DNA from: a virus
IMG/VR virus record: IMGVR_UViG_3300021478_000019
Span: 1 to 64,000 of that record
Length of the DNA: 64,000 nt
Strand: one strand, 5' to 3'
Shown here piece after piece: positions 1-64,000 of the stretch; position 1 is the stretch's first letter, and each line of letters begins with the position of its first letter. The notes under the pieces are model-generated. The model made no database searches, was not told the origin of the DNA, and worked only from the letters and a program-made list of their open reading frames with translations. Both the position numbers and the translations under genes were made by a program.

Positions 1-150
1 GCTCGGGTGGCCAAGGTGGTCCTGTCGGTGGTCGAGATCGAGAGCGGTCAGCTGCTCTTCGGTCAGCGAGAGATCACGTCCACCGCATCCCGCTTCCAGC
101 TTCCCGATATTGACACCGGTCAGTACCAATCCCAGACAGCAGGAGAATAA
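1..150 (+). CDS. Partial CDS (3' end); by position a tail terminator or head-tail gene
   Basis: Frame 1 is open from base 1 to TAA at 148-150, directly before the sheath gene. Confidence 0.5.
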   Translation, partial: ARVAKVVLSVVEIESGQLLFGQREITSTASRFQLPDIDTGQYQSQTAGE

Positions 151-152
151 AT

Positions 153-1739
153 ATGCCCACCCTCACCCGGCCCGGCGTCTATGTGCAGCAGTCGAATTTC
201 CCCGCCTTCGTCAGTTCGTCACCGGGGACGGCGACGGCGTGCTTCGTGGGCTGGAATCCCCGCGGCCCCATAGTTCCGAGGATCGTCAACTCTTGGCGTG
301 AGTACGTGGGGCTCTATGGCGGCTTTGAGCCGGCCTACGCCCCTAGTCCGCTGTCGCTGGCCGTGTTCTCCTATTTCTCCGCGGGTGGGTCCAGTGCGGT
401 CATCATCCGGGCGGTCAACACGGGCTCGGGCACAGCCCCCTTGACGGCCAGCTTGGCTCTTCCTGACCAGTCCCCTGCTCCGGGGATCTCGACGCTCTTG
501 GTCTCAGCTGCGAACCCTGGGCTGTGGGGTATCAACCTTCAGGTCGATGTGGTTCTCGGCACCCTCAAGGATCCGGTCACCAACAACGTCATCAGCTTCA
601 CTCTCCAGGTGAAATATCTGGGCTCTGATTCGTCCCACATCGTGGAGCGTTGGGAAAACCTGAGCATGGTCAAGGGTTCTACCGCTCAGGGACATGCCAA
701 TTACGCCCCTGATGTCATCAACAGCGCCTTCAACGGGTCGATGTGGATCAAGGTCACCGACTTGAACTCGGCCACGGCTTCGCCAGCTGACAACCCACAG
801 GTGACGGCGGCGACGACTCCTCTGGTTGGGGGTAGCGACGGTTCCCTGCCCATGACGCCGAACGACTACAACCTGGCCCTCAGCCAACTCGACCAGTTTC
901 CTGACCAGCCCTTCATCATCAACCTGCCAGGAATCACTGATGGCTCCACGGTGTCGCAGGCCATTAGCTACGCCCAGGGTCGGGGTGACGGCTTCGTGAT
1001 CCTTGATTGCCCACCGGGCATGCCGCCTGGGAGCCCCACCGCGGGCGGCATGGTGGGCTACATGTCCACCGTGGGTGCCAGTTCCCAGGCTGCTATGTAC
1101 TACCCCCAGGTCATCGTTGCGGACCCTTACTCACCGGTTCCAGGGCGTACCCGGCTGATACCACCGGGTGGCTTCGTGGCCGGTCTCTATGTGTCCACCG
1201 ACGCTAGTCGAGGGGTCCAGAAGGCCCCGGCGGGGCTGGGTGCCACCTTGACCGGGGCCTACGGTGTGGAGACCGTTCTCACCAATCAGAATCAGAGCGA
1301 TCTGACCCAGGCCAACGTCAACTGCATCATCTCGGTACCGAATCAGGGGGTGGTGGTTTGGGGTGCCCGCACTCTGTCCCCCTACCTGGTTACCCGCTAC
1401 GTTCCTGTCCAGCGCACTCTCATCTATCTCCAGACCGAGTTCGTGGCCATGACGAGGTTCGCGGTTTTTGAGCCGAACGACTACGTCCTGTGGAATCAGA
1501 TTGGGTCCATCCTCACGCAGTTCTTGGACTCCTTCTGGCAGTCCGGTGGTTTGAGGGGTAATAGCGCCGCCGCTGCCTACTACGTGATCTGCGACGACAG
1601 CAACAACACATTGTCATCGATCCAACAGGGCATCGTGAACGTCGAGGTGGGTGTCGCTCTGGAAAGCCCAGCTGAGTTCATTGTCATCAACATCGGACAA
1701 TGGGCCGGTGGGGCAAGCGCGACGATAACCACTATCTGA
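153..1739 (+). CDS. Tail sheath protein
   Basis: RPGVY N-terminus, GPI...SW.EY...YG, KAPAG, VVWGARTL and PAEFIVI motifs; AGGAG ribosome-binding site. Confidence 0.96.
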   Translation: MPTLTRPGVYVQQSNFPAFVSSSPGTATACFVGWNPRGPIVPRIVNSWREYVGLYGGFEPAYAPSPLSLAVFSYFSAGGSSAVIIRAVNTGSGTAPLTASLALPDQSPAPGISTLLVSAANPGLWGINLQVDVVLGTLKDPVTNNVISFTLQVKYLGSDSSHIVERWENLSMVKGSTAQGHANYAPDVINSAFNGSMWIKVTDLNSATASPADNPQVTAATTPLVGGSDGSLPMTPNDYNLALSQLDQFPDQPFIINLPGITDGSTVSQAISYAQGRGDGFVILDCPPGMPPGSPTAGGMVGYMSTVGASSQAAMYYPQVIVADPYSPVPGRTRLIPPGGFVAGLYVSTDASRGVQKAPAGLGATLTGAYGVETVLTNQNQSDLTQANVNCIISVPNQGVVVWGARTLSPYLVTRYVPVQRTLIYLQTEFVAMTRFAVFEPNDYVLWNQIGSILTQFLDSFWQSGGLRGNSAAAAYYVICDDSNNTLSSIQQGIVNVEVGVALESPAEFIVINIGQWAGGASATITTI

Positions 1740-1751
1740 AGGAGAACACCT

Positions 1752-2369
1752 ATGCCAGGCAGTAATCGTCCTCTTAACTCTGATCCGCTGCGGAACTTTC
1801 GATTCAATGTATCGATCAACGCCGGCAACTTTCCTGGTCTTTCCACGCTGGTCAACCTGGGGTTCATGGCGGTCTCGGGCATCTCGGTCAGCAACGAGGT
1901 GATCCCTTACCGGGAGGGTGGCAACAACACCACAACGCGGAAGATGCCCGGCCAATCGGACTTCGGGCCCATCGTCTTCACTCGGGGCATGGCGGCTGCG
2001 CCCTTGGGCTCGTCCGGTGGCACCCAGGAGATCTACAACTGGTTCACCACTATCTTCTCGGTCAATGCCGGCCAGGGTTTTGGCGGTGCCACCCTCAACT
2101 TCAGGTTCGGAGTGACTGTCGATGTGATGGCTCACCCCATCACCACAGGCCAGTACTCAGCTGGTCTGATCGGCAGCACCAGTAAGCCGCCTATCGTGGC
2201 TCGCATTCAGATCTATAACGCTTGGCCAATGGGCTACAGTCTGAGTGATCTGGAGGCGGGGGGCAACGCAGTGTTTGTGGAGAATCTCACCCTTGCCCAT
2301 GAGGGCTTTAACCTCGCCGTGATGCCGAATGACGGGAAGTCCTTCATCAATGGGGCCCTGCAGGTATGA
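1752..2369 (+). CDS. Tail tube protein (T4 gp19-like)
   Basis: DPLRNFRF, YREGGN, MPGQ, FTRG, NAWP, ENLTLAHEG motifs; follows the sheath gene. Confidence 0.95.
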   Translation: MPGSNRPLNSDPLRNFRFNVSINAGNFPGLSTLVNLGFMAVSGISVSNEVIPYREGGNNTTTRKMPGQSDFGPIVFTRGMAAAPLGSSGGTQEIYNWFTTIFSVNAGQGFGGATLNFRFGVTVDVMAHPITTGQYSAGLIGSTSKPPIVARIQIYNAWPMGYSLSDLEAGGNAVFVENLTLAHEGFNLAVMPNDGKSFINGALQV

Positions 2370-3193
2370 CGTCACCTGAGCCCATGGTGGTCATCGATCC
2401 GATGATCAACCCTGACCAGGCCAACACCATGGCTGAGCGGCTCACGTCTCCAGCGAGTTCGCTGCCGCTCATGCCAGACCCTCCCGACGACGTGATCACC
2501 CTGCCCGGTGGCTATCTCGACGGCGAAGGGATCCTCCACACCACGGCCCGTATTCGTGAGATCACGGGTGCTGACGAGGAGGTCATGGCCCGAGAGTTCA
2601 AGGGCTCCAACACCAACGTGGCCAAGGTGGTGGACATCATCTTGCGCCGGTCGGTGCTGTCGGTGGGGTCCTACGATCCGGTGTCCGCTCTGGTGCTGTC
2701 CAACCTGCTGGTCGGGGACCGTTCGGCGCTCATGCTGGGCATCCGGCTCCTGACCTTCGGGCGGGACTGGGAGGTGCCCGACTTTCCCTGCCGGCTGTGC
2801 GGGGAGACCTTTGGCACCGTCATCGAGTTGGACTCCATCGTGGAGAAGAAGCTGGAGAACCCCATGGTGCAGGAGATCGATATTCCTCTGCGCCGCGGGC
2901 ACGTTGCCACCATGGGGCTGCTGACGGGGGGAGTGCAGCTGGAGATCGTCAACGCGGAGCGCAGCATCCCTGAGGAGACCACTCTGGTCATCGACCGTTG
3001 CATCCGGCGCCTCGACGGCAAGGAGGTGGCCGGCCCGGTAGCCCAGCAGATGGGCATGGCTGACCGGAAGACGATCATCGAGGCCCTGGCCGTGGCTCAG
3101 CCCGGCCCGCAGATGGAGGAGGTGTCGGTCGAATGCATGGCATGCGGGAAGGAGGCGAACTACGCCCTGAATTTGATGGATTTATTTCGTTAG
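2366..3193 (+). CDS. Tail or baseplate hub assembly chaperone
   Basis: REITGADEE, LLVGDR..L...R..TFG and two CxxC pairs; between tube and tape measure genes. Confidence 0.8.
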   Translation: MTSPEPMVVIDPMINPDQANTMAERLTSPASSLPLMPDPPDDVITLPGGYLDGEGILHTTARIREITGADEEVMAREFKGSNTNVAKVVDIILRRSVLSVGSYDPVSALVLSNLLVGDRSALMLGIRLLTFGRDWEVPDFPCRLCGETFGTVIELDSIVEKKLENPMVQEIDIPLRRGHVATMGLLTGGVQLEIVNAERSIPEETTLVIDRCIRRLDGKEVAGPVAQQMGMADRKTIIEALAVAQPGPQMEEVSVECMACGKEANYALNLMDLFR

Positions 3194-3329
3194 TGCCCTC
3201 ACTCCGTTCGACGTTCTCTATCTGCAATACCAGCGCATCTCGGAGCGCTTTCCGGGCTGGTCCCTGAGCGAGATCAAGGCCATGCCCCGGTACGAACGAG
3301 AACACTGGGTCCGAGTGTGTATCCGATAA
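3186..3329 (+). CDS. Chaperone C-terminal extension, probably reached by a +1 frameshift
   Basis: The +1 frame reads FVSALTPFDVLYLQYQRISERFPGWSLSEIKAMPRYEREHW; no start codon upstream of the conserved GWS..EI..M segment; overlaps TTT CGT TAG. Confidence 0.7.
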   Translation, partial: FVSALTPFDVLYLQYQRISERFPGWSLSEIKAMPRYEREHWVRVCIR

Positions 3330-3338
3330 GGAGCAAGG

Positions 3339-5948
3339 TTGCCCGACCAGGCAGGCTATGGACAATCGCTGTTCGATGATCAGGCTCCGCGGGCGATGGC
3401 CTCTGCCATCGGGTCGATCACCAGCAAGCTCGGAGAGCTAACCGGCGGGTTCTCCTCCCTCGGCAGCGTCACTGACTCGGTCCTGTCCAAGGTCGAGCAG
3501 CACCTCGACTCCATCAAGCAGAAGTTCTCCTCCATCTTCTCTGCTGCGGGTAGCGCAGGCGCTGCCCTCGGGGCCCAGTCAGGGCAGGGACTGAGCCGGC
3601 CCCCGTCGAGCGGCGCTCTGGTCCCTCTGGGGCCCCAGTGGGCGTCACTGCCGGCGCCGCCTGACTCACGTACCGGATCTGCACCGGCTCTGGCCGGCAT
3701 GCCCCAGGGCACGGCCACCACTACAGCCAGCTTCCCGACCATGCAGCCCATCGCTCCCGCCGCGGTGCGGTCGTTCACCCCCATGGCTGCCTATGGGGCT
3801 GGTGGCTTTGGCGGCGCTGGCGCTGGCGGCGGTGGAGGAGCAGGAGTAGGAGGCGGTGGCGGCGGTGGCGGCGGGGCGCTCGTTCCTTATGGTGCTGGTT
3901 GGAACTGGACTTGGGGAGGAGGCGCCCCTCCGGGCCAGACCCCGACCACTACCCCCACGGGTCAGTTTCCATCCATGGCTGGCCTGGCTGCGGAGAGCTT
4001 CCCTGCCGCTATCGGGGGCGTGGTCAGCAACATGTTCACCGGCAACCCCATGAACCAGGCCATGCAGGGTGCCGCCTACGGCTCCCTGGCCTCGGCCCTG
4101 GGGTACGCCAGTTACAACAACGCCATGCGTTACCCGATCCCGTCCTTCGGGCCTTATGAGCAGAACGCTAGCGATGCCTACAACATGGCCGGCATGGCCG
4201 TGAATCAGCTGAGCCTGGTGCCCGGCTCGACGAACTGGGGCAACACCTTCGCTGGGGCCCGCCAGGTACAGAACCTGGTGCCGGGCCTGAACGGATCCCA
4301 ATCGCTGCAAGCTGCCGCTCAGTTCCAGCAAGGCGGCACCATAAATAGGGCCCTGATGTTCGGGATGCAGTTTAGACCGGGCGGGAACATTCAAACCGCC
4401 GGGGCTGACATGCAGCAGCTTTACCAGAGACTCTTTGCTCCTAGCGGAGGCAACCCTGGTGGAAGGGATGTCAAGCAGGCCGCGTCTCTGGCCGCTCAAG
4501 CCTTCCAGGGTGGCAACGCTCAGGGTGATGCCTGGCTCCAGGCTGTCGGGATCGACCCCGGCAGCGCTGCTGGTCAGGCTTTCCAGACCTACACCAAGCT
4601 GGCGGCTGAGGACGCGGCATCAGGCAAGCCACCTCCCAGCGCTAATGACCCGGCGTTGAAGGGTGCCTTCCAAGACTGGCAGAAAGCCCAGGACCAGGCG
4701 GGCAAGACCTTCCAACAGGTTGTGCCCGACTTCGCCAATGCCTCAGATGTCCTCAACAGGGGTGCCACCGCGCTCTTGAAGGCAGTTGAACCTCTCGCCA
4801 AGGCCACCAACGTGGTGTCGGGGGTTCTTGGTCATGGTGGCGGCGCCGGTAAAGGGGGTCCGAATCTGCTCGGCCAGCTGCTCGGCCAGGGTGGGGGTGG
4901 TGGCTTCTGGAGTCGCCTGGGCAAGGGCATTCTTTCTGTAGGTGTTCCCTTCTCGGGCTTTGCCTGGAACTGGACCGGGAAGGGGGGTGGTAGTGGCAGC
5001 ACTGGAAGTGGAAGTGGAACCGGAAGTGGAACGGGGGGCTCCACGGCTAGCGACCCCAATGTGGGTCCGGGTGCGAGTGGCGCCGGCCTGCCCAGTGGTA
5101 TTAGTGGCCCGGCCTGGAACTACAGCAACGCCACAGGCACGGGCCCGCAGCAACTCGGCGGTTACTTCACCCAGGGCACGTCGAGTGGTAGCAAGAGCGG
5201 GAGTGGCAGTACGGGTGGTACGGGTGGTACGGGTGGTACGGGAGGCACTACTGCCTTGACCGGCAGCGGCAACGTCCAGCAGGCATACAACTACTTCATA
5301 GGTAAGGGACTCTCGGACTACCAGGCCGCTGGTGTCGTCGGCAACCTGGCGCAGGAGTCTGGCGTAAATCCTGCCTCCGTGGGCATGGGTGGGGGTGGCA
5401 TCGCTGGATTCACACCAGAATCCAAGATGACTGACTGGGCCAAGGCGCAGAAACGTGATCCTAACTTGCTCGCTACTCAGCTGGACTACCTCTGGTCAGC
5501 GATGCAGGGGGCGATGCCTGCCATCAATGCGTCAACTGACGCGGCCTCAGCTGCTGCCGCCTTCATGAACAACTATGAGCATCCCGCGGATTGGGCTGCC
5601 AACCTGCCAGCCCGCCAGAGGTACGCCGCGAACGTCCTGAAGTCCAAGGGTGCCAACTACGCCCGAGGCAGCATGATGATCGACCGTACTCAGCTAGCCC
5701 TCTTGCATGCCGGCGAGCGGGTCATCCCCGCGGCTGAGAACTTCTCGTCGACCGGTCGCTACCAGCGGCTCACCTCGGACGGTGGTAGCAGTGGCGGGCC
5801 CACTGTCGTCCACCTCAACTTCAAGGCCGGCTCCGTCGTCTTGCAGGTGCCACCGGGCGCCACGCCAACGGACATGACCAAGGTGGCCAACCAGTTTGTT
5901 GCGGCTTTGAACGATCCCAAGGTTCTAGCTAACGCAAGGAGTATGTAG
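3339..5948 (+). CDS. Tape measure protein with C-terminal phage tail lysozyme domain
   Basis: Position; QAAGVVGNLAQESG...TQLDY...F...YE.P lysozyme motif; C-terminal ALLHAGERVIPA; AAGGAG before TTG start. Confidence 0.85.
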   Translation: MPDQAGYGQSLFDDQAPRAMASAIGSITSKLGELTGGFSSLGSVTDSVLSKVEQHLDSIKQKFSSIFSAAGSAGAALGAQSGQGLSRPPSSGALVPLGPQWASLPAPPDSRTGSAPALAGMPQGTATTTASFPTMQPIAPAAVRSFTPMAAYGAGGFGGAGAGGGGGAGVGGGGGGGGGALVPYGAGWNWTWGGGAPPGQTPTTTPTGQFPSMAGLAAESFPAAIGGVVSNMFTGNPMNQAMQGAAYGSLASALGYASYNNAMRYPIPSFGPYEQNASDAYNMAGMAVNQLSLVPGSTNWGNTFAGARQVQNLVPGLNGSQSLQAAAQFQQGGTINRALMFGMQFRPGGNIQTAGADMQQLYQRLFAPSGGNPGGRDVKQAASLAAQAFQGGNAQGDAWLQAVGIDPGSAAGQAFQTYTKLAAEDAASGKPPPSANDPALKGAFQDWQKAQDQAGKTFQQVVPDFANASDVLNRGATALLKAVEPLAKATNVVSGVLGHGGGAGKGGPNLLGQLLGQGGGGGFWSRLGKGILSVGVPFSGFAWNWTGKGGGSGSTGSGSGTGSGTGGSTASDPNVGPGASGAGLPSGISGPAWNYSNATGTGPQQLGGYFTQGTSSGSKSGSGSTGGTGGTGGTGGTTALTGSGNVQQAYNYFIGKGLSDYQAAGVVGNLAQESGVNPASVGMGGGGIAGFTPESKMTDWAKAQKRDPNLLATQLDYLWSAMQGAMPAINASTDAASAAAAFMNNYEHPADWAANLPARQRYAANVLKSKGANYARGSMMIDRTQLALLHAGERVIPAAENFSSTGRYQRLTSDGGSSGGPTVVHLNFKAGSVVLQVPPGATPTDMTKVANQFVAALNDPKVLANARSM
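5211..5243 (+). repeat. 9-bp tandem repeat ACGGGTGGT (3 copies plus a partial) encoding a TGG linker
   Basis: Read directly from the sequence. Confidence 0.8.
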
Positions 5949-7597
5949 TGGCCAGGCCCTCAGATGGGAGTAGTGCTGGACCTGACCTCATCTGGCCCTT
6001 CCCGACCAAGAATTTAGGGGCAGCCCCAGGTCAGGTCGCCTTGGGTGGTCCTGTGGCTGCTGGGGACAAGTACAAGGGACAGGTGGCGCGGGTCGATCAG
6101 GGCTGGGACTTACAGGACTACGCAAACTGGGACAACCCTGGCGACGTCTACGCGGTGGCGTCGGGGACGGTCCATATATACGGCGATCCCAACAAGCCGA
6201 ACGTGGCCTTCGGCCCCAGCTATCCCGTGATCACGTTGGATATAGACCCCGCCACCTGGAAGACGCCACCACCGCAGCCTTACAGCAAAGCCATTTACTA
6301 CGGTCACACCATTGCCACCGTCAAGGACGGGGCCTACGTAGTTCAGGGCGACAAGATCGCCACCCTTGGCCAAGGTCCACAGGGTGACGCCAACTCTCCA
6401 AGCCAGGCGATACCTCTATACGGTTGGCTGGAGATTGGCTGGGACAATGGGTCGGGTGATCCGATAGGCCCACTCAGTAACACTAGCCCAGCCACTGCGG
6501 CTGGGGCCTCCATGAAAGCTGTTCTGGAAGGCGCCCCTACTGCGACTGGACAGGGAGGCGGGGGCGGCGGGACCGGCACCGGGAACGGAGATGGTGGCAA
6601 CAACAACAATAAAGGCGGTAACAATCCTTCCACCGACCCCACTACCGTCACCATCCCGCCCGCAGACTGGTACAGCGACAAGTACGGGGCGACCGACCCT
6701 CGGGATAACTTGCCCTTCTCAGCCTTCTTCCTGGGTCAGAGGATCGTGGGCGCCACCAATGTCTCCTCTTCTCCGACTGCAGGTCGGGCCGGTAGCCTGA
6801 CTGTTCAGTTTCAGGGAGCGAAGACCCCCAGCATGCCGGGTGTCACCTTGGTGCGGGGCGGCATGGCCCAGCTGACGCCCCCTAATACCCCCAACGCCCG
6901 TAAAGACCCCTTTCGCTGCTTCTTCATGATGAACCCGTCGTCGGTGGCGTCATCGGCAACCATAGATACGACGGGTGTCGCCAGCCCATTCACGCAGACC
7001 CAGGCGCTGCAGGCTGCCGCCACCTATCCGATGCAGAACCAGAGCTACACCTTCACCATCATGTTCAATCGGATGTACGAGGTGTGGCAGGGCAACGTGG
7101 GCAACCCCCACCCTGACAAGGGTGGCAAGGACGGTCCCTCTCAGTTGGGGGTGCGCTGGGATATCCGGGCCCTGGAGCGGCTCATGGGCCAGTTCGACGC
7201 GGTTGACAACCCCGGCAGTCCGGGCAGCGGAACCATCGGTGAAGGTAGCTTCGGGCCGGGGGACTACCCGCCCCAGTCTCTTCCCCTCCAAATCATCTTC
7301 GGTGGTTCCAAGTCCATCCAGTTCCAGGGTGTCATCGTGCAGATGGATGTCACCTACACCATGTTCTCGGCAGACATGATCCCCACCGAGGCATCCGTGG
7401 ACATCGGTGTCATGCGGCTCTACCTGCCCCAGATGGCTGGCGCCAACCTGCTGAACATCTTGGATCGTGGCAACTTCCACCAGATTGGGAAGCCGGTCAC
7501 TGGCCTCAACCCCAACGCCACCTTCAATACGTACCTGGGCGGCGACCTGACTCGCTCCCAGGCGCCCAACTTTATGGGTCCATTGCCAGGGCCATGA
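5948..7597 (+). CDS. Tail tube initiator-like protein with N-terminal M23-peptidase-like domain
   Basis: N-term DQGWD...VYAVASGTV...YYGH...V.QGD.IA; C-term F.MNP...F.R.YE...F.G.I....V.YT.F...MIP. Confidence 0.65.
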   Translation: MARPSDGSSAGPDLIWPFPTKNLGAAPGQVALGGPVAAGDKYKGQVARVDQGWDLQDYANWDNPGDVYAVASGTVHIYGDPNKPNVAFGPSYPVITLDIDPATWKTPPPQPYSKAIYYGHTIATVKDGAYVVQGDKIATLGQGPQGDANSPSQAIPLYGWLEIGWDNGSGDPIGPLSNTSPATAAGASMKAVLEGAPTATGQGGGGGGTGTGNGDGGNNNNKGGNNPSTDPTTVTIPPADWYSDKYGATDPRDNLPFSAFFLGQRIVGATNVSSSPTAGRAGSLTVQFQGAKTPSMPGVTLVRGGMAQLTPPNTPNARKDPFRCFFMMNPSSVASSATIDTTGVASPFTQTQALQAAATYPMQNQSYTFTIMFNRMYEVWQGNVGNPHPDKGGKDGPSQLGVRWDIRALERLMGQFDAVDNPGSPGSGTIGEGSFGPGDYPPQSLPLQIIFGGSKSIQFQGVIVQMDVTYTMFSADMIPTEASVDIGVMRLYLPQMAGANLLNILDRGNFHQIGKPVTGLNPNATFNTYLGGDLTRSQAPNFMGPLPGP

Positions 7598-7863
7598 TCA
7601 GCACTACCTCTCGCTACTACGGACAACCACTCTTGTCGACGCCGACCAGGGAGAACGCCAGCGCCAAAGCTATCTTTCGGACTGCTCCCCTCATCCCTTC
7701 CCGCTTCCTTTACTACACGATAGTGGCCGGGGACAGGCTCGACACCGTAGCCAACAGGGTGTACGGGGCTCCCGAGTTGTGGTGGCGGCTGGCTGATGCT
7801 AATCCCGAGTTGTTTTACCCCGATGCTCTCTTGCCCGGCATGATTATCAGGATCCCGGCATGA
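7594..7863 (+). CDS. LysM / tail X-like baseplate protein
   Basis: YTIVAGDRLD.VA...YG..LWW.LADANP...PG..IRIP. Confidence 0.88.
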   Translation: MISTTSRYYGQPLLSTPTRENASAKAIFRTAPLIPSRFLYYTIVAGDRLDTVANRVYGAPELWWRLADANPELFYPDALLPGMIIRIPA

Positions 7864-9068
7864 GTATCCTGAATCAGCCTGGCCCCAGAGGGTACGTCGT
7901 CTTCGACCCGCAAGGCGTCAAGATGCAGTACGTCACCTACATGGTGAAGATCCTGCAGAGCGAGTGCATGCATGACACCGCCATCATCACTCTTCAGGGT
8001 GCGAACCTGAGTGCCCCGGCCCTGCAACCTGGGACTCCGATGTTCGTCACCTACGGCAATTCTCCCGGTGATGTCGACACCTTCTACGGCTATATCGATC
8101 ACGTTGCTCCGCACTACGAGCGCACCATCCCAGACGTCAGTTCCTACGAGGACATCGTCTGCATGGGTGAGAGCTATGTGATGAAGGATCCGTTGGTGGG
8201 CTCCTGGTCGGGGATACAGGCGTCCACCCTGGTGAGAGAGATCGCGTCCAGCTTCAAGCTGGCGGCGCTGATCCAGACCGACGACTACGCCTGGCCACAG
8301 CTGTCCTGCTCGGGTGACTCGGCCTGGTCCTTCCTGACTCAGCTGGCGCACAAGGTGGGCTACACCCTGGCGGTCAACAAGAATCTCCTCCGTTTCACGT
8401 CGGTGAAGGCCGGGCTGCGTCAGAGTTGGGCCGGCATGCCGGTGTTCAACACCCGCAAGACTGCGCCCAACACCGCGCAGCAGGGCATCAGCAAGTTCCA
8501 GGCTCTGCAGGGCGAGGCCCTCGGCCTGCCCGGTCACACCAAGGCCCTGCGGACCATCAGCGGGATGGACAGCACCGGCAAGATCGTCGGCGCCTTCAAC
8601 GATGGCACCTCGGTTCGCACCCTGGGCCAGACCACCCGCTATCCCTTCTTCGTCGAGCAGATCAGCGACACCGTGGTCACCAGTCAGGGCTCAGCTGCCG
8701 CCACCCTGGTTGGGATGACCGAGAGCAATCGGTTCCAGTACCAGGCTGCCGCCAGCCTGGTCGGGCTCACCAGCGTCACTCAGGGCACCCCCATCGTCCT
8801 GGCTGGCCTCGACGACAACGAGAACGGGGTCTGGTGGGTCCAAGAGGTGGAGCATGTGATCAAGGCTGCCGGCTACTTCATGGACGTCTCCCTGGGGCGC
8901 GACAGCGTGGGTGACACCGGTCTGCGGCCCAACCAGTACAACGGCGTGGCCTACAGCCCGTCCAATCCCTTCACCTATGCCATTCACTCGGCGCCCCCGA
9001 CCGTGCTGGTTCAGCAGCGCTGGCGCTCGGCCAACCAGTTCAACGTCTTTGTGACGGGAGGGCAATGA
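7860..9068 (+). CDS. Baseplate hub protein (gp27/GpD-like)
   Basis: HD.A, F.GYI, DSAWSFL..LA..GY and G.W.V..VEH motifs; synteny. Confidence 0.85.
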
Positions 9069-9973
9069 TGACCATCACTACAGACACCACCAGCATCTCG
9101 GGGGTATACGAGGCCACCGTCGTCGCCACCGCTGACCCCATGCAGCAGTCGCGCATCCAGTGCCTGATCCCGTCGTTGCCCCAGTTCGTCACCACGCCCA
9201 CCGCCTGGGCGGTGCCGGCGTTGCCCACGGGCGTGGTCACCCCGCCTCCAGTCCCGGCCTTGGGCACTCAGTGCTGGATCGTCTTCGCCGGTGGCGTCCC
9301 CACCCAGCCGATGTGGTTCCCGCTGCAGTCCTACCCCAGCATCGTGCCGGGACCGGTGGGCCCAGCTGGTCCTCCGGGGCCCATCGGAGCTACCGGTCCA
9401 GTGGGGCCGGTCGGACCTACCGGCATCCAGGGGCTCGTCGGGGGGCCGGGACCGCGGGGACTCCAGGGCTTCCCTGGCCCTACTGGTCTCACCGGAGCCA
9501 CAGGTTCGCAGGGGAACCCCGGTGTCACCGGCCCTGCGGGCCCGGCTGGCTTAATGGGGCCAGCTGGTGGGCCTGGTCCTCAAGGTGGTGTGGGCCCGGC
9601 GGGTCCAGCTGGCCCTCCTGGTCCCCATCCTGTCGTCAGCTACCCCTTCTCCACTCAGGGCGTGCTACATACCCTCAACAGCGGGCTGCGCCTCACCCTG
9701 CCGCTGGCGGGCACCATCACCTCGGTCACCGCGGCAGTGGGCACGGCTCCGGTAGGGACTTCCATCATCGTGGACCTGTTCAAAAATGGCTCCACGGTAT
9801 TTACCAATCCCGCTTCTCGCCCCACCATTCCCGCCAATGGCTTCGTCAGTGCGCCGGCTGCTCCCAACGTCACCGCACTGGTCGTAGGCGACTACCTGAC
9901 AGTCAATATCGTTCAAGTAGGCAGTGTCGTCCCAGGCAGCGATCTCTGCGTCGTTGTCGCCGTCGCGCAGTAG
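9065..9973 (+). CDS. gp5-N (OB-fold) protein with collagen-like repeat and C-terminal beta domain
   Basis: [11 protein letters not shown]....RI...IP...WA...P.LG..CWI.F.GG..P; about 30 G-X-Y triplets. Confidence 0.8.
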
Positions 9974-9985
9974 AAAGGAAATCAG

Positions 9986-10684
9986 ATGCCTGGCTCAAAG
10001 TCGGACTACACCGAGAACAACATCATGAAGTCGGTGTTCCAGGCCACTGCTTACCCGTTGCCCGCGGGTCTGTATGTGGCACTGTTCAACGCCCTCACCA
10101 CCCAAGCCAACCGGGACGCCAACAACGCCACCCACACTGCCACCGAGGTGGTTGGCAACGCCTACGCTCGGGTCAACCTGGCCCCCACGGCAGGCAACTG
10201 GCCTATCACCGGAGCGGCCCCGGCCACGGTCCACAACGGTGCGGTGGTGAACTTCGCCACCCCTACGGGCAGCTGGGGCACCATCTACGCCTTCGGGATG
10301 TATGACGCTCTTACGGTCGGGAACCTCCTGTACTGGGGCGACATGGTGGGCAACATCCTGAGTGGCTACTGCTCCCAGGCCAGCCCCGGTCTGATCTCAT
10401 CCTCGGCCCATGGCCTGGTGGTCAACAACCAGGTGCGGGTCTGGTCGCCGGTCAACATGGGCTTCGCCGCTCTGCCCACCGGGCTCGCTGATGAGACCAT
10501 CTACTACGTGGGCAGCGTGCCCTCCCCGGACACCTTCACCCTCTCGACGACGACGGCCAACGGCAGCCCGGTCAACACCTCTACCAGTGGCCAGGTCATG
10601 TTCGCCCTCGATCAGTCCCAGGTGGTCAGCACCGGCAACACGGTCCAGTTTGCCGTCAACGGCATCACCGTCACCGAGGATTGA
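9986..10684 (+). CDS. Tail fibre-associated structural protein
   Basis: LYVALF...EV.GN.YAR...WGTI...G.YDA.T.GNLL..G motif with an inserted HGL...LP.GL....YYV...F.LS domain. Confidence 0.75.
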   Translation: MPGSKSDYTENNIMKSVFQATAYPLPAGLYVALFNALTTQANRDANNATHTATEVVGNAYARVNLAPTAGNWPITGAAPATVHNGAVVNFATPTGSWGTIYAFGMYDALTVGNLLYWGDMVGNILSGYCSQASPGLISSSAHGLVVNNQVRVWSPVNMGFAALPTGLADETIYYVGSVPSPDTFTLSTTTANGSPVNTSTSGQVMFALDQSQVVSTGNTVQFAVNGITVTED

Positions 10685-10693
10685 TGGACGTGT

Positions 10694-13261
10694 ATGGCAA
10701 TCCTTCTGCGAGATTCGTGCGATAGCTTCACGAACTGGGTGACGGCTGGTTCCCCCACCATCTCGTCGTCCGGTCACACCGGCAACGCCTTCTCCCTGCC
10801 CGCCTCGTCTGCCAACACCGTCTCGTACAACATTGCCTCGGGCAGCCAGACCGCCTACGCCGTCATCGGGTTCTGGATCAACGTCGCCACCTTCAACCCG
10901 TCCGCTCAGCCTCTCATCCAGTTCCGCTCTGACTCCGGGGCCACGCTTCACGATCAAATCACGCTCTATGACGCCGGCAGTGGTCAGGCCGGCGTGGGAA
11001 TGCAAAAGGGTGGGACGGTCCTCGGCGGCTCTGTTAACCCGGTGGGGTGGACGGCGGGCACCTGGGCCTATATCGAACTTGGATTCTCTCTCAGCACCAC
11101 GCTGGGGTGGATGGAACTCCGTTGCAACGGTGTCCCCTACAACCAGGGGTTCGCCCAGGTCACCAACAACGGCGGCACCAAGACCGTCTACGACCAGATC
11201 CGCATCGCCGGCATGACCGGGGCGGGGACGGTCCTCGTCGATGACATCTACATTCGCAACGATCAATCGTTCGGACTGGATGCCGCTCCTATCATTTCTT
11301 CCTCCAGCTGGACAGCAAGCCTGGCGTCCTCCGTGACTGTGCCCGCGCCTGGCGACATCACATCCGGCAACCTTCTCTTGGTTGCTTACTATCTCGGATC
11401 CTCCACTGTTCCCACCACCTGGACGCCCCCCGCTGGCTGGGCGCAGGTGGGGACCAGCACTGGCACCGACACGGGTGGCCAGCAGGCGATCTTCGCCAAG
11501 ACGGCCACAGGCAGCGAACCGTCCACCTACACCTTCGCCACCAACCTCACCAGTACCACCCAGTCGGTCGTCATCCTGCAAACCACCGGTTACAGCGTGC
11601 TTGATGGCTTGGTGGCCTTCAACCGTGTCACGTCAACCACCACTGCTGCCACCGCTCCCTCCCAGACGCCCTCACAAAATGGCGATCTGTCCTTGGTGGG
11701 GTTCGACACCTGGAACGGTCGCTACTGCTCCTTCCCGACCGGCATGGCGCTCGGGAACACCGCCAGGTACGAGGGCGGCTCCGTTGGGATCGAGATCTTC
11801 TCCCAGGTGCTGGCCTCCTCTGGCGCGACCGGCACCATATCGTCCACGCTGTCGGGCAGCAGCCAGTACACCGGCTGGTCGCTTCTTCTCACGCCCATAC
11901 CTGGCAACCCGTCGATCTCCACCCTGATCGACCGCTTCTCCGGGTCGACAATCTCTTCGCAGTGGCACAATCCTGCGGGCTCGGCCATCTCTGTATCGGG
12001 TGGCTTCCTCCAGTTCACCACCGGTACGACCTCGACCCAGTTCTTGGCCCTCCAGTCGGTGGGGCTGTATGACCTGACCAACGCGGCCATGGCGGTCCAG
12101 ATAGTCAACCCCGGCAACCAGAACCTGGCCTCCCTCCAGCTGTGGCCGATCTACCTGGATCAGAATGCCTCGGGCCAGAACATCCTGTCCTTCGTCCTCT
12201 CTGAGAACTCCATCTCTTGCTGGAAGAGAGTCTCCGGGGTCGACTCCAACCTTTCCGGTTACATCACCTATGACCCGGTGGCCATGCAGTGGTTGCGGAT
12301 CCGTGAAGCAGCGGGGGCGGTCTACTGGGAGACGGCTCCCGATGGTCAGACCTGGTCGACGATGTTCAGCGTGGCTGATCCCTTCACGCCCATCAACAAT
12401 ATGTGGGCGAACATCATCGTCGAGACCTACAACATCGAGCCGACTTCCACCGTCGTCGAGTTCGACAATGTCAACGCCACCCCCAGTCTCTCTAGCACCA
12501 GCCTCGGCAACTCAACAGCACGGGCCAACCTGTCGGTCACCACCATCCGTCAGCTGCCGGGTCAGAGCCAGGGCCACTCCGGGGTACGGGGTGCCATCTC
12601 GGTCAACATCGCTCGCCCGCTGGTGGGGCGCAGCATGTCGCACACCACCATGTGGGGCAACATGGGGGCCCTCGTCGCCTTCACCGGGGGCCAGTCGGAG
12701 GGCCACGCCCGAGTGTGGTCCCGCCTGGCCACCAGCTTGCCGGGGGTGTCGACCGGGCACGCTTCCAGCACCGGTCAGCTGCGGATCACCAACGCGCTGC
12801 CCGGTCGCAGCAAGGGAGACTCGACCGTTCGGGGCTCCCTCTCCATCAGTGTCCTCATGCATGGTCCCAGCGCAGGCCGGTCCACCGTTCGGGGCCGGCT
12901 CGGAGCCATCCGTCCGGTGGTGGGCCGGGCGACGGGCTCCTCCCAGACGCGGGCCACGCTGGTCAACGTCGCCAATATCCGCTTCGTCGGGTCAGGTCAG
13001 GGGCACGCCACGGCCAGGGCCAGGCTCCAGATCAGCCCGAACATCGTGGGTCGGGCCCGCAGTACCTCGACGAGCCGGGGTCATCTCCTGGCGGTGGCCG
13101 GGAAGCTCTTGAACCCTCGCAGTATGGGTCGCTCCCAGGTCACCGGGCAGCTGAGCATCCGGGGTGCGCCCTTCACTGGCTGGGGTACTCCCATCACGGC
13201 GAGCGCTCCCCGTGGCTTCGGTGACGGCACCTTCGGATCCGGCAAGCTCGGTGACTACTAG
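10694..13261 (+). CDS. Large tail fibre / receptor-binding protein
   Basis: S/T-rich beta-sandwich (lectin-like) domains followed by about 10 imperfect G.S.G.S..RG.L repeats. Confidence 0.7.
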   Translation: MAILLRDSCDSFTNWVTAGSPTISSSGHTGNAFSLPASSANTVSYNIASGSQTAYAVIGFWINVATFNPSAQPLIQFRSDSGATLHDQITLYDAGSGQAGVGMQKGGTVLGGSVNPVGWTAGTWAYIELGFSLSTTLGWMELRCNGVPYNQGFAQVTNNGGTKTVYDQIRIAGMTGAGTVLVDDIYIRNDQSFGLDAAPIISSSSWTASLASSVTVPAPGDITSGNLLLVAYYLGSSTVPTTWTPPAGWAQVGTSTGTDTGGQQAIFAKTATGSEPSTYTFATNLTSTTQSVVILQTTGYSVLDGLVAFNRVTSTTTAATAPSQTPSQNGDLSLVGFDTWNGRYCSFPTGMALGNTARYEGGSVGIEIFSQVLASSGATGTISSTLSGSSQYTGWSLLLTPIPGNPSISTLIDRFSGSTISSQWHNPAGSAISVSGGFLQFTTGTTSTQFLALQSVGLYDLTNAAMAVQIVNPGNQNLASLQLWPIYLDQNASGQNILSFVLSENSISCWKRVSGVDSNLSGYITYDPVAMQWLRIREAAGAVYWETAPDGQTWSTMFSVADPFTPINNMWANIIVETYNIEPTSTVVEFDNVNATPSLSSTSLGNSTARANLSVTTIRQLPGQSQGHSGVRGAISVNIARPLVGRSMSHTTMWGNMGALVAFTGGQSEGHARVWSRLATSLPGVSTGHASSTGQLRITNALPGRSKGDSTVRGSLSISVLMHGPSAGRSTVRGRLGAIRPVVGRATGSSQTRATLVNVANIRFVGSGQGHATARARLQISPNIVGRARSTSTSRGHLLAVAGKLLNPRSMGRSQVTGQLSIRGAPFTGWGTPITASAPRGFGDGTFGSGKLGDY

Positions 13262-13889
13262 CTATCCCGGCGTCTATGCGGCCAGGGTTTACTCGACCAG
13301 CGACCCCGCCCATACGGGTCGCATCCAGATGCTCATCCCGCAGATCTTCGGGGTCGCCCCGGTCAAGATCTGGGCCCCTCCGCTAAGCGCAGGAGGTGGC
13401 GTCCCCAATGTGGGTGACATGGTCTGGTGCATCTTCCAGGGCGGCGACCAGTCCTACCCCACCTACCTCCCGCCGGCTCCCTCCCCTCCCATCGGAGGTT
13501 TGGTCGGCTCGATGGTGGGGCCAGCGGTGTCCACCAACTATCCCAGTGGGCTCACCAACATCCTGTCCGGGTCCATGCAGCTGGCGCAGGGCTGCACTTA
13601 CGCGGTCACGCTCACCTGTATTCAAGCTCAGCAGGTGACGGCAGCTAGCCCTACGGCGGTGCAGATTTACGCTAGGGATTCGTCTCAGTACATCCCCAAC
13701 GCCACCGGCCTCAAGACATTCCTGGCTGCACCTCTGGCGCTGGGCGCGTACATCACAGGGTCGCAAGCCATCCCCATTTTTGCCACAGCCACCGTTACCG
13801 ACACCTTCACGGTCACGGTCGAAACTGGAGCCAACTCTTTGAACATATCGCCCAGCGCTGTCTCTCTGATGGTGGTCAGGACTAGCTAG
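13251..13889 (+). CDS. Second gp5-N (OB-fold) protein with a different C-terminal domain
   Basis: YPGVYAARV....DP...GRI...IPQ...WA...PNVGD.VW..FQGGD.SYP; GTG start overlapping the fibre gene. Confidence 0.8.
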   Translation: MTTSYPGVYAARVYSTSDPAHTGRIQMLIPQIFGVAPVKIWAPPLSAGGGVPNVGDMVWCIFQGGDQSYPTYLPPAPSPPIGGLVGSMVGPAVSTNYPSGLTNILSGSMQLAQGCTYAVTLTCIQAQQVTAASPTAVQIYARDSSQYIPNATGLKTFLAAPLALGAYITGSQAIPIFATATVTDTFTVTVETGANSLNISPSAVSLMVVRTS

Positions 13890-13898
13890 GCTGGCGAC

Positions 13899-14234
13899 GT
13901 GATCGACGGCCCTCGTCCCGTTCGTCTCCAGAACAGCGGCGACATTTACACCGAGTTGGGCCCGAACTACTCCAACCAGGAGCGGCTGGTCACCCAGGCT
14001 CTCCAGGTGGCCACCATCCCCGCCGCGGAGATCCTGGCCACGGTTCGGCCTCCCATTTTCGTGCAGATGTTCCCGCCCCGCTTCGGCTACGAGTCCTACC
14101 AGGAGCGCCAGGTCGGCATCACCACCGTCCTTGACGTCGACCGGGCCTACCGTAACCGGCGAGCGGATCTCTCCGGTGGGGTCGCCAGCTGGCAGGGGGC
14201 GGCGCGTAATGTGGGCACGTACGACGTCTTTTAA
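13899..14234 (+). CDS. Hypothetical protein, probably leaderless
   Basis: TAGGCT-N6-GTG start; phage-like codon usage. Confidence 0.65.
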   Translation: MIDGPRPVRLQNSGDIYTELGPNYSNQERLVTQALQVATIPAAEILATVRPPIFVQMFPPRFGYESYQERQVGITTVLDVDRAYRNRRADLSGGVASWQGAARNVGTYDVF

Positions 14235-14245
14235 AGGAGTAGACC

Positions 14246-14548
14246 ATGTCTATCCATGACGACCCCATTGCTGGCATCACCGGGGGCGTGGTTGGCCTGG
14301 GCGTGGCCACCAGCCTGCTGGGCAAGGTCCCCGTGGTGGGCCCGGAAATCGCCAAGGGACTCAACATGTTCAAGGGCGCTCGGGACTACAACGACAGCAG
14401 CTATGGCCGCACCGTGGGCTCTGAGCAGGGCAACCCGCTGCGAGAGAGTTCCATCGACGTCGGTAGTACTGACGTGGCTGGTGGCGCAGCTGCTGGAGGC
14501 GAGGCAGCTGGCGGGCTGGCTGATCTGGCTGCTGTCGCAGCCCTGTAA
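14246..14548 (+). CDS. Hypothetical Gly/Ala-rich protein
   Basis: AAGGAG ribosome-binding site; hydrophobic N-terminal segment. Confidence 0.65.
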   Translation: MSIHDDPIAGITGGVVGLGVATSLLGKVPVVGPEIAKGLNMFKGARDYNDSSYGRTVGSEQGNPLRESSIDVGSTDVAGGAAAGGEAAGGLADLAAVAAL

Positions 14549-14557
14549 GGAGGAGCG

Positions 14558-14773
14558 ATGACCGCAGTACGTGACCGCAGCATGGAGGGCGAGCTATTGG
14601 AGGGCACCGTGGACGGTGCCTACAAGCGCATCGTCATCGACCGGTCCAACTACCCCGACCCTGACCGCCGGCTCCAGGTGGCTGACCGCATGAACCTGAA
14701 CAATGGCCCTGGCGGCTATGGGATCTGCGAGGCCCCGGAGAAGAGGACCCCGGACGGCAGGTTCTGTCGCTAG
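14558..14773 (+). CDS. Hypothetical protein
   Basis: AGGAGG ribosome-binding site; operon position. Confidence 0.65.
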   Translation: MTAVRDRSMEGELLEGTVDGAYKRIVIDRSNYPDPDRRLQVADRMNLNNGPGGYGICEAPEKRTPDGRFCR

Positions 14774-15339
14774 TGCCACGCCTCTTGGTCTGCCGGGAAT
14801 GTCGGACCATCGAGACCTTCCCGCTCTTCGACGGTCCCAAGGAGCTAGAGGCTCGGGATCCCATGCTCAATGACCTGGTGCAGAGGCACATCCAGAAGCA
14901 CGGGGACGCCAAGCCCGACTCAGCTGCTCTGCTCGTCGCGCCCGAGGGCCCCTGCCACTGCGGCGAGAAGACCAAGGTGAGCGTGACTGGAAGGGCGATC
15001 GGGCACTCCACGATTCGGGGCCCCCACACCTTCTGGGAGGGCCATAAGGACGACGTCTTGAAGGGCTTGCAGGAGCGCTGGACCGGGTTCCACCCGGAGT
15101 ACTACGCCACGGTTGATACCTACAAGGAGGACGCGGCCCGCTGCTACAACCTGCACCGCCGGCCTAAGGGCACCGACTGCATCGACTGGCGGGCTGACCG
15201 TAAGCGGCTGACCGATGACAATCGGGAGAAGGACAAGCACGTCTACCTGTGCGACTTCTGCCCGGTGGCTTCGACGGTGACGACAGCCATCCGCAGGAAG
15301 GCTCGCATGTACGACCGGGAGCCGGGCGAAGTTGACTGA
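14773..15339 (+). CDS. Cys-rich hypothetical protein
   Basis: CREC and LCDFCPV motifs; coupled start. Confidence 0.7.
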   Translation: MPRLLVCRECRTIETFPLFDGPKELEARDPMLNDLVQRHIQKHGDAKPDSAALLVAPEGPCHCGEKTKVSVTGRAIGHSTIRGPHTFWEGHKDDVLKGLQERWTGFHPEYYATVDTYKEDAARCYNLHRRPKGTDCIDWRADRKRLTDDNREKDKHVYLCDFCPVASTVTTAIRRKARMYDREPGEVD

Positions 15340-15625
15340 GTTGAACGGGCCCCGTCCTCCCATGGAGGTTGAGGCCATCTTCATCGTGGCGGTCCTGACT
15401 GACGGCGGCAGCCAGGTCATCCTCGATCCCAGCGAGCAGTTCACGGCCATGCGCCAGGCCACGGCCAAGGATGTCTACCCGGCCTGCGCCAACGTGCTGG
15501 CCGACTGGCAGGCCATGAAGAATGCCGAGGCGGTGATCTCTTTCCAGACTCAGCTGGCTCGCCAGGCTGCGGACCAGGCCATGGCCGAGAAGCTGCGTCG
15601 GGAAATGGAGGAGCGCAAAAAATAA
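15332..15625 (+). CDS. Hypothetical protein
   Basis: Overlapping operon gene. Confidence 0.6.
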   Translation: MTELNGPRPPMEVEAIFIVAVLTDGGSQVILDPSEQFTAMRQATAKDVYPACANVLADWQAMKNAEAVISFQTQLARQAADQAMAEKLRREMEERKK

Positions 15626-15661
15626 ACCGAGAGACTCGAGCCTGGATTAGCTCAGAGCCCT

Positions 15662-15892
15662 CTATATGCCCTCCAGATCCCCGAACAGGTTGGCTTGCAC
15701 CGTCCAGCCCTCGACCTGTTCGTACGCCTCCTGAAGGTCCACCAGGCCCGCCTCGCCGTCATGGTTGTGGTCGCAGTGCCACACCCCCCAGCGATCCTTG
15801 AAGCAAGGCGGGCCATCGGCGTCAGCCACCCGGATCATCCGGCCCGAGGGTCGTAGCTCCTGGGAGGTGATGATGCCGCGCTGGACAGCCAC
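15662..15892 (-). CDS. Hypothetical protein
   Basis: Coupled to the stop of the upstream IPT gene. Confidence 0.5.
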   Translation of the reverse strand: MAVQRGIITSQELRPSGRMIRVADADGPPCFKDRWGVWHCDHNHDGEAGLVDLQEAYEQVEGWTVQANLFGDLEGI

Positions 15893-16716
15893 TACTGGTA
15901 AGTGAAGGCGTTGGTCAGCGTTCCGTTACCAGCCGGGTCTTGCACCACCACGCTGACGGCACCGGTGGCGTGGGCCGGCGTGGTGCAGGTGATGATGGCG
16001 TCGGAGACCACCACGAAGTTCGTCGCTGCCGTGCCGCCCACCGTGACCCCGGTGGCGCCCGTGAACCCGAACCCGTTGATGGTCAGGCTGGTGCCGCCCG
16101 CAGCCAGGCCCACGATGGGGCTGAGGTTGAACGGTGCCGAGGCCGAGGCGGTATAGGTGAAGGCGTTGGCCCTGTAGCCCGTGCCCAGCGAGCTACTCAC
16201 GGTCACTCCGACCGGTCCTGCCCAGACCCCAGGCGGGGTGGTGCAGGTGATCGAGGTGGCGCTGACCACGGTCACGCCCGTGGCTGCCCGGCCCTGGAAG
16301 GTCACCGTGGTGGGCACCGTGACCGGGAAGTTGAACCCGGTGCCAGTGATGGTGACGGCGGTGCCGCCGTTGACGGTGCCGCTGTTGGCTGCCACCGAGG
16401 TCACTGTGACCGTCGCCGCCGGGAGCAGGGTGTTGACCGCGGTCAGCTGCGCCGTCAGCGTGGTCTGCTCTGCGGTCAGCTGGGCGATGATCACTGCGCC
16501 TGAAGCAGTGGCGCAGCTGGCCCGGCTGGTGGCACCGCTGTCCGGGGCATCGGGGAAGGCGGTGGGGTTCAGGGGATGGCCATCGGTGGGCTGGTTGGCC
16601 GGCGAGGTGACGGAGTGGGTCCAGCTGGTCTTGCCGGTCAGGGAGAGGGGGACGGCGAGCTTGGCGTTGACGTGAACCGGTAGCTCCAGCATGTTGTAGG
16701 TGGTCTCGTTGCTCAT
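15892..16716 (-). CDS. PLELP-family protein with two IPT/TIG Ig-like domains
   Basis: Starts MSNETTYNMLELP (ATGA overlap); two copies of G...GGT..TI.G.GF...VVS...ITCTTP...FTY. Confidence 0.85.
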   Translation of the reverse strand: MSNETTYNMLELPVHVNAKLAVPLSLTGKTSWTHSVTSPANQPTDGHPLNPTAFPDAPDSGATSRASCATASGAVIIAQLTAEQTTLTAQLTAVNTLLPAATVTVTSVAANSGTVNGGTAVTITGTGFNFPVTVPTTVTFQGRAATGVTVVSATSITCTTPPGVWAGPVGVTVSSSLGTGYRANAFTYTASASAPFNLSPIVGLAAGGTSLTINGFGFTGATGVTVGGTAATNFVVVSDAIITCTTPAHATGAVSVVVQDPAGNGTLTNAFTYQ

Positions 16717-17027
16717 GGCGTGGCCGTGATGATGGCGATGTCCCGGTTGACCGCGTCCTGGCGAGCCTGGATGCGGGCCTGCTCGACGGCCAGGGCAGCT
16801 TGAGCGGTGGTGGTGCGGCTGCCGGCGCCGGTGGTGGCAATGTCGGTGAAAGAGGACATCCCGCCGGCACCGTTGGCGCTTGCTGCCATGGGTGAGTGGG
16901 ACCACTCCCTGGGCGTGCCTATATCCGCGGCGGCGCTGACGATCACCGACTGGTTGAACAGGGCGGCGGCGATCTGGTTGGCCGGTAGCTCCAGCACATT
17001 GATGACGTAGTTGGTGGCGGTAGCCAT
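16713..17027 (-). CDS. PLELP-family protein without Ig domain
   Basis: VINVLELPAN; AAGGAG ribosome-binding site. Confidence 0.75.
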   Translation of the reverse strand: MATATNYVINVLELPANQIAAALFNQSVIVSAAADIGTPREWSHSPMAASANGAGGMSSFTDIATTGAGSRTTTAQAALAVEQARIQARQDAVNRDIAIITATP

Positions 17028-17038
17028 GGGCGCGCTCC

Positions 17039-17542
17039 TTAGACGACAGTGAAGGTGGGGCCGGTGATGTTCACGCCGTCCACCGTGACGATGATGGGAT
17101 AATCACCCGGCTTGACAAGCTGACCGCCGCTGCCAGCCGGGGTATTTGCAGTCACCTGGGTATCGCTGACCACGGTGAGCGAGGTGCAGCTTCTGGTATC
17201 GATAGTGGCCCTGGTGGTGCCGGTCAGGTAAGTTCCGGTGAGGGTGATGGCGGTGCCCTTGCCACCACTGGTGGGGTTTATGGCTGTCACCGCGGGTTCG
17301 ACATCTGGGTCGGGGCCCGGAGGGCTGTTCCCACTCAGGCGGGGGTCGTCTACCTCCACGCCCACTGCGGCCAGCGCATCCACGTTGGCTTGGATGGCCG
17401 CAGTGGCCTGGTCCTGGCGCTCCTGGGACATAGGTACATCGGCGCTGACGATCTCCGGGTTGGCGTAGGCCAGGGCTGCGTTGGTATTGAGGGCTAGCTC
17501 CAGGGGATGAAGTTGCTGCTTGTGGGTGTCGACGTCGGTCAT
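17039..17542 (-). CDS. PLELP-family protein with one IPT/TIG domain
   Basis: HPLEL; PAVTAINPTSG..GT.ITLTGT.L...VVSDT..TA.TP. Confidence 0.85.
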   Translation of the reverse strand: MTDVDTHKQQLHPLELALNTNAALAYANPEIVSADVPMSQERQDQATAAIQANVDALAAVGVEVDDPRLSGNSPPGPDPDVEPAVTAINPTSGGKGTAITLTGTYLTGTTRATIDTRSCTSLTVVSDTQVTANTPAGSGGQLVKPGDYPIIVTVDGVNITGPTFTVV

Positions 17543-17895
17543 TCCCTGTCCCTGGCAGCAGCCTTCTGCGGCGCTGGCGCCGGCTCTTCCTCCTCGGTGG
17601 CGGTGGCTGGATGGTCGGGTACCGCCTCGACAGTGGCGGCGATCTTGTCTTGCTCGGACTGGATGGCAGCCTCGGCCTGCGCGGCCCGCTCCTCGGAGAT
17701 GGGGGCGTCAGCACTCACGTTGCCGGGGGGATAAGCAGCTGCCGCCACCGGGTTGGCCGGTAGCTCCAGCGGATTTATCACCTGCTTGTAAGGGTCCACG
17801 TAGGGCTCGGGCACGGGCTGTTCCTCGTCAGCCTGCGTGCGCTCGGACACTGCTACGTCCTCAGCAGCTTCCTCTTCATCTTTTTTGGCGGGCAT
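17539..17895 (-). CDS. Acidic PLELP-family protein
   Basis: KQVINPLELPANP; GAGGAG before MPAKK. Confidence 0.75.
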   Translation of the reverse strand: MPAKKDEEEAAEDVAVSERTQADEEQPVPEPYVDPYKQVINPLELPANPVAAAAYPPGNVSADAPISEERAAQAEAAIQSEQDKIAATVEAVPDHPATATEEEEPAPAPQKAAARDRE

Positions 17896-17906
17896 GGTGT
17901 CTCCTC

Positions 17907-18374
17907 TCAGGTGACGGTGTAGGTCGGGCCAGTGCAGTTGGTGGTGCCCACTACGGCGGTCAGGGTGTGAGGGCCCTTGCCAGGGGTGGTAGGAGTCACT
18001 GCCGTGACGGTCGTCGCGTTGGTCACATTCACAGAGGTGCAACTGGTGCCACCCAGAGCGACCGCGGTGGTACCGGTCAGGCCGGTGCCGGTCAGGGTGA
18101 TGGCCACGGCAGCGCCCTTGGCGCCGCTGGTCGGGGACACACTCGCCAACGTGGCTGCCCCCGTCCCAGCCAGGCGGGGATCGGGGCCCGCCGCCGCCAG
18201 GCCGGTGTTCAAGTCGTCCCAGCGCTGACCAATGGCGAGGCTGGCCTGGGTTACCTGCTGCGCCGTCATCGGTATGGTGGAGTCGACAGCGGTCGGGTCA
18301 GGAAAAGACTGCGCCGCCAGCGTGTGAGCCGGCAGCTGCAGCGGGTGGTATTTCGGTTTCCAGGGGTCTGGCAT
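17907..18374 (-). CDS. PLELP-family protein with one IPT/TIG domain
   Basis: HPLQLPAH; SVSPTSG...ITLTGTGL...TAVTP. Confidence 0.85.
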   Translation of the reverse strand: MPDPWKPKYHPLQLPAHTLAAQSFPDPTAVDSTIPMTAQQVTQASLAIGQRWDDLNTGLAAAGPDPRLAGTGAATLASVSPTSGAKGAAVAITLTGTGLTGTTAVALGGTSCTSVNVTNATTVTAVTPTTPGKGPHTLTAVVGTTNCTGPTYTVT

Positions 18375-18387
18375 GCCCTAAGTCTTA
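18375..18387 (-). promoter_or_regulatory. Putative leaderless promoter, TAAGACT-N6-ATG
   Basis: Same heptamer and spacing at 30079-30091; no ribosome-binding site. Confidence 0.5.
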
Positions 18388-18460
18388 CCCACCGGGCTGG
18401 GCTGGGCCCGACCACCCGGTGGTCAAGGAGGGGCCAGAGGCTGGCTCTAGCCTGGTGAAT

Positions 18461-18982
18461 GTGCTAAGCCCACGCCAGTTCGGAGATCTTGCGACCGAGG
18501 CCGGCAAGACCTTCTCCGGGGCGACTGTCGATGTTGGCACCGGCCAGCGCAAGACATCGGGGTGGGCCGTGGCCCTGAAGGGCGCTGAACACGTCGAGCC
18601 GAAGGCGACGTTCGGTCCTGAGTCCATCCAGCGGTATGTCGGGCGGCATTCTGAGGCTCTGAGCCAGCCGGCTCATCACCTGGGACTGTGGCATGAGGAG
18701 AAGAGCGACCCGATATACCACGATGTCTCAGTGCTGCACCCCAATACCTACGCTGGGGGGGTGCGGGCCATCGCAGGCGGCTACCACCACGAACAGCAGG
18801 CTATCTACAACCTCGACCGCGGTGAGACTGTCACCATGCTGCCCGTCACCCGCAGACAGGACCGGGAAACTCGGCGGTCGATACGAGGACTGAGGAAGCA
18901 ACGGCCTGAGCCGGAAGGCAAGGTCTCGGACATGCCTACGAGCCAGCTGGGCGCGGCTCTTCGGAATCGTCGCTCTGTCTAG
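18461..18982 (+). CDS. LSPRQF-tagged protein, possible SAM-lyase-like fold
   Basis: TAGCCT-N7-GTG start gives MLSPRQF; pattern GLW...Y.DVS...A...G...EQQAIY. Confidence 0.6.
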   Translation: MLSPRQFGDLATEAGKTFSGATVDVGTGQRKTSGWAVALKGAEHVEPKATFGPESIQRYVGRHSEALSQPAHHLGLWHEEKSDPIYHDVSVLHPNTYAGGVRAIAGGYHHEQQAIYNLDRGETVTMLPVTRRQDRETRRSIRGLRKQRPEPEGKVSDMPTSQLGAALRNRRSV

Positions 18983-19815
18983 CTCGCATCCGGGCTCCGA
19001 TCTCCTGAGCGTAGAGATCGAGGTCGTTGTCCGCGGTGCGTGGCTCGGCCCGCCGCTCCTCCCACAGGGCGTGAGCCTTATCGCCTAGCTCCTTGAAACG
19101 CTGTTGATCCAGCTGCCTGCTTTTTATGGCTCTACGATCGTAGAGCCACCAGTATTCTCGCTGCTCGTCTGGGGGGAGGCAGCCGATGATGTTGAGGAAC
19201 GATCCGTAGGCGGGGTAGTGGTAAACCCCGTTCTCGTCTGGCCTGTTGCTCATTTTTTCACCTCTGGTTCCACCTGGGTGCCGGTCACGGTGACGGTGCC
19301 CATGGTTGGGTGCGGGGTATACACGTACTCGGTGCCCAGGTGGGCGATGCCCTCGATGCGGGCCTGGCTGTCCTTGGGGCGTTTGCCGAAGTGGGCGTCG
19401 AGCATCTCCCCCCGGACCCCGGAGTGGTCCGAGTAGGAGAGGAAGTCCTGCGTCACCCCGTCTGAGAACAGCACCCGGTATCTCTGGATGGGGAAGGGCA
19501 GGCCGACGCACTCCTGGGCCGGCTGGGCCCGTACCGGGGCCGGGGTGACCTTGGCACGGGCCAGGCGGCGTCCGGTGGGCGGGCCATCGGTCGTCACCAC
19601 CCGGTCTCGTCCATCTCCTCGCCGGTGAGGGGGATGGCCTCTCGGAGGACGTTGCCCTCCGAGTCCACCACCGGGCCCATGAACGTCCAGCCCCCGGCGT
19701 TGACTTCCTCCAGGGTCACGCCGGGCAGCAGATGCATGACACCGTCGTAGATCCACCCCTGTCCCCTGATGCGACCGGCCTGCTCGGTGATGTTGTAGTC
19801 CCGTTCGTCACTCAT
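18936..19815 (-). CDS. Three coupled small hypothetical ORFs (19815-19594, ~19597-19250, ~19253-18936)
   Basis: ATGA/GTGA overlaps; codon usage. Confidence 0.5.
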
Positions 19816-20116
19816 CCCAGATCATCTTCCTGATGGTGGTGGTGATGCCTCGCCGGTCCAGCACCTGGTGCAGATGCTGGTGGCTCTCAAAGCCGGTGGC
19901 CCTGGCAGCCTGCAGGATGCTGACCCCCTCAAGGACCAGTTCGCAGGCGACCTGGTCCCGTAGCTCAGTGTCGGGGGTCTTGGACATGGGTACCACCGCG
20001 CACGCCTGGGAGCAGAACAGCGTGGGCGGCTTGCTGTACCGCCCGTAGGCCACCAGGCCCCCGCAGCAGCGGCATCGGATCTCGTTGAGGTCACTAGGCG
20101 GCGGCACCGGCGACAT
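19808..20116 (-). CDS. Zn finger plus HTH DNA-binding protein
   Basis: CRCCG...FCSQAC, then GVSILQAARATG...L..VL.RRGI. Confidence 0.65.
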   Translation of the reverse strand: MSPVPPPSDLNEIRCRCCGGLVAYGRYSKPPTLFCSQACAVVPMSKTPDTELRDQVACELVLEGVSILQAARATGFESHQHLHQVLDRRGITTTIRKMIWDE

Positions 20117-27956: not shown

Positions 27957-29425
27957 GCCTGAGACATCTGGAGTTGTTCTTCGCCGGGGCCGAAACCCCG
28001 ACCTGGAGGAAGCTGCTCCTGGCCGAAAGCGTGCCCCATATAGCGGTCAACTACCTCCACCTCCAGGCCCGTACCGGCAGAAAGCCGTGGTTCTTAGCTG
28101 AGCATTTCTCCCCGGAGCAGCAGATCTTCGTGCTGTCGGGAGCGTCGGGCACTGACCGTAAGAAGTGGTCCCTGGCCCAGCATGAGGAGTTCCTCTCCGA
28201 CTACCTCCAGTTCGTGCAGGACAACCTGGAGCGGCTGAGCTTCTTCACCGAGTACGACCCCGAGATGCTCGGGCTGGACTGGGTGCTACGTCAACGCCAG
28301 GTCTGGGCCGGCCTGGCTGACGACAAGTTCGTGCCCGTCTGGCATGAGGTTTGGGGGGCCCCGCTACTTCGCACCATGGTCGAAACCTTCCCCAACCTGG
28401 GCGTGCCACCGGTCTCGCCGCGGACCCAGAACGTGCTGTCATCCTTGGTCCGACGCACCAAGTTGAACCTGCACGGGCTGTCCTTCAGCCATCCCTACGA
28501 CGAGCCCGGTGGCCTGTACTCGACCATAGTTTCGTCCAGTTGGATCTCCCCAACGAGATTCGGGGAGACCGTGGTGTGGGACCACGGGCGGCTACGTCGC
28601 TACTCCGCGGAGGACAAGGAGCAGGCTCGACGACGCCACCAGACCCAGTTCACCCAGGCGGGCTTCGACGCCGAGGCCATCTTGGCCGACGACAACAACG
28701 AGGTGTCCCGCTACACCATCTGGGCCTGGCGCCAGCTGGAGCAGGCCATGGCCGGGCCCGACCGTCGTCGAGTCATCCGCCGCCCCCAGGTAGCAACTAA
28801 CGGTCACGTCGACCATGAGCCGGATTCAGCCCCCGAGGTCGTAGCTCCAGTTGCTATCGACCCCCCCGTGTTGCAGGAAAATGGTCATCTGCTGCCCGAC
28901 GTGATCCGGCCACTACCGGTGTTCAACTACCGCACGGTAACAAGCACCGTGAACAGCCCCGATGGCCCCGGAACGGTCGAGGTGCAGTCCCAGGTCGCGG
29001 TTATGGGCCAGGCTGCCCTGCGCCAGTGCGATAGTTGCTCACTGGCTGTTGTTTGCCCGCTGTTCAGTTCCGGCTCATCCTGCCGCTACTCGATACCCGT
29101 CGAGATCCGCAACCGGGACCAGCTGCTGGGCATCCTGCACAGCCTGCTGGAGATGCAGGGCCAGCGCGTCGCCTTCGGCTTCTTCTCGGAGCAGCTGCAG
29201 GGGGGCTACCCTGATGCCAACTTGTCCTCGGAGTTGGACCGCATGATGCGGATGACCCAGGCGGTCAAGGACATTCAGGACAACAGGGACTTCCTAAAGG
29301 TGACGGTGGAAGGGCGAGCGCAGAGTGGAGTCCTACGGCGGCTCTTCGGGGCAGAACGGGCTGAGACCCTCCACCGAGTCGATCCCGACCGGGCGGAAGA
29401 TGCCGTCCGTCGCACCATGCAATAA
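27953..29425 (+). CDS. TGT-like (tRNA-guanine transglycosylase barrel-like) domain fused to a Cys4 and helical domain
   Basis: FVPVWH, LHGL, SSSW....RFG; CDSC....CP......C; function uncertain. Confidence 0.5.
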   Translation: MSLRHLELFFAGAETPTWRKLLLAESVPHIAVNYLHLQARTGRKPWFLAEHFSPEQQIFVLSGASGTDRKKWSLAQHEEFLSDYLQFVQDNLERLSFFTEYDPEMLGLDWVLRQRQVWAGLADDKFVPVWHEVWGAPLLRTMVETFPNLGVPPVSPRTQNVLSSLVRRTKLNLHGLSFSHPYDEPGGLYSTIVSSSWISPTRFGETVVWDHGRLRRYSAEDKEQARRRHQTQFTQAGFDAEAILADDNNEVSRYTIWAWRQLEQAMAGPDRRRVIRRPQVATNGHVDHEPDSAPEVVAPVAIDPPVLQENGHLLPDVIRPLPVFNYRTVTSTVNSPDGPGTVEVQSQVAVMGQAALRQCDSCSLAVVCPLFSSGSSCRYSIPVEIRNRDQLLGILHSLLEMQGQRVAFGFFSEQLQGGYPDANLSSELDRMMRMTQAVKDIQDNRDFLKVTVEGRAQSGVLRRLFGAERAETLHRVDPDRAEDAVRRTMQ

Positions 29426-29679
29426 CCGCTTGAGGACTCGCCCGGAGTGGGTGCTGTTGATCCTGGTCGGCGTGGTCATCATCGTGCTGTCTGGCTTCGG
29501 GCTGGGCATCCTGATAGCCCTGTGGTTCTAGCTTCGCTCCAGCCGAATTTGCTCGACGTAAGCCTTGGCTCGCTGCCAGCGCTCGTAGTCGAGGGGCGCT
29601 TTCCACAGTTCGTAGTCCTGCCAGATCAGGTAGGCGTGGTGCTGGGCTCGCCAGATCCGCCATCTCCAACGCAGCCACT

Positions 29680-29994
29680 TCAATCCGGCAACCGCCTAGT
29701 CTTGATGCCCTCGGACTCCATGGCCTTCTGGGCAAAGTAGTCAGCTATTTCAACCTGCTGCTGGTGTACGGCGGGATCCATGTCATCCCCCATGATGTCC
29801 AGCACGGTCAGGATGGCGTTGGCGTAGGCGTGCAGGGCACTGGCAGCGTAGGAGTCCTTCAGCCGGATGACCACGGCGTCGTCGAGCGCCGCTGGGATGG
29901 TCTGGGCGACGGCCAGGTTGCTCTCCACCCAGTTGGTCATCTCCTCTTGCTTGTAGACGAGGTACTTGGCGTCGCCTTCCACATATTCGTTCAT
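29680..29994 (-). CDS. Phage hypothetical protein (AVVIRLKD..A..AL.AYA)
   Basis: Codon usage; start MNEYV. Confidence 0.65.
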   Translation of the reverse strand: MNEYVEGDAKYLVYKQEEMTNWVESNLAVAQTIPAALDDAVVIRLKDSYAASALHAYANAILTVLDIMGDDMDPAVHQQQVEIADYFAQKAMESEGIKTRRLPD

Positions 29995-30091
29995 GGTTCT
30001 GAGCATGACAGGTTTGGCGCCGGCGATTTTACTCCCGACTGATTTAGCCGATGGCTCTCGCCGGCCCCCAGGCGGGCATAAGACTCGGCCT

Positions 30092-30757
30092 ATGTCCTTC
30101 GTACAAGGCACCATCGCCCTTGAGGGTGACACCACTCTGCAGGCCATTCCGGTGGTAATCGCCCCGGCCACTGTCAGCCTCCAGGGCAGCGCCGTGCTGC
30201 AGGTGAACCCCCGCGTCACCATGTTGATGATCCTGCAAGGGGGCCCGCTCGACGGTGAACACCAGATCGTGGAGAGCCTGCCCAACGCTCCGGGCTCGAC
30301 CATGTTCTTCAGCATCCCCACCTACCAGTTCTTCGACCAGGGTGGCAATGTCGTTGATCGGGGCCTGGAGGTCACCTACAGCTATCTGTCGCCGGGCCCG
30401 CCCCCTGACGACTACGACACCTGGAACGCCTCCTACATCTTCAACTTCGTTGGGGAGGAGGTCTACATCCCACCTGGCGGGCTCTATCCGACCGTGGCGG
30501 TGCTGCAGCCCAACAGGGCGCCCGCCAACTCTGCGACGGTATTTCAGATGGCCGGTAACGGCTTGCTCACCTTGACCAACGTATATATGCCCCTGCCTGC
30601 CGAGGCCAACAACGCCCGCCCGGCCACCAGCTTCCACGTCACCGACGACAGCAGCGCCACCGTCCATGCTCCTGGTCAGCCGGGGGGACTGTACGACCTG
30701 AGCCTGGCCTACGCCGGGGGCTACACCCGCTACGCCGCCGCCTTCAGGTTCGTGTGA
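30092..30757 (+). CDS. Probable virion protein with C-terminal IPT/TIG-like domain
   Basis: TAAGACT-N6-ATG start; PTV..L.P...PA.......G.GL...AF.F. Confidence 0.6.
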   Translation: MSFVQGTIALEGDTTLQAIPVVIAPATVSLQGSAVLQVNPRVTMLMILQGGPLDGEHQIVESLPNAPGSTMFFSIPTYQFFDQGGNVVDRGLEVTYSYLSPGPPPDDYDTWNASYIFNFVGEEVYIPPGGLYPTVAVLQPNRAPANSATVFQMAGNGLLTLTNVYMPLPAEANNARPATSFHVTDDSSATVHAPGQPGGLYDLSLAYAGGYTRYAAAFRFV

Positions 30758-31742
30758 TGGCCTCCCTGGTGATCATCGTCCTGCATGACGGGACCATGGT
30801 GCGGGGCCTCAACCACCGCATGGACCCCGCCTTCCCGGCCAACCCCAGCGTGCCCAACAGCTACACCAACGGTCAATACCACATCGAGACCGCCGGGGGC
30901 TGGATCGACGTCGAGGGCTCGCAGGTCGCCAGCACCCTCATCCTGGGAGGTCGCCCCACATGATCTGCTCCGAGTGCGTCCACGCCGCCTTCAACACCGC
31001 GGGGGTGTACTGCACCTTCTTCAACGAGGCCATCTGGGACGAGCGGGTGGCCGAGGACTGCGGCGAATACCAGCCTGAGCCTCCCATCCTCACCCTGGTC
31101 GAGCCCGCCTATGAGCTACGCCTACCAGGAGTAGACTGGTCCCTCTATGAGACCAGGGGCCGGTGACCTTTCAGGAGTGGCTGGAGATCGGCATGGACCT
31201 GGGCTACTGCTCGGAGCCGGTCTGCAACACCCACGATGGCCTGCCTTCCACCCCGGAGGAGGACGAGATGTGGGAGGACGGGGGCGACCCCTGTGTGCCT
31301 GCCGTGCGCCTCTACCCCGACCTGGTGGTAAGCGCTAATGGATCTGGACATTAGCTGTGGCTGCTTCACCGGTAGCTCTGGCGTCTTCGACGGGCTGAGG
31401 CTGGCCTGGTCCGAGGCCGCGGGCTACGGCACCCTCGACTACCGGGGCGTGGGCGGGCCCGTCATGCCCGCCATCGACTGGACGAAGATCGACACCGAGG
31501 ACATGGTGGGCGAGTGGCCCGAGGGCGCCCCCGACGATCCCCTGCTCATCCTCCTGGTGCATTACGAGACCAAGGGCCGCATCAAGGTGGAGCATTGCCC
31601 TTACCTGGCGTCCCGCCTGGAGGAGCTAGAGACCGTGCTGATCAAGGACCAGCACCTGCTGCCGGCGCTGCTGGCCACCCAGCAGTTCGTACGGGGCCTG
31701 CGCTTCGCGGTCAATAGTCACCAGGACGTGCTGTTCACCTGA
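30754..31742 (+). CDS. Four coupled small hypothetical ORFs (30754, 30960, 31163, 31338)
   Basis: Overlapping starts and stops; several Cys-rich. Confidence 0.6.
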
Positions 31743-31751
31743 AAGGAATTC

Positions 31752-32000
31752 ATGGCCCGGCTACAGATCTACTGCGACGACGAGTTGGTGCAACAGACCA
31801 AGCAGCTGCGGCTGCCGGTCTCCCAGATATGCCGGGAGGCTCTGACCGTCGCCATCGAGGAGCAAACGCCAACCGTTTGCAAGAAGTGCAAGGGCCCTCC
31901 TCGCTTCCAGGTCCGCAGCGAGAATGGCGCCGTGTACGCCTGCCGGGAGCATGTGGCCATCTACCTGCGGGACGGCTTCTCCACGGTGCGGGCGCTATGA
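31752..32000 (+). CDS. Ribbon-helix-helix (CcdA-like) protein with Zn ribbon
   Basis: M.R.QIY.DDEL........VSQICREAL; CKKC...CREH; AAGGA ribosome-binding site. Confidence 0.7.
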   Translation: MARLQIYCDDELVQQTKQLRLPVSQICREALTVAIEEQTPTVCKKCKGPPRFQVRSENGAVYACREHVAIYLRDGFSTVRAL

Positions 32001-34153
32001 GCCTGCCCCGAAACGCCGACTCAGGGCGCGTTATCGAGTGCCATGGCGGCTTGACCGACGCGATCTATCACGGTTTGGCAACTGGGCTGTGCCCTAGCTG
32101 CGGCGAGTTCGTGGCACTCATCAGCAATGGCCACACGATTCGCCACTACGCCCCTAACGAACAGGTAGGTGATAGGCCATGAGCCAGCAGCAGCTGTTCA
32201 ATGACAAGGAGTTCGGCGGCACCTGCTCTAAGTGTGGCCACTCGGCCAAGGAACATGACACCCCGCATGGTTACTGCCACTGCAAGGTGGGCCAGCTGGA
32301 GTGCAAGTGCAGCAGCTTCGCCCAGCACGATATGAGCAAGCTGCGTCCCGACCTGTTCCATGACCGGAGGGAAGAAGCATGAGCCCTCAGGACGAGCGGG
32401 CTCAGTGGGAGGCCATACTGAATGAGCCCCGCCTGGACATGCTGCCACCAGAGGCGCTCATCGCCTCGATTCGCTATCTGGCCGGGCGTCTGCTGGAACT
32501 GACTTCTCCTACTCTGGCCTTGGTCACCCAGGAGGCCCCTCAGCGCCGCCCAGAGGTCAAGAACATTGCTAGCCCACACTTGCAGGCAGCCTTCGTCGAC
32601 GAGGCCCGTGTGGCCATGGGAGCGCCCTCTAAAGCCGACGCCGAAGCCTGCATGGGCCGCTACGTGGAGATCGTGTTCAACACCGACGAGCCCGCGGTGC
32701 GCGGCCACCTGACCAGGGTCATCGATCACCCATCCAATGGCGGTGGCGTTTACGTGATGCTCGACGAGGACAAGAAGATGACCTACCCGCTCAACGCCAT
32801 CCAGAGCATCAAGGTGGTGCCATGAGCGATGAGGTTCCATTCATCAAGCTTCAGCACATGGGCAACTTCTTCCGCATGGAGGTGATACCGGTGTGCGACC
32901 ACCCGTCCGACGCCATCATGTGGAACCCGTGGAACTTGGTCATCCAGTGCCACCGCTGCGGGGCCATCATCGAGGCACTGCCAGCATGAGTGACGTCAAT
33001 CCCACCGCCCTGGCCCTGTTCGTGCGCTTCGTGCGGCAGAACCCTGACATCGAGGACGTCGAGGTGCTGATGCGGGCCTTTGAGGCATACCGCAACGCCG
33101 ACTACACCGGCGCCCTCTGCTCGCCCACCTACGACCGGCAACCCTTTGACTGACGAGAGCTATGAGGACCGGCTGCGCCGGCATTCCTTTGAGAGCCGGG
33201 TGGACCCCCTGAGAGACGCCGTCCGCCACGCCGTGGCCATGTGGCACCAGGAGGACGACCTGGAGAAGAACGACCTGTCGGAGGCGTTCTGGCAGGCCAT
33301 GGGGCAGCTGGAGGCCATGCTGATATCGGTAAAGCGTGGCGGCGAGCCGTATGTGCCAGAAGTGGAGGTGACCCCTTCGCAGTTGCGGCTGGCTCATGAG
33401 GATGCCGGGATCCTGTCGGTCAAGCGTGGCGGCGAGGATGCCTGACAGCACCCGCACCCCGGTCACCATGTGCTGGCACTGTGACCGGCCCCTCGACGCC
33501 GCCTCGGGGTTCGGTCCTACCGAGGGCATGGTGCCCGAGGTTGGCGCTATCTCCCTCTGCCTGTACTGCGGGGCCGTGGCCCGGTTCGGCTTCGGCCTGA
33601 TCCTCTACCCGCTCACCGAGGGAGAGCTTGAAGCGCTGTCGGACGATAAGGACTTCATGCGGACTTACATGCAGTTCGCCTGGTCCCGTCAATACGTCAT
33701 GATCAAGAGCAACCTGATGCATAGCAAGGACGATCCTGACCGGTGACGTATGTCCAGTGGTACAGCCCCCAGGTGATCACCAGCAGCAACACGGTCGGCC
33801 TGACCTGGCCTGCGGAGCAGTGGCTGACCGAGGTCACCTACAAGCCAGGCTGGGCCTTTGAGATCCGGCACGGCTCCCAGACCGGCAACTCAGCCTGGCT
33901 GGCCTACCCCGGCGTCAACCTGTGCGTCATGGCCTACGTGCCTGACACCAACGCCGTCGAGGAGGGCCCGAAGCGATTCATCCACACCTTCCCGCTAAAC
34001 CCCCAGGTGCTGGAGAATCGTGAGCGCTTCTTTGCGTTCGTGCTGTACTGCGTGTTCCGGGTCGAAGCCCACGAAACCATGGAATACCTGCGAGCCGGTG
34101 GGGTGCGGGTGAAGAACCCTCATCCTGAACCAGGCGTCGTCCTTTACTCATAA
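31997..34153 (+). CDS. Run of about nine coupled small hypothetical ORFs
   Basis: ATGA overlaps at 31997, 32179, 32379, 32822; last ORF 33743-34153. Confidence 0.55.
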
Positions 34154-34190
34154 AAAAAACGGCTGGCCCATATTTCAGGGCCAGCCGCTT
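34152..34190 (-). terminator. Intrinsic terminator between convergent genes
   Basis: CGGCTGGCCC/GGGCCAGCCG stem with an 8-nt U tract on the minus strand. Confidence 0.85.
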
Positions 34191-34236
34191 GTGGTCTAGG
34201 AAGGGGCGCTAACTAGACCACGTCAGAAATTGTAGG

Positions 34237-34692
34237 TCAGGGAGTCGTAAAAACGAACGTGTCGCTCGACGTGAACGGGGCGATATTCACGGCCCGGAAG
34301 ACGCCACGGGCGCCCCTCCAGATTCCAGTGCCACCCTGGATGGTGCCGGCCTGGCCTGACGGGCCCTTGATGGCGTTGCCGCGCAGCTGCGGGTGCAGAA
34401 GGGCAGTGCTGGTGTAGCGCCAGTTGCAGAGCGACCGGATCGGGCCAACCAGGCAGAGTTCGCTAATGGTGGCAGCCAGGCGGAACCCCGGAGGCAGCAC
34501 GGAGGGCTGGTACTCGTTGAAGGTGAACGCCTCGACGTTCGGAGCCAGGAAGGTAGCGCTGGTCTGGACGCTGGTGGTGGTGATGACGGTGGGCGGCTGA
34601 GCCGACGCCGACGTGGCGGCAGCGATGCCCAGGCCGGTACCGGCGGTGGCCATAACGGTGAGCGCGATGACTCCTCGACGCAGGAAATTCAT
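34237..34692 (-). CDS. Secreted beta-barrel protein (dirigent / allene oxide cyclase-like)
   Basis: Signal peptide ending ASA; I.GGTG.WRGARG motif; AAGGAG ribosome-binding site. Confidence 0.7.
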   Translation of the reverse strand: MNFLRRGVIALTVMATAGTGLGIAAATSASAQPPTVITTTSVQTSATFLAPNVEAFTFNEYQPSVLPPGFRLAATISELCLVGPIRSLCNWRYTSTALLHPQLRGNAIKGPSGQAGTIQGGTGIWRGARGVFRAVNIAPFTSSDTFVFTTP

Positions 34693-34873
34693 ATGGATTG
34701 CTCCTTCTGTTGGTGTCCCCGCCACCTCCTGGTGGCAGCGCGGGGGTCACCATAACATGCCTGATAGGATCCTGAAAGGGTCCTAAGAGGAAAATATGAA
34801 GGGGAAAATCGTCTAGGAACTGAGGCGCAAAAAATAAGAACTTAGGCATTTAATGCCTTGTTCAAACGCGCTC

Positions 34874-35266
34874 CTATTTAAAGCGCAGCCGGTCATATTT
34901 GCTGGTCAGGCGGTTGGCCACGGCGAGAGCTTCCGGTGATGGGTTCTTGATATCACGCTTGCCATGCTCAGCGGCCTCAGCCCCCGACGAGAACAGCGGC
35001 GTGTGTTCCTCGACGGTGCTGGGGTCGACGCCCCACATGCGAAAGGCCAGCGGCTCATGAGCGTGGTCCTGGCGCCCGTGTACGACCGTCCAGCCGTGAC
35101 AGATGACCTCGGGGGTGGCGTGGCAGTGGAAGGCGCCAGCAGGCTGCTCAAAGGTCTCCCGGTCGTACTCAGCGAGCTTGTCGTACTCGACTGCGGCCCA
35201 CACCCCGGACGGGACGTCCTTCCTGTAAGGGCAGGCCAGGCAGGACTCAGCCCGGATCTTGGTCAT
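34874..35266 (-). CDS. DUF6283-like Cys-rich protein
   Basis: C..CPYR.DVPSGVW...EY.KL..YD...F.CH...C.GW. Confidence 0.75.
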   Translation of the reverse strand: MTKIRAESCLACPYRKDVPSGVWAAVEYDKLAEYDRETFEQPAGAFHCHATPEVICHGWTVVHGRQDHAHEPLAFRMWGVDPSTVEEHTPLFSSGAEAAEHGKRDIKNPSPEALAVANRLTSKYDRLRFK

Positions 35267-35351
35267 CGCCCCTTCCTGGTGTAGTGCTTGACGGCAGCCA
35301 GGATGATCCCGGTGGAGAATCCGATGAGGATGGCGAGCAGTGCTGTATCGC

Positions 35352-36190
35352 TCATGGCTGGCTCAGCGGGCCCATGCCGGCGTTCCGCATGGCCTCGTAG
35401 CGAGCCTGCATGTCCTCGGCATCGCTGGTGCTGCCTTCGTCGAGGAGCTTGAACAGCCAGGTGCGATCCTCCAGCGATATGGGCCCGTTGGTCAGGAAGT
35501 TCTCGCCTTCGGTGACCAGGAGGTCAGCGATACTGATCAGGTCAGCGACGGCCTCGCTCCTGGTGGACCCCATGCCCACCAGGGCGCCCTCCAGGTACCA
35601 GGGCTCCATCACCGGGCGACCCTGGCTGGAGGCCATGGGGCGCAGGAAGGTGGCCGCGAACATCTGGTCGGGCGAGTGCCATTCGATACGGATGTCCATC
35701 AGCTTTTCTCCTCTTGCAAACTGAGCCCCTCCTGACGTAGCACCACCAGGGCGTCGAGCGCGGTGGTGGTGTAGACCTTGTTGCCATTCCGCAAGTAGAT
35801 GGTGGCTCGGCTGCCGGGCCGCAGGGTGAAGTCAAGGATGACTCCTAGCTCCACTGCGGCCCGCAACCTCTTGCGGAGGATGTGCTGGTTAGGCATGCTC
35901 GTCCTGCTCAGCGAGCCAGCGCAGGATCTCCTCGATCAGCTGAGCATTGTTGCGATCATGCTCCTCCTGGCTGCTCACACTTCCTCCACGAATCCCTGGT
36001 CGGTCTCCCGCAGCCAGATGACGGTCCCGACCTTGAGGGCCGGGAACTTGGCCTTGTCGGTGACGTTGACCTTGAACCCGTAGCGGTTGCGGCTGTGGTC
36101 TTCGTAATCAGGCCCGCCGTCGAGCCCCTGCTCCCAGAAGTAGGGCACATATTCCTGCTGGCCCTCAAACTTGCCGGGCTGGGTGATCAT
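35352..36190 (-). CDS. Small hypothetical ORFs (35699-35352, 35896-35699, 36190-35975)
   Basis: Coupled ORFs with ribosome-binding sites. Confidence 0.55.
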
Positions 36191-36876
36191 GGCCGGGCCA
36201 CCTTGCCTGAGCCGCCCTCGGGCGACAGGGCCCCCTCCACCAGCACCAGGCGCTCCTTGGCGATGAGGCTCATGGCCACCACGCAGTCGTCGATGCCGGC
36301 GACCGACAGCTGCCCGTAGCGGTTGACGTCGTCGAGCATCTTCTGCTCCTGGTAGGAGACCCCGCGCTCTCGACCCTCCTCTTCCTCTGCGGCCTGGGTG
36401 GCCTCAGCGCTCTCCAGGGCGTCAGCGAGGTTGCTCAGCGCCTCGGTGACGTCGGTCCAGGCGTCGGTCAGGTCATCACGCTTGCCGGGGTAGGGCTCCT
36501 CGTCCTTCTTGTCGGCGTAGGTCTCCAGGGCGTCGCTGGCGGTCTGCTGGGCCTCGACGAAGGTCTGGAGGTCATCGTTGGACACCAGGCCCACGGCCTC
36601 GTCGACAATGGCCACGGCCTGGGCCAGCACGTCGGCCATGTACTGCGAGCCGATGTTGACCTCGGTCAGGGTGCCCACGGCGTCGGCGGCGGCGGTCAGG
36701 GCACTGCTGACGTTGTCGAGTTCCTCCAGCGCCTCGATGGCAGCCTCAGCTGCCTCCCGGCGCTCGTCCAGTTCAGCGACGAGTTCCTGGGCCTCCTCGT
36801 ATTTGCTGCCGGTGGCGCGCTCGGCGTGGGCCCGCAGCTGTTCCGCAATGGTCAGGGGCTCTTTGGTCTTAGGCAT
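36187..36876 (-). CDS. Acidic helical / coiled-coil protein
   Basis: Start MPKTK after AAGGAG; A/E/D-rich. Confidence 0.7.
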   Translation of the reverse strand: MPKTKEPLTIAEQLRAHAERATGSKYEEAQELVAELDERREAAEAAIEALEELDNVSSALTAAADAVGTLTEVNIGSQYMADVLAQAVAIVDEAVGLVSNDDLQTFVEAQQTASDALETYADKKDEEPYPGKRDDLTDAWTDVTEALSNLADALESAEATQAAEEEEGRERGVSYQEQKMLDDVNRYGQLSVAGIDDCVVAMSLIAKERLVLVEGALSPEGGSGKVARP

Positions 36877-38568
36877 CGGCCTGCTCCTTCTCTTCCTCTT
36901 CGATGGCGGCATGGGCCTGGGCGAGGTACTGAGCCTGCTCGTCTTCGGTGAGGGCCACGCTCTTGTAGCCTCTAGGGCCCAAATTCCCTCGTTTGTACTT
37001 CTCAATCTCGGTGGGCAGGACGGCGAAGGTTCGCACGGTCTCTCGACCGGAGCCGAAAATGCTCGCCTCGACTTGAACCACGATGAGGTTGTGGCGCTCA
37101 AACCACTCATCCTCAGCGAGCATGAACTGGACTTCTTTCCTGATGTACACGGAGACCTCAGGCACGGTCGGCCTCCTGGGCCTCCAGCCACACATCGTGG
37201 AACTTCCAGGGCTTCTCGACGGCGTAGGCGATGTCGCGGGCGTCATGCATGTTGTCGGCCATGTACCGGGTCAGGGTGACCATGTTGTCATGGCTCTGCC
37301 ACCAGAGGTCTGTGTCTGTTTCTTTGGTCTCATCCATTGCTGGTTGTGTTCTCCTTTGTTGGTAGTGGTTTACGGCCCTGCTCGGAGACAGGCATGGTGA
37401 AGAGTTCCTCGGTAATGAGGACGTCGGGGTTGGGCCCCCTCTTATCGAGGATCCGGCACACCACGTACTGACCCGGAGTGCTGGCCTGGCGATCCGTGAT
37501 GTTGCGAAAGTAGCGACCGGCGGGCACCTTGAACACGGCGTACTCGCCGTCGAGGTGCCACAGCACGATGGGCTTGGTTCCGTTACCCCAGTCCGCTGAG
37601 TGCTGCTCCCAGGAGCCAGCACCGCCCTGGTAGACAGCACCGGTCTCGCTACGGCTGTAGACGTACTTCCAGGTGTTAGGCATTGCTGCTGGTCTCCTTG
37701 GTTTTGTAGATGGTGATGGGCCCGGCCTTGAACCCGTGCCCTACGGCCTCCCAGGTCACCGGGCCCAGGTTCCAGCTGAGCAGTTCGGTGTTGGCGACCG
37801 ACTGGGCCCCCTCGGGGTCGTCGGCATGGGTGGCGTACAGAGCAACATGGTTGCTGTTGCCGTTGGACCGGGCGATGATCAGGGTCCAGTTGCGCTCGAT
37901 GCGGTTGGAGCTACCCGGCTTCTTGGGCGGCGCCAGCCCCAGGCGCACCTCGATGGCCCCAGCTGGGCGAGCCGTGTTCTGGCCCACCAGTTCGATGCCG
38001 TTGCCCTTGGTCTGGGCCCGCATATCCCACTTCACCGTGATCAGCCCTGCGGCCTCCAGCGCCTCCAGAGGCTTGCGAGCCCGGTCGTTGTAGTGCTTCT
38101 CGCCCGCGGCCCGGATTTCGGCCAGGTAGCGCTGCTGGGCTGCGGTCAGCTTCTTCATGACCGCAGATCCTCGGGCACCTGCGAGGGGTCGTAGATCGCT
38201 AGCCCCTGCAGGCACAGCTTGAAGCCACTGGCCCTGGCCTCGTCCAGTTCGGCGTTGATCAGGTTCGTGAGCCCGCCCTTGGCCCGGTGCAGCGCCGCCT
38301 CGGTGAGGTTGCCGACCATGGCCTGGTGGCGATCTCTGACGTCAGCGGGGTCGACGACGATGTTGTTCTTGCGGACGTCAGCGGCGCCCACCTTCTCCAT
38401 GGCCCAGCCCCAGTGGGCCGCGCCCACATGGGCCTTGTTGGCCAGTTCAAGGAGAGCCGGCTGGCCGTCCAGGGCTTCCTTCAGCTGGGCGAAGGCGCCC
38501 AGCATCTCGTTGGAGCCATTGTGCAGGTCTTCGTAGGGTTGCAGGTCGTTGTTGTCGGTTGATGTCAT
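36869..38568 (-). CDS. Five coupled hypothetical ORFs (starts 38568, ~38158, 37683, 37333, 37165)
   Basis: Overlaps; the first is leaderless from promoter 3. Confidence 0.6.
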
Positions 38569-38611
38569 GGCTACACAATACCTTCCTGGCCATCCACATG
38601 CAAGTCAGGGG
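38569..38611 (-). promoter_or_regulatory. GACTTGCA-type leaderless promoter 3
   Basis: CCCCTGAC-TTGCAT-N17-TATTGT-N6-ATG. Confidence 0.8.
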
Positions 38612-40455
38612 AAGCAGAAAGTTTCCCCCTCTTGTCCTCGATGCGGGCCCGCGTCTCGGCCAGCTTCTCGTTGTGCTTGTCGGTCAGGTACTTGATGGCG
38701 CAGGGGTAGCAGTAGAACCGGGGCGCCGGGGAGCGGTCAGACTCGGTCTCCACTCCCACCTCGGCGCCACGCCGGCAATGCCGGCCCTCGCGCTGGTAGC
38801 CCAGAGGCAGGTTGCCATGCACGATCAGGCGCAGCTGCTGAGTCTCGCTCAGCCCATTCCAGCAGGGCAGGTTGTACAGGCCGCGTTCGCACCTAGTCAT
38901 CGGGCCCGCACCGGAAAGGCCAGCACCATGCCTCGCCGCTCTACCAGGTGTACGAAGTTCACCACAGCCTCGTCAGTGATGTCGAGGATCCTGGTCTGAA
39001 AGAGATCAGCCAGGAGGTGGCGCACCTCCTCTAGTTCGGCCTTGGTCATGTCTGCTCTGTCTCGGGCTCAAAGAGGTGCGCCGCCTCTTTGCTGGTGGCG
39101 CAGCGACCACAGCGCTGGCGGTCGACGGTTTCGTGGTCGTTGCGAATGTGTCCACAGATGGCGCACTTCGTCGAGGGTGGGTAATCGGTCATGGAGTGCG
39201 CCACCAGTCGGTGGGGGCGTCGGGCAGGGTGTCGACGAACTTGGCCTTGGTGCGCCAGGTGCGGCCACAGATGAAGCAGCGCACCCGGCTGTAGGCACTC
39301 CACTGCCAGCGATAGCCGTTGAAGGCACTGGCGTTGCCGTTGCGCTGGGTGACCTTCCACTCAGGCTTGTGGCTCTTGTCCAGGCAGCACATGTAGTCCC
39401 GCCTCATCGCTCGGGCACATTCGGATTGTCAGGTGAGTCCTCGATCCAGCCGTAATCGTCCGGGGGCCCGTAGTCGCGCTCGTCCTCGGCCTGGTCGATG
39501 CGGGGATCGTCATCGTCGTCGTAGGGGCGTCGGCCCATGTCAGTCCTCCTCCTCCTCAGAGGGTGGTTCCTTGCCTGTCTGCTCACACCAGTCGCACCCG
39601 TCGCCATGACATACCTGGCAGGGGGGTGGGAAGAGGTCGCTCATGACTCCCTCCTGGGCCCGTAGACCTTCAGCACCTCGATGGCCCGGAGGGCTCCTGG
39701 CTTATCGTCATGGCTGTCAGGCAGCGTGCCCGCCCAGTCCTCCAGGGTGGCGATGGCACGGGCCAACCCATCGGTCTCCTCGGTGCGAGCCTCCCTGGTC
39801 AGGATGGCCACGCAGCGCTGGCACTGATCGAAATGGATGACCTGGGGGAACATGGTCCCGGTGGTGTAGAGGTATTTCTGCCCGCACTTGGCGGTGTAGT
39901 GGTTGCTGCGGTCGTAGCCGCTCTTCTCTCGGGTGTCCGGGTCGCAGGCGTGCGCCTTGCCGGTGTCGGCGTAGCTGGTCTTGTAGCCAGCCAGGTACTC
40001 GGTCATGACTGCTCCTCTGCGGCCAGTAGGAGCAGGCGCACACGGGCGAAGGCCACCTGGTCGTCCTCGTCGAGCGTGGCCTTGTGGTCCTGCTCAAAGT
40101 CAGCCAGGGCAAAGCGCAGGTCACGCAGGCTGATGCCCTCGTCCTCGTCGGCGCCCTGGCCAGGGTCGCCCCAGTGGGGCTCCACGTAGGAGTCAACCGC
40201 GTCTTCGGCGTCCTGGCGAGCCTCCCGGTGGACCGGGCAGAAGGGGTCGACGGCGTCACCAGGGCAGCAGCAGTCCAACTCGTCGGCGCCCTCGTAGGCC
40301 CGCTCGTACTCATCGGTGCCCCGGATGAAGGAGTTGATGGAGCCCTCCCGGCCACAGATGCTGTGCAGCATCTGCATGTCAGGCTGGGGGATGAAGGTGC
40401 CGGAATAGGTGTCGCACTCTGGGCACCGGTAGCCGGGGTCTTGGTTCGTGGTCAT
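38571..40455 (-). CDS. Run of small, often Cys-rich hypothetical ORFs (starts include 40455, 40006, 39407, 38900)
   Basis: ATGA overlaps; 40455 is leaderless. Confidence 0.55.
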
Positions 40456-40500
40456 GGCTACACTGTACTCCTACCAGGAGCAGCATGCAAGTCAGGGGTA
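40456..40500 (-). promoter_or_regulatory. GACTTGCA-type leaderless promoter 4
   Basis: TACCCCTGAC-TTGCAT-N17-TACAGT-N6-ATG. Confidence 0.82.
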
Positions 40501-41144
40501 GAGGAATCTTCCTCCTGCTCCACCTCGACCAGTTCACTGCTCTCACCATGGCCCCCGCAGCTGGCGCAGCTGAACAGGTCACCCTCGTCGTAGGCGATGA
40601 GCCCGTGGGCCCACACGGGCCCACGGTTGAAGGACAGGCGATGGCTGTCGCCGCAGTAGGGGCAGGCTTCGGTCATGACTCTTCCCTCCGGTTGACCACC
40701 AGCTGCAACAGGTTGGCCTGATCGGGCTCCCCCTGCTCCCTGTGCCACCCGACCTGAGCCTGAATGGCATCGCTGTCGATGTCAGCCAGATGCGCTACCA
40801 GGAGGGCCACTGCGGCCTCCTGCAGCTTCTCATGGGCGTGGCGGGCGAAGGTTTCCTGGCAGAAGGCCAGGTTGCCGACGACTCGCCCGGTGTCGCCGCA
40901 TACACATGTCCACACATACGTGTTGCGGTCGATGTCCACATGCCAGCGATGGGCACCGACGTAGCCGGTATCAAAGGGCCCGGTGGTACTCATGACTGCT
41001 CCTTGATGACGTGCTTGTAGATTCCGAACTTATGATCGAGGACGTGCCAAGCAGTGAGATCATCGAGTGAGTCATCAAGGAGGGGAGCATCGGCCCCGAC
41101 GAAATGCTCAGAGATCAAATGCTCTACCAGGGCAGTCTTGGTCA
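40458..41144 (-). CDS. Three small hypothetical ORFs downstream of ardC
   Basis: ATGA overlaps; GGAG ribosome-binding sites. Confidence 0.5.
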
Positions 41145-42101
41145 TCATGACTCCTCCTCTTCGGTGTCGACGGGCAGGTTGCCCACGATGCGGTTGACGG
41201 CTTTCTGAGCCGCACTGGCAGCCTGGATGATCAGGTTCTTGTCACCCTTCAGCGCCTTGATCCAGTGGGCCAGGTAGGCGGCACTGGAGTCGAGCGTGGC
41301 CTGCTGCTCGATGCCGGCGATGGCGCACAGCATGGCGGCGCCAAGCTCAGCGATTAGCTCCTCGTTTGAATACACGGCGTCCCCGAAGGCGCCGAAGGTG
41401 CCCTCAGCGATGCCCTGGCGAGCCTCACGGCTGGAGTGCCCGGTCGAGTGGACGGCTTCGTGGAACTTAGTGGAGTGGTACGCCTCGGCGCTGTGGAACT
41501 GGTCACGCAGGGGCAGCTGGATGTGGTCGGTGCCGGGCTGGTAGTAGGCCCGATCGCCCCCATGACCCAGCGATGGCCCGGTGGCCAGGTAGTCAGCGAC
41601 GATGGCCTCAGCGCCCTCGATGGCCTCTACCGGGGTGCGGACGGCGACCTTGGGCAGCCGGGCATCCTCGGCCCAGTCGCACTGGTCGACATTGAAGACG
41701 TGGAACAGGCGCAGGATGTGGAACTTCTTGATGGTGCCGTCATCCTGCTCCCGCTCAAAGGTGATGGGGCGAATGATCTCGACTGACTTCTCACCCTTGC
41801 GGACCTGGCCGCCGCGTTCGGACATCTGCTTGTAGGTGCCCCAGTACAGCGAGTTGTAGCCCTTTTCCAGGGCGGTGAGCCACAGGACCAGGACATTGGA
41901 GCCCTGGTAGGGCTTGTAGGTGGCCAGCGAGGTGGGCAGGCCAGCGATGCCGTCCCACTCCTTGTGCCAGATGACGGTGCCAGCCTCCAGGGCGGCGATG
42001 ATCTTGTTGGTGGTCTCCTGGGCGGCATCACGTACGACCTTGGTCACACGGGCCTCATGCTTAATAGACACCTTGGGTCGGGATTTGGTTGCGGTTGCCA
42101 T
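41145..42101 (-). CDS. ardC: ArdC-family antirestriction protein (ssDNA-binding plus zincin MPTase domain)
   Basis: Y.G.N..L, W.TYKQ....GGQVRKGEK, VFNVDQ, AYY.P..D.I.LP, FHEAVH.TGH, EELIAELG. Confidence 0.93.
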   Translation of the reverse strand: MATATKSRPKVSIKHEARVTKVVRDAAQETTNKIIAALEAGTVIWHKEWDGIAGLPTSLATYKPYQGSNVLVLWLTALEKGYNSLYWGTYKQMSERGGQVRKGEKSVEIIRPITFEREQDDGTIKKFHILRLFHVFNVDQCDWAEDARLPKVAVRTPVEAIEGAEAIVADYLATGPSLGHGGDRAYYQPGTDHIQLPLRDQFHSAEAYHSTKFHEAVHSTGHSSREARQGIAEGTFGAFGDAVYSNEELIAELGAAMLCAIAGIEQQATLDSSAAYLAHWIKALKGDKNLIIQAASAAQKAVNRIVGNLPVDTEEEES

Positions 42102-42150
42102 GTCATTTACCTTAGGTCACTCGGACTCGGGATGCAAGTCAGGGCTAGAG
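42102..42150 (-). promoter_or_regulatory. GACTTGCA-type leaderless promoter 5 (ardC)
   Basis: CTAGCCCTGAC-TTGCAT-N17-TAAGGT-N7-ATG. Confidence 0.82.
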
Positions 42151-42846
42151 ATTTGTTGAAGAGTGTGCGCTACCCATTCCAGCTGGTAGGCGACCTCGAT
42201 GATCTCGGAGTCGGACATGGTCTCCATGTCATTGACCTGCGACTCGGGCACGGTGGCGATGACCAGGTCACTGGCCATGCCCCAGGTGCCCGTCTGGCGG
42301 TCGATGAAGATGCGAAAGGAGGTCATGACTGCGCCTCGTATTCAGCCTCCACGGCTGCGTTGTACTCGGTGCTGTAGTCGCGGATGACCTCGATGGGCTG
42401 GTCCCAATCCACGTAGCGATCAACCTGGTGCAGGCCACCAGGGCGGGCTTCCAGGCGAACCAGGCGGGGCCGGTCGCCCCTAGCGGTGGCGTCGTTGAAC
42501 ATGACGGCCTCATAGAGGGTGCGCCCACCGGGGAGGCGGAACACTCCCTCATTGCCGATCAGTTCGCAGGCGGGCTGGGTGGGGTAGCGAGTGTCACTCA
42601 TGACCGGCGACGCCTCTTGCTGTCCTGCTCCAGCGCACGCATGGCCCGCTGCTCAGCGCGGTCCAGCGCACGCATGTCAGCGTCGTAGATGGCCTCGCCC
42701 CCGTCCCCCAGGTGATCAGCGTCATCCTTGGAGCCGTAGCGAGCGATGTAATCGGAGCGGGTGGGGCCGCACTTGTCGACCCACTTGCGCTCCTGATCGA
42801 GCCAGTAGAGCGCACTCTCTAGCTCTGTCTTGGGCTTGGTTGTCAT
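42117..42846 (-). CDS. Three coupled small ORFs (42846-42598, 42601-42323, 42326-42117)
   Basis: ATGA overlaps; the first is leaderless. Confidence 0.6.
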
Positions 42847-42984
42847 GGCGCACACTGTACTCCTACCCTGAGACAATGCAAGTCGGGTCTAGGAGATCCC
42901 TGCATAAGGGCAGGTCAGAGCCCAGATAAAACTTTTCCCTAGGGGTGACTTGCAATGGGTGCCCGTAGGAGTAGTGTATGCGCC
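42847..42984. promoter_or_regulatory. Back-to-back GACTTGCA promoters 6 and 7, the divergence point of the early-type region
   Basis: Minus: GAC-TTGCAT-N16-TACAGT-N7-ATG (42846); plus: TAGGGGTGAC-TTGCAA-N16-TAGTGT-N7-ATG (42985). Confidence 0.82.
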
Positions 42985-43628
42985 ATGACATCCGACCATA
43001 TCCCCGAGAACATCCGCCGCATCCTGGCCCCGGCGCCAGGCTCTGTCATCGCCGTGCGGGTGCGCCCCTCTGAATCCATGTCCCAGTTCCCTCCCCAGTT
43101 CATCGCGGAGGACATCGAAGACCTGCTGGAGCGCTCCTCCCGTGAATGGGGCGGCGAACAGTGCGATAACTGCGGCTGCGACGGCTACGTCATCGAGCGT
43201 GACCCCACCTTCCCCTCCGACTTCCCCGAGGGCTGGGTGGTGCGCTGCTCCGGTAGCGAGTACTCAGACGGCTTCGTGAAGGGCTGCGACACCACCTACC
43301 GGCTGGGCTGGTTCCCCGAGAACCAGGTGGCCTTCTGATGGCCTACAACCCCATCACCGAGTATCGCCAGGCCAGCACCCGCCTGCGGGGTATCGCTCGC
43401 AACCGGGGCACCACCATGGCCACCACCTCTGCCCGCCAGCGTGCCATCGCTGACCAGGACCGCGCCGTGGGCGTGCTGCTTCGCAGCTACGACACCGGCT
43501 ACCACATCGTGGGGCTCCTGGTCGAGGAGGCCAAGCTGGCCGACCGTGACTGGCAGAACCGGCCTGAGCTAAAGGAGCGCATGCTCAAGCTGCGCCGTGA
43601 GCTACGTGAACTGGAGGCATGGCTGTGA
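42985..43628 (+). CDS. Two coupled hypothetical ORFs (42985-43338, 43338-43628)
   Basis: Leaderless start; TGATG coupling. Confidence 0.65.
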
Positions 43629-43705
43629 TCCTCCTGGTCTGCGTGGTCATGGGGACAGGGGTGCTGGCGACGGCCCTCCTGCTCCGCAGCCCACGCATCT
43701 AATCT

Positions 43706-43751
43706 CTAGGGGTGACTTGCATGCTCCCAGTGGGAGGTGTAGGTTGCCCCC
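43706..43751 (+). promoter_or_regulatory. GACTTGCA-type leaderless promoter 8
   Basis: CTAGGGGTGAC-TTGCAT-N17-TAGGTT-N6-ATG. Confidence 0.8.
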
Positions 43752-43889
43752 ATGACCAAGCGCAAGCCATCCAAACCGGCCCGCCGGGCCATGAACCCCT
43801 ACACCACCCTACGAGCCCAGACCATCCCATCCAAGAAGAAGGTCGCCAGCAAGCGTGCTTGCCGGGGCCGCGTCCAGACAGGAGACTGA
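43752..43889 (+). CDS. 45-aa highly basic protein, absent from the ORF track
   Basis: MTKRKPSKPARRAMNPYTTLRAQTIPSKKKVASKRACRGRVQTGD; starts at the promoter +1 position. Confidence 0.7.
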   Translation: MTKRKPSKPARRAMNPYTTLRAQTIPSKKKVASKRACRGRVQTGD

Positions 43890-43890
43890 C

Positions 43891-44691
43891 GTGAACCGCA
43901 ATCCCGACCGCACGCCGGTCACCGTCGAGCAGTTGGTGGCCATGGCCCGCAGCTGCGGCATGACCGACCAGGAGTTGGCCACCCAACGCGGCATCAACGA
44001 GAAGGCTGCTTTCTGGCGGTCCTTCTTGGAGGGCGTCACCCAGCAGTTGCGCTTTGAAATGTGCATGCGCGGCGAGTTGATCTTGGACACCTCCGAGCCC
44101 TTCGTCCCCAAGCCTGCCCCCACCATCACCGTCGACCCCTTCTTCACCAACCAGAAAGTATGTATCTGACATGACAACGACCAACCCATTCATCAATCGC
44201 CCGACCTGGGAAGAGGTGATCGACCCTCTGGCCGATTCCCCTCTCTGGGTCCACATCCGCCAAGCTGCCAGCATTGTGCTGGAGCATCTGCTGCACAACA
44301 TGGGTGACTTCGACTCGGGGATCTCCTCCAGTGACATCAACCACACTGTGTTCGGGACGGCGTCCTGGCTGGACCGCTCCTCGCCCACCTACCCCGGCGA
44401 CGTCCTCACCGCGCTGGTGCATCAGGGCTACGAGTCCCGGCCATGAGCCAGGACGACGTCGAGCGCGACGCCAAGCGATGGGCCACTGGGCTGGAACTGG
44501 CCGAGGGGCTCAGCGCCCAGGCATGGGTTGACCTGGCGCCGCACCTGTCCTGCCGGGAGGCCGAGTTGGTCAAAGCCTTCCTGCTGGCCTGGAAGACGCC
44601 GTGGGTCGCTCAGGTCTTCATCGAGGCCCACGCCAACAGCGATGACGACGAGGGCGACCTGCACTACCAGGGAGGAGGTGCAGATTCCTGA
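43891..44691 (+). CDS. Three small hypothetical ORFs (43891-44169, 44171-44446, 44443-44691)
   Basis: Tight spacing; AGGAG before 43891. Confidence 0.6.
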
Positions 44692-44695
44692 CAGC

Positions 44696-44764
44696 GGTGA
44701 CTTGCATGTCACGGGCAGGGCCACTAGGGTCTTGCCCGTGACCCCAGTGGGACTCCGAGACTAG
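44696..44764 (+). promoter_or_regulatory. GACTTGCA promoter 9 followed by an 8-codon minigene
   Basis: GGTGAC-TTGCAT-N17-TAGGGT-N7-GTG ACC CCA GTG GGA CTC CGA GAC TAG. Confidence 0.65.
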
Positions 44765-44807
44765 GGCTGCCTGTAAATACCCCGAAGACCCAGCCAAAGT
44801 TTCCCCT

Positions 44808-44850
44808 CTCCCTGACTTGCATGTGAGCCCCCCAGGAGTATGCTTGCACC
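44808..44850 (+). promoter_or_regulatory. GACTTGCA-type leaderless promoter 10
   Basis: CCCTGAC-TTGCAT-N16-TATGCT-N6-ATG. Confidence 0.82.
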
Positions 44851-45804
44851 ATGACATCCGACCAAGAGTACGAACTGGTGTACAAGGGCATCTGCGCCGT
44901 CGCCGCCCACTGTGACGGGGCCCAGTCCCTCGACTACGTGGGCTTCGACGGCCAGGACACCCACTTCGGGCGCCGCATCGCATCGGTGCCCTTTGATACC
45001 TGGACCCCCGCCGTGCGGGAAGAGGCGGCTCGCATCGCCAACAAGTATCAGGCCCAGATCCTGCGCTGGACGGGCATCGACGTCACCCTGCTCCAGGTGG
45101 TCAAGGATGCCAAGGGCATCGGCACCGTCCGGGCTGCCCGTGACGACGCCCGCACCTATGAACGCCGGGCCCGTGGGGCCAGCAAGGTGGCTGCCCGCAA
45201 GGTGGACGTGGAGGCGGGCCAGCTGCTCATCGCCTGGGTCAAGGGAGACCCGGACTTCTCGGCCCTCCTCGACGCCGCCAGGGCTCTGCCTGGTCGCCGG
45301 TTCAACGGCAATGGCTGGACCGCTCCGGTCTCCGATGAGGTGCGTGACATGATCCTGGTCTGGGACTTCCCGGTCACCCCGGCTGCCCAGGCTCTCCTCG
45401 ACGGGGCTGCCGAGTTGCCGGCAGCCCCCCAGGCGCCCAACATCACGCTCGACGACGCCCGCCATGTTGCCATCACCACCGGCTACGACGAGGCCATGCT
45501 GCAGCCCCTGCGGGCTCTGCCGGGTCGCCGTTGGGATGCCAGCCGCAAGGTCAACACGGCTGAGACCCACCCGGCGGTCATCCGCCTGGCCGCGAAGTTC
45601 AACCTGACCATGTCCCCCGAGGCTCGCCAGGCGTGCGAGACCGGGGCCACTGACCGCCAGGCTGCTGACCTGGCTGCCGGTGACGCCCAGGCCATCGTGG
45701 CCCACGTCAGCCGGGCCAAGGATCCCACCACCCTGCCGGATGCCTTTGAGGACATGCTGGCCCCCATCCTGGCCAGCTACGGGGCCGAGCGGGCACTGTC
45801 ATGA
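44851..45804 (+). CDS. Protein with CDGA...D..GF...D domain and two HARP-like repeats
   Basis: RALPGRRFN...W and RALPGRRWD repeats; QA..D N-terminal domain. Confidence 0.7.
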   Translation: MTSDQEYELVYKGICAVAAHCDGAQSLDYVGFDGQDTHFGRRIASVPFDTWTPAVREEAARIANKYQAQILRWTGIDVTLLQVVKDAKGIGTVRAARDDARTYERRARGASKVAARKVDVEAGQLLIAWVKGDPDFSALLDAARALPGRRFNGNGWTAPVSDEVRDMILVWDFPVTPAAQALLDGAAELPAAPQAPNITLDDARHVAITTGYDEAMLQPLRALPGRRWDASRKVNTAETHPAVIRLAAKFNLTMSPEARQACETGATDRQAADLAAGDAQAIVAHVSRAKDPTTLPDAFEDMLAPILASYGAERALS

Positions 45805-46607
45805 CCGCCAATCAGGCCACCTACTTCGACGAGCCCTGCACCATCTGCCAGGGCCGCGGCGTCATCACTCAGGACGACGTCTTCCCCTGCCCCAGCTGTG
45901 GGACCAAGAACCGCATCCCCATGGGCGTGCGGGCCCGCTGCGGCAAGTGCCACGGGGCCATGACCGGGGCTCTGCCCATCACGGTGGAGTGCCCGTACTG
46001 CGAGGGCTACAAGACCAGTGGCTGGGCTCTCCGCAACCAGGTGGACGACGCCAACCATCGGTCCTGGCTGCGCCGGGCGGTGGGCTACATCCCCATCGTC
46101 TGGATGATCAGGCTGATATGGGGCGCCTACGCCCGCACGCCTGGCCACCAGGCTCGTCGCCTGTTCACCACCCAGGAGGAGGTCAATACGGTCAGGCTGG
46201 CCAGCCAGGCCGCGACCGCCGGGTTCATCTTCAAACAGTCGATGAACCAGCACCATCGCCACCAGGCCCAGGCCCAGCAGGCGCCACCAGGGAGCTATTA
46301 CAACCAGGCTCCTGGCACCTGGTCGCCGTATGCGCCGGGCTCGCCTCAGCCGGGGCCCGCCTGGTCACCCGGAGGCCCACAGCCGGGCTGGACGTCGCCC
46401 CAGGCGCCCAATGGAGGCCAGCAGTTCTACTTCCCCCCGCATCACGGCAATGCTCACCAGGCGCAGGCCGACCAGTGGAACTACCAGTTCAACCCGAGTC
46501 ATCACAACCAGCCGCCGCAGGCTTCCCACGCTCATCCTCACAACCCGTATGCCGACAGCTGGAATGACCGGTACAACCCGAGCCATCACCACCCAGGTCA
46601 GAAATGA
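45801..46607 (+). CDS. Zn-finger protein with Q/P/H/N-rich low-complexity tail
   Basis: Four CxxC pairs, a hydrophobic segment and a prion-like C-terminus. Confidence 0.7.
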   Translation: MTANQATYFDEPCTICQGRGVITQDDVFPCPSCGTKNRIPMGVRARCGKCHGAMTGALPITVECPYCEGYKTSGWALRNQVDDANHRSWLRRAVGYIPIVWMIRLIWGAYARTPGHQARRLFTTQEEVNTVRLASQAATAGFIFKQSMNQHHRHQAQAQQAPPGSYYNQAPGTWSPYAPGSPQPGPAWSPGGPQPGWTSPQAPNGGQQFYFPPHHGNAHQAQADQWNYQFNPSHHNQPPQASHAHPHNPYADSWNDRYNPSHHHPGQK

Positions 46608-46610
46608 TCC

Positions 46611-46657
46611 CTAGCCCTGACTTGCATGTGTCCCGACCCGTGACCTACTCTTGACCC
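46611..46657 (+). promoter_or_regulatory. GACTTGCA-type leaderless promoter 11
   Basis: CTAGCCCTGAC-TTGCAT-N18-TACTCT-N6-ATG. Confidence 0.8.
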
Positions 46658-48124
46658 ATGGCACTCAACTTCAACTCATTCCTCCCCGAGGGGGTGGATC
46701 TCTACGATTACCAGCACGTCGGCGTGGCCCTGGCCCTCTACAACACCGCGGATGGCAAGGGCACCTGGCTGGCCGATGAGCAGGGGCTGGGCAAGACCCG
46801 CCAGGCCATCACCGTGGCCCTGGTCAAGGGCTGCAAGAAGATCCTGGTGGTCTGCAAGTCGGCCCTCAAGGCGAACTGGGAGCGTGAGATCAATCAGTGC
46901 GCCCCGCAGTGGACGACCCAGGTGCTGGGCGGCACTCGCCCCTACGAGACCATGGCCCAGTGCGTGATTATCTCGTTTGATCTCCTGGCCACCTGGTCCG
47001 ATGCCCTCCTCTTCGACGGCTTCGACGCCCTGATCATCGACGAGTCGCACTACGTCAAGAGCAAGGGCACGGCCCGCCAGCCGGTGCAACGGACCATGGC
47101 TGCCCTCAAGATTGGCGAGCAGCTGCGGGCCCGCAAGGGGCTCATCCTGCTCCTCAGTGGCACGCCCCTGTTGAACCGTCCGGTGGAACTGGTGACCCAG
47201 CTGGAACTGATGGGTCGTCTGGAGGAGATCAGCCCCACCCCTCGCCGGGCCAACCCCACGGCCAAGGATTGGGAGTACGCCTTCAAGTTCTCATTCTGTG
47301 GGGCCCACAACAACGGCCATGGCTGGGAGTTCAAGGGCTCCAGCAACCTGGACCTGCTCAATACGCGGGCCCGCAGCCGGTGCCTGATCCGCCGCCTCCG
47401 CACCGAGGTGCTGGACATGTCCGAGACCCATCGCATCCAAACGCCGCTCAGCCTGAACGGTGGCCTCGACGAGTACCGCCGGATCGAGCGCAACTTCGTG
47501 GCCAAGAATGACCAGTCCTACTACCTGGAACTGATGAACGCCCTGCGCCAGGCTGCCGGGCTGGCCAAGGTGGACGCGGCGGTCGATTGGATCAACACCT
47601 ACCTGGAGGAGAACCCCGACAAGAAGCTGGTGGTCTGGGCCTGGCACATCCCGGTGCAACGGGAGATCGCCCGCAAGGTCAAGGGCGCCATCTACTTCAA
47701 GGGCGAGCAGGACAAGGGCCGGGTCGAGGAGGCCAAGGCGCAGTTCAACACCGGTGACGCCCGCGTCATCGTCTGCAGCCTGCAGGCGCACCGTGAGGGC
47801 CACACGCTGGTGGGCGATGGCCATAACGTCACTGACTGCCTCTTCGTCGAGAGCCCCTGGCACCCCGGCGCCGTGAGCCAGGCCGAGGATCGGATCAATC
47901 GCATCGGGCGCAAGGCTGACGCCGTGTTCGCCACCACCCTGACCGTGCCCAACACCATCGACCAGGAACTGGCCGACCTCATCGCCGAGAAGTGGGACAC
48001 CTTCCGGGGCGCCGTGGATGGCACCGTGCCCGAGGGGGCCGAGGATGACATCCAGGCCATCCTGATGGCCCGCCTGCGGGCCCGCAAGGCGCAGGAGGCC
48101 CAGGAGGGGGGTGAGGCCAGCTGA
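46658..48124 (+). CDS. SNF2-family (SMARCAL1-like) helicase
   Basis: YQ, LADEQGLGKT, DESH, LSGTP..NRP.EL, EG.TL, QAEDR..RIG motifs. Confidence 0.93.
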   Translation: MALNFNSFLPEGVDLYDYQHVGVALALYNTADGKGTWLADEQGLGKTRQAITVALVKGCKKILVVCKSALKANWEREINQCAPQWTTQVLGGTRPYETMAQCVIISFDLLATWSDALLFDGFDALIIDESHYVKSKGTARQPVQRTMAALKIGEQLRARKGLILLLSGTPLLNRPVELVTQLELMGRLEEISPTPRRANPTAKDWEYAFKFSFCGAHNNGHGWEFKGSSNLDLLNTRARSRCLIRRLRTEVLDMSETHRIQTPLSLNGGLDEYRRIERNFVAKNDQSYYLELMNALRQAAGLAKVDAAVDWINTYLEENPDKKLVVWAWHIPVQREIARKVKGAIYFKGEQDKGRVEEAKAQFNTGDARVIVCSLQAHREGHTLVGDGHNVTDCLFVESPWHPGAVSQAEDRINRIGRKADAVFATTLTVPNTIDQELADLIAEKWDTFRGAVDGTVPEGAEDDIQAILMARLRARKAQEAQEGGEAS

Positions 48125-48170
48125 GCGCCTTAGCATGGCTCCCACTGCCCACCACGGGCAGCACAACCAG

Positions 48171-48211
48171 AGAACCCCCAGGCTCCGTACTCCGCTCAGC
48201 CTGGGGGTTCT
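48171..48211 (+). terminator. Terminator-like hairpin
   Basis: 14-bp stem AGAACCCCCAGGCT/AGCCTGGGGGTTCT. Confidence 0.75.
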
Positions 48212-48212
48212 T

Positions 48213-48270
48213 GCATTTCCAGGCTAGGGGTGACTTGCACGCCAGGAGCCCAGCCCCTAGCATGCCTGGC
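48213..48270 (+). promoter_or_regulatory. GACTTGCA-type leaderless promoter 12
   Basis: CTAGGGGTGAC-TTGCAC-N17-TAGCAT-N7-ATG. Confidence 0.82.
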
Positions 48271-48861
48271 ATGACAACGAAGACCAACCCCGTCACCCCC
48301 GAGCTTGAGGCTGCCGCCGTGCGCGTCGTCGCCTCCCTGAACGAAGTCCCCGCTGGCTTCGTGCCCGCCGCCCCCGGCCCCCGCCCCACCGTGGGCCAGG
48401 TCGTCAGCTGCTGGGGCCACAACAAGCAGCGCGTCGGCATCGTGACTGAAGTAACCAAGACCCGTGTGCATGTCCTGTTCACCACGCCGGGCGCCATCAA
48501 GGAGGCCCAGGACAGCGTGGCCCGGACCATGGAGCGCCCCACCAGCCTGGAGGCCCACATCGCGGAGAACCGGCCCTACGTCACCTCCAACTACCTCTTC
48601 GACCTGGCCGAGTCCCGGCTGGAGACGGCCAAGTATGGCCGCACCTACAAGGGTGAGGTGGACACCGAGCATCTCCTGCGCCACGCCGACGCCCTGGCTG
48701 CCATCGAGGACGAGGGCTTTGAGGCCCGCCTGACCCGCCTGTCCCAGACCGAGTTGGACGGCGTGCTGGCCCGCCGCCTGGTCCCCTGGCAGGCCAGGGT
48801 GACCATGACCCACAGCTGGAAGAAGATCTCCGAGGTCTTCGTCCTGCCCGAGGAGGTGTAG
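48271..48861 (+). CDS. Hypothetical protein, leaderless
   Basis: ATG at the promoter +1 position; codon usage. Confidence 0.7.
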   Translation: MTTKTNPVTPELEAAAVRVVASLNEVPAGFVPAAPGPRPTVGQVVSCWGHNKQRVGIVTEVTKTRVHVLFTTPGAIKEAQDSVARTMERPTSLEAHIAENRPYVTSNYLFDLAESRLETAKYGRTYKGEVDTEHLLRHADALAAIEDEGFEARLTRLSQTELDGVLARRLVPWQARVTMTHSWKKISEVFVLPEEV

Positions 48862-48890
48862 CCCCTGGCCACCACCCCACCATATCCACC

Positions 48891-48919
48891 AGGAGCCCTC
48901 CCCAACCGGGAGGGCTCCT
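48891..48919 (+). terminator. Terminator-like hairpin
   Basis: 12-bp stem AGGAGCCCTCCC/GGGAGGGCTCCT. Confidence 0.75.
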
Positions 48920-48920
48920 C

Positions 48921-48978
48921 GCATTTCCAGGCTAGGGGTGACTTGCACCTGGGGAGCCCACGCCCTAGCATGCCTGCC
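48921..48978 (+). promoter_or_regulatory. GACTTGCA-type leaderless promoter 13
   Basis: First 28 bp identical to 48213-48240; TTGCAC-N17-TAGCAT-N7-ATG. Confidence 0.82.
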
Positions 48979-49841
48979 ATGACCAACCGCATTGTGACTG
49001 AACTGATCGACGCCCAGAACGAGGACAACGGCGGGCCCCTGGCCCCCGGCCAGGAGGGCTTCTGGAAGATCTGGGGAGCCGGGGCCCGCGACGTCCAGGC
49101 CGGGGACCTGGTCCTGGTCCGCTGGGCCGATGAGGACGGGGGCCATCACATCGAGGAGTACGCCATCGCCGCCCGCCTCGACGAGGGCAACGGCATCGCC
49201 CCCAAGTTCGCCGCCGAGTCGGGGGAGATCTTCCGCCTGGGCATGCTGCAGCGCATCGTCGTCCTGCGCTGGGGCACCGGCAACACGCTGAGCCCCAACT
49301 GCCGCTGATCACCGACCAACCCACCCGAGAGGATCCCACCATGACCACCACCTACTGCCCCTCCAGCCACGCCCACTACGTCTACGGGCCCACCGCCCGC
49401 AGCCTGGTCTGTGACGCCTGTGCGGCCACCTTCGTCGAGGAGCCGGGCACCGGTCCCGGCCACATCCCCCTGCACACGCCGGTGGAGGCCAACCCCACCG
49501 TGTTTGAGGCCAGCCCGGCCCCGACCTGCACCGTGCTGTTCTCCACCGGCCCCTGCGGCCAGCCCGCGGTGACCACCTTCACCACCGCCGCCGGGCGCAC
49601 CTACTACGAGTGCGCCGACCATGACGCCTCGCCCCGCCTGCTGGGCCGAGAGGGCACCACGGCCCGCCTGGGGGAGAAGGTCATCAAGACCAGGAGCCAG
49701 GCGCCCTACGCCCTGGTGAGCCGGTCCAGTGGTCGCCTGGTGGGCTATGCCCACAGCCAGTCCCCGGCAGTCCTCGACCGGGCCCGCCGCCTGGACGCCC
49801 AGGTGCTGCCTATCACTGATGGCAAGGTGGTGGTGCCCTGA
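48979..49841 (+). CDS. Two hypothetical ORFs (48979-49308, 49341-49841)
   Basis: Leaderless start; GAGGA ribosome-binding site for the second. Confidence 0.65.
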
Positions 49842-49867
49842 GCCCCTCACAACCGAGCAGCAGACCA

Positions 49868-49894
49868 GGAGCCGCCCACCAGGGCGGCTTCTTC
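49868..49894 (+). terminator. Intrinsic terminator
   Basis: GCCGCCC-ACCA-GGGCGGC followed by TTCTTC. Confidence 0.65.
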
Positions 49895-50846
49895 GCGTCC
49901 GGGCCCACAGCAGCCCTGAGAGGGGAAATCCCCTCGTCGAGCCCCTGCAAGCCTCAGCTGCCCCAGGATTGCACGTAGCAGCCAGAATGGGTGACGGGGC
50001 CAGAACAGGGGGTGCGGGGCACAGGGAGCCGTACAGGGGGCTCTCAGAGGATTGAGGGCAGAACAGCAGCTGGAAATGCCCGGATATCGGCCCCAACCGT
50101 GTGTGGCCAGGCATGAAATGTACCCATAATCAAGTGACCATTTCGCAGATTGCCCCCGCGGACCCCCATTTACCCCCGTTCCGACCCTCCCACGCCACCC
50201 CGTACCGCCCTCCTGAGCCCCTCCACCGGCCTCCTGTGCCATGCCCTGCCCGCACACGGGCCAGCCCCAGCCACCCCACATGCCAGGCCATCGCCGCTCA
50301 CAGGGTACGGCAGGGAGTAGGCGCCAGCTACCACATACCAAGGGCACATACCAGTCAGGTAGCAACTACCGCCCGAGCCCTACCCCCCCACCGCCTGGAC
50401 AGGGAGCCACCTGGCTCAGCAGCCCGTAGCAGGAAATCCAGGGCAGTACAAGTCGACCAGATAATCTTGGTTATCCGTACATAGGCTCTGACCAGGGGTT
50501 ATGTGAAAATGAAAACAGCTTCTTAGGCTCCGTTGGGAGAGAGTTGGGCATTTTCTCAGACTCCCAGCCACCCAGCCACCAGGCCGGTAGCAGACCCCCC
50601 ACCCTTAAGCAAGCCGCCAACGGTGGGCCCACCACCCCACAGGGGTTCGTGGGTGGGGAACGGCTGGGTAGTACCTCAAAAAATGAGCAAATCTAGTACC
50701 TCACGAAAGTGCTGGTCAACGAGGTGGGGGAGGAAAGAGCGTTGCTAAAACAGCAGGTCAGAGCAGGTATCGAGCTACCAGGAGGAGCAAATCAAGGGTC
50801 AGAACCAGCTACGATTTAGAGGTTTGAAGGCAGCAGAGGAGCAAGT
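49895..50846. other. About 1 kb non-coding region; candidate genome end, packaging site or origin
   Basis: No ORF with phage codon usage; strand-skewed tracts; short repeats. Confidence 0.55.
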
Positions 50847-52255
50847 GTGACAGACCAACCAGAAGAGCAGCAGCCTACGGTGGGAGCAGTGGTGGAGATC
50901 AGGGATAGGTCCCTAGCTGACCAGGCCAGCTGGTGGAGCGAGCAGATGGACGCCCTGGCTGCCGACCTGTATGAGGCCGATCCCCTGGCCTGCACCCAGG
51001 TAGCTGCTTGCTCCGTATTCCTGGGCCAGGTGGAGGCCAAGTTCAGGGAAACAGAGGACCAACTGCGGGCCATAGAGGCGTCGGTGGACCGCATGAAGGC
51101 GCTGGCGAGTAAGGCGTGAGCGATGATGCCAGAGACATGTGGCGGGCCTACAACCAGGACGGGAGCAAGCGGTGGCAGGAAGGTGGGGATCCGGTGAGCG
51201 AAGAGAAGAGTGAAGCCCCGGAGGGGTACCGGAACCTGCCCGGCTTCCTCTACATCAAGGCGTGCCTGCGCTGCGGCGCCCTGGTCACCGACACCGAGTT
51301 GCACACCGCCTGGCACGGGCGCCTGACCGGGCCCCCGGTGCGCCCATCGTGAGCGTCTACGAGCGCGGCTTCTGGGGCGACGTGTGGGACGAGACCTTCC
51401 ATGCCAACCACCCCGAGGGCGGCTGTGGCTTCTCCTGGCCTTTGCTCGACCCCAACGAGGAGGACCAGCGCAACATGATCGCCCACCAGTGTCGACGAGA
51501 GCCCGACCACCAGGGCCGGCATAAGTGCGCCTGCGGGGAGCAGGCGTGAGCGACACCTCCCATGGCTACGACTATCCCCCGCCCGTAGACGACGATCACG
51601 CTCTGCTGGTAGGGGCGCTGGTGGGCATGGTCATGCACGCCCGCCAGGAGGGGTTCGACTACACCGCTCGGGTTCTGGATGACGAGCATGGGAACCACCT
51701 GGCCACCTTTGAGGTCACGGCGCCCTCCGGGCGGTACCTGATCCATGTGGTGAAAGCGGTAGAAGATGGCTGACCTGGTCTCCTGGGACATGACCGACCC
51801 GCATAACCCCCAGCCCGTCATCTACCCCGTCTGCCCGGACTGTGGTGAGCCGTACTACTACAGCCAGTACCTCAGCCTGGCCGATGGCAAGTACCACTGG
51901 GCCTGGTCGAAGCCGGCCAAGGTGCCCAAGGGCTGCCGGCACAAGGGGGAGGCCCAGGTGCGCGACACCCGATGATGCTGGCCGTGTTGCTCTTGATCGT
52001 GTTGGCCGGCGGGCTGGTCCTGTACGCGGTGCGGAGATGAGGTGCGAGGCCGACCAGTGGGGCCGAATCACTGGCCAGGCATCCGGGCCGTGTCCCAACG
52101 AGGCCACCCACCTGGAACTGTGGTTCGACGAGGAGGGCGTCGAGGTCTGGCTGTGCGACCCCCATGGCGACCGCCCTATCGACTTAGCTCCCACCGTGGT
52201 GGCGCTCGATGAAGCTGACCACCCCGTTGGCGAACCACTTGAGCCCCCGGTGTAG
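50847..52255 (+). CDS. Run of about seven small hypothetical ORFs (50847, 51116, 51349, 51546, 51766, 52018 and others)
   Basis: GTGA overlaps; AGGAG before 50847. Confidence 0.55.
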
Positions 52256-52600
52256 GCGGTCGATGTGCCCGTCGTCGGAGAAGCCGATGGGGCGGTTCTC
52301 CCACTCCACCTCCGGTTTACCTCCCGTACTCACCCCCGACATCACCAGCAGGAAATCCCGGCTCTCGTCGAAGGGCTCCTCCCCTCGGGCGGTACGAATA
52401 TCCAGCAGGTAGAACTGGTCGAGGTCCAGGTCGACATGGGCCATGACCCACAGGTAGCAGTAGGCCCGGCCATCCCGGCTGAGGGGGATGCCATCGGCGC
52501 CCTGGCCGTCGAAGTCGCGGGCCTTCTCCTCTAGGAAGTAGTGGGCGATGTCGATCCCTCCGGGTACGTCCCAGAAGGGGGCTTGCTCTTCTTCTGTCAT
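52184..52600 (-). CDS. Acidic hypothetical protein
   Basis: AAGGAGGAG before MTEEEQAPFW. Confidence 0.65.
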   Translation of the reverse strand: MTEEEQAPFWDVPGGIDIAHYFLEEKARDFDGQGADGIPLSRDGRAYCYLWVMAHVDLDLDQFYLLDIRTARGEEPFDESRDFLLVMSGVSTGGKPEVEWENRPIGFSDDGHIDRLHRGLKWFANGVVSFIERHHGGS

Positions 52601-52684
52601 AACTCCTCCTTCACCTATTACAAGGAGGACTGACGTCGGAAGTGTCAAACTTGTCCGGGGTTTTTTTCGTGGTACGTTCCCCCC

Positions 52685-52939
52685 ATGGGCCGAGTCGGGA
52701 AGCTGCTGGCGGTCGGAGCCCTGGTGGCCGGCCTGGTAGTACCCACCGTCCAGCTGGCTCGCAGCGCCGCCGACTACTCGGCCCCGCCGCGGCTCCACTT
52801 CGGCCCGGTGATCTTGAGCCTGCCCGCCACCACCCCCCACCTGGTCACCTACCAGGACCCCGTCCTCACCACCGGCTCCCTGGTCCTGCTGGCCGATGAC
52901 GACAGCCCCCAGCTGCTCCTGCAGGTGCTGAAGATATAG
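52685..52939 (+). CDS. Small exported or membrane protein, leaderless
   Basis: TTGTCC...TACGTT-N6-ATG; signal-like N-terminus. Confidence 0.55.
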   Translation: MGRVGKLLAVGALVAGLVVPTVQLARSAADYSAPPRLHFGPVILSLPATTPHLVTYQDPVLTTGSLVLLADDDSPQLLLQVLKI

Positions 52940-52940
52940 A

Positions 52941-52966
52941 AGAGGGCCCCCCGAAGGGGGCCCTCT
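52941..52966. terminator. Bidirectional terminator hairpin
   Basis: AGAGGGCCCCC-CGAA-GGGGGCCCTCT between convergent genes. Confidence 0.8.
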
Positions 52967-52999
52967 CGTCATGGCCGAGGATTTGGAGGCTCGACCAGA

Positions 53000-53545
53000 T
53001 CAGTGCAGGTTGACGAAGCCGACCGCCGTGATGCTGTCGGTCTCAAAGGCGCTGTTGTTGGCGTTGAAGTTGCAGGTGCCGTTGATCCGGCGGGGCTGGG
53101 TGCCCTGGATACGGACGTTGGCCAGCAGGTTGCCGGTGGCGTTGCGGTAGTCCCCGGTACCCCGCACGATGGTGACGTTGACGCCGTTGACCCGCCCGGT
53201 GAAGGCACAGGTGAACGGGTTCTCACGCCCAGGCACGAAGGTGCCCCCGGTGTGCAGGACGGTGATCGAGCCATTGGGGTCGACCAGGGTGGTGCGGCCA
53301 CTGTTGGGCGGGTCAAGAGGCCGGGAGGGAATGTCGGTGGCGTTGCCGGGCCCGGTGACGGGGCCGCGGCTGGAGGTCCAAGGACCGACGCTAAGACCGC
53401 CGCCCACCGAGTACTGAGTGGCGTGGATGACCTCGATACCGGCTCTGGGCGCCGCTCCTGCGGACGAGGCCAGCAGGCCCCCGGCGGTGCCTCCTACGAT
53501 GGCCAGTGCGGAGACGGCCAACAGGCCGCGCTTCATGATGTTCAT
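53000..53545 (-). CDS. Secreted beta-barrel protein, similar to 34237-34692
   Basis: Signal peptide ending AGA; TIVRGTG.YRNATG motif; two Cys. Confidence 0.7.
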   Translation of the reverse strand: MNIMKRGLLAVSALAIVGGTAGGLLASSAGAAPRAGIEVIHATQYSVGGGLSVGPWTSSRGPVTGPGNATDIPSRPLDPPNSGRTTLVDPNGSITVLHTGGTFVPGRENPFTCAFTGRVNGVNVTIVRGTGDYRNATGNLLANVRIQGTQPRRINGTCNFNANNSAFETDSITAVGFVNLH

Positions 53546-53600
53546 GCTTTTTCCCCTTGCTTGCTGGCTGTGTGCCGGCGTCGAAGTTAGCAGAACGACC

Positions 53601-53625
53601 GAGGGCCCCCACAAGGGGGGCCCTC
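53601..53625 (-). terminator. Hairpin nearly identical to 52941-52966
   Basis: GAGGGCCCCC-ACAAG-GGGGGCCCTC. Confidence 0.7.
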
Positions 53626-53647
53626 TGAACATTCGGTGTACGGGGGA

Positions 53648-53884
53648 TTACTCCTCCAACTTCCAGCTGAAGTCCTCGGCGTACTTCTCCGGGGAGTAGT
53701 CGCAGGCGTCGTCGGAGATGATGTGATAGGCCGAATAGCCGCCCTGGCCGCTTTCGGCGGCGTTGCCCATCCTGTACTTGGTGGCAAAGGCTTCGGCGGC
53801 GCCGGTGTCGGGGAACGGCCCGATGACTGGCGGGGAGATGACACCGTCCTTGGTGTCATCTACCTCGATCAGGTAGGCGCTCAT
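53648..53884 (-). CDS. Hypothetical protein
   Basis: ATGA overlap. Confidence 0.6.
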   Translation of the reverse strand: MSAYLIEVDDTKDGVISPPVIGPFPDTGAAEAFATKYRMGNAAESGQGGYSAYHIISDDACDYSPEKYAEDFSWKLEE

Positions 53885-54291
53885 GGCAGGGACGCGGCCA
53901 GCAGCTGCAGATTGGCCTGGGCCACGTTGATGATGGCGCCGACGACCTGGTTGGACCTGGGGTTGATGATGCCCATGCGGACCAGATCCGGCTCCCAGGC
54001 CCGGATCAGCCGGGTCCCGAAGTCGTCCACCTGCTGGTGGCTCATGGTGCGGGCGTCAGCGGTGCTGGCGCCGACGTGCCACACGGCGTTGCGAGTGCGA
54101 CCGGTGCGGTGGATGACGTACAGCGTCTGGCTCCGGGGCAGGCGCTGCACCTCCTGGTACGCCTGGATCATGTTGCTGGCCTCCCAGGTCGACACCCCCA
54201 GGTCGTAGGCCAGGGCGGCATTGTTGAAGGCCAACCCCACCCCTCCCTGGTTGCTCACATAGTTCTCCAATATTTCCCATCGTGCCGGCAT
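53881..54291 (-). CDS. Putative winged-helix protein
   Basis: LAYDLGVSTWEAS..I..Y followed by a beta hairpin; AAGGAGGT ribosome-binding site. Confidence 0.55.
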   Translation of the reverse strand: MPARWEILENYVSNQGGVGLAFNNAALAYDLGVSTWEASNMIQAYQEVQRLPRSQTLYVIHRTGRTRNAVWHVGASTADARTMSHQQVDDFGTRLIRAWEPDLVRMGIINPRSNQVVGAIINVAQANLQLLAASLP

Positions 54292-54309
54292 GGCGGCACC
54301 TCCTTTTGG

Positions 54310-54921
54310 TTATGAGACGGCGAAACGGGCTTCCGCCAAGGTGAACGAGAACGCCTCAAAGGCGGCGTTGACGGGGGCCATGGCTTCCTCGGTGGCGGCG
54401 CCCTCGGAGATGGCTTTCTGCAGATATTCCTGGGCCTCCGTCAGAGCCTGAACGCATAGGACCAGGCCGGTGCTGGCCAGGGCCCGTCGCACCGGCTCCA
54501 GGGCTTGATGCGTCCGGGCCACGCTGGCCTTGCGACCGGCTTCGGAGGTGTCGATGCCGGCCCGACGCAGCTTTAGTTCGTGATAGATGGCGTCCTGGGT
54601 CTTCGTGTCGGCAGCCATGATCCCGTCCACCACCGCGGTGGGCTCCGCGGTAGCGGTACGGGTGACGTCACGCTTCTGCCAGGAGATCGGACGTGGTTGG
54701 GGCGATCGCCCTTCGACCGAGTTCTTCAGCCAGTTCCTGAACACGCTTGGGTCGATCCCCATGTGGACGGCAAAGGAGCGCGCCGTGACCTTGACGGTGC
54801 GGCCCAGGGCATCTCTCTCGTCGGTGGGCTGGTTTTCGTAGCGGCGGAACACGGCCACGAAGCCCTCCTTGTAGTCGCCACACTCGGTGATGATGTCGTT
54901 CCAGTTGATGATGTTGTCCAT
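54310..54921 (-). CDS. HTH-containing protein
   Basis: TARSFAVHMGIDPSVFRNWL; AGGAGG ribosome-binding site. Confidence 0.65.
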   Translation of the reverse strand: MDNIINWNDIITECGDYKEGFVAVFRRYENQPTDERDALGRTVKVTARSFAVHMGIDPSVFRNWLKNSVEGRSPQPRPISWQKRDVTRTATAEPTAVVDGIMAADTKTQDAIYHELKLRRAGIDTSEAGRKASVARTHQALEPVRRALASTGLVLCVQALTEAQEYLQKAISEGAATEEAMAPVNAAFEAFSFTLAEARFAVS

Positions 54922-54932
54922 ATGTCCTCCTG

Positions 54933-55709
54933 TTAGTTGATGGTGATATAGCTGCCCTGGCCGATATCCCCGACGCCTTCTTCTCGACCAGGGAACATCT
55001 TGCGCTGAAGGATCTTCAGGGTGCGGATGACCCGTTCGATGTCACGGTCAACGATCTTCAGCTGGGCCGGGATGGTGGCCGGCAGGTTGTCGAATTCGGC
55101 CACATAGGGGCCGACGATCCTGAGGAACGCCTCGATTTCCTTGTCCAACCGCTCCCAATACTGGTGCCGGCGCAGGGCATGCTCGCCGGCAGCCTTGCTG
55201 AGCTTGATGGCCTGCTTCTGGGCCTCCACGGCCCGACGTTCGTCCTCCTCCTCGTACATGCGGATGACGGCCAGGTTGCGGCGGGCGTTACGGCTGTCCT
55301 CCGCGGTGGCCTTGAGCCCTTCACGGACCTCGGGGTCGGATAGCTCCTCCCACAGGGCGTTGATCCGGGCTTCCAGCTTCTCTTGCCGGGTGGGCTGGGC
55401 GAAGGGCACGGGCTCGCCGGCTTCGGCGGCTTTCCGACCGGATTCGGTGATGTCCCAGACCATGTTGGCTTTGCCCGAGGCGCTCTGACGGCGCCCGGCC
55501 TGGACGACCAGGCCGGCTTTCCGTAGCTCGTTGCGCCGGGGGCGCAGCAAGTCGCCGGGGATACCGGTGGCTCGCTCTAGTTCGGCATCGAGGAGGGGCA
55601 CGTCAGCGATGGCCAGAATCTGAAGCACTCGGAGGCGCACCTCTGCCGCTGACCACGATGTGAAAGAGGAGGGGCCGGCGTCATCCGGCCCCTCCTTTTC
55701 TCCGATCAA
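54933..55709 (-). CDS. Winged-helix plus coiled-coil protein
   Basis: D.EL...TG.....RPRR.EL...GLV...G.R...SG....VW. Confidence 0.7.
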   Translation of the reverse strand: MIGEKEGPDDAGPSSFTSWSAAEVRLRVLQILAIADVPLLDAELERATGIPGDLLRPRRNELRKAGLVVQAGRRQSASGKANMVWDITESGRKAAEAGEPVPFAQPTRQEKLEARINALWEELSDPEVREGLKATAEDSRNARRNLAVIRMYEEEDERRAVEAQKQAIKLSKAAGEHALRRHQYWERLDKEIEAFLRIVGPYVAEFDNLPATIPAQLKIVDRDIERVIRTLKILQRKMFPGREEGVGDIGQGSYITIN

Positions 55710-56305
55710 ACGGAGCCGGCAGCCAGGGCCAGCCGCTCGGCCACCTTGGCCGAGGCGTTGGTGGTGATCTCCTGGGCGTCGTTCTTGAACTCGTCCAGCA
55801 GTTCGGGGGCCAGCTGGCCGGCATAGCCGACATCGCGGACCACGGTCTTGGCGATCCGGGTGCCCACCTTGTCGGCGTCGCGCTCAGCCACCTCGCCCCG
55901 CTCGGACATGATGCCGCGGGCCGCATCCTGGCGGTCCACCACACTGATCACCCCGGTCACGAAGTCGCAGACGTAGACGTGACCGTTGGTCACGAAGTTG
56001 CGGTTAAACCGCGACCTCGGGGTGAGATAGGTCTTGAGCCGGGTGATATACCAGACATCGTCCAGCCCGTAGACCTCGGGGGTGACCCCGGTGGCGTTGA
56101 CCATGCCGGTCGCCAACTCGCCGCTCTCAACGAGCGGCTCCAGGTTGCTGAGGATGCGGCCCATCTCCGTGGGCACGTTGAACTCCAGTTCCGGCTCCCC
56201 CGGCTTGCCCACCGGGCCACGGGTGACCTGGTAGACGAGATTCTCATCGGTGGCGACGAGAACCTCCACCTCCTCGGGGTGTTCCATCAAGCGAGTGGAT
56301 TTCAC
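55706..56305 (-). CDS. Hypothetical protein, first gene of the operon divergent from the integrase
   Basis: GAGGAG before GTG; TTGA overlap with the next gene. Confidence 0.65.
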   Translation of the reverse strand: MKSTRLMEHPEEVEVLVATDENLVYQVTRGPVGKPGEPELEFNVPTEMGRILSNLEPLVESGELATGMVNATGVTPEVYGLDDVWYITRLKTYLTPRSRFNRNFVTNGHVYVCDFVTGVISVVDRQDAARGIMSERGEVAERDADKVGTRIAKTVVRDVGYAGQLAPELLDEFKNDAQEITTNASAKVAERLALAAGSV

Positions 56306-56928
56306 CACTGCTCCTCTCTGTTGGAAGCTCGCCACAGGCGGGCTTGTGGTCTGCCCCGGAGGTAAATCAGATCACCACCGGTGATCTGGGTTTCCGAGGC
56401 ACCGCCATGTCTACCATCTCTTATCCCCAGGTGCAAGCGTTTTCTTCCACATGCATGCGCGTTCCCAAGCATGCCGAGACCGCATACTCCCTGGTACTGG
56501 GCGGTTCTTGCTGGTACTCGGTGGTACTGGTGATGCCTGTAGTTGTCCACAGGTTCCTCTGGAGTCCACTGATTACCGGTATTGACCGCCCGTGACCTCT
56601 GGCGTCAGGAAAACCGGACGCCAGCGACTTCCAGCGACCTGCGGCGGAACGAGAAGGCCCCCCGCGTCCGGGGGGCTCCTCCCTGGGATGGTGTCAGGGG
56701 CCGTCGCCTACCTGCCATGCCCTGCTGACGGATTCGCGGTGCCGTTGCCTCTGTGTGCCTCATTGGCTCTGCGCTGATGGCGGTGCGGGCCGTCACCGGT
56801 GACTATATCATCTTCGGTTCTCGGGGGTAACGGGCCCTGACCAGGGCATTTACAGAAAAGGGGCACTATCCGCTCATTGAGGGGCATGACTGCTCATATG
56901 GTGCCCCATTTTCTGGTACCGTGTGGGC

Positions 56929-58365
56929 ATGAAGTCGAGGGAACAACGCCAGGCCGAAAGCGCCTACGAACTGCTATTCGGTATCTACGCCAGACAGTCC
57001 CTGACCAGGGGCGAAACCGAATCTCTGCCCGACCAGGTGGAGCGGGGTCGCAGGGCGGTGGCGAGGGAGGGCACCGCGGTGGTGGAGTTCATCGAGCCCC
57101 CGTCCACATCCGGCTCCAAGCATCGTGGTCTGAAGCGCCAGGAGTTCCCCAAGCTCGTAGAGATGGTGAGATCGGGGGAGATAAATGCGGTCTGGGCCCT
57201 CACCACTGCTCGCATCAGCCGAGGCGGGGGGCCCGGCTGGGCTCCGCTCCTCCAGGCTGCCATCGACATGGGCCTGGACCTCAACCGCTTCGTGATGATC
57301 AGGGATAAGTTCTTGGATGAATCCGCGCTCAACCGTAAGGCTGACGCTGACCGGGAGTTCGCTGAGCAGATGAGCGAATACAGCATCGACAATAAGGAGC
57401 GTGAGGCTCGGGACGGCAAGCCCTCTCCTGGTGGTCTGCGCCCGTTCGGTCGCAACAAGGACGGCCTCACTGAGCATAGGACCGAGGGCCCCATGGTGCG
57501 ACAGATGGGTCGGGAGGCTCTAGGCGGGCGCAAGCCTTACAGCTTCGCTGAGGAACTGAACAGGAAGGGGATCAAAAATACCGGTGGTGGCAAGTTCACA
57601 CCGGAGTCGGTTCGTCGTATTCTCGTCTCGCCCCGCACCGCCGGGTATCGAGAGATCGGTAGCGATCTCATCCCAATAATCGGATGCGAACCGTTGATTG
57701 AGCGGGAAGCCTGGAAGAGATTACGGGACATGCTGGAGACCAACAAGGAGTGGGACACCAGGCCCCGCCATCCGAAGACCTTTGAGTTGCACGGCTTCGT
57801 CTTCTGCGCTCTCTGCGGAAAGGGGCTCCGGGGCCGCTACAAGAGCAACACCAGTGATGAAGATCGCCGCTACTGCTGTCCTTCGGTCGCGCAGGGCGGT
57901 TGCAACAAGATCTCGGCCAGTGCGGCCCAGCTAGAACGAGAGATGGAGCGGAAGGTCATGGGTCAGCTGGCCGACCCCGCGTTTCGTCGAGGGCTGCTGG
58001 CCGGCCAGGAGGATCAGCCGAGTTCGGAACTGGAGGCCCTGAGCAAGGAGAAGGCAGCCCTCCAGACACAGCGCCTCGGGTTCATGGACCTGGCAGGCGT
58101 GTTCACCAAGGACGAGATCGCGGCCAAGGTGCGCCCGGTAGACCAGGCCATCAAGAAGATCGATCACCAGATGGGCACACTGCTGAGCGCCCGACATCAG
58201 TTGGCGATCAGCGTGGACCTCGACAACCTCCCTACCTGGGCAGAGGCGACCTTCGACCAGAAGCGTGACCTGATGCGTCTGGTGGTGAATCGGGTCGAGG
58301 TCGGTAAGTCGAAGACGAAGGGTCGCGCCTGGGACGCTTCCCGGTTGACTTGGCATCTTCGCTGA
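56929..58365 (+). CDS. Large serine recombinase (integrase)
   Basis: YARQS...S...Q catalytic motif, R.SR, GG.RPFG recombinase domain, C..CG...Y.C...C Zn ribbon, coiled coil. Confidence 0.93.
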   Translation: MKSREQRQAESAYELLFGIYARQSLTRGETESLPDQVERGRRAVAREGTAVVEFIEPPSTSGSKHRGLKRQEFPKLVEMVRSGEINAVWALTTARISRGGGPGWAPLLQAAIDMGLDLNRFVMIRDKFLDESALNRKADADREFAEQMSEYSIDNKEREARDGKPSPGGLRPFGRNKDGLTEHRTEGPMVRQMGREALGGRKPYSFAEELNRKGIKNTGGGKFTPESVRRILVSPRTAGYREIGSDLIPIIGCEPLIEREAWKRLRDMLETNKEWDTRPRHPKTFELHGFVFCALCGKGLRGRYKSNTSDEDRRYCCPSVAQGGCNKISASAAQLEREMERKVMGQLADPAFRRGLLAGQEDQPSSELEALSKEKAALQTQRLGFMDLAGVFTKDEIAAKVRPVDQAIKKIDHQMGTLLSARHQLAISVDLDNLPTWAEATFDQKRDLMRLVVNRVEVGKSKTKGRAWDASRLTWHLR

Positions 58366-58501
58366 TCCTGCTCAGCATGATCTGGGCCAGGACTCGACCG
58401 GCCTCATAGGCAAGCTCGTCGGACCACTCTGTCCCTTGCCGGGCTCTGATAGCTCTGACCTCGGCGGTCATCTCGTCCAGTTCTTCCCGGCTGTAGGGCA
58501 T
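58232..58501 (-). CDS. Small convergent ORF; candidate recombination directionality factor
   Basis: Helical N-terminal half; overlaps the integrase 3' end; call rests on position only. Confidence 0.4.
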   Translation of the reverse strand: MPYSREELDEMTAEVRAIRARQGTEWSDELAYEAGRVLAQIMLSRISEDAKSTGKRPRRDPSSSTYRPRPDSPPDASGHASGRRSPLPR

Positions 58502-58568
58502 GGAGCCGACGGTACGAGCCGGCCTGGCGGCGCACCCCCTTGGCGCTGAAGTTCACCTAAATGGTCGT

Positions 58569-58608
58569 CCTGACTTGCACCCAACCTTCGGTGTGGTAGG
58601 GTTTTGTC
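58569..58608 (+). promoter_or_regulatory. GACTTGCA promoter 14, with no downstream start codon
   Basis: CCTGAC-TTGCAC-N16-TAGGGT with extended -10 TG. Confidence 0.7.
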
Positions 58609-58681
58609 ACCGGGGATTGGAACCCTTCGGTGGTTGGTTGGTTGTGTCATCGTGAAGAGCCCCCTTCGGGGGGCTCTTCTA
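58609..58681 (+). ncRNA. Candidate ~72-nt small RNA
   Basis: Promoter, 5' hairpin, unpaired GU-rich segment, terminator hairpin; no ORF. Confidence 0.55.
58654..58679. terminator. Intrinsic terminator with UUCG loop
   Basis: GAAGAGCCCCC-TTCG-GGGGGCTCTTC. Confidence 0.85.
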
Positions 58682-58757
58682 GTTGTGGAGCCCCCTCCCC
58701 AGGGCGGGCGGGGAGGGAAGCTCCGAAGAGGGACGTGGTTGTTGTGACTACGTGCCC

Positions 58758-59453
58758 TCAGCAGCCATCGTAGGGTCTCCATGGCTGAGCGCCGTCCTTG
58801 GCGTACAGCTGCTGGAACGCCGCGTCCTGCTCCGACCGGGAGGCCGTCCAGGCGCTCCCAGACCGGCCCAGGCTGGCCCAGGTGCTGTTCAGGATCCCGT
58901 AAATGTTGCTGGACCCAGCACCGTTTGTCGACTCCCTGAAGGCCACACAGGACTGGAAGGAGCCCGGCGCCCCATATGACCGGGGCGCCGAGTACGACCT
59001 GCTCACCACAGGCGCCCGGACGGGTGTATAAGTCCTGGTAGGAGCCGTGTAGTAGTGGTGAACGGGAGGTGTACTGGCGGGGGCCGTGGGTAGAACAACA
59101 GGGGCCGGCACATAGCTGACAGGTGGGAGGGTGATGACCTGGCCCACCAGGATCAAGTTCGGATTGGGAACGTGGTTGTAGGAGGCCAGTTGTTCCCAGG
59201 TCCGGGCTGGGCGGGCTCGGGTGCCGATCAGCCAGAGGGAGTCTCCCGATCGCACGGTGACCCTCGGCATCGGCGCCTGGACCCGCAGCGCCGTGAGGAC
59301 GGCTCTCGGGGGCGAACCACTGGCCTGGGCCACATCTCCTACCGCTGGAAGGTGGCTACCGGGGCCTACCGGCGCCGCTGCTGCTGTCGCTGCGGATGCT
59401 GCAAAGGGAAGTGCGCCCGCTAGGGCGCACATGAGTAGGAACTTCTTCCTCAT
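58758..59453 (-). CDS. Secreted LysM plus Rpf-like transglycosylase
   Basis: Signal peptide; VRSGDSLW.I...NPNLI.VGQ (LysM); CVAFRES...Y....STW...GSA..AS..EQ..A...LY...G.QPW...C (Rpf); AAGGAG site. Confidence 0.88.
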   Translation of the reverse strand: MRKKFLLMCALAGALPFAASAATAAAAPVGPGSHLPAVGDVAQASGSPPRAVLTALRVQAPMPRVTVRSGDSLWLIGTRARPARTWEQLASYNHVPNPNLILVGQVITLPPVSYVPAPVVLPTAPASTPPVHHYYTAPTRTYTPVRAPVVSRSYSAPRSYGAPGSFQSCVAFRESTNGAGSSNIYGILNSTWASLGRSGSAWTASRSEQDAAFQQLYAKDGAQPWRPYDGC

Positions 59454-59630
59454 GGGTCTCCTTGGTCTCGGGGGACTTGCGAGGGCTCTGACTACGAACC
59501 CTGGTCTGTGTCGAGGGGCGCGCTCCTTCCTGGCTAGGTGAAACAGTGGATCTGGCAACCTTAGTCGATGTACAGTTCCGAAAACCGGTCTGGGGAAGAG
59601 CAGTCTCCGAGTCAGGAAAGGGCGATTTTT

Positions 59631-60011
59631 ATGGCGAGACGCAGCGCTGCCGACACCCTCATCGAGGAGGCTGCCATCTTCCTGCGCTGCCGGGCCTATG
59701 GCCACAGCTGGGACGAATTTTTCCCCGACGACATGGAGCAGCCCTGGTACGGCTGGCGGCTGAGCCTGCGCTGCGTCCGCTGCGGCACGGAGCGCCATGA
59801 CAACATCGACTTCAAGGGCGCCATGATGAGCCGACGCTACATCCACCCGCTGGGCTACCTGACCCGTAAAGGCGACGCCAAACCGACCAGGACTGAGTTC
59901 CGTGAGGAGCTATTTATCAGCCTGCGTGCCAGACTGGAGAAGATCAACGCGGTGGGCGAAGACGCTGAGATCACGCCCATCAAGTCGGCCCGGAAAGCCA
60001 GGAGCGCATGA
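59631..60011 (+). CDS. Hypothetical protein (CR..GH.W...C.RCGT.R)
   Basis: Zn-binding pattern; operon start. Confidence 0.7.
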   Translation: MARRSAADTLIEEAAIFLRCRAYGHSWDEFFPDDMEQPWYGWRLSLRCVRCGTERHDNIDFKGAMMSRRYIHPLGYLTRKGDAKPTRTEFREELFISLRARLEKINAVGEDAEITPIKSARKARSA

Positions 60012-60886
60012 CCACCCGTACCCGCACCCGCACCTCGACCAACGGCAAGGTGACCCACCGGGAGACGGTGGGCATCGAGGAGATCGACCCGGAGACGGCG
60101 CAGCGGTGGTTGGAGGGTAACGTCGATAACAGAGTCCTGCGGGAGTCTCGGGTCGTAAAGCTGGGTGGAATTCTTCAGCGGGACGAGTGGGAACTGACTG
60201 GCGACGCCATTGTTTTCGATGACCAGGACGTGCTGCTCAACGGCCAACACCGGCTGAGCGCCATCGTGGTCACCGGAATACCGGCCCGGCTCCTGGTCCT
60301 CCGGGGGGTCCCCTCCAAGGCACAGGAGGTCATGGATCAGGGGTTGAGCCGGAACTTGGGTGACCAGCTGCATCGCCGCGGCGTGTCCTACGCCTTCGTG
60401 ATCTCGGGGGGCCTGCACTGGCTGCACCAGATGCGCTACAACGAGGCCACCGGGGGCGCCCACTACGTGGACTCCGCGGAGCATCCCACCCTGCGCCAGC
60501 TGCTGGCCATCCATGAGGAGACCGCCCCCCACCTGGAGGAGTTGGCGCCCTCCATCAACAAGCTGCGCTACTACACCAAGGTCCGTCCGGGCCCCACCCT
60601 GGCCCTGCGCTACCGCCTGGGTCAGATCGACGAGACCGAGGCCCAGCTGTTCTTCGACTCCTGGCGGGAGGGCACCGGCCTGGCCAAGGATGACCCCATC
60701 TTCCGGCTACGGGAGTGGTGCATGGCTGACGCTCGCTTTCGCTCGACCAAGGGTCGGACGCCGGCCTACCGCTACGTGGCCTACGTACTGGTGGCCTGGA
60801 ACCGCTGGCGGGACCAGGTGCCCATGCGCCAGCTGACCTGGCACTTCACCCCCAGTCAGAAGGACCCATGGCCGACACCCCACTGA
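60008..60886 (+). CDS. ParB-like N-terminal domain protein
   Basis: I.PE.A..WL..N..NR, W..TG..I.FD....L.NGQHRL.AI, DQG..R. Confidence 0.85.
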   Translation: MTTRTRTRTSTNGKVTHRETVGIEEIDPETAQRWLEGNVDNRVLRESRVVKLGGILQRDEWELTGDAIVFDDQDVLLNGQHRLSAIVVTGIPARLLVLRGVPSKAQEVMDQGLSRNLGDQLHRRGVSYAFVISGGLHWLHQMRYNEATGGAHYVDSAEHPTLRQLLAIHEETAPHLEELAPSINKLRYYTKVRPGPTLALRYRLGQIDETEAQLFFDSWREGTGLAKDDPIFRLREWCMADARFRSTKGRTPAYRYVAYVLVAWNRWRDQVPMRQLTWHFTPSQKDPWPTPH

Positions 60887-61959
60887 CGTCTCGGCCCCGA
60901 GTGGGTAAGGCCCCTGGCGGGCGTCTGGCGAAAGGCACCGTCCCGCTCCCTGACGAAGTCGAGTCGCACCCGCGGGCCGGTAAGTGGAGTTGGGGTGGTG
61001 GTGACGGTGGTGACCCCTTCCTCCAGTCCCTGCGGCCCCAGGACGTGGCCCACCAGCGCCAGCAGCTGCTGCGCTGGTGGTCCCACCCCGGTGAGTGGCA
61101 GCACAAGTTCGCCCTCCATGGCCGGCGCAACATTCCCGGTTGGCTGGAGCATCCCGAACGGGAGGCCGAGGAGGTTCGCTGGTGGATGGAGGACACGTTC
61201 AGGAAGGCTGAGTTGTACTGGGTGAGCCCGGAGATGACCGACGTCATCACCACCCTGGCGCCCGGCATCCCCGACACCCTGCCCCAGCCTCCGGTGCCTC
61301 ACGCCCTGGTCATGTTCGCCAAGTCCATCCCTGGCACCGACGCCGAGGACGGCAGCAACATCTACACCTCGGCGTTCCTGTGGAGCGACATCGACCTGTA
61401 CAAGATCGGCCCTTGCATCGCTATGGAGAGCTACGCCTGGCGGGATTGGGTGGGCCTGTACCGGGGCCTCGACGACGAGGGCCAGCAGCTGTTCCGTGAG
61501 ATCTACCCCAACCGGCTCATGCCCACCGGGGGCTCGGAGTGGCCCATGGGTGCCCTGACCTCGGAGTTCGATACCGCCCCAGCTGAGGATGACCTGCAGA
61601 GGCAGTCCATGGTGGAGGACCGCCGGCTGCTGTCGACCTTCTGGGCCCTGGCCTCTCAGAAGATTGTGATCGAGTCTCGTCACCAGCCCTCTCGGGCAGA
61701 GCGGCGTGCCGCCCAGCGGGAGGGTCGTCCCCTCGACGAGGTTCGTGTGATCCGGCTGCGGGAACCCGCCACCCGCAGCCGCGGTGATGCTGGTTCGGAT
61801 GTGGAGTGGTCCCACCGGTGGATCGTCGGTAAACACTGGCGAAACCAGTGGTACCCCGCATCCGGCCAGCATCGCCCAAAGCTGATCGAGGCGTACCAGA
61901 AGGGCCCGGCTGACAAGCCTCTGGTGCTACGTGAGACAGTGCGAGCCTTGGTGCGGTAA
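60868..61959 (+). CDS. Phage protein with C-terminal HRW.V..HWR.QW domain
   Basis: SHRWIVGKHWRNQWY...KGP; true start uncertain. Confidence 0.7.
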   Translation: MADTPLTSRPRVGKAPGGRLAKGTVPLPDEVESHPRAGKWSWGGGDGGDPFLQSLRPQDVAHQRQQLLRWWSHPGEWQHKFALHGRRNIPGWLEHPEREAEEVRWWMEDTFRKAELYWVSPEMTDVITTLAPGIPDTLPQPPVPHALVMFAKSIPGTDAEDGSNIYTSAFLWSDIDLYKIGPCIAMESYAWRDWVGLYRGLDDEGQQLFREIYPNRLMPTGGSEWPMGALTSEFDTAPAEDDLQRQSMVEDRRLLSTFWALASQKIVIESRHQPSRAERRAAQREGRPLDEVRVIRLREPATRSRGDAGSDVEWSHRWIVGKHWRNQWYPASGQHRPKLIEAYQKGPADKPLVLRETVRALVR

Positions 61960-61976
61960 TCAAGAAAAGGAGAGAA

Positions 61977-62249
61977 ATGACACTCGTATCCGAAGCCCAG
62001 GTTGACAACATCGAGGAAGGGAAGCTGCTGTTCGTAATTCTTGACAAGACTGGCGACACCAAGCACATCTGGGACCGCAGCAATCCCGACGAGGTGGCCG
62101 AGGCCCGTGCCCTGTTCACCCGCATGACCGGTGAGCGCAAGTTCCAGGCGTGGTCGGTCACCAGGAAGGGTGACAAGGATCAGCGCATCACCGAGTTCGA
62201 CCCCCAAGCTGAGAAGGTGATCTTCGCCCCGGCCCTGGTGGGCGGCTGA
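61977..62249 (+). CDS. Small protein ending in di-glycine (ALVGG)
   Basis: AAGGAG site; LD.TGD....WD...EV..A...F...FDP.AE...P...GG. Confidence 0.75.
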   Translation: MTLVSEAQVDNIEEGKLLFVILDKTGDTKHIWDRSNPDEVAEARALFTRMTGERKFQAWSVTRKGDKDQRITEFDPQAEKVIFAPALVGG

Positions 62250-62869
62250 TGCCTCAGACCGGCTACTGGCCGCAGCAGTACTACAGCACCACCGCGGCCA
62301 CCATCAACTACACCCCGATCATCACCACCACAGCCATCAGCCCCAACACGATCTGGCAGAACTGGGTGAACACCTCGGCCACCACTATCACCTACGTTCC
62401 CACCTACTCCAACGAGGTGTGGCACAACTGGGCCAACCAGCTGAGCCAGTACGACTACCGGTACACGCTGCCGGCGCCGACGCCCGAAGCTATCCGTGAA
62501 GGCGAAGAGCGTTACGAGCGGCAGCGCCAGGAGCTACAGGCTGCCCGCACCCGTGCCCGTGTGCTGCTGGGCGAGTTCCTCAACGAGGGGCAGAAGACAG
62601 AGCTTGAGCGCCACGGTCGGTTCCATGTCACCGGGTCCAAGGGCCGGCGCTACTGCATCCGCACCAGCGGGCAGCAGGGCAACGTGGACCTGCTCACCGA
62701 CAAGGGCGACGTTCAGGCCACCTTGTGCGCCCACCCCCGTGGTGGCCTGCCTGACGGTGACGCCTGGCTGATGCAGCTGATTGAGATCCGTCATGACGAG
62801 GACCGTTTCCTGCACGTCGCCAACGTCCACCGTGGCCAGCTGCCTCGGGAGCTAGTCCGGGCGTACTGA
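62249..62869 (+). CDS. Partner protein with CAHP...P.GD..L.Q...DE..FL..AN domain
   Basis: TGATG coupling to the GG protein. Confidence 0.75.
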   Translation: MPQTGYWPQQYYSTTAATINYTPIITTTAISPNTIWQNWVNTSATTITYVPTYSNEVWHNWANQLSQYDYRYTLPAPTPEAIREGEERYERQRQELQAARTRARVLLGEFLNEGQKTELERHGRFHVTGSKGRRYCIRTSGQQGNVDLLTDKGDVQATLCAHPRGGLPDGDAWLMQLIEIRHDEDRFLHVANVHRGQLPRELVRAY

Positions 62870-62875
62870 CCCATG

Positions 62876-62957
62876 GGAGGAATGCAGAGGGGTCGGCGTG
62901 TGGGATTGATCACCCACCACTAGCCAGCGAGGAACGGCTGGCACCCTCTGCATCTCC
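62876..62957 (+). other. Three-way-junction structured element between convergent genes
   Basis: ATGCAGAGGG/CCCTCTGCAT closing stem with two internal hairpins. Confidence 0.45.
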
Positions 62958-63175
62958 TATGGCTCGGTGGTACCGCCCAGCGCCGCTGCGATCTCGGACA
63001 CCTTGGCCTCGACCGCGGCCACCAGTTCGTCCACCTTGGCCTCGATGGCGGGCCGCACCTCGGCAGCGGCAGCCTGTACCGCGGTCTTGATTTCGGCAGC
63101 CTTGGCCTGGACGCTGTCGATCAGGGCCCGGAGATCTGCGGCGACGGGGTTATCAGCAGGGGGAGTATCAGTCAT
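62957..63175 (-). CDS. Small Ala-rich amphipathic helical protein
   Basis: MTDTPP...; repeating AAxEAKV pattern. Confidence 0.6.
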   Translation of the reverse strand: MTDTPPADNPVAADLRALIDSVQAKAAEIKTAVQAAAAEVRPAIEAKVDELVAAVEAKVSEIAAALGGTTEP

Positions 63176-63204
63176 GATGTCGATGCTAATGCGGGAGGTC
63201 AACA

Positions 63205-64000
63205 GTGAAAGTCGAAGCCGTTCAATGCGACGCCAAGGGTTGCCCCAATATCGAGGTGCCCGAGGGGGCCGATCTGCCTTACGGCTGGTTGCTGGTGGAT
63301 ATCTACCAGGAGGGTGACGGCAACGTGGTGAACGGTGCCGTCTTTTGCTCCTGGGTCTGCTTGAGCGCCAACAGCCAGGCGCGCACCCCGGCGGCGCCGC
63401 TCAAGCGCAAGCGCCGCACCAGGGCCCAGATCGAGGCCGATGCGTTGGCTGCTACCCACGGCTCTGTCCCTGACCTGGAGATCCCCAGTGCCTGACGTAC
63501 CGGACAGCCTGGAGGCGTTCCCTCCGGTGTCTGAGCTAGGCGGCGCCATCGGGCGCACGGCCTCTCCAGCCTGCAAGCAGGGCCAGCATGACCTGTGCCA
63601 GGACGACAGCTGCCAGTGCCGCCATCATGAGCGGCTCTGGTACGACCGCGTCATCTCCTGATGCACCAGGAGACCTTCAACCTGGTCTGCGTGATCTTGG
63701 AGGACTCAGCCGGCAAGGACGTCGAGGAGATCGCCGCCACCATCCTGCGAGATCTGGGCTTCCAGGGGGAGGAGATCCTCGACCACCTGGACCCGCCCAA
63801 GGGGATTGGGCGCTGGCTGGAGTCACACGGGCTGTCCCTGGTGGCCACCCATGAGGTGGCCCCACCGCAGGAGTGGGATGAGCTAGAACAAGAGGCCCAC
63901 CTGGAGGAGGCTCGACTTGAGGGGGGGACTCCCAAGGGAGAGATACCGTCACTCCAGGTGGGCGATTACGTAGAGTACAAGACCGCCCCACAGGGTCCGC
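63205..64000 (+). CDS. Small ORFs 63205-63495 and ~63488-63661, then a partial ORF from 63661 to the window end
   Basis: GGGAGG site; TGATG coupling at 63659-63663. Confidence 0.55.

Follow-up and report, generated by a model that had tools for sequence, protein, structure and literature searches.

The phage considered here is an uncultivated actinobacterial virus of 117 kb, and the analysed window, i.e., the whole stretch of 64,000 nucleotides, comprises the first 64 kb of its 117,510-bp record (64% G+C). The tail sheath gene is located at 153–1739; among named phages, those closest to the virus are BRock and other large Streptomyces myophages, with a sheath identity of only ~38%. The record also encodes a DpdA-like transglycosylase, an ArdC-like anti-restriction protein and a SNF2-type helicase. 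The locus of interest follows a gene for a large serine integrase on the plus strand (56923–58365), for which Pfam domains PF00239, PF07508 and PF13408 are recorded in an identical protein. This integrase shares 22–25% identity with phage serine integrases, and its best non-identical homologue, at 34% identity, is too remote for a comparison of intergenic regions. An imperfect inverted repeat directly upstream of the integrase gene (I8, I18; 56853–56915) is a candidate attP; an attP within the region of the RNA described below was rejected, as the attP-like repeat sits on the other side of the integrase. On the minus strand, a small ORF of 89 residues (58232–58501) overlaps the 3′ end of the integrase gene by 134 nt. 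Its coding appearance is confined to the 45 non-overlapping codons, and it has no match in Pfam or PHROGs. The gap is bounded at its far end by the convergent gene of a secreted LysM/Rpf-like transglycosylase (Rpf-LysM; 58758–59453, minus strand), which has its own AAGGAG ribosome-binding site and a synteny that is preserved in relatives. Pfam identifies a LysM domain in its product (3.5e-9) and a Transglycosylas domain below the cut-off (1e-4). A ParB-like gene lies 1.3 kb from the locus.

The window contains 15 exact copies of the motif GACTTGCA, compared to 1.9 expected, and none of 100 shuffles gets to 15; the remaining 53 kb of the record has no copy. Twelve of the 15 have the layout of a leaderless promoter: a TAnnnT hexamer comes 17–19 nt further on and, after another 6–7 nt, an ATG or GTG. 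Two additional members with one mismatch (22093 and 63213, both on the minus strand) bring the family to 14. Exact copies at 20217 (plus strand) and 46860 (minus strand) were rejected as promoters, as both are intragenic and lack a −10 element. The promoter at 44699 has a GTG at +1, but the frame that it opens is just eight codons long and, for this reason, we assign it to the gene at 44851, which it would serve in tandem. Actinobacteria, mycobacteria and Streptomyces among them, commonly have leaderless mRNAs. The promoters identified here constitute a real leaderless family, whose −35 motif is specific to the lineage and whose 5′ coding ends are homogenised. Nine of ten tested proteins encoded by the genes that concern us below have no Pfam or PHROG match, and the tenth (21685–22053) matches a PHROG of unknown function.

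One exact copy of GACTTGCA (58572–58579, plus strand) is located in the non-coding gap near the integrase, back to back with the 89-residue ORF, which is divergent from it. The hexamer TAGGGT (58597–58602, plus strand) follows after 17 nt, in the TAnnnT form found in all 14 members. Since the A of the ATG is positioned 6–7 nt past the −10 element in the family, transcription is predicted to start at A58609 on the plus strand, six bases past TAGGGT, where there is no start codon. No ATG or GTG that opens a real gene is present 6–7 nt past the −10 element, and the plus-strand ORFs downstream score as non-coding (codon scores −0.41 and −0.26). The first-pass annotation had described this site as the only promoter of its type with no start codon. 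It is indeed the sole member without one, although 44699 also has no real leaderless gene.

The 14 family members were used to derive a promoter matrix, which was scored on both strands (235 kb). The arrangement GACTTGCA-N17-TAGGGT (58572–58602) reaches 25.1 bits and is the top non-training site, the next being at 17.8 bits. The absence of the upstream CTAG(S)3T and A/T-rich element of the 12 core members places it under all of these (29.5–41.7 bits, leave-one-out). Its −35 block scores 18.1 bits, compared to 21.0–32.7 bits (leave-one-out) in the core members, and its −10 block, at 7.0 bits, is inside the members' range. The CCT that precedes the motif is common to six other copies. By our arithmetic, the motif together with TAnnnT at the correct spacing would be expected at ~0.08 chance occurrences per genome. 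Judged by its sequence, this promoter appears to be a real, though divergent, member of the family. The missing upstream elements and the rank below the core members would also fit a site that is silent or too weak to matter, with the features downstream of it arising by coincidence from low-complexity (GGTT)n DNA. We consider this improbable, as an exact 8-mer preceded by CCT, with the right spacing and a TAnnnT hexamer, is found in one of the few non-coding gaps and scores 7 bits over the next site. Evidence from RNA pairing, which also bears on this possibility, is presented below.

A transcript initiated at A58609 would begin with a hairpin (58609–58631, plus strand), continue into a G/U-rich segment, GGTTGGTTGGTTGTGTCAT (58632–58650, plus strand), hereafter called the seed, and then enter a second hairpin (T1; 58654–58679, plus strand). 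The coordinates that had been assigned to GACTTGCA, TAGGGT, A58609, the seed and the hairpin arms all agree with the sequence. The 5′ hairpin is present as proposed, but it is weak (−6.6 kcal/mol) and does not dominate an ensemble that contains alternative folds. The seed, which contains a (GGTT)3 run and ends in GUCAU, was expected to be unpaired and is mostly so, with a mean pair probability of 0.29. T1 begins 45 bases past the predicted start and consists of two 11-nt arms (58654–58664 and 58669–58679) that are 100% complementary around a TTCG loop. The description of T1 as a UUCG terminator holds for the strength of this perfect 11-bp hairpin (−24.0 kcal/mol) but not for its tail, UAGUUGUGG, which has no U-tract; the site is not listed by a terminator scan. 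U-tract terminators do occur in the phage (e.g., 65207–65234), and its other intergenic hairpins likewise lack a U-tract. The loop reads cUUCGg on the plus strand, and in a similar hairpin at 52941–52966 the UUCG is found on the strand that carries the flanking genes; by this analogy, T1 is most likely a plus-strand stop for both the integrase mRNA and the short transcript. As T1 is the first plus-strand hairpin 3′ of the integrase gene, it is probably shared with the integrase mRNA, such that T1 and the seed would be part of the integrase 3′ UTR.

A third hairpin, T2 (58686–58725, −27.0 kcal/mol), is the minus-strand terminator of the Rpf-LysM gene and aligns with a hairpin in relatives. Between T2 and the Rpf-LysM stop codon is a conserved 13-nt element (58741–58753), whose first seven columns are invariant in 10 of 10 aligned sequences and whose next six are at least 90% conserved. 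In an alignment with nine relatives, T2 and this element prove to be a conserved 3′ end that belongs to the convergent Rpf-LysM gene, and none of the nine has an equivalent of T1, the seed or the promoter. The plus-strand fold of the stretch is ordinary (z −1.82, with 10 of 200 shuffles folding equally well); the minus-strand fold is unusual (z −5.72). A scan of Rfam gave no hit at the gathering score. The two best scores, isrB (22.1 against a threshold of 35) and rsmX (21.7 against 56), place the locus outside both families, and the likeness rests on the terminal GC-rich UUCG hairpin. A search of the stretch for tRNA and tmRNA returned none. A search of sequencing runs found no RNA run that contains the stretch. 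One freshwater DNA run shares a 0.08 fraction of its words, with two identical 151-nt contigs inside the integrase plus short unlike pieces, and its trace cover over 58539–58700 is uninformative on expression or variation.

The stretch lacks a coding signal on either strand. The candidate that the first-pass annotation had itself raised as a caveat, a minus-strand ORF of 60 codons (58650 to 58468, MTQPTN...), has a GC3 of 0.52, compared to ~0.8 in real genes, and its codon score is −0.366. For comparison, 61 small called genes average 0.29 ± 0.13 and none is below −0.036; the control gene set here and below comes from crude GC3-based calls, whose starts may be wrong and which missed the Rpf-LysM gene. 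Upstream of the ATG at 58650, which is only 4 nt past T1, there is no −10 element, no GACTTGCA or other −35 element and no ribosome-binding site, and the predicted protein has no match in Pfam or PHROGs. A protein-coding gene with a leaderless-like start on this strand is therefore very improbable. In its favor are the 60 open codons, a start that scores as well as a family start (see below), and an N-terminus that is reminiscent of those of real members (MSQPLPT, MTTKTNP and MTTAKQPT). These points are offset by a codon score under that of every one of the 61 small genes, by the overlap of the frame with both the start of the 89-residue ORF and the plus-strand promoter, and by the fact that open frames of 60 codons are common at 64% G+C. 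A cis-antisense RNA of the sar/OOP type was likewise rejected, as there is no coding target opposite: the sole opposite ORF is this non-coding frame.

The complement of the seed has the form of a family-type leaderless start (ATGACA..., A/C-rich). We built an ungapped start-module matrix from the first 19 nt of 13 leaderless starts, on which the reverse complement of the seed scores 16.2 bits, the third best value when compared to the leave-one-out scores of the members themselves (−11.8 to 17.3). Just six non-training 19-mers beginning with ATG in 235 kb reach this score, and we estimate that a start module would occur by chance within a 100-nt stretch with a probability of ~0.4%. A blastn-short search of 58540–58700 against the phage's own genome detected no extended paralogy to any gene start. 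It is unlikely that the promoter, an inverted near-consensus start module in an unpaired 45-nt gap and a plus-strand-type hairpin came together by chance, and a decayed gene is hard to square with this arrangement.

The starts that had been listed as complementary to the seed all exist. Five of these form predicted duplexes with the seed at −18.2 to −24.3 kcal/mol (22053, −22.4; 38568, −22.5; 44851, −18.2; 44171, −24.3; 50847, −20.9), but 42846 is a poor partner at −13.9 kcal/mol; the start at 21405 reaches −26.8 kcal/mol. Against all 13 leaderless 5′ ends, the seed alone has a mean energy of −18.49 kcal/mol. Mononucleotide shuffles of the seed give −12.46 ± 1.42 kcal/mol, with 0 of 1000 as good as the seed, and shuffles that keep GUCAU give −15.68 ± 1.31 kcal/mol, with a fraction of 0.019 as good. 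The seed pairs with 171 other gene starts at −12.56 kcal/mol (p = 3e-6) and with 458 intragenic windows at −12.6 kcal/mol. The true antisense of each of the 13 starts pairs with the other 12 at −7.3 to −15.6 kcal/mol, such that the seed is better than all of these.

Similar results were obtained for a 76-nt RNA when the costs of opening both partners were included. The regulon has a mean of −19.97 kcal/mol, compared to −9.45 ± 4.45 kcal/mol for 170 other starts (p = 2.5e-8), and 4 of 300 GUCAU-keeping seed shuffles match the observed mean. The complementarity to the leaderless 5′ ends is enriched over shuffled seeds, other starts of the phage and random intragenic windows. T1 remains folded in 13 of 13 predicted complexes, and the CAU of the RNA pairs with the 5′-terminal AUG in 11 of 13, as counted from the structures, the exceptions being 42846 and 43752. 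A level of −20 kcal/mol is reached by six of the 13 starts, compared to 1.5% of 1104 random intragenic 40-mers. For the silent or inadequate site considered above, the nature of the sequence is a point in favor, since (GGTT)3 is a simple repeat, G/U-rich RNA is promiscuous in pairing, and the feature was chosen post hoc. The shuffles that keep composition and GUCAU argue against it, as they equal the seed in just 1.3–1.9% of trials.

The absolute thermodynamic specificity of the seed is low. An unbiased scan of the genome identifies 672 loci at −17.5 kcal/mol or better, which are mostly G+C-rich and intragenic, and approximately four of the top 30 are gene starts. Among 901 G/T-rich genome windows, 28 equal or surpass the seed in their pairing with the 13 starts; this comparison covers the G/T-rich subset in full and the windows with fewer than 16 G+T as a random sample (n = 3000). 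Three of the 13 starts do no better than −16 kcal/mol with the 76-nt RNA (42846, −13.1; 46658, −14.3; 63175, −15.6). The suggestion that one RNA could silence much of the regulon is therefore too strong: six of 13 starts are at −20 kcal/mol or better, three are no better than −16 kcal/mol, and many intragenic sites are their equal.

Relatives were reached via the neighboring ParB-like gene (54–66% identity), which yielded 20 metagenome and 9 IMG/VR loci. These 29 loci keep the order Rpf, orf147, ParB-like, g363, Ubl-like, g206, and none of them contains the integrase, the seed, T1 or the motif of the promoter, which is not in excess in them. The 98%-complete relative G004 has a different gene beginning directly after the Rpf terminator. 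Its leaderless genes have another upstream motif and start with ATGGCA..., three of them as ATGGCACATGAC; G004 has no inverted copy of its own start module, with no non-training match of at least 15 bits. The helicase relative G001 (60% identity) has 0 copies of the motif and no integrase. Further searches were also negative: blastn of 58300–58800 against 50,697 phage records gave no match, a search of viral and genome contigs for the integrase found no relative, and a 22-nt stretch of the seed had 0 matches in viral contigs. The single match of the 19-nt seed in genome contigs, in a Flavobacteriia genome, was taken as chance (~4 expected), as were 55 single-copy matches of a 14-nt promoter string in viral contigs, where no contig held multiple copies. 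Since they are absent from relatives, including G004, the integration module and the RNA unit appear to be specific to this phage lineage. The comparison with relatives lends no support to the RNA; a lineage-specific small RNA is nevertheless plausible overall.

This restricted distribution is also consistent with a real promoter and a short transcript that has no role in trans, either as a by-product of cassette shuffling or as an insulated orphan that T1 and T2 stop before it becomes antisense to Rpf-LysM. Terminator-promoter junctions recur in the phage (the hairpin at 48891–48919 is followed by a promoter at 48940), and 44699 is another copy of the family without a gene of its own. T1 would be required past the integrase in any case, T2 is the conserved Rpf-LysM terminator, and the low thermodynamic specificity adds to these points. 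A neutral relic, however, is expected to decay evenly, yet the 19-nt module retains 16.2 bits while the rest of the minus-strand ORF scores −0.366. Moreover, the module is inverted, lies exactly in the 45-nt gap that separates an intact promoter from a hairpin, is unpaired in the fold, and belongs to a class with the ~0.4% chance frequency given above. We regard a transcript of this kind as unlikely, though it deserves serious consideration.

The locus could alternatively act in cis or at the level of DNA: through read-through that yields an antisense RNA to Rpf-LysM, through titration by the promoter of the regulator or polymerase of the early family next to the divergent small ORF, or through a G-rich RNA that primes replication, in the manner of the RNA-based origins of certain mycobacteriophage prophages. 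The absence of U-tracts at both T1 and T2 makes read-through into the convergent gene plausible, and the back-to-back position with the small ORF at 58501 and the ParB-like gene nearby are further points in favor. Non-coding RNAs required for prophage replication in cluster A mycobacteriophages adjoin the partition or integration cassette (PMC7157519). In those phages, however, the RNA origins stand in place of the integration cassette (PMC7157519), and an integrase is present here. The tandem strong hairpins (−24 and −27 kcal/mol) favor a stop over read-through, and the inverted start module in the transcribed gap is left unexplained. A role in cis or at the level of DNA is, accordingly, quite improbable in our assessment.

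The most likely single reading of the locus is a trans-antisense small RNA directed against leaderless early genes, a reading that is supported in part and that we propose tentatively. A small-RNA gene would have arisen in this phage lineage when an extra copy of the early leaderless-type promoter came to fire at approximately A58609. T1 would halt the transcript 45–70 nt later, with T2 as a second stop, yielding a non-coding RNA of ~72 nt, or of ~117 nt if the run extends to T2. The unpaired G/U-rich centre ending in GUCAU may then pair in vivo with the extreme 5′ end, AUG included, of some of the early mRNAs, the best candidate targets being 21405, 22053, 38568, 42985, 48271, the operon-internal 44171, and 98027. 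As its regulatory outcome, such pairing could hide the 5′-terminal AUG needed by 70S ribosomes or could trigger cleavage of the duplex. The probable location of the seed and T1 in the integrase 3′ UTR would tie expression of the integrase to the damping of early genes. Counting against the trans-antisense reading, RNA transcribed from a single copy of the promoter would need to titrate the mRNAs of 13 or more similar promoters. A fuller version, in which one RNA masks the 5′-terminal AUG of the whole leaderless family from an inverted start module behind a spare promoter, with the terminator shared with the integrase mRNA such that commitment to integration and early shut-off are coupled, is possible but rather unlikely. 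A role as a lysis/lysogeny switch, as originally envisaged, would be pure inference.

Trans-encoded small RNAs with multiple targets are known in bacteria, and those of "type I" from 3′ UTRs have their own promoter and share the terminator of the upstream gene. The predicted phage RNA resembles these in having a promoter to itself, a seed left single-stranded by the hairpins on either side, a strong hairpin at the 3′ end that is probably shared with the integrase mRNA, and several imperfect (predicted) targets. It differs from them in that its tail has no U-tract, its 19-nt seed is G/U-rich and its locus is not conserved. To our knowledge, Actinobacteria lack Hfq. The phage RNA also resembles the antisense RNAs sar of P22 and OOP and aQ of lambda, in being a short promoter-to-terminator RNA of a temperate phage with a proposed block of translation by pairing at or near the start. 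Those RNAs, which set the lysis/lysogeny balance, are cis-encoded (PMC12197685). Unlike sar, OOP and aQ, each with a single opposite target and a perfect match, the phage RNA has no gene opposite, its predicted pairing is imperfect, and its candidate targets are 10–37 kb away. Additionally, the targets here are leaderless, such that masking would fall on the 5′-terminal AUG itself and not on a Shine-Dalgarno site.

Closer in host range are the abundant non-coding RNAs that mycobacteriophages L5, D29 and StarStuff make from their early promoter Pleft, whose function is at most inferred (PMC5712189). The likeness is that of a predicted non-coding transcript from an early-type promoter of an actinobacteriophage. 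The mycobacteriophage RNAs arise from a region of ~500 bp at the genome end and are proven by RNA-seq and Northern blotting, and the text consulted reports no seed antisense to gene starts (PMC5712189).

The locus bears on the post-transcriptional control of leaderless mRNAs. A 2022 review lists control of leaderless translation by small RNAs as "Unknown" but expected (PMC9031893). We found no report in the open-access literature searched of a small RNA that masks leaderless 5′ ends. The design is compact: a predicted 72-nt RNA with approximately six strong predicted 5′ ends and three weak ones that serve as built-in negative controls. If the trans-antisense reading is wrong, the analysis would still describe a family of promoters that share a −35 motif peculiar to this lineage and whose genes have homogenised 5′ ends. 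If it is correct, this would be the first case of control of leaderless translation by a small RNA, and a promoter copy joined to an inverted start module would constitute a simple evolutionary route to a multi-target small RNA. It would also add an RNA layer to the control of lysogeny in a large contractile-tailed actinophage, a group whose temperate members have been little studied.

The leaderless layout of the early genes is retained in related phages, although the upstream motif is different, as seen when positions 46667–77247 of G004, a related phage of 98% completeness, are compared with 21405–48979 of the window. The motif in the relatives is of the CTGCTCRC/CACATG type, whereas that of the window phage is GACTTGCA. 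Within each of these two phages, the first codons of the early genes are homogenised: three of the starts in G004 read ATGGCACATGAC (MAHD), while those of the window phage read ATGACA... These start sequences suggest either that a recognition factor particular to each phage is at work or that the 5′ module is under selection.

One member of the leaderless early-promoter family, at 44699, has a GTG at +1 that opens a frame of only 8 codons. The next family promoter (44814) follows 115 nt downstream, so that transcription of the gene at 44851 appears to be driven by tandem promoters, one of them yielding a leadered mRNA. Among sites not used to build the promoter matrix, the best match after 58572, at 55604 on the minus strand (17.8 bits), falls within the gene at 54933–55709 and may be an internal promoter or a chance occurrence. 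A stretch of about 1 kb without a called gene (49841–50847) immediately precedes the GTG start at 50847, which is likewise predicted to form a duplex with the seed, the G/U-rich segment of the candidate small RNA unit with a predicted start at 58609.

Two sequence patterns are found within this unit. The motif CCTTCGG(T/G)G occurs three times in 58585–58672 with a period of 38–39 nt: one copy falls in the spacer of the promoter, another in the region of the 5′ hairpin and the third in the loop of the cUUCGg hairpin, the putative terminator. Four GG runs separated by 1–2 T are present at 58630–58643 and could form a two-tetrad G-quadruplex, whether at the RNA level or in the non-template strand of the DNA; their layout presumably resembles that of known two-tetrad aptamers.

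A second small-RNA-like unit is located 1.2 kb past the end of the window, at ∼65200–65262 of the complete record (minus strand), and no ORF fits it. Its promoter, TTGCTT-N17-TATAGT, differs in type from that of the 58609 unit, and its terminator is of the canonical U-tract type, with a 10-bp hairpin (65207–65234, minus strand) that begins ∼30 nt after TATAGT and has a run of 7 U.

Between the stop codon and the terminator of the Rpf-like gene, in the 58741–58775 region and at the equivalent place in G004 and the related loci L059–L077, lies a 13-nt element whose first 7 columns are invariant and remaining 6 nearly so, in sequences only ∼50% identical overall. In most relatives, it is followed by a short palindrome, CTACGTG...CACGTAG.

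The gene at 27884–29425 encodes a DpdA-like queuine tRNA-ribosyltransferase homologue (PHROG 887, 1.5e-40), which suggests that the phage DNA carries a 7-deazaguanine modification. The integration module (56340–58760), consisting of an attP-like repeat, the serine integrase, a small ORF and the RNA unit, stands where relatives have unrelated genes in the same syntenic place (84000–86880 in G004). Because none of the five larger related IMG/VR records searched contains an integrase homologue, the temperate capacity of this phage may be a recent gain.
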